Shown here: one piece after another, positions 1 through 26,214 of the stretch | Position numbering within the stretch: the first letter of the stretch is position 1 | Layout: each line of letters opens with the position of its first letter | Source: an uncultured Sulfuricella sp. | GTDB lineage: Bacteria > Pseudomonadota > Gammaproteobacteria > Burkholderiales > Sulfuricellaceae | Length of the DNA: 26,214 nucleotides | Assembly (NCBI GenBank): GCA_964351305.1 | Contig: CAYGNO010000012.1 | Span: 1-26,214, forward strand | Direction of reading: 5' to 3' | Program-made: the position numbers and the translations under genes | The notes under the pieces: model-generated | What the model saw: only the letters and a program-made list of their open reading frames with translations | What the model was told of the DNA's origin: nothing | Database searches by the model: none

Positions 1-74
1 GGTGACCTACTGGTCACGCGTGAACTGGGTGCCCGCAAGGAAAAAGAGGGTAGCCTCAGATTCAGGATGATGTA

Positions 75-803
75 ATGGCTGCTCCGCTGATCCGCGTCGA
101 AGGCCTGCACAAACAATACGAAATCAAGGGTGGCCGTGCTGTTCCGGTACTTCACGACGTGAATTTGAGTATCGTCCCCGGCGAATTCGTCGCCATCATG
201 GGCCCATCCGGTTCTGGCAAGTCCACCTTCATGAATATCCTCGGCTGCCTCGACACGCCCACCAGCGGGCATTATTTCCTGAATGGTCGGGATGTCGCAA
301 AGCTGAATCCGGATGAACTCGCTCATCTGCGCAATAGCCTGATTGGATTCGTGTTCCAGGGTTTTAACTTGTTAAAGCGCGTCACCGCGCTGGACAACGT
401 CGCGCTGCCGCTGCTTTACGCCGGCCTGGGGCAGGCTGAGCGGCGTGAACGCGCCCTGGAGGTCTTGCGTCAGACCGGGCTGGAAAATTTCCCCCTGTCG
501 CTACCGAACCAACTATCCGGCGGCCAACAGCAGCGCGTCGCCATCGCCCGTGCGTTGATCAACCGTCCGCCGCTGATCCTGGCCGATGAACCGACCGGCA
601 ACCTGGATACCCACACCAGCCAGGAGATCATGGAGGTATTCACCCGGCTCAACCGCGAACAGGGCATGACCGTCATCCTGGTGACACACGAACTGGATAT
701 CGCCCGCTACGCTCACCGGATGGTGCGTTTTGTGGATGGGCGGGTGGCGCATGATGGGAAAATCAGTTCATTTACCACGAATGACACGAATAGGCACGAA
801 TGA
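75..803 (+). CDS. ABC transporter ATP-binding subunit, MacB/LolD-like
   Basis: 242-aa ORF with Walker [13 protein letters not shown] signature [15 protein letters not shown], Walker [13 protein letters not shown] and H-loop VTHE. AGGA lies 7 nt upstream of the ATG. The last ~10 codons ([10 protein letters not shown]) and the stop codon are encoded by the left inverted repeat of the inserted cassette, so the native C-terminus is probably altered. Confidence 0.9.
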
Positions 804-811
804 ACACGAAT
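771..811. repeat. Left terminal inverted repeat with four phased CACGAAT heptamers
   Basis: CACGAAT occurs at 776-782, 785-791, 795-801 and 805-811, spaced 9-10 bp apart. A degenerate fifth unit GACGAAA lies at 814-820. Confidence 0.85.
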
Positions 812-1183
812 CCGACGAAAATACTTCATCAGGAACTGGCTTACCAAATCGTGGGGTTGGCCATGCAGGTTCATACCAGGTTGGGAAATGGGTTCTTGGA
901 AAAAGTGTATGAGAATGCACTGATGGTGCTGCTTCACAAAGCAGGAATCGATGCAGTGCAGCAGGCTCCGATTACTGTATTGTTTGATGGTGAGTCCATC
1001 GGAACTTATTACGCGGATATTCTAGTCGAGAACAAGATTATTCTGGAACTTAAAACGGTAAGTGAAATATCTGATTCCCATAAAGCTCAGGCACTTAATT
1101 ATCTCAAGGCAACCGGCCTGAATTTGGCTATGGTTTTTAACTTTGCCAACCCTCGTATGGAATACCAGCGGATCATTCTATGA
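800..1183 (+). CDS. GxxExxY family protein (PD-(D/E)XK nuclease fold, PDDEXK_3-like)
   Basis: 127-aa ORF with the motif GFLEKVYENAL (G-x-x-E-x-x-Y) and a D...ELK core (YADILVENKIILELK). Its ATG at 800 overlaps the TGA of the upstream NBD gene (ATGA). The first residues, MNTN, are encoded by the heptamer array. Confidence 0.85.
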   Translation: MNTNPTKILHQELAYQIVGLAMQVHTRLGNGFLEKVYENALMVLLHKAGIDAVQQAPITVLFDGESIGTYYADILVENKIILELKTVSEISDSHKAQALNYLKATGLNLAMVFNFANPRMEYQRIIL

Positions 1184-1199
1184 TTCCCTCTTTTGTTGT

Positions 1200-1240
1200 A
1201 TTCGTGCAGATTCGTGAACATTCGTGTCATTCGTGGTTAA
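1200..1240. repeat. Right terminal inverted repeat with four phased ATTCGTG heptamers
   Basis: ATTCGTG occurs at 1200-1206, 1210-1216, 1220-1226 and 1229-1235, a mirror image of IR-L. All but one of the mismatches to IR-L fall in the 3-nt spacers between heptamers. Confidence 0.85.
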
Positions 1241-1250
1241 TCTTTCTGCC

Positions 1251-2474
1251 ATGAAAATTCTCGCCATCTTTGTCGAAGCTTGGCGCGCCATGGCAATGAA
1301 CGGCATGCGCACCGCCCTGACCATGCTCGGCATGGTGATCGGCGTGGCGGCAGTGGTGCTGATGCTCGCCGTCGGCCAAGGGGCGCAACATACCGTCAAC
1401 CAATCCATCGCCTCGATGGGCAGCAACCTGTTCATCGTCCTGTCCGGCGCCAGCACTTCCGGGGGGCTGCGCTTCGGCGCGGGCAGCGTGCCTACCCTGA
1501 CCGTCGGCGATGCGCAGGCGCTCGCTCAGATTCCATCGGTCAAGGCGGTTGCCCCGGTTTATCCGGGCAGCGCGCAGCTGGCCTATGGTTCGAGCAACTG
1601 GAGTACGGTTGTAACTGGCTCCACCCCTGATTATCTGACTGTACGCAACTGGCCCTTGGACTCCGGCCACCCCTTTGAGGAAAGCGATGTGCGCGGCGCG
1701 ACCAGGGTCGTCCTGCTCGGCCAGACGGTGGCGAAAAATCTGTTTGGCGAGGAAGACCCTACCGGCAAGAGCATCCGCATCAAGAACATGCCATTTCTTG
1801 TCGTCGGCCTGCTGTCGGCCAAGGGGCAGAGCCTGGATGGGCGCGACCAGGACGACACTGCCGTGGTGCCGGTTACTACTGCCCAGCGCAAGCTCTTCGG
1901 CAACCAGTTCCCCGGTACGGTGCGCTATATCTCGGTACAGGGAAAATCCGCCGAAGTGATGGAGGAGGCGGAACGGGAAATGGGCCAGTTGCTGCGTCAG
2001 CGCCACCGCCTGGCCGAGGGAGCGGAGAATGACTTCATGATCCGCAACCTGACCTCGGTGGCACAGTCCGCGGCCGGATCGGCGCAGGCCATGTCCCTGA
2101 TGCTCGGCGCAATCGCCTCCGTTTCCCTGCTGGTGGGCGGCATCGGCATCATGAACATCATGCTGGTATCGGTCACCGAACGCACCCGGGAAATCGGCAT
2201 CCGCATGGCGATCGGCGCGCGCCGCCGCGACATCCTGTTACAATTTCTGCTGGAAGCGCTGATTATCTGCATAGTCGGCGGGTTGGTTGGAGTGCTCCTT
2301 GGCGTGGGCGGCGCCTGGCTGGTCAGTTCGATGGCGGAAATGGCCGTGGTGGTCACAGTGTGGTCGATCCTGCTGTCGTTTGCCTTTTCTGCCGCGATCG
2401 GTGTGTTTTTCGGTTATTACCCGGCACGGCGCGCGGCAATGCTCAAGCCAGTGGAGGCGTTGCGGTATGAGTGA
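1251..2474 (+). CDS. ABC transporter permease, MacB/FtsX family
   Basis: The N-terminus MKILAIFVEAWRAMAMNGMRTALTMLGMVIGVAAVV is typical of MacB-type permease TM1. It is followed by a large periplasmic domain and a C-terminal FtsX-like 3-TM bundle (REIGIRMAIGARRRDIL). I prefer the ATG at 1251 over the track's GTG at 1224, which lies inside IR-R. Confidence 0.85.
   Translation: MKILAIFVEAWRAMAMNGMRTALTMLGMVIGVAAVVLMLAVGQGAQHTVNQSIASMGSNLFIVLSGASTSGGLRFGAGSVPTLTVGDAQALAQIPSVKAVAPVYPGSAQLAYGSSNWSTVVTGSTPDYLTVRNWPLDSGHPFEESDVRGATRVVLLGQTVAKNLFGEEDPTGKSIRIKNMPFLVVGLLSAKGQSLDGRDQDDTAVVPVTTAQRKLFGNQFPGTVRYISVQGKSAEVMEEAEREMGQLLRQRHRLAEGAENDFMIRNLTSVAQSAAGSAQAMSLMLGAIASVSLLVGGIGIMNIMLVSVTERTREIGIRMAIGARRRDILLQFLLEALIICIVGGLVGVLLGVGGAWLVSSMAEMAVVVTVWSILLSFAFSAAIGVFFGYYPARRAAMLKPVEALRYE
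2420..2470. repeat. Direct repeat copy 1 (51 bp) at the left boundary of the relBE cassette
   Basis: cccggcacggcgcgcggcaatgctcaagccAgtggaggcgttgCggtatga matches 3059-3109 at 49/51 positions. This copy encodes the real C-terminus of the permease. Confidence 0.9.
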
Positions 2475-2502
2475 GAATGCGCGAAAGGTCGCAATTCGTG
2501 CA

Positions 2503-2538
2503 TTGACATTCCCATACATGGAGATATACTTGTATATC
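2503..2538 (+). promoter_or_regulatory. Sigma70-type promoter plus palindromic operator for the relBE-type module
   Basis: TTGACA (2503-2508), a 16-nt spacer, then TATACT (2525-2530). A perfect palindrome GATATAC-tt-GTATATC (2523-2538) overlaps the -10. The antitoxin ATG at 2544 would leave only a ~6-nt leader, so the mRNA is near-leaderless. Confidence 0.6.
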
Positions 2539-2543
2539 ATTTA

Positions 2544-2783
2544 ATGGGGTATCTGCCTGTGCTTGCCATTCGCCTGCCTGAAGAAATCGAATCCCGTCTT
2601 GAAGCGCTTGCCCGTCTCACCGGGCGCACCAAAACCTTCTACGCCCGCGAGGCCATCCTTGAGCACCTTGACGATCTGGAGGATATTTATCTGGCCGAGA
2701 AACGTCTTGAAGATATCCGTACCGGTCGGGAAAAAACCATCCCGCTTGAGGACGTGATGAAGCGCCATGGCCTGGAGGGTTGA
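2544..2783 (+). CDS. Type II antitoxin, ribbon-helix-helix (RelB/ParD-like)
   Basis: 79-aa ORF. The N-terminal IRLPEEIESRLEALARLTGRTKTFYAREAI fits an RHH fold. It overlaps the downstream toxin gene by 17 nt. Confidence 0.8.
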   Translation: MGYLPVLAIRLPEEIESRLEALARLTGRTKTFYAREAILEHLDDLEDIYLAEKRLEDIRTGREKTIPLEDVMKRHGLEG

Positions 2784-3036
2784 GTTTTCTCCCGCCGCCG
2801 ATAGGGAACTCGACAAGCTCGACCCGCAACACGCCAAAAGGGTGCTTAAGTTCCTGTTTGAACGCGTTGCCGCACTTGATGATCCGCGCAGCATTGGTGA
2901 AGCGTTGAAGGGATCGAGCCTTGGCGCCTTCTGGAAATATCGCGTGGGGGATTACCGAATTGTCTGTGCCATCGAGGACGATGCCTTGCGAGTCCTCGTT
3001 GTGCGGGTGGGCAATCGGCGGGAGGTGTATCGGTAA
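2767..3036 (+). CDS. Type II toxin, RelE/ParE superfamily
   Basis: 89-aa ORF. WKYRVGDYRIVCAIEDDALRVLVVRVGNRREVYR is a typical RelE/StbE-type C-terminus. The gene is paired with the upstream RHH antitoxin. Confidence 0.85.
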   Translation: MAWRVEFSPAADRELDKLDPQHAKRVLKFLFERVAALDDPRSIGEALKGSSLGAFWKYRVGDYRIVCAIEDDALRVLVVRVGNRREVYR

Positions 3037-3058
3037 GTTTCCGGTTGAGGGCCTGTGC

Positions 3059-3109
3059 CCCGGCACGGCGCGCGGCAATGCTCAAGCCGGTGGAGGCGTT
3101 GTGGTATGA
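3059..3109. repeat. Direct repeat copy 2 (51 bp) at the right boundary of the relBE cassette
   Basis: A duplicate of the permease 3' end, matching 2420-2470 at 49/51 positions. It contains the cysC start codon (3106). Confidence 0.9.
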
Positions 3110-3720
3110 ATAATAAAAGCTCCGATACTGTTTGGCACCATGCCACGGTAACGCGTGCTCGCAGAGAACGGCTCAACGGCCACAAAAGTGCGATTGTCTG
3201 GTTTACCGGGCTTTCCGGTGCCGGCAAGTCGACATTGGCGCACGCGGTTGAAGAGAGATTGCACCAGATGGGTTGCAGCACCTTTGTTTTCGACGGCGAC
3301 AATGTTCGCCATGGGCTGTGTGGTGACTTGGGGTTTTCCGAGGGAGACCGCAGTGAAAATATCCGCCGCATCGGTGAAATGGCCAAGCTGTTTGTCGAAG
3401 CCGGCGTGATTGCGCTGACCGCCTTCATCTCACCATTCCGCGCGGATCGTCTCAAGGTTCGCAATCTGGCGGCCCCAGGCGATTTCATCGAAGTCTATTG
3501 CCGCTGTTCGCTGGAAGTTTGTGAACAACGCGACGTGAAAGGGATGTACCGCAGGGCTCGCGCCGGCGAAATCCGCGATTTCACCGGAATCTCCTCCCCC
3601 TATGAAGAACCGGAAAATCCGGAGCTGTCCGTCGACACCGGGAGCATGCCGCTGGAGCTATGCGTGGATCAGGTTGTCGGTTACCTGCAGGAGCGCGGTG
3701 TGATTCCAAAACCGCAATGA
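3106..3720 (+). CDS. cysC: Adenylyl-sulfate (APS) kinase
   Basis: P-loop [13 protein letters not shown], followed by DGDNVRHGL and FISPFRADR motifs. The start is set at the ATG at 3106 ([12 protein letters not shown]). The track's upstream extension from 3055 is the duplicated permease tail read in another frame. Confidence 0.9.
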
Positions 3721-3984
3721 GCAATATGGTTTTCAATCCCCTGCGCATCGTTGCCGATATCTGGGGCCACCGCCAACTGCTTGGTCCTATAGGTTCGGTT
3801 ATCGAAACCTGCCGGGCGCCAGCCCTCGACCACTTCGGTGACCGGATCATGCCGTTCCTGATCCTCGGCCTCAAGTGCTACTGCCGGGAATTCGTTGTGT
3901 TGAAAAAGCTCTCCTTTGACTCAGGAAAGACGAACCCGTTGGTATCATTGGCCTTCTCAAGCAGATTTAGGCGAATAGTCTGAC

Positions 3985-4785
3985 ATGATTAGGGCCGCCT
4001 CTCTCAAAGCAGTCTGGAACTTCCGTGGCTTTGTCTTCGGCAGCGTCCGCCGCGATTATCAATTGCGCTACCGGGGCGCCATGCTGGGCATTGCCTGGAC
4101 GGTGTTGCAACCGCTAGCGATGATCCTCATCTACACGGTCGTTTTCTCCCAAGTGATGAAGGCCAGGCTACCTGGCGTGGAAAATAACTTCGCTTACAGC
4201 ATCCATCTTTGCGCCGGCATCATCACTTGGGGCCTGTTTGCCGAGATCATCCAGCGGAGCCAGTCGGTCTTTCTCGATAACGCCAATCTGCTCAAGAAGC
4301 TCAGCTTTCCACGCCCCACCTTACCGGTCATCGTGGTTTTTACTGCGCTACTCAACTTTTCCATTATTTTTGGGCTTTTCCTGTGTTTCCTGCTGCTTAC
4401 TAGCAATTTCCACGGCCTGACCATCCTTGCCATGATTCCCCTGCTTGCCGTGCAAGTGCTGTTTGCCGTGGGGCTGGGGGTCACGCTTGGGGTGCTCAAT
4501 GTTTTTTTTCGCGATGTTGGCCAGCTTTCCGGGTTGCTGCTTCAGTTCTGGTTCTGGGCCACGCCCATCGTCTATCCCGCCTCCATCCTGCCCGAATGGT
4601 TGCGGCCCTGGATGAATCTGAACCCCATGTATCACCTCATGCAGGGGTACCAGAACATTTTCGTGGCAAACCAATGGCCCGATTGGCAAAACCTGGCCCT
4701 ACTGGCGCTCTTTTCTATCGGGCTTGCTATGTATGCCATCAACCTTTACCGCCGCCATGCCGGTGAAATTGTGGATGAACTTTGA
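3985..4785 (+). CDS. wzm: ABC-2 type polysaccharide/O-antigen export permease
   Basis: 266 aa with about six predicted TM helices. The N-terminus FGSVRRDYQLRYRGAMLGIAWTVLQP is the usual Wzm/KpsM-type signature. The stop overlaps the start of the next gene. Confidence 0.85.
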   Translation: MIRAASLKAVWNFRGFVFGSVRRDYQLRYRGAMLGIAWTVLQPLAMILIYTVVFSQVMKARLPGVENNFAYSIHLCAGIITWGLFAEIIQRSQSVFLDNANLLKKLSFPRPTLPVIVVFTALLNFSIIFGLFLCFLLLTSNFHGLTILAMIPLLAVQVLFAVGLGVTLGVLNVFFRDVGQLSGLLLQFWFWATPIVYPASILPEWLRPWMNLNPMYHLMQGYQNIFVANQWPDWQNLALLALFSIGLAMYAINLYRRHAGEIVDEL

Positions 4786-6089
4786 TGGGCTCCATATCCG
4801 TCTCCAACCTTGGCAAGGCTTATAAAGTCTATCCCACCCGCTTTGCCCGGCTGAAGGAATGGCTCATTCCATTCTCAAAACCGCGTCATTCCCTCAAATG
4901 GGTGCTGCAAGATATCAATTTTACCGTCAATCCCGGCGAGGCCGTCGGCATCATCGGCGTGAATGGCGCCGGCAAGAGCACCTTGCTCAAGATCATTACC
5001 GGCACCACTCAGTCCACCACGGGCAGCATCCACATCACTGGTCGGATCGCCGCCTTGCTTGAACTGGGCATGGGTTTTCATCCAGACTTCACTGGCCGGC
5101 AGAACGCTTTCATGGCCGGGCAACTACTGGGTTACAGCGTCGAAGAAATTGCCCGCCTCATGCCCGAGATTGAGGCCTTCGCTGAAATTGGCGATTACAT
5201 CGACCAACCTGTGCGGGTGTATTCGAGCGGTATGCAGGTGCGACTGGCATTCAGCGTAGCAACCATGGTACGGCCAGATATTCTCATCGTGGATGAGGCG
5301 CTGTCGGTAGGGGATGCCTTTTTCCAAGCCAAGTGCTATCAGCGAATCGCGCTATTTAAAGAGCAGGGCACCACGCTGATTCTCGTTTCCCACAGTGTTG
5401 GCGACATCGTTAAACACTGTGAACGCGTCATCCTGTTGAAAGAAGGGCGAGTGGCGGTGGACGGCTCATCGCAAACCGTAACCAATCATTATCTCGACGA
5501 GCTCTTTGGTAAGCGTCCTCAAGAAAATGTTCAGGAAGAGGGTAAGGTTGAAGCCGATGTATTAGGGCTAATGCAGACGCAGTCCGACGTGTTTCATACC
5601 CGCCCAGGTTACCGAAAAGAGGAATATCGCTGGGGACATGGTGGCGCGTCGATACTCGACTACCTCATTGTTTCTGGTGGAGATCGTTACCCTTCGAGTA
5701 TCGAAGGAAATGCTGCAACAGATTTTTATATAAAAGCCAGGTTTGATCGCGACTTCGACAGCATTGTGCCCGGCCTCTTGGTTAAAACGCTTGAAGGCAT
5801 TTTTTTGTATGGTACGAATTCTTTTGTTTCTAGCGTAGGTCGGGTGACTATCTCTGCCACAACGGGAGACATTAAAATTTTTAAATTTTCACTCCCTATG
5901 GCATTGAATGAGGGCCATTACCTGGTTTCATTCGGTGTTTCTTCCGGGAATCCATCGCACGAACTTATTCCGTTAGACCGAAGATACGATTCAGTGATTG
6001 TCCATGTTGGACGTGGCATGCAATTTTGGGGCATCGTTGACCTAGGTGCCGCGTTCCAAGTTTGTGATCACGCATTGGCCGGAAATTGA
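4785..6089 (+). CDS. wzt: Polysaccharide/O-antigen export ABC ATP-binding protein with a C-terminal extension (Wzt-type, putative glycan-cap binding domain)
   Basis: NBD motifs GVNGAGKST, YSSGMQVRLAFS, ILIVDEALSVGD and LVSHS lie in the first ~245 aa. A further ~185 aa (YRKEEYRWGHGGASILDY...) are placed like the Wzt C-terminal carbohydrate-binding domain. The ATG at 4785 is preferred over the TTG at 4782. Confidence 0.85.
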   Translation: MGSISVSNLGKAYKVYPTRFARLKEWLIPFSKPRHSLKWVLQDINFTVNPGEAVGIIGVNGAGKSTLLKIITGTTQSTTGSIHITGRIAALLELGMGFHPDFTGRQNAFMAGQLLGYSVEEIARLMPEIEAFAEIGDYIDQPVRVYSSGMQVRLAFSVATMVRPDILIVDEALSVGDAFFQAKCYQRIALFKEQGTTLILVSHSVGDIVKHCERVILLKEGRVAVDGSSQTVTNHYLDELFGKRPQENVQEEGKVEADVLGLMQTQSDVFHTRPGYRKEEYRWGHGGASILDYLIVSGGDRYPSSIEGNAATDFYIKARFDRDFDSIVPGLLVKTLEGIFLYGTNSFVSSVGRVTISATTGDIKIFKFSLPMALNEGHYLVSFGVSSGNPSHELIPLDRRYDSVIVHVGRGMQFWGIVDLGAAFQVCDHALAGN

Positions 6090-6093
6090 TGTG

Positions 6094-7668
6094 ATGGATT
6101 TTACGCTCTCTCAACTGATTACCGATTTGCCGGAAATTTACCAGCCTGTTTATGGTCATCCCGAGTTGTCGACCAATATTTCTCGCCAATGCACGGATCG
6201 CCTGGAAAAGATAGCACAGGTACATGACGCATTGCAGGGTTTGCTAGGACGATCATTGCGCGTTCTGGATCTTGGCTGTGCCCAAGGCTTTTTTAGTCTG
6301 AGTCTGGCTGCGCGTGGCGCGATCGTGCACGGTGTGGATTTTCTCGATAAGAATATTGCCGCTTGTAAAGTTCTAGCGGCAGAAAACCCGAGTTTAAAAG
6401 CGAGCTTCGAAATTGCTCGTGTAGAAAACGTAATTAACCAGCTTGAAGCAGACCAGTATGATCTCGTATTAGGCCTTAGTGTGTTTCACCATCTTGTTCA
6501 TCAACATGGTACGGCCAAGGTGGGGGAGTTGCTCGATCGCGTTGCTGCATGCTCAGGGGCTCTGGTTGTCGAGTTTGCCCTGCGCGATGAGCCGCTGTAC
6601 TGGGCGGCGGCACAGCCACAGGATCCGCGAAGTCTACTAGCAGGATGCGCTTTTGTGCACGAACTGGCCCGTCACAATACGCACCTTGCGCCGATACCTC
6701 GGCCCCTTTATGTCGCCAGTAATCGATACTGGGTGCTGAATGGCCTGGCCGGTAATTTCGATTCGTGGACAACCGAGCCACACGCACTTGCTCAAGGAAC
6801 GCATGAAGGAACCCGGCGCTATTACTTCAGCGCTGAGTATGTCGTGAAGTTATTCCGGTTTGACCGCCAGTATGGCTCTCGAAATAGAGATGAGTTATTG
6901 GGAGAAGTAATCTTTCTTGCCAACCCACCGGCAGGTTTTCCAGCACCCACTTGCCTGACATCGGGCACAAACGATACCGAAGGCTGGCTGGTCGTTCGGC
7001 GGATGCCCGGAAAATTGTTGCTGGACGTGATGCGGGAACGCACGGAAATTGATCATGCCGCCATCTTGCGCGCAGTCCTTGAACAACTTTCTGTTCTGGA
7101 AGCGGCAGGGTTTTACCATGATGACGTCAGAACTTGGAATGTGCTTCTGGATGAAGACGGTATCGCCTTCCTGATCGACTATGGTTCGATCTCGCCCAAG
7201 GCGCAAGACTGTGCCTGGCCAGAAAATCTCTTCCTTGCTTTCTTTATCTTCGTTCGCGAACTTACCACCGGAATTGTTGAACATCCCGACCCGCTACGCA
7301 CAGTTTCCATTAGTCCATACAATCTGCCCCAGCCCTATCGTGCATGGGCTGCATCTCTGTGGAAGCGCCCCCTGCAGGAATGGAGCTTCAAGTTGATGCG
7401 TGACTTGCTTGATATGCTTTCTGATATTGACCAATGTGAGGAACTGGATCGCCCGCAAGATGCCTGGACCAAGGCGATCGAAAACGCAATACTTATTCAA
7501 AGCCAAGCGATTCGCCATCAAAAGCAGTTGTTCATCCAGGCCGAAGCCCGCGCCACCCAGGCCGAAGCCCGGTTAGCTGACTTGCTGAATAGTAAGACTT
7601 GGCGCTTAACTGCCCCCCTACGCTGGGCAATCAGACAGTTCCGTGCATTACAAAGCAAGCTGCGATGA
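6094..7668 (+). CDS. WbdD-like bifunctional SAM-methyltransferase / kinase-fold protein with a C-terminal coiled coil (putative glycan chain terminator)
   Basis: SAM motif I VLDLGCAQGFFSLSLA is N-terminal. The central kinase-fold catalytic loop is YHDDVRTWN (HxDxxxxN) plus IDYG (DFG-like). The C-terminus QAEARATQAEARLADLL is coiled-coil-like and is followed by SKTWRLTAPLRW. The start is set at the ATG at 6094, just after the wzt stop. Confidence 0.7.
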   Translation: MDFTLSQLITDLPEIYQPVYGHPELSTNISRQCTDRLEKIAQVHDALQGLLGRSLRVLDLGCAQGFFSLSLAARGAIVHGVDFLDKNIAACKVLAAENPSLKASFEIARVENVINQLEADQYDLVLGLSVFHHLVHQHGTAKVGELLDRVAACSGALVVEFALRDEPLYWAAAQPQDPRSLLAGCAFVHELARHNTHLAPIPRPLYVASNRYWVLNGLAGNFDSWTTEPHALAQGTHEGTRRYYFSAEYVVKLFRFDRQYGSRNRDELLGEVIFLANPPAGFPAPTCLTSGTNDTEGWLVVRRMPGKLLLDVMRERTEIDHAAILRAVLEQLSVLEAAGFYHDDVRTWNVLLDEDGIAFLIDYGSISPKAQDCAWPENLFLAFFIFVRELTTGIVEHPDPLRTVSISPYNLPQPYRAWAASLWKRPLQEWSFKLMRDLLDMLSDIDQCEELDRPQDAWTKAIENAILIQSQAIRHQKQLFIQAEARATQAEARLADLLNSKTWRLTAPLRWAIRQFRALQSKLR

Positions 7669-7964
7669 GCGGGTACAAGACATTACATAGCCGATTCGCC
7701 AAGATGGCGTTGCTTCGGGGGCTGTCTTTTATCAACAATCACCCCAAACTTCAGCGACATGTCTTGGCAATCATCCGGATACTTGGGCTGTACCCTCTTG
7801 CGCGCGCCGTCTATGCGAGGATGGCCCCTGCATCGAACCAAGCAGACAAGAGTAACACGCATGGCTTTATACCCACAGACATTGCGCACCTCCCTCCCCG
7901 CGCCCGCCAGATCTACGCCGATCTGAAGGCTGCTATCGAGCGCCGCCAGAAGGAGAATGGCTGA
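7665..7964 (+). CDS. Hypothetical small protein (99 aa)
   Basis: The ATG overlaps the upstream stop (ATGA) and the stop overlaps the ATG of the next gene (TGATG), so it appears translationally coupled on both sides. I recognise no domain. Confidence 0.45.
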   Translation: MSGYKTLHSRFAKMALLRGLSFINNHPKLQRHVLAIIRILGLYPLARAVYARMAPASNQADKSNTHGFIPTDIAHLPPRARQIYADLKAAIERRQKENG

Positions 7965-10486
7965 TGCGCATCGTTATCGATATGCAGGGCGCGCAAACCG
8001 AAAGCCGCTTTCGCGGCATTGGGCGCTATACCCTGTCTCTGGTCCAGGCCATCGTCCGCAACCGGGGCGAGCACGAAATCATCCTAGCCCTGAGCGACCT
8101 TCTCCCCGATACCATCGAGCCCATCCGCGCAGCCTTCGACGGGCTGTTATCGCAGGAAAACATCCGCGTCTGGTACGCCCCTGGCCCAGTGCGTGAATGC
8201 GAACCCGGTAACGACTGGTGCCGTGAAGTCGCCGAGCGCATCCGTGAGGCATTCCTCGCCAGCCTGCGGCCGGACGTGGTGCACATATCTAGCCTGTTCG
8301 AAGGCTACGTCGATGACGCAGTCACCAGTATTGGTGTGTTTGCCCCGCAGATTCCGACGGTTGTGACCCTCTACGACCTGATTCCGCTGTTAAATCCCGA
8401 AACCTATCTCAAGCCCAACTCGACTTATGCACTGTATTACCAACGTAAAGTCGAGTACCTAAAGCATGCGAACCAGTGGCTGGCTATTTCGGAATCGGCC
8501 GCAGGCGAAGGGCGTGGCGTATTGGCACTTCCGGCTGATGCAGTGGTTAATATCTCTACCGCCTGCGATGCAATATTTCGGCGCATGGAGATTTCAGAGG
8601 CAGAACGACAACAATTTCTGACACGATTCGGCATCACCCAGCCGTTTGTTCTTTATTCCGGTGGCGCTGATGCGCGCAAAAACCTGCAACGGTTGATTCG
8701 GGCCTACGCGCGCGCGCGCAAGCCGCTGCGCGATGCGCACCAACTGGTGCTGGCGGGCAAGATGCCCGAGGGCGAAATGGCCGAATTGCGGCAAACCGCC
8801 AAGTCGGCTGGCATCAGCGAACGCCAACTACTGTTTACAGGTTACGTTAGCGACGAAGAACTGGCGCAATTCTACAACCTATGCACGGTCTTCGTGCTCC
8901 CATCCTTGCACGAAGGTTTCGGACTGCCCGCTCTCGAGGCCATGTCCTGCGGCGCAGCGGTCATTGGCGCAAATGCCACCAGTGTGCCGGAGGTCATCGG
9001 TCGTCAGGATGCCCTTTTCGATCCTTATGATGAGACGGCCATTAGCCAGAAACTGGCCCAGGTGCTGGGTGATGCAGCATTCAGGACCGAGCTGGCCGCG
9101 CACGGCTTGCAACAAGCCAGAAAGTTTTCGTGGGATGAAAGCGCGCGGCGGGCGATTGCGGCATTTGAGAAGCTTCATTCAGCCAGGGCTAGCAACTTGA
9201 AGGTCGGTGAGCTCGACAACATTCTCCCTGATGTTGTCGATGCCATAGCCGCAGTAGCGCCATCCAACATATCCGATGCGGAAATGCTCAAGCTCGCTCA
9301 TGCGCTGAGCCTCATTTGCACCGACGATGCCCCCAAAAAACTATTGGTCGATATATCTGAGTTGGTGCAGCGCGATTCTAGATCAGGTGTTCAGCGCGTT
9401 ACACGTAGCATACTAAAAGAACTCTTGGAAAGTCCCCCAGAAGGCTATGTGGTGGAACCGGTGTGCGCTACGACAGATATCCCAGGATATCGCTACGCAC
9501 GTCGTTTCACTGCGCGTTTCTGTGGAGTGGACAACGATCTGCATGATGAACCGATCGACCATCGCCCCGGCGACCTCTTCCTGGGGTTGGACTTGCACCA
9601 TGACGTAGTCTTCGCTCAGAAAGATTATTTGGCAGCGCTGCGACGAGTTGGCGTAAAAGTTTTTTTTGTCGTCTACGATCTGCTTCCTGTTCTGATGCCA
9701 CACGCTTTCCAACCCTATATGAATATTGCCCACAAGGCATGGCTTGAAACACTGATGGACTTTGACGGTGCCATGTGCATTTCACATGCGGTGGCTGACG
9801 AACTTGCAGAGTGGCAGAGAGTTCACGGACCGCAGCGCATGCGCCCCTTCAAGATCGGCTGGTTTCACCTAGGGGCTGATGTCGAGAATTCTGTCCCCAC
9901 TCATGGCTTACCTGATAATGCCAACCACGTGATCGAGGAGTTCGCACATCGCCCGACATTTTTGATGGTCGGCACTCTCGAGCCACGCAAAGGTCAGGCT
10001 CAGGCACTGGACGCATTTGAACTGTCTTGGAAACAGGGCGTAGACGCCAACCTGGTTATCGTTGGCAAGCAGGGGTGGATGGTGGAGCAGTTGGCAGAAC
10101 GACTGCGCCAACATGCCGAACTGAATAAGCGCCTTTTCTGGCTGGAAGGCATCAGCGATGAATATCTAGAAAAGGTTTATGCAGCTTCAACCTGCCTGAT
10201 TGCTGCATCGGAAGGCGAAGGCTTTGGTTTGCCGCTCATTGAAGCCGCTCAGCACAAGCTCCCCATCATCGCGCGCGACATTCCGGTGTTCAGTGAAGTG
10301 GCTGGTGAGTACGCGTTTTATTTCAGCGGTAAAGAACCCAACGATCTGGCACTGGCGATCAGCGATTGGTTAAAGCACTACGCAACGGGCAAGCATCCTA
10401 CATCCGAGACCATGCCTTGGTTAACGTGGAAGGAAAGCGCCCGGCAATTGCTAACCTGTATCGGAATCGAACCAGATAAAGGTTAA
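7964..10486 (+). CDS. Two-domain GT4-family glycosyltransferase (WbdA-like polymerising mannosyl/rhamnosyl-transferase candidate)
   Basis: 840 aa with two E-x7-E GT-B modules: HEGFGLPALEAMSCGAAVIG and GEGFGLPLIEAAQHKLPIIA. AGGAGA lies 7 nt upstream of the ATG. Confidence 0.8.
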   Translation: MRIVIDMQGAQTESRFRGIGRYTLSLVQAIVRNRGEHEIILALSDLLPDTIEPIRAAFDGLLSQENIRVWYAPGPVRECEPGNDWCREVAERIREAFLASLRPDVVHISSLFEGYVDDAVTSIGVFAPQIPTVVTLYDLIPLLNPETYLKPNSTYALYYQRKVEYLKHANQWLAISESAAGEGRGVLALPADAVVNISTACDAIFRRMEISEAERQQFLTRFGITQPFVLYSGGADARKNLQRLIRAYARARKPLRDAHQLVLAGKMPEGEMAELRQTAKSAGISERQLLFTGYVSDEELAQFYNLCTVFVLPSLHEGFGLPALEAMSCGAAVIGANATSVPEVIGRQDALFDPYDETAISQKLAQVLGDAAFRTELAAHGLQQARKFSWDESARRAIAAFEKLHSARASNLKVGELDNILPDVVDAIAAVAPSNISDAEMLKLAHALSLICTDDAPKKLLVDISELVQRDSRSGVQRVTRSILKELLESPPEGYVVEPVCATTDIPGYRYARRFTARFCGVDNDLHDEPIDHRPGDLFLGLDLHHDVVFAQKDYLAALRRVGVKVFFVVYDLLPVLMPHAFQPYMNIAHKAWLETLMDFDGAMCISHAVADELAEWQRVHGPQRMRPFKIGWFHLGADVENSVPTHGLPDNANHVIEEFAHRPTFLMVGTLEPRKGQAQALDAFELSWKQGVDANLVIVGKQGWMVEQLAERLRQHAELNKRLFWLEGISDEYLEKVYAASTCLIAASEGEGFGLPLIEAAQHKLPIIARDIPVFSEVAGEYAFYFSGKEPNDLALAISDWLKHYATGKHPTSETMPWLTWKESARQLLTCIGIEPDKG

Positions 10487-10632
10487 GAGATTGCTTGTCC
10501 AATATTTATCAATAAAACTGAAATTCATGAATAAGATCATCTTAATCAAAGGTATCACCTGCCAGAACAGAGTCTATGCACATTAGGAGGCTATGGGTCT
10601 AATGCTGAAAAACCGTGATTGGGTGGCCCCTT

Positions 10633-11973
10633 ATGCGTATCTTTATTGACTGTACCTATACGTACACCAACTGCATGAACACCGGCATCGAGCGGGTGGT
10701 ACGGAATATCGCTAACCATTGCGCCGCCATCGGGCGCGCGCTGGAAATGACATGTCAGCCCGTCATTCTGGTGGATGGTCACTACACCCCTATCTCGGCC
10801 ATCGAACACGGTCGGGCGAAACAGCGTGAGTTCGTTCTGCGCTCCGCCGCCAACAAGGGGTATTCCCTCTTCGTCCGGAAACTCGCCGCCCTGTTGCCCC
10901 GCGTCTGCCAACGTTTCCTGACGGGCGCCAAACACGAACCCAGTCTGGCACGACTCATCGTCTTTCTGCTGTCACCCTTGGCCTGGGTTTGGCGCATGGC
11001 CTGTCGGATATCCGCTCATCCTCCGACCGCCCTGCCCAAGGTGCAGTTCAGGGAAGGGGACATCCTTCTGCTTGCCGATTGCGTTTGGAACTATTCCCCC
11101 TGGTCGGAGGTGCGCAGGGCCAGAGCCGCCGGCGCTCGGGTGGCAGCCGTTGTCTATGACATCATCCCCGTCACCCACGGCCAGTTCTTCGCTCCCTCCA
11201 GCCGGGAGTGCTTTGCGACGGCACTTCCTCTGTTGTTCGAACACGCCGACACCTTCCTTTGTATCTCGGCCTACACCGAGGCTCAACTGCGTGCCTTCTA
11301 TGAGACTCAACCCTATTCTCGGACGCTGGGACCAAAAAAGTTCGGCACCTTCACCCTGGGCGTAGAACTTGACACTCTCGACCCCCGGGTGCGCATCCGG
11401 ACGAAAATCCTCTCTGTGTTCAGCCCAGATCGGCCTGTTTATCTGGTGGTCGGTACCCTGGAGCCGCGCAAAAACCACGCCTACCTGCTGCAGGTGTTCC
11501 AGGTACTGTGGGACGAGGGAAGCCCGGCAGTGCTCTTGATCGTAGGGCGGGTGGGGTGGATGTGCGAGGAAGTGCTGGAAGCAATCCGGTGTAATTCCAG
11601 GGTGGGGCAGCAACTCTTTCTTATGGATGACGTCAGCGATACCGAGCTGGACTACTGCTACACCCACGCGCGAGCCTTACTATTCCCGGCTATCGTCGAG
11701 GGCTTCGGGCTGCCGATCATCGAGGCCCTGAATAAGGGGTTGCCGGTATTCGCGAGCGACATCCCCGTTTTCTACGAGGTTGGCGGCGCACACGTGGCCT
11801 ATTTTGACCAGACGGCCCCGGCTTCCCTCGTAAGCCTTCTGCAGGCGTACGAAGCGACGGGTACCTATCCCGCCTGCCTGCCGGTAGGGTTCACGTGGCC
11901 GGACTGGTCACAGAGCACGACGGAGCTACTGACCAGGCTGGCGGCTCTGAGTTCGCCCGAAGACATTGCGTAA
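10633..11973 (+). CDS. GT4-family glycosyltransferase
   Basis: VEGFGLPIIEALNKGLPVFASD is present. It is paralogous to the C-terminal half of the 840-aa protein (VGTLEPRKN vs VGTLEPRKG). The start is ambiguous between GTG 10615 and ATG 10633. I chose ATG 10633 because MRIFID mirrors the MRIVID of the neighbouring gene. Confidence 0.75.
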   Translation: MRIFIDCTYTYTNCMNTGIERVVRNIANHCAAIGRALEMTCQPVILVDGHYTPISAIEHGRAKQREFVLRSAANKGYSLFVRKLAALLPRVCQRFLTGAKHEPSLARLIVFLLSPLAWVWRMACRISAHPPTALPKVQFREGDILLLADCVWNYSPWSEVRRARAAGARVAAVVYDIIPVTHGQFFAPSSRECFATALPLLFEHADTFLCISAYTEAQLRAFYETQPYSRTLGPKKFGTFTLGVELDTLDPRVRIRTKILSVFSPDRPVYLVVGTLEPRKNHAYLLQVFQVLWDEGSPAVLLIVGRVGWMCEEVLEAIRCNSRVGQQLFLMDDVSDTELDYCYTHARALLFPAIVEGFGLPIIEALNKGLPVFASDIPVFYEVGGAHVAYFDQTAPASLVSLLQAYEATGTYPACLPVGFTWPDWSQSTTELLTRLAALSSPEDIA

Positions 11974-12002
11974 TGCCAATTTGAGAGAGCAAGAGTGAAT
12001 AA

Positions 12003-12995
12003 TTAAGTCGTGATATTTTTAGTGGCGGGGGATGTGTCCTGCATCATTTTTGTAACCACATCCTTCATATGCACACTGGCACACCAGCCCAGTTGGCGAG
12101 CAGCTTTTTCCGGATTTCCCTGGCTCCAGGCAATGTCAGTTGGGCGAAATAGCGTTGAATCCGAGTCCACGTGGTCTCGCCAGTCCAAGCCCACCGTTGC
12201 AAAGGTCTCCGCAGCAAAAGCCTGAAGCGAATTGGCTTCTCCGGTGGCGATGATGTAATCGTCAGGTTCATCTTCCTGCATCATGCGCCACATTGCATCC
12301 ACATACTCTGGCGCCCAACCCCAGTCACGGACAATATCCAACCGACCGAGCGTTAATCTTTCTAATGACCCATTGGCTATGCGGCGAGCGGCGTGAACAA
12401 TCTTCTGCGTAACGAAGCGCGCTGGACGTAATGGCGACTCGTGATTAAATAAAATGCCGTTGCACGCAAATAGGCCATAAGCTTCACGGTAATTGGCAAC
12501 AAGCCAGTGAGCCGAAGCTTTTGCGACCGCATAGGGGCTGCGTGGGCGAAAGGGTGCGTCCTCCGTTGCCGCTTGCTGGCCGAGATCACCGAAGCATTCG
12601 CTTGAACTGGCGTGATAAAGCTTGATTGGCTTACCCAAAAAGCGCAGAGCTTCAAGCAGGTTCAATGCACCCAGACTGATACTTTCTAGTGTTTCAGCCG
12701 GTTGCTCGAAAGATAGTCCCACCGAACTTTGAGCGGCCAAGAAGAAAACCTCATCAGGGTCACTTCGTGTCAGTGCGGATAGAACGCTTCGAAAATCTGT
12801 CGGCGCCATCGACAATAAATTCACCTGTTCCCTTACTCCGAGCGCACGTAAGTTGCTGAATGTGGACATTTGTGCGTCACGAGACGTTCCCCATACTTGA
12901 TAGCCCTTCTCCAGCAGAAGTTGGGTTAAGTACGCACCATCTTGCCCTCCGATACCACATATCAAGGCTTTTCTTGGATTGGCTGTGGCACTCAT
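12003..12995 (-). CDS. gmd: GDP-mannose 4,6-dehydratase
   Basis: GIGGQDGAYLTQLLLEKGYQVWG and SPYAVAKASAHWLVANYREAYGLFACNGILFNHESPLR are present. The start is set at MSATANPRK (ATG 12995) with GGAGA 7 nt upstream. Confidence 0.9.
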   Translation of the reverse strand: MSATANPRKALICGIGGQDGAYLTQLLLEKGYQVWGTSRDAQMSTFSNLRALGVREQVNLLSMAPTDFRSVLSALTRSDPDEVFFLAAQSSVGLSFEQPAETLESISLGALNLLEALRFLGKPIKLYHASSSECFGDLGQQAATEDAPFRPRSPYAVAKASAHWLVANYREAYGLFACNGILFNHESPLRPARFVTQKIVHAARRIANGSLERLTLGRLDIVRDWGWAPEYVDAMWRMMQEDEPDDYIIATGEANSLQAFAAETFATVGLDWRDHVDSDSTLFRPTDIAWSQGNPEKAARQLGWCASVHMKDVVTKMMQDTSPATKNITT

Positions 12996-13089
12996 AAAGT
13001 GTTCTCCATCACGTTTAAATAAGTTTCGCCTGGAAGTTATTCTCCGTGCGCTCAGCAAAGTCCCGAAACTTCTGCCGGAACTGCATTCT

Positions 13090-14400
13090 TCAGGGGAAAA
13101 TATCCTCCTCCAGCACCCTGCGGGCCGTTGTAGCGGAGAAGTGCTCCGCTACATATGCTCCCATCCTGGAGCTCCGGGCCGACCAGATATCCTCGTCACA
13201 ATACAGCTGGATCACAGCGGCAGCGAAATCATGGGGGAGGTCGCTGACTTCCAGCACCGCTTCGGGCTCAGGCATCCCCTCGGCCCCAATGGTCGTCGTC
13301 ACCAGTGGAACACGCTGGAACACAGCCTCCACGACTTTTCCCTTGATGCCCGCGCCGTAACGCAACGGTGCCACGACCACGCGGGACCGGTCATAGAGTG
13401 CCTGCAACTCCGCATCGGATACTGCCCCGGCCAGAATGATTCCAGGCTTTTCCCGCAATGCTTCCGGGGGATTGGCCCCCACCACTCGCAGGGTCACTTC
13501 CCCAAGTTGCTCCCGCACCGCCGGATAGATGTCGTTGATGAACCAGAGGATCCCGTCGACATTGGGCTGGTGGGCAAACCCGCCCACGAACAATAGCCCT
13601 TCGCGCTTCTCGTGCGCGAGCCCTTCCCCAGTCTTGCCCTGGAAGATGAACAGGGGAACCGTCCGCACTCGGGCTCCCGGCACTTGCTGCGCCATCATGT
13701 CGGTTTCGGCGCGGGAATAGAAATAGGCCGCGTGGGCCATGCCGACGAGGCGATTTTCGATGGCTTGCCAATAGCGTGCCTCAGCAAGGTGGAAGGGGTC
13801 ACGCTCCACGTCGTGGCGGCGCTGGTTGCGCAACCAGCGCAGATCAACGCCAAAATAGAGAATGCGGGCATCCGTCGCTTTCCGCAGGAAATCGATATAC
13901 GCCACTGCCACGTTGGGCCTGTGGATGAGGACATAATCCAGTGTGGCGGCGCGTGCTCTGATCCAGCCCCGCCAGCGCCCGCACACCAGCGCCCCGCCGG
14001 ACACCACTTCCACGCCCATGCCCTCCAGCAGAGTGGCATAGGGTTCGCGGCGCAGAAAATCGTGTCCCCAGACTGTGACCCGGAATCCCATCTCCCGCAG
14101 AAGCTGGATGTACTGCCATGTCGCACGGGAACCGGCATCGCGGTCGAAACGGGGCAGGCTGCGGTCAATGACTAGTATACCCTTGCGTCGCACACCATCG
14201 GACTGTGCGGTAATTCGTCCGTCCACTGTGGGGGCCATGACGGCATCTGGCGGGAACATCTCGTCCTGAAGCGATCTCCACCCCCCGTGACGCAGGCTAT
14301 GCCACAGCACCCGGACATGGTGGAGAGTCAACTCCCGAAGGGCCACGCAGAGGCGCAGGAAACCATAGCCCAGCAGAGCGGTATAGCGATGGGCACTCAT
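13090..14400 (-). CDS. Glycosyltransferase (GT-B, Glycos_transf_1-like C-terminal domain)
   Basis: 436 aa with LLFVGGFAHQPNVDG ... VVAPLRYGAGIKGKVVEAVFQRVPLVTTTIGAEG. The start overlaps the stop of the upstream GT2 gene by 4 nt. Confidence 0.7.
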   Translation of the reverse strand: MSAHRYTALLGYGFLRLCVALRELTLHHVRVLWHSLRHGGWRSLQDEMFPPDAVMAPTVDGRITAQSDGVRRKGILVIDRSLPRFDRDAGSRATWQYIQLLREMGFRVTVWGHDFLRREPYATLLEGMGVEVVSGGALVCGRWRGWIRARAATLDYVLIHRPNVAVAYIDFLRKATDARILYFGVDLRWLRNQRRHDVERDPFHLAEARYWQAIENRLVGMAHAAYFYSRAETDMMAQQVPGARVRTVPLFIFQGKTGEGLAHEKREGLLFVGGFAHQPNVDGILWFINDIYPAVREQLGEVTLRVVGANPPEALREKPGIILAGAVSDAELQALYDRSRVVVAPLRYGAGIKGKVVEAVFQRVPLVTTTIGAEGMPEPEAVLEVSDLPHDFAAAVIQLYCDEDIWSARSSRMGAYVAEHFSATTARRVLEEDIFP

Positions 14401-15434
14401 GGTTTGACGTCCGGAAGCCCATGCCGAAGAAGCATCTCAAGCTTGTACGGCAGGAAGCGGAATACCCTCAGGAAGGCCGGAAGGCCGAGTGCCGCTCCGG
14501 TCCGCACCGCCTTCCGCAGGCTGATTAACTGGTGCCGGTAGTCCCAAAGCGCCCGGAAGCAGGCCAGGTAGATATCCTGAAACAAAGCCCCCTCCCGCTT
14601 GATCAGTGCCAGGGCCGCGCCTTCCAGTACAAGCAGGGTAAGGTGCAGGGGGAAGATCAGTTGGAACAGCGGGGCCGGGTAGGTCAACACCATCACGTAG
14701 CTCTTGTTGCGTTCTGACAGCGCGCGCCGCCGGACGGTGGAAGAAAGGCGGTTGTCCACCACCCGGTTGCCGCCGAAACTCCTCCCCTGCCAATGCCTGT
14801 AGCCGGAAATCGCCAGCGCCCGGACGGCGTAGCCTGCCAGCCGCGCACGGCAACACAGGTACATGTCTTCGGCAATGGAACCGAACCATTCCGGGAAGCC
14901 CCCCAACTCATCCCATAGCCCTTTCGGAATCCAAAGGCAGGCGCCGATCACCATTCCAACTTCGCCTCGCAGCGGGTTCAGATTGGGGACGGGGTTCAAG
15001 AATGGGTCAAACAGGCTGCCGATGTCTACCAGGTCTCCGCTGGCGGCATCATACTGGGGAAGGCCGAGGATGGCGGGCTGGTTGAGCCGATTTGCCTCGG
15101 ACAGCAGGGTTTGCAGGGCGTCCGGGTAAAGTGCAGCGTCGTTGTTGAGCAGCAGCAAGTACTTGCCACTGGCCGCAGTGGTCATGCGGTTGTTGGCGAC
15201 ACAAAATCCGACATTCTCCTGGCTTTCGATCAGCTTTACATCGGGATAATGGTTGCGGACATAGGCCGCTGAACCATCGTTGGAGGCATCGTCATGGACC
15301 AGGATTTCCACCGGGATATGGCCTTCCTGTTTCAGCACCGAGCGCAGGCAGTCGTCGATGACCTCCATGCCGTTGTAGTTGGCGATGCACACGGAAACGA
15401 GCGGCATCTGGCCACTGTCGCAGTGGCGCATCAT
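14397..15434 (-). CDS. GT2-family glycosyltransferase
   Basis: VSVCIANYNGMEVIDDCLRSV, HDDASNDGS and LLLLNNDAAL indicate a GT-A fold. The start overlaps the stop of the upstream ATPase gene. Confidence 0.8.
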   Translation of the reverse strand: MMRHCDSGQMPLVSVCIANYNGMEVIDDCLRSVLKQEGHIPVEILVHDDASNDGSAAYVRNHYPDVKLIESQENVGFCVANNRMTTAASGKYLLLLNNDAALYPDALQTLLSEANRLNQPAILGLPQYDAASGDLVDIGSLFDPFLNPVPNLNPLRGEVGMVIGACLWIPKGLWDELGGFPEWFGSIAEDMYLCCRARLAGYAVRALAISGYRHWQGRSFGGNRVVDNRLSSTVRRRALSERNKSYVMVLTYPAPLFQLIFPLHLTLLVLEGAALALIKREGALFQDIYLACFRALWDYRHQLISLRKAVRTGAALGLPAFLRVFRFLPYKLEMLLRHGLPDVKP

Positions 15435-16591
15435 GCGGTGATATCCGCACTGTAAAGCGCATTCAGGGGTACTGCGCTAATCCCTTGTGCCAGCGGCCAG
15501 GCTTCGCCCTCGCCATGGCACACCACATAAAGATGATCCAGCCCCAAAGCCTCCTGCGCTGAACGCATGGATGGAGTCACTTTGGGTGAACGGGTCAGCT
15601 TGACTTCAAACCCCAGGCGGCGGCCATTGCGCATGATTATCAAATCGAGCTCCGCGCCCGAGTGGAGTGCCCAGAAATAGACTTCATCACGCTTGGCGCT
15701 GGTATGGCGGATGATTTCATGCAGCACGAAACCCTCCCATGATGCGCCACATTTTGGATGCGCCAACAAATCATGCTCCCCGGCAATACCCAGCAGACTG
15801 TGCAGAATGCCGGTGTCCGCCAGATAGATCTTGGGCGCCTTGATTTCCCGTTTTCCCTGATTGGTGTGCCATGGGCGCAACCTCCAAGTCATGAATGTGC
15901 CCTCGAGAATATCCAGATAGCGCGAAACGGTCTTGTCGCTTACCCCCAAGGAGCGGGCAAGTTCGCTTCCGTTCCAGGTTTGGCCATGATAATGACCAAG
16001 CATGGTCCAGAAACGGCGTAAAGTCAGGGCTGGAAGATTGATTCCCAGTTGAGGCAAATCACGTTCCAGGTAAGTTCGAATAAAGGCTTCACGCCATGCC
16101 CGGCTGGCATCGATATCGTCGGCCAGAAACGCGCGCGGAAAGCCCCCGCGCAACCAGCGCATATCCAATTGATCCGGCGCCAGTTCGTCCAGGCCAAGGC
16201 CGTCAAGTTCGTGAAAAGTTACCCGGCCGGCCAGGCTCTCCGCAGTGTTACGCAGCAGTTCCGGGGCTGCGCTACCCAGAATGAGAAAGCGTGCGGGTGT
16301 TTCCGCTCTATCGGCCAGCACGCGGAGCAAAGGAAAAAGATCAGGCCGAATTTGAATCTCATCAAGCACTACCAGTCCCGTTAACGGGCGAAGCACAAAA
16401 GAGGGGTCGCTCAATCGAGCCTGGTCGTCAGGGTCTTCCAGATCGAAATGATGGGTTGGCCCGTCCCATTCCTCGGCCAATTGTCGCGCCAGAGTGGTTT
16501 TGCCTACTTGACGCGGGCCAAGCAATGCCAATACAGGAAATTGGCGAAGGCCGAGAGCTATTTGCTCGAGATGGTGTTGACGATGGATCAT
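15431..16591 (-). CDS. AAA+ ATPase of the AAA_14 + DUF4143 type (COG1373-like), with a C-terminal nuclease-like segment
   Basis: Walker A GPRQVGKTT and Walker B LVVLDEIQ are present. The central part is wHTH-like (ELARSLGVSDKTVSRYLDIL). The C-terminus ELDLII...GFEVK resembles a PD-(D/E)XK core. Confidence 0.75.
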   Translation of the reverse strand: MIHRQHHLEQIALGLRQFPVLALLGPRQVGKTTLARQLAEEWDGPTHHFDLEDPDDQARLSDPSFVLRPLTGLVVLDEIQIRPDLFPLLRVLADRAETPARFLILGSAAPELLRNTAESLAGRVTFHELDGLGLDELAPDQLDMRWLRGGFPRAFLADDIDASRAWREAFIRTYLERDLPQLGINLPALTLRRFWTMLGHYHGQTWNGSELARSLGVSDKTVSRYLDILEGTFMTWRLRPWHTNQGKREIKAPKIYLADTGILHSLLGIAGEHDLLAHPKCGASWEGFVLHEIIRHTSAKRDEVYFWALHSGAELDLIIMRNGRRLGFEVKLTRSPKVTPSMRSAQEALGLDHLYVVCHGEGEAWPLAQGISAVPLNALYSADITA

Positions 16592-16656
16592 TGAAAAATA
16601 TTACCACGAAATATCGGAGTTAGTATCCGAAAATTCAATGAATACATTCTGTCCGC

Positions 16657-23727: not shown

Positions 23728-23830
23728 GAAGGTGTTCGTCTCAATTCCTTGCCTGTCTGAAACCCTGTCCTTCAATACCCGAAAACTAGGCGGATCGCTG
23801 AATATCAGGTGCGAACTTACCATTTGGATG

Positions 23831-23963
23831 GTTTTAACCCAGATTGTCCATTGGAATGTTCGTGCCTGTAGGAGCGCCGCCCCCGGCGCGAATGCGGTCG
23901 CAAATCGCGGCGAGGGCGCCGCTCCTACAGCGGTGTTTTGGCTCTAATGGATTATCTGGGGTT
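23831..23963. repeat. REP/MITE-like hairpin element, copy C
   Basis: The core is 23836-23963 (128 bp), in the same orientation as copies A and B. Its last 2 nt overlap the TAA stop of the HD-GYP gene. Confidence 0.9.
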
Positions 23964-25590
23964 AAGCGGCAAACCCCGGAATCTTCGTCACGTCCACTTC
24001 GTCGATTTGCTCAGGTTCGAGAAACCGCTTGGCATACTTCAGATAAACTTTTTCCCTGATAAAGGCATCGAACAAATCCGGGTCGACGTGGTTGTCCAGC
24101 TTCATCAACCCGAGTATCCGCAGCGACTCGGTCAGGGTTTTGCCGTGCTTGTAAGGGCGGTCGCGTGCGGTGAGCGCTTCGAAAATGTCGGCGATGGCCA
24201 TGGTTCGCGCCTGAATCGACATCTGCTCGCGAATCAACCCCTTCGGGTAGCCCTTGCCGTCCATGCGCTCGTGGTGACCGCCGGCATATTCCGGCACGCG
24301 CCTGAGGTGTTTGGGCCACGGCAGGGTTTCCAGCATCTTGATGGTGGCGACGATGTGATAGTTGATAACCTGCCGCTCTTCGTCGGTCAGCGTGCCCTTG
24401 GCGATCTTCAGATTCTTCGCTTCGTCGTCCGACAGGAAGAAGGCGGTTTCACCTTTCTCGTTCACCCAGGTTAGTCGGGCGATGGCTTCGACCCGCTCTT
24501 GCTGCTCCGGTGACATGAATTCGCCGCCGATGTTGCTTTTGCGCAGGAACTCGCGGTCGTCGTCAAGCTGGCGGATGCGTTGCTGGCAGGCCTGTTCCAG
24601 CGTGGCGAATGACTCCTTGTTTCCTTGTTCCAGGCCCCGTATTTTTGCGCGCAACAGATCGATTTCCGCATCGCGCTTCAATACTTCGAAGCGGGTATCC
24701 ACCAGATGGATGCGGTCGAACAGGGCCTGCAGCTTGGTTGCCTTGTCGACGACGTGAACCGGGGTGGTGATTTTTCCGCAGTCGTGCAGCAGCCCGGCGA
24801 TCTTCAGCTCGTAACGGTCCTTGTCGGTCATCTGGAAGTCCTTGAGCGGACCTTCCCGGGTGGCGCAGGCGGCTTCGGCGAGCAGCATGGTGAGAACGGG
24901 TACGCGTTTGCAGTGGCCGCCGGTGTAGGGCGATTTTTCGTCAATCGCAGAATCGATCAATTTGATGAAGGATTCGAACAGCGCTTCCAGCTGGTTGATC
25001 AGCATCCGGTTGGTCAAGGCAATGGCGGCCTGCGAGGCGAGGGACTCGGTGAGCCGCTGATCGGCGTGGGAGAAGGGGATGATTTCGCCGGTTTCCGCAT
25101 GCTTGGCATTGATCAACTGCAATACCCCGATGATTTCGCTGGCGTGATTTTTCATCGGAACGGTGAGAAATGACTTGGAGCGGTAGCCGGTTTTCTGGTC
25201 GAAATCGCGCGTGCCGGAAAAGTCGAAGCCCTCGGCGGTGTAGGCGTCATCGATGTTGATGGTGGTGTCGTGCAGCACCGAGTAGGCAACCACCATCGAG
25301 TTGTTGGGCTTGCCCTGTGCATCGTACAGGGGCAGCGGGTCGAACGGGATCGCAACGCCGGTGGTGCCGCCCATGGCGATGTTCAGGGTGTCGTTGCGGA
25401 GGATCTCGAATTTGAGGTGGTTATCTTCCGTCACCCGGTAAAGCGTGCCGCCATCGGCGTTGGTGAGGCTTTTGGCGGCGAGCAGAATGGCTTCGAGCGT
25501 CCGGGTAGTGTCTTTTTCCGCAGACAGGGCCACCCCGATGGCGTTCAGTTTCTCCAAACGCTCAAGAAGGTCGTTGCTGGCGTTAGTCAT
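23962..25590 (-). CDS. GAF domain-containing HD-GYP phosphohydrolase (putative c-di-GMP phosphodiesterase)
   Basis: 542 aa. The N-terminal ~180 aa is GAF-like. The HD motif is LLHDCGKITTP and the GYP motif is HHERMDGKGYPKGL. Confidence 0.85.
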   Translation of the reverse strand: MTNASNDLLERLEKLNAIGVALSAEKDTTRTLEAILLAAKSLTNADGGTLYRVTEDNHLKFEILRNDTLNIAMGGTTGVAIPFDPLPLYDAQGKPNNSMVVAYSVLHDTTINIDDAYTAEGFDFSGTRDFDQKTGYRSKSFLTVPMKNHASEIIGVLQLINAKHAETGEIIPFSHADQRLTESLASQAAIALTNRMLINQLEALFESFIKLIDSAIDEKSPYTGGHCKRVPVLTMLLAEAACATREGPLKDFQMTDKDRYELKIAGLLHDCGKITTPVHVVDKATKLQALFDRIHLVDTRFEVLKRDAEIDLLRAKIRGLEQGNKESFATLEQACQQRIRQLDDDREFLRKSNIGGEFMSPEQQERVEAIARLTWVNEKGETAFFLSDDEAKNLKIAKGTLTDEERQVINYHIVATIKMLETLPWPKHLRRVPEYAGGHHERMDGKGYPKGLIREQMSIQARTMAIADIFEALTARDRPYKHGKTLTESLRILGLMKLDNHVDPDLFDAFIREKVYLKYAKRFLEPEQIDEVDVTKIPGFAA

Positions 25591-25614
25591 GGGCTCCCCG
25601 ATGCAAAACAGGGT

Positions 25615-26214
25615 TTATTTAATGCACACCGCTCGCACCTGTTTCAGATCGGTGATGCCCTGCAAGACCTTTTCAATGCCGTCCTGCTTCAGTGTCCGCA
25701 TGCCTTCCGCGAGGCAGGTGGCGAGCATCTCCGCAACGCGGGCATGCTCCTGGATATTTTTCTTGATCGTGTCGGTGCCCACCAGCAGCTCGTGCAGGCC
25801 GAGCCGCCCCTTGTAGCCGGTGTTGTTGCAGGTCTCGCAGCCGACCGGGTCGTACAGGGTGAACTGCCCCTGGTCGTTGGCGAATGACTTCAGCCATTCC
25901 TTGTAAATGCCTTCCATCGCCGCTTTAGGATCTTTTTTCCAGCTTTCCAGGCTGGTGAGTTCCAGGCAGTATTCGTTGAGCATGAGCTTGATGTCGTCAG
26001 CCGTGGCGGCGCGCGCTTTCTTGCACTTCGAGCACAGCCGTTTCGCCAGCCGCTGGGCCAGAATGCCGAGCAGTGCATCGGCGAAGTTGAACGGGTCCAT
26101 GCCCATGTCGAGCAGGCGGATGATCGATTCCGGCGCGCTGTTGGTGTGCAGGGTGGCGAACACCAGATGGCCGGTGAGCGAGGCCTCGATGCCGGTGGAG
26201 ACGGTTTCCTTGTC
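25615..26214 (-). CDS. GspE/PilB-family secretion/pilus-assembly ATPase, 3' portion (5' end beyond the window)
   Basis: The open frame runs to the window edge. TGHLVFATLHTNSAPE is the His box. A tetracysteine motif CSKC...CETC is followed by GYKGRLGLHELL. Confidence 0.85.
   Translation of the reverse strand, partial: DKETVSTGIEASLTGHLVFATLHTNSAPESIIRLLDMGMDPFNFADALLGILAQRLAKRLCSKCKKARAATADDIKLMLNEYCLELTSLESWKKDPKAAMEGIYKEWLKSFANDQGQFTLYDPVGCETCNNTGYKGRLGLHELLVGTDTIKKNIQEHARVAEMLATCLAEGMRTLKQDGIEKVLQGITDLKQVRAVCIK

Follow-up and report, generated by a model that had tools for sequence, protein, structure and literature searches.

In this work, an open reading frame for a protein of 127 amino acids was found between the genes of a MacB-type ATPase and its permease near the start of the window, by which we mean the whole stretch of 26,214 nucleotides that was analysed (Table 1). 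This agrees with the original prediction, made from the letters of the sequence, which had placed a GxxExxY protein of the PD-(D/E)XK fold at this junction. The protein matches TIGR04256 (GxxExxY) at 1.5e-39 with 135 bits (cutoff 35) over model positions 1-116 of 116, and PF13366 (PDDEXK_3) at 6.9e-38 with 130 bits (cutoff 22). Both curated HMM cut-offs are thus exceeded over the full length, and the protein belongs to this family. The GxxExxY motif reads G31-F-L-E34-K-V-Y37, and the PD-(D/E)XK residues are E34, D73, E83-L-K85, and Q97xxxY101; the columns of G31-F-L-E34-K-V-Y37, D73, and E83-L-K85 are invariant in alignments of 17 and of 32 sequences. The best Foldseek matches of the predicted structure (pLDDT 84.6) are lambda exonuclease, LHK-Exo, AdnAB, and MGME1, all of them weak (E about 0.006-0.07, TM < 0.5), and a search of solved structures by sequence gave no match. 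Enzymes with a RecB/lambda-exonuclease-like fold and the QxxxY motif are often end-processing rather than sequence-specific, which is a point against the reading preferred below. The PHROGs search returned only marginal matches to endonucleases, and none of the PADLOC defence families matched at E <= 0.1. Fused two-domain GxxExxY forms were also found, and their existence suggests a dimer. The family is very large (13,807 clusters at 50% identity matching at E <= 0.001), yet it is without an assigned function and with almost no literature. Its genes are reputed to be multi-copy.

Table 1. Features at the macB junction of the window, with the evidence for each.
Feature	Position	Strand	Remarks
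MacB-type ABC ATPase gene	75-803	+	PF00005 at 9.6e-34; last ~10 codons and stop from the left arm
Whole inserted unit, ~472 bp	770-1241	+	Absent from related macB operons; breaks in G+C and homology
Left arm	770-820	+	Outer end ATTTAC, four CACGAAT, degenerate fifth unit; ATGA overlap at 800-803
GxxExxY protein gene	800-1183	+	127 aa, minimal PD-(D/E)XK nuclease; TIGR04256 and PF13366 profile matches
Linker from the cassette stop codon to the right arm	1184-1199	+	Short, A/T-rich; poorly conserved among orthologues
Right arm	1191-1241	+	Four ATTCGTG units, then outer end GTTAAT
MacB permease gene (MacB_PCD and FtsX)	1251-2474	+	PF12704 at 4.7e-53, PF02687 at 7.6e-24

The gene is enclosed by two inverted arms that are built from a repeated heptamer. 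In the left arm, CACGAAT occurs on the + strand at 776-782, 785-791, 795-801, and 805-811 with the spacers GA, AGG, and GAA, followed by a degenerate fifth unit, GACGAAA, at 814-820. In the right arm, ATTCGTG (CACGAAT on the - strand) lies at 1200-1206, 1210-1216, 1220-1226, and 1229-1235 with the spacers CAG, AAC, and TC. Positions 771-811 are identical to the reverse complement of 1200-1240 at 34 of 41 positions; six of the mismatches fill the 3-nt spacers 792-794 and 802-804, one is at 773, and none falls inside a heptamer. In a repeat search the inverted repeat reaches a length of 51 nt (770-820 / 1191-1241) at 80% complementarity. The whole window contains 11 copies of CACGAAT, where 4.1 +/- 1.8 are expected, and not one of 100 shuffles reached 11. 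The left arm encodes the last ~10 codons and the stop of the ATPase, this TGA (801-803) and the cassette ATG (800-802) form an overlapping ATGA, and the cassette protein begins with the heptamer-encoded MNTN. The original prediction was therefore accurate in its description of the arms, that is, in their identity, in the four units per arm spaced 9-10 bp apart, in the confinement of all but one mismatch to the 3-nt spacers, and in the way in which the left arm joins the two reading frames. It had also suggested that many GxxExxY proteins have low-complexity N-termini which would be the arrays read as protein. This holds for the subfamily of the window, as 95 of 116 close homologues begin with M-x-T-N and the N-terminal extensions called in homologues read TRM, HE, or TN, which is the heptamer in three frames.

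The permease ATG is placed 15 nt past the last heptamer and has no obvious Shine-Dalgarno sequence. The insertion had been described as translationally neutral, which is true only approximately, because the ATPase has another C-terminus in place of its native one and is no longer coupled to the permease by ATGA. No promoter or terminator was found on the + strand inside 770-1241; having no promoter of its own, the cassette is transcribed with the host operon. Terminal inverted repeats, as in TIR transposons and MITEs, are present. A transposase (DDE, HUH, Ser, Tyr) is absent, as had been noted: the PD-(D/E)XK nuclease is the sole ORF, and no transposase or recombinase occurs in or beside the cassette among the ORFs and in the flanking gene tables.

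If the unit is mobile, alleles without it are to be expected, and they were found at the macB junction itself. In L220, L135, and L136, with permeases 89, 84, and 82% identical to that of the window, the junction is empty; the ATPase ends ...AHDGDVIGHAEHALT or ...AQDGEVTA, and the permease ATG overlaps or abuts its stop. Homology between the host genes stops at about ...AHDG(K/E)(I/V) to the left of the insert and restarts at the permease ATG on the right, although, with only 82% identity in permease gene DNA to the nearest empty allele, the boundaries of the insertion can be placed only approximately. These empty alleles are without any arrays, so the arrays and the ORF arrived together. Furthermore, L137 and L218 carry a different cassette at the same junction, with CACGGAT arrays and a GxxExxY protein of 59% identity, yet by their permease they are nearer to L005, whose own cassette is of the CACGAAT type. 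Presence/absence polymorphism, another trait of TIR transposons and MITEs, is therefore seen at macB in empty and exchanged junctions alike, and also between the alleles L377 and L376 considered below. The G+C content of the cassette is 43% against 59-63% in the flanking genes, and a wider comparison gives 43-46% against 61-63%, which marks the composition as foreign.

The gene of the cassette has a dN/dS of 0.07-0.23 and is thus under strong purifying selection. Over a dS of about 0.66, the window and L005 differ in none of the 56 heptamer bases, and in the orthologous loci L001 and L005 the spacers vary while the heptamer bases are identical. The linker has diverged heavily between the window and L005, with an indel, and the heptamers after it are again identical. 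Both the cassette protein and the heptamers are thus kept by purifying selection. In the lineage of the window, L001, and L005, the dS of the cassette (0.66) is similar to that of the permease (0.70) and their relationships are congruent, as would be the case if the gene were a long-established accessory member of the macB operon, with an immobile unit and with inverted heptamers that serve as ordinary operators or attenuators. However, such residence is contradicted by the empty junctions in relatives at 82-89% permease identity, by the different cassette whose presence at the same junction conflicts with the host tree, by the same architecture between unrelated genes in many phyla, and by a cassette G+C 18 points below that of the host. 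We regard it as very improbable, and the empty sites together with the occurrence at unrelated junctions largely refute it. The copy of the Sulfuricella lineage is single and has been inherited vertically over a dS of about 0.7, so that selection at the level of the element alone is insufficient and some function in place is implied. The original view of a selfish unit therefore sits uneasily with the strong purifying selection on this single, vertically inherited copy.

Such a function could be exerted at the level of RNA. The arms may pair in the polycistronic mRNA around the ORF in the manner of an rRNA intervening sequence (IVS), and RNase III or the cassette nuclease may cleave the stem and thereby separate or tune the upstream and downstream messages. 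The host would then depend on the nuclease for expression of the split operon, which would explain the purifying selection in place and is in agreement with the low dN/dS of the vertically inherited copy. The arms are indeed paired in the MFE and centroid folds of 760-1250 (-160.2 kcal/mol, z = -4.97, with 0/100 shuffles as stable), the outer 18-20 bp of the predicted stem are perfectly paired, and the spacers are complementary at 66% against 49% predicted by composition. Moreover, the cassettes are co-oriented and tightly packed between operon genes, the permease is without ATGA coupling and without a visible ribosome-binding site, and the Coxiella IVS, a 428-nt ORF-bearing element, is excised by RNase III (PMC4990558). 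On the other hand, it is the heptamer sequence, and not pairing alone, that is conserved across domains of life, and the sense-strand mismatches of the G.U type do not significantly exceed those of the A.C type (47 vs 31, then 95 vs 74, p = 0.12), which gives no sign of selection on RNA structure. The analogy to rRNA IVS and RNase III, raised in the original prediction, thus gained no direct support; blastn with the E. coli rrn operon detected no rRNA in 374 other loci, and nothing came near the threshold in the Rfam search of 650-1350. RNA processing also leaves presence/absence, the exchange of cassettes, and the ORF-less copies unexplained, and the PD-(D/E)XK enzymes of the GxxExxY branch are mostly DNases. 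An RNA-level module is for these reasons unlikely.

The architecture is not peculiar to the window. Two independent collections, one of genomes and one of metagenomes, yielded 148 unique GxxExxY genes, of which 123 have an array on the left, 113 on the right, and 99 on both sides; about 5% of control 165-nt windows contain an array. Both results on which the original prediction had staked itself, arrays at other GxxExxY genes and empty junctions in relatives, thus came out in its favour. Among the hosts are Pseudomonadota, Planctomycetota, Acidobacteriota, Chloroflexota, and Cloacimonadota, and, of the archaea, Methanoperedens and Methanosarcinales. The consensus of the heptamer is C[A/G]C-N-[A/G]-A-[T/A/C], with 2-4 units per array at a period of 9-10 bp, and that of the outer ends is TTTAGC|CAC...GTG|GCTAAA, the right side being ATTCGTG-GCTAAA. 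An unbiased search for shared 7-mers at GxxExxY genes recovered the same heptamer family with positions 1, 3, and 6 invariant, the positions that are fixed by the motif used for the count of 556 units. The units are spaced by 10 bp (441) or 9 bp (224). A 10-nt period with T|GA junctions that would close all reading frames was rejected as a candidate; arms closing all three frames amount to 6%, against 3% in mononucleotide shuffles. The heptamer dialects, which include CACGAAT, CACGGAT, and CGCAGAT, follow the protein tree of GxxExxY in 35 parsimony steps against 65 when shuffled, and 0/500 shuffles were as low. Across phyla, a Brocadia cassette has the CACGAAT arrays of the window and a protein of 65% identity.

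The close fit to an operon junction is likewise the rule in the family. A co-oriented upstream ORF ends within -60..+40 nt in 62 of 78 cassettes, and 46 of the 78 are framed on both sides; cassettes usually lie only a few bases downstream of a stop codon, that of a gene in the same orientation, and the same architecture recurs between unrelated genes in many phyla. Tandem cassettes occur in L213, L140, and L377. The ends of hairpins and cassettes show only palindromic GC/TA dinucleotides that are part of the inverted repeat, and no target-site duplication >= 3 nt at any offset was present in 52 hairpins and 46 cassettes. Only 8 plasmid records contain a relative.

Arrays without an ORF, as short hairpins and elements of ~200 bp, occur beside cassettes and on viral contigs. 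In 160 cassette-centred loci, 39 hairpins and 13 ORF-less elements of 120-330 nt were counted, and the array-to-array distances are bimodal, with 0-40 nt for hairpins and 350-450 nt for cassettes. Hairpins and cassettes have the terminal consensus tTTAGC in common, so the MITE-like derivatives that had been suggested do exist as ORF-less elements with the same termini. The density of arrays is 0.60 per kb at 60-460 nt from a cassette and 0.08 per kb at >700 nt (7x), and 34 of 57 other arrays in a locus share the heptamer of the local cassette, where 14.8 are expected. At a cas4-cas1 junction, the allele L376 reads ...GTGGCTAAAAATT|CATGAAAC, and L377 has an extra array-bounded ORF-less element of ~190 bp exactly at the point GTGGCTAAAAATT|CATGAAAC. 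Judged from these two alleles, the difference is a population-level gain or loss.

A single GxxExxY locus was found on viral contigs, where each heptamer type is represented by at least 120 stretches with arrays and a scrambled control heptamer also gives 34 stretches. That arrays vastly outnumber the gene there also speaks against the reading preferred below. Nearly half of the CACGAAT arrays and about half of the CGCAGAT arrays on these contigs are 9,9-spaced and may be unrelated tandem repeats. An inverted partner with the exact heptamer accompanies 13/138 CACGAAT arrays, 54/156 CGCAGAT arrays, and 1/34 of the control, each hairpin being counted on both strands. Long array-to-array intervals mostly look like two separate hairpins around ordinary genes. 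An array query of cultured-phage records gave no match, possibly owing to the low-complexity filter.

The abundance of ORF-less hairpins, which on viral contigs are essentially without the gene, would also suit a REP- or MITE-like hairpin repeat that is independent and spread by another factor. GxxExxY would then be a passenger in the hairpin loops, kept for a benefit to the host such as repair or defence; the strong purifying selection on a stable single copy and the RecB/lambda-exonuclease-like fold, suggestive of end processing, are in line with this. However, no other recurrent cargo family was found between arrays in the array-chosen sample from viral contigs, and the six non-GxxExxY ORFs tested there had no Pfam match. 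The joint arrival of arrays and ORF at macB, the heptamer dialect that tracks the protein tree, and the lack of a PADLOC match likewise weigh against a passenger, which we find rather unlikely.

The reading we prefer, to which we give an even chance, is that the unit of 472 bp represents a single copy of a gene cassette which is widespread, embedded in operons, and passed on horizontally, and whose arrays are cis sites, probably recognised by its own nuclease. Anatomy and comparison show that the cassette lands in the short gap of a few bases that separates two genes of one direction, normally coupled, and that its translation starts from an ATG built into the array, here via the ATGA overlap with the upstream stop. 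Recognition and transfer of the cassette would proceed as follows. The arrays would serve as its cis-acting sites, to which the nuclease might bind as a dimer, contacting the helically phased heptamers of both arms as DNA and cutting at or near the outer ends. Since there is no recombinase and no target-site duplication >= 3 bp, the joining step must fall to the host, whose recombination and repair could complete the process, much as in homing or in the mobilisation of MITEs, so that a cassette is gained, is exchanged, or spreads to further sites with arrays. ORF-less arrays would be non-autonomous relatives served in trans. They exist as possible homing targets, yet the empty macB alleles carry no arrays. 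That the protein reads the heptamers itself is suggested by the heptamer type that tracks the protein tree, a correlation to which shared descent would also give rise.

No published description of an array-flanked GxxExxY cassette was found in a literature search that went without most subscription journals and database curators' notes, and the layout points to a kind of mobile gene cassette for which we found no description. In its strongest form, which we put forward tentatively and hold possible at somewhat less than an even chance, the hypothesis makes GxxExxY cassettes a class of autonomous mini-elements that has so far gone unrecognised in bacteria and archaea. Their sole protein, a PD-(D/E)XK nuclease of ~125 aa, would recognise the phased arrays at both ends. 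It would move or home the ~450-bp unit into the few bases that separate coupled genes of an operon, do the same in trans for the ORF-less hairpins, and need no DDE, HUH, serine, or tyrosine recombinase; the dialect would co-evolve with the nuclease. A fixed DNA architecture turns GxxExxY from a multi-copy protein of unknown role into a concrete and testable model. Should the nuclease indeed read the arrays, minimal elements would have a new means of moving that needs no classical recombinase, and nature would already supply specificity variants in the dialects (CACGAAT, CACGGAT, CGCAGAT, and others). Two peculiarities of database annotations are also explained by the arrays, namely low-complexity N-termini of odd composition (MNTN, HELTRM, and the like) and spurious tails at the C-termini of neighbouring genes, and so is the breaking of metagenome contigs beside GxxExxY genes. 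Independently of the mechanism, the cassettes persist although they separate genes that are translationally coupled, and one may ask by what means the operon regains its expression.

By comparison with known systems, the cassette protein has the motif order E...D...ExK...QxxxY of the RecB/Cas4/lambda-exonuclease domain, although it is only 127 aa long and is without an Fe-S cluster or accessory domains. Integron cassettes are likewise promoterless small ORFs inserted in series, also in tandem, and expressed from upstream transcription, but here attC is absent, no integrase occurs in the flanks, and the heptamer repeats lie on both sides in inverted orientation. The 23S rRNA IVS of Coxiella and Leptospira resemble the cassette as horizontally acquired inserts of ~430 bp with a small ORF inside inverted repeats, transcribed within the host RNA, and a stem between the flanking repeats is predicted for the cassette of the window too. 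Unlike them, this cassette lies between protein-coding genes, and the other 374 loci are free of rRNA; the IVS protein is an S23p four-helix bundle of another family, the Coxiella ORF is decaying whereas that of the window is under purifying selection, and heptamer arrays are not reported for IVS. Homing endonuclease genes, whose PD-(D/E)XK-type enzymes include I-Ssp6803I, are also small nuclease genes that spread horizontally with short flanking homology, and by analogy the cassette nuclease could cut array-bearing "empty" sites; the cassettes, however, lie outside introns and inteins, and instead of a single cognate site they occupy many junctions that are unrelated to each other. With MITEs and TIR transposons (the ends of Tn7 and Mu; plant hAT and CACTA) they share terminal inverted repeats that hold several phased short motifs, short ORF-less derivatives, presence/absence polymorphism, and nesting beside existing copies, whereas they are only ~450 bp long and without a DDE or other transposase and without a target duplication >= 3 bp. 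In REP/RAYT systems (REPtrons, REPINs), RAYT is an HUH/Y1 (IS200-like) transposase, typically in one or few copies per genome, and the REP is a single imperfect palindrome and not an array of phased heptamers; the 127-aa protein of the window matches only PDDEXK_3/GxxExxY in Pfam and NCBIfam and is a PD-(D/E)XK nuclease. The organisation is nevertheless alike, with a small gene between inverted copies of a short hairpin-forming repeat, the same repeat dispersed without the gene in intergenic positions just after stop codons, and a repeat dialect that tracks the associated protein.

The original prediction described a GxxExxY gene lodged between the ATPase and permease genes of a MacB-type exporter and bounded by inverted CACGAAT arrays. 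Re-measurement of the ORF, arms, units and overlap in the window proved this description accurate, including the neighbouring genes. The ORF matches both TIGR04256 and PDDEXK_3 over the full length of the models, and its membership of TIGR04256/PF13366 is secure. The left arm is identical to the reverse complement of the right arm at 34 of 41 positions; of the seven mismatches, six take up the whole of two 3-nt spacers and the seventh is outside the units, so every heptamer matches throughout. A repeat search stretches the inverted repeat to 51 nt with 80% complementarity. Each arm holds four exact CACGAAT units spaced 9–10 bp apart, and the window contains 11 copies of the heptamer against 4.1 expected, a number reached by no shuffle. 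Three left-arm units are read through by the ATPase gene, and its TGA shares bases with the ATG of the cassette, whose protein starts with MNTN. No promoter-like or terminator-like sites were found on the + strand of the cassette. Its G+C content is 43% compared with ~60% in the surroundings, with no drift toward the host value.

Coordinates of the cassette, its neighbours and related features (window positions unless a locus is named)
Feature	Location	Strand	Remarks
MacB-type ABC ATPase gene	75-803		upstream neighbour of cassette
Left arm	771-811		
GxxExxY ORF, 127 aa	800-1183	+	TIGR04256 1.5e-39; Pfam PDDEXK_3 6.9e-38
Right arm	1200-1240		
MacB_PCD/FtsX permease gene	1251-2474		downstream neighbour of cassette
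58-nt direct repeat	2420-2477, 3059-3116		91% identical
Toxin-antitoxin insert	2478-3058		ORFs 2544-2783 and 2767-3036
~134-nt intergenic repeat, three copies	18617-18750, 22027-22160, 23831-23964		90-93% identical
23-bp insertion	L001:2984-3006		
NUDIX gene start	L373:7815-7850		
ORFs with array-encoded start	L146:944-1750, L147:3387-4102, L029/L127, L106, L126:9217-9504		no Pfam match

The named close homologues come from Sulfuricella MAGs. Proteins 90–97% identical to that of the window occupy the same macB junction in the related loci L001, L002 and L005–L014, where not a base differs in any of the eight heptamers and the spacers vary; in L001, a 23-bp insertion separates left-arm units 1 and 2. 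This insertion, GCCGAAAGTAGGCGCCTCTAGGC, also occurs in L002 and L138, parting heptamer 1 from heptamers 2–4 and turning the ATPase tail into ...TTNAESRRL-stop; these loci also have GTT in place of the AGG spacer, complementary to AAC of the right arm. In three relatives, the junction has neither cassette nor arrays: the ATPase stop and permease ATG overlap (ATGA) in L135 (permease 84% identical), a 12-nt gap is present in L136 (82%), and L220 (89%) has an unrelated GC-rich 106-nt spacer. Moreover, L137 and L218, with flanking genes 88–91% identical to those of the window, carry another GxxExxY protein (59% identical) with CACGGAT arrays at this junction. The permease of L005, which has a CACGAAT-type cassette, is 93% identical to that of L137/L218 and 91% to that of the window, and thus the cassette type conflicts with the host tree. 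On these alignments, the macB junction shows both presence/absence and cassette exchange, as expected for a mobile or recombining unit, and a non-mobile resident gene is very improbable. Between the window and L005, dS and dN/dS of the cassette ORF (0.66 and 0.07) are comparable to those of the permease (0.70 and 0.08), so that in this lineage the cassette has long been inherited vertically and its protein kept working; other cassette ORF pairs gave dN/dS of 0.08–0.23. In the same comparison, 56 of 56 heptamer bases are unchanged, the post-stop linker and several spacers are scrambled, and the heptamers themselves are constrained.

Downstream, the overlap between the permease gene end and the APS-kinase gene start is duplicated as the 58-nt direct repeat, and the 639-bp insert bracketed by the copies encodes a ParE toxin together with an antitoxin of the RHH (TraY-like) type. 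This insert is absent from L005 and L220, which keep the overlap; in L218/L219, roughly the same position holds another module, YoeB/YefM, on the opposite strand. This stretch is a hotspot for small add-on modules. The ~134-nt repeat, which ends in the inverted repeats CCCAGATTGTCCATT...AATGGATAATCTGGG, bears no relation to the heptamer arrays and is a MITE/REP-like element in its own right.

The architecture was followed across the family by a profile search with one genome per species, which returned more than 587 loci; the 80 kept come from a wide range of bacterial phyla and, among archaea, from Methanoperedens and Methanosarcinales, and JGI metagenomes supplied 80 further loci as a second sample. 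An unbiased search for 7-mers common to the upstream flank and the reverse-complemented downstream flank yielded a single family of heptamers (CACGAAT, CACGAAA, CACGGAT, CACAGAT, CGCAGAT, CGCAAAT, CGCGAAT, CGCAGAC, CACAGAC), from which the scoring motif C[AG]CN[AG]A[TAC] was derived. Arrays lie left of 123, right of 113 and on both sides of 99 of the 148 unique GxxExxY genes (56, 52 and 46 of 69 in the metagenome replicate alone), and ~5% of control windows score as an array. Most arms have three units, spaced by 10 bp (n = 441) or 9 bp (n = 224), and left-arm spacers are purine-rich, most commonly GAA. Spacer complementarity between arms is 66% versus 49% predicted from composition, and the inverted repeat runs ~6 nt past the outer unit (consensus tTTAGC followed by CAC). 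The heptamer type tracks the protein tree, requiring 35 parsimony steps versus 65 with shuffled labels. An M-x-T-N N-terminus is present in 95 of 116 close homologues, and longer called N-termini (TRM / HE / TN) are the array translated. Array-encoded N-termini (MNTNKHK..., MDTNKHES..., MNTNRHES...) also stand directly after the left arm in other ORFs, so arrays may donate start codons to genes besides GxxExxY. In L373, a Brocadia polysaccharide cluster, a NUDIX gene starts with ATGAACGCAGATACACGCAGAAAT, where a pair of CGCAGA(T/A)-type units is translated as MNADTRRN; it may be a relic left arm from which an unrelated gene takes its start codon. The NUDIX operon also carries an inserted HepT/MNT toxin-antitoxin pair.

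Among 78 cassettes with both arms and sufficient flank, 62 are preceded by a co-oriented ORF (>=100 codons) whose end falls in the range −60 to +40 nt relative to the outer left unit (median ~ −9), and in 15 of these 62 the stop lies within the array, at +9/+10, +19 or +28/+30. A co-oriented ORF starts <=80 nt past the right arm in 55 of the 78, and 46 are framed on both sides. The Brocadia cassette, with CACGAAT units as in Sulfuricella, occupies a radical-SAM/glycosyltransferase gene junction in a long one-directional polysaccharide cluster, and in a Brocadiaceae-like population the cassette lies between cas4 and cas1. Since cassettes are packed behind or between co-oriented operon ORFs, they are operon hitch-hikers dependent on host transcription.

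Arrays also occur without the gene. In viral contigs, at least 120 stretches match the three-unit CACGAAT pattern and at least 120 match CGCAGAT, compared with 34 for a scrambled control heptamer in the entire viral collection. None of the 120 listed viral CACGAAT loci encodes a GxxExxY protein, and a protein-based scan of the collection found a single one. Many viral matches are short intergenic hairpins (C-CACGAAT-nn-CACGAAT...loop 13–70 nt...ATTCGTG-nn-ATTCGTG-G) placed after a stop codon and before the next ribosome-binding site. Spacing of 9,9 is seen in nearly half of the viral CACGAAT arrays and in about half of those with CGCAGAT, and arrays spaced in this way may be unrelated repeats. 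Of all viral arrays, an exact inverted partner accompanies 13 of 138 with CACGAAT, 54 of 156 with CGCAGAT and, for the control, 1 of 34. The 160 cassette-centred cellular loci contain 39 hairpins, 13 ORF-less elements (120–330 nt) and at least 64 intact cassettes, with a bimodal array-to-array distance (0–40 and 350–450 nt) and a terminal consensus common to hairpins and cassettes. Array density just outside the cassette is seven times that farther off, and the heptamer of other arrays is that of the local cassette in 34 of 57 cases versus 14.8 expected. A ~190-bp ORF-less element is polymorphic within a population, being present in L377 and absent from L376 and L378, at the exact position directly after ...ATTCGTGGCTAAAAATT. 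That arrays are spread by another factor, the gene being a passenger, is somewhat unlikely. The Brocadiaceae-like contigs L376–L385 and L140 carry, in tandem at cas4/cas1, the cassette and either one or two of the ~190-bp elements that have array ends but no ORF; alleles differ by one entire element, and in a third allele (L380/L382) the next element gives way to other sequence after its first heptamer. Many of these contigs end at or near arrays, so heptamer-array repeats probably break assemblies.

Invariant residues of the protein are E34, D73 and E83-x-K85, with Q97xxxY101 after them. The AlphaFold model (pLDDT 84.6) has the order alpha-alpha-beta-beta-beta-alpha-beta of the minimal restriction-endonuclease fold. 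Foldseek gave weak matches only (TM < 0.5), led by lambda exonuclease, a Spirosoma restriction-fold protein, AF1548, LHK-Exo, AdnAB and MGME1; no sequence match to solved structures and no match to defence-system models was found. The family comprises 13,807 clusters (50% identity) at E <= 0.001 and includes two-domain fusions, often with one active site degenerate. The homologues P0241, P0242, P0247 and P0250 and ~25 of the best 150 matches are such fusions (250–275 aa, 15–25-aa linker), in which the D...ExK residues are often missing from one module. They resemble pseudo-dimers that perhaps have only one active site, and they suggest that the nuclease works as a dimer.

Comparison across loci shows a cassette that is foreign, polymorphic, exchangeable, family-wide and expressed through the host operon, with protein and heptamers constrained. 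We see an even chance that the arrays are cis sites recognised by the cassette's own nuclease, and that host recombination would then finish gain, exchange, or spread to other array-bearing sites. This is suggested because arrays and gene are almost always together, array and protein variants co-diversify, it is the sequence and not mere complementarity that is conserved, and the 9–10-bp phasing sets the units on one B-DNA face, as at multi-site transposon ends. This reading leaves unexplained the absence of a joining enzyme and of target duplication, the excess of arrays over genes in viral contigs, and the strong purifying selection on a stable single copy. The selection would be accounted for at the RNA level if a nuclease or RNase III step now needed by the operon made the cassette addictive; in the predicted fold of the mRNA the two arms are paired with each other (z = −4.97), and permease coupling to the ATPase is lost. 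However, the arm mismatches have no G.U asymmetry, there is no rRNA case among the loci examined, and the polymorphisms in the DNA are not accounted for by RNA processing, so that we consider this unlikely.

The cassette is a small unit bounded by inverted repeats. Neither the arrays nor any GxxExxY family function was described in the literature reached by full-text search, with subscription journals and curators' notes outside its scope. We propose only tentatively that it represents a categorically new, recombinase-free class of mobile element, a reading we somewhat doubt. Unlike REPtrons and transposons, it has no HUH or DDE enzyme; unlike MITEs, no target duplication; it lies outside rRNA, unlike rRNA IVS, and lacks the attC of integron-type cassettes. 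With these defining features absent, it falls outside each known system. In look, it is similar to ORF-bearing rRNA IVS (PMC4990558), and among the closest in working are the REPtron, a gene between inverted copies of its own dispersed hairpin repeat, and the MITE/autonomous pair with multi-site ends.
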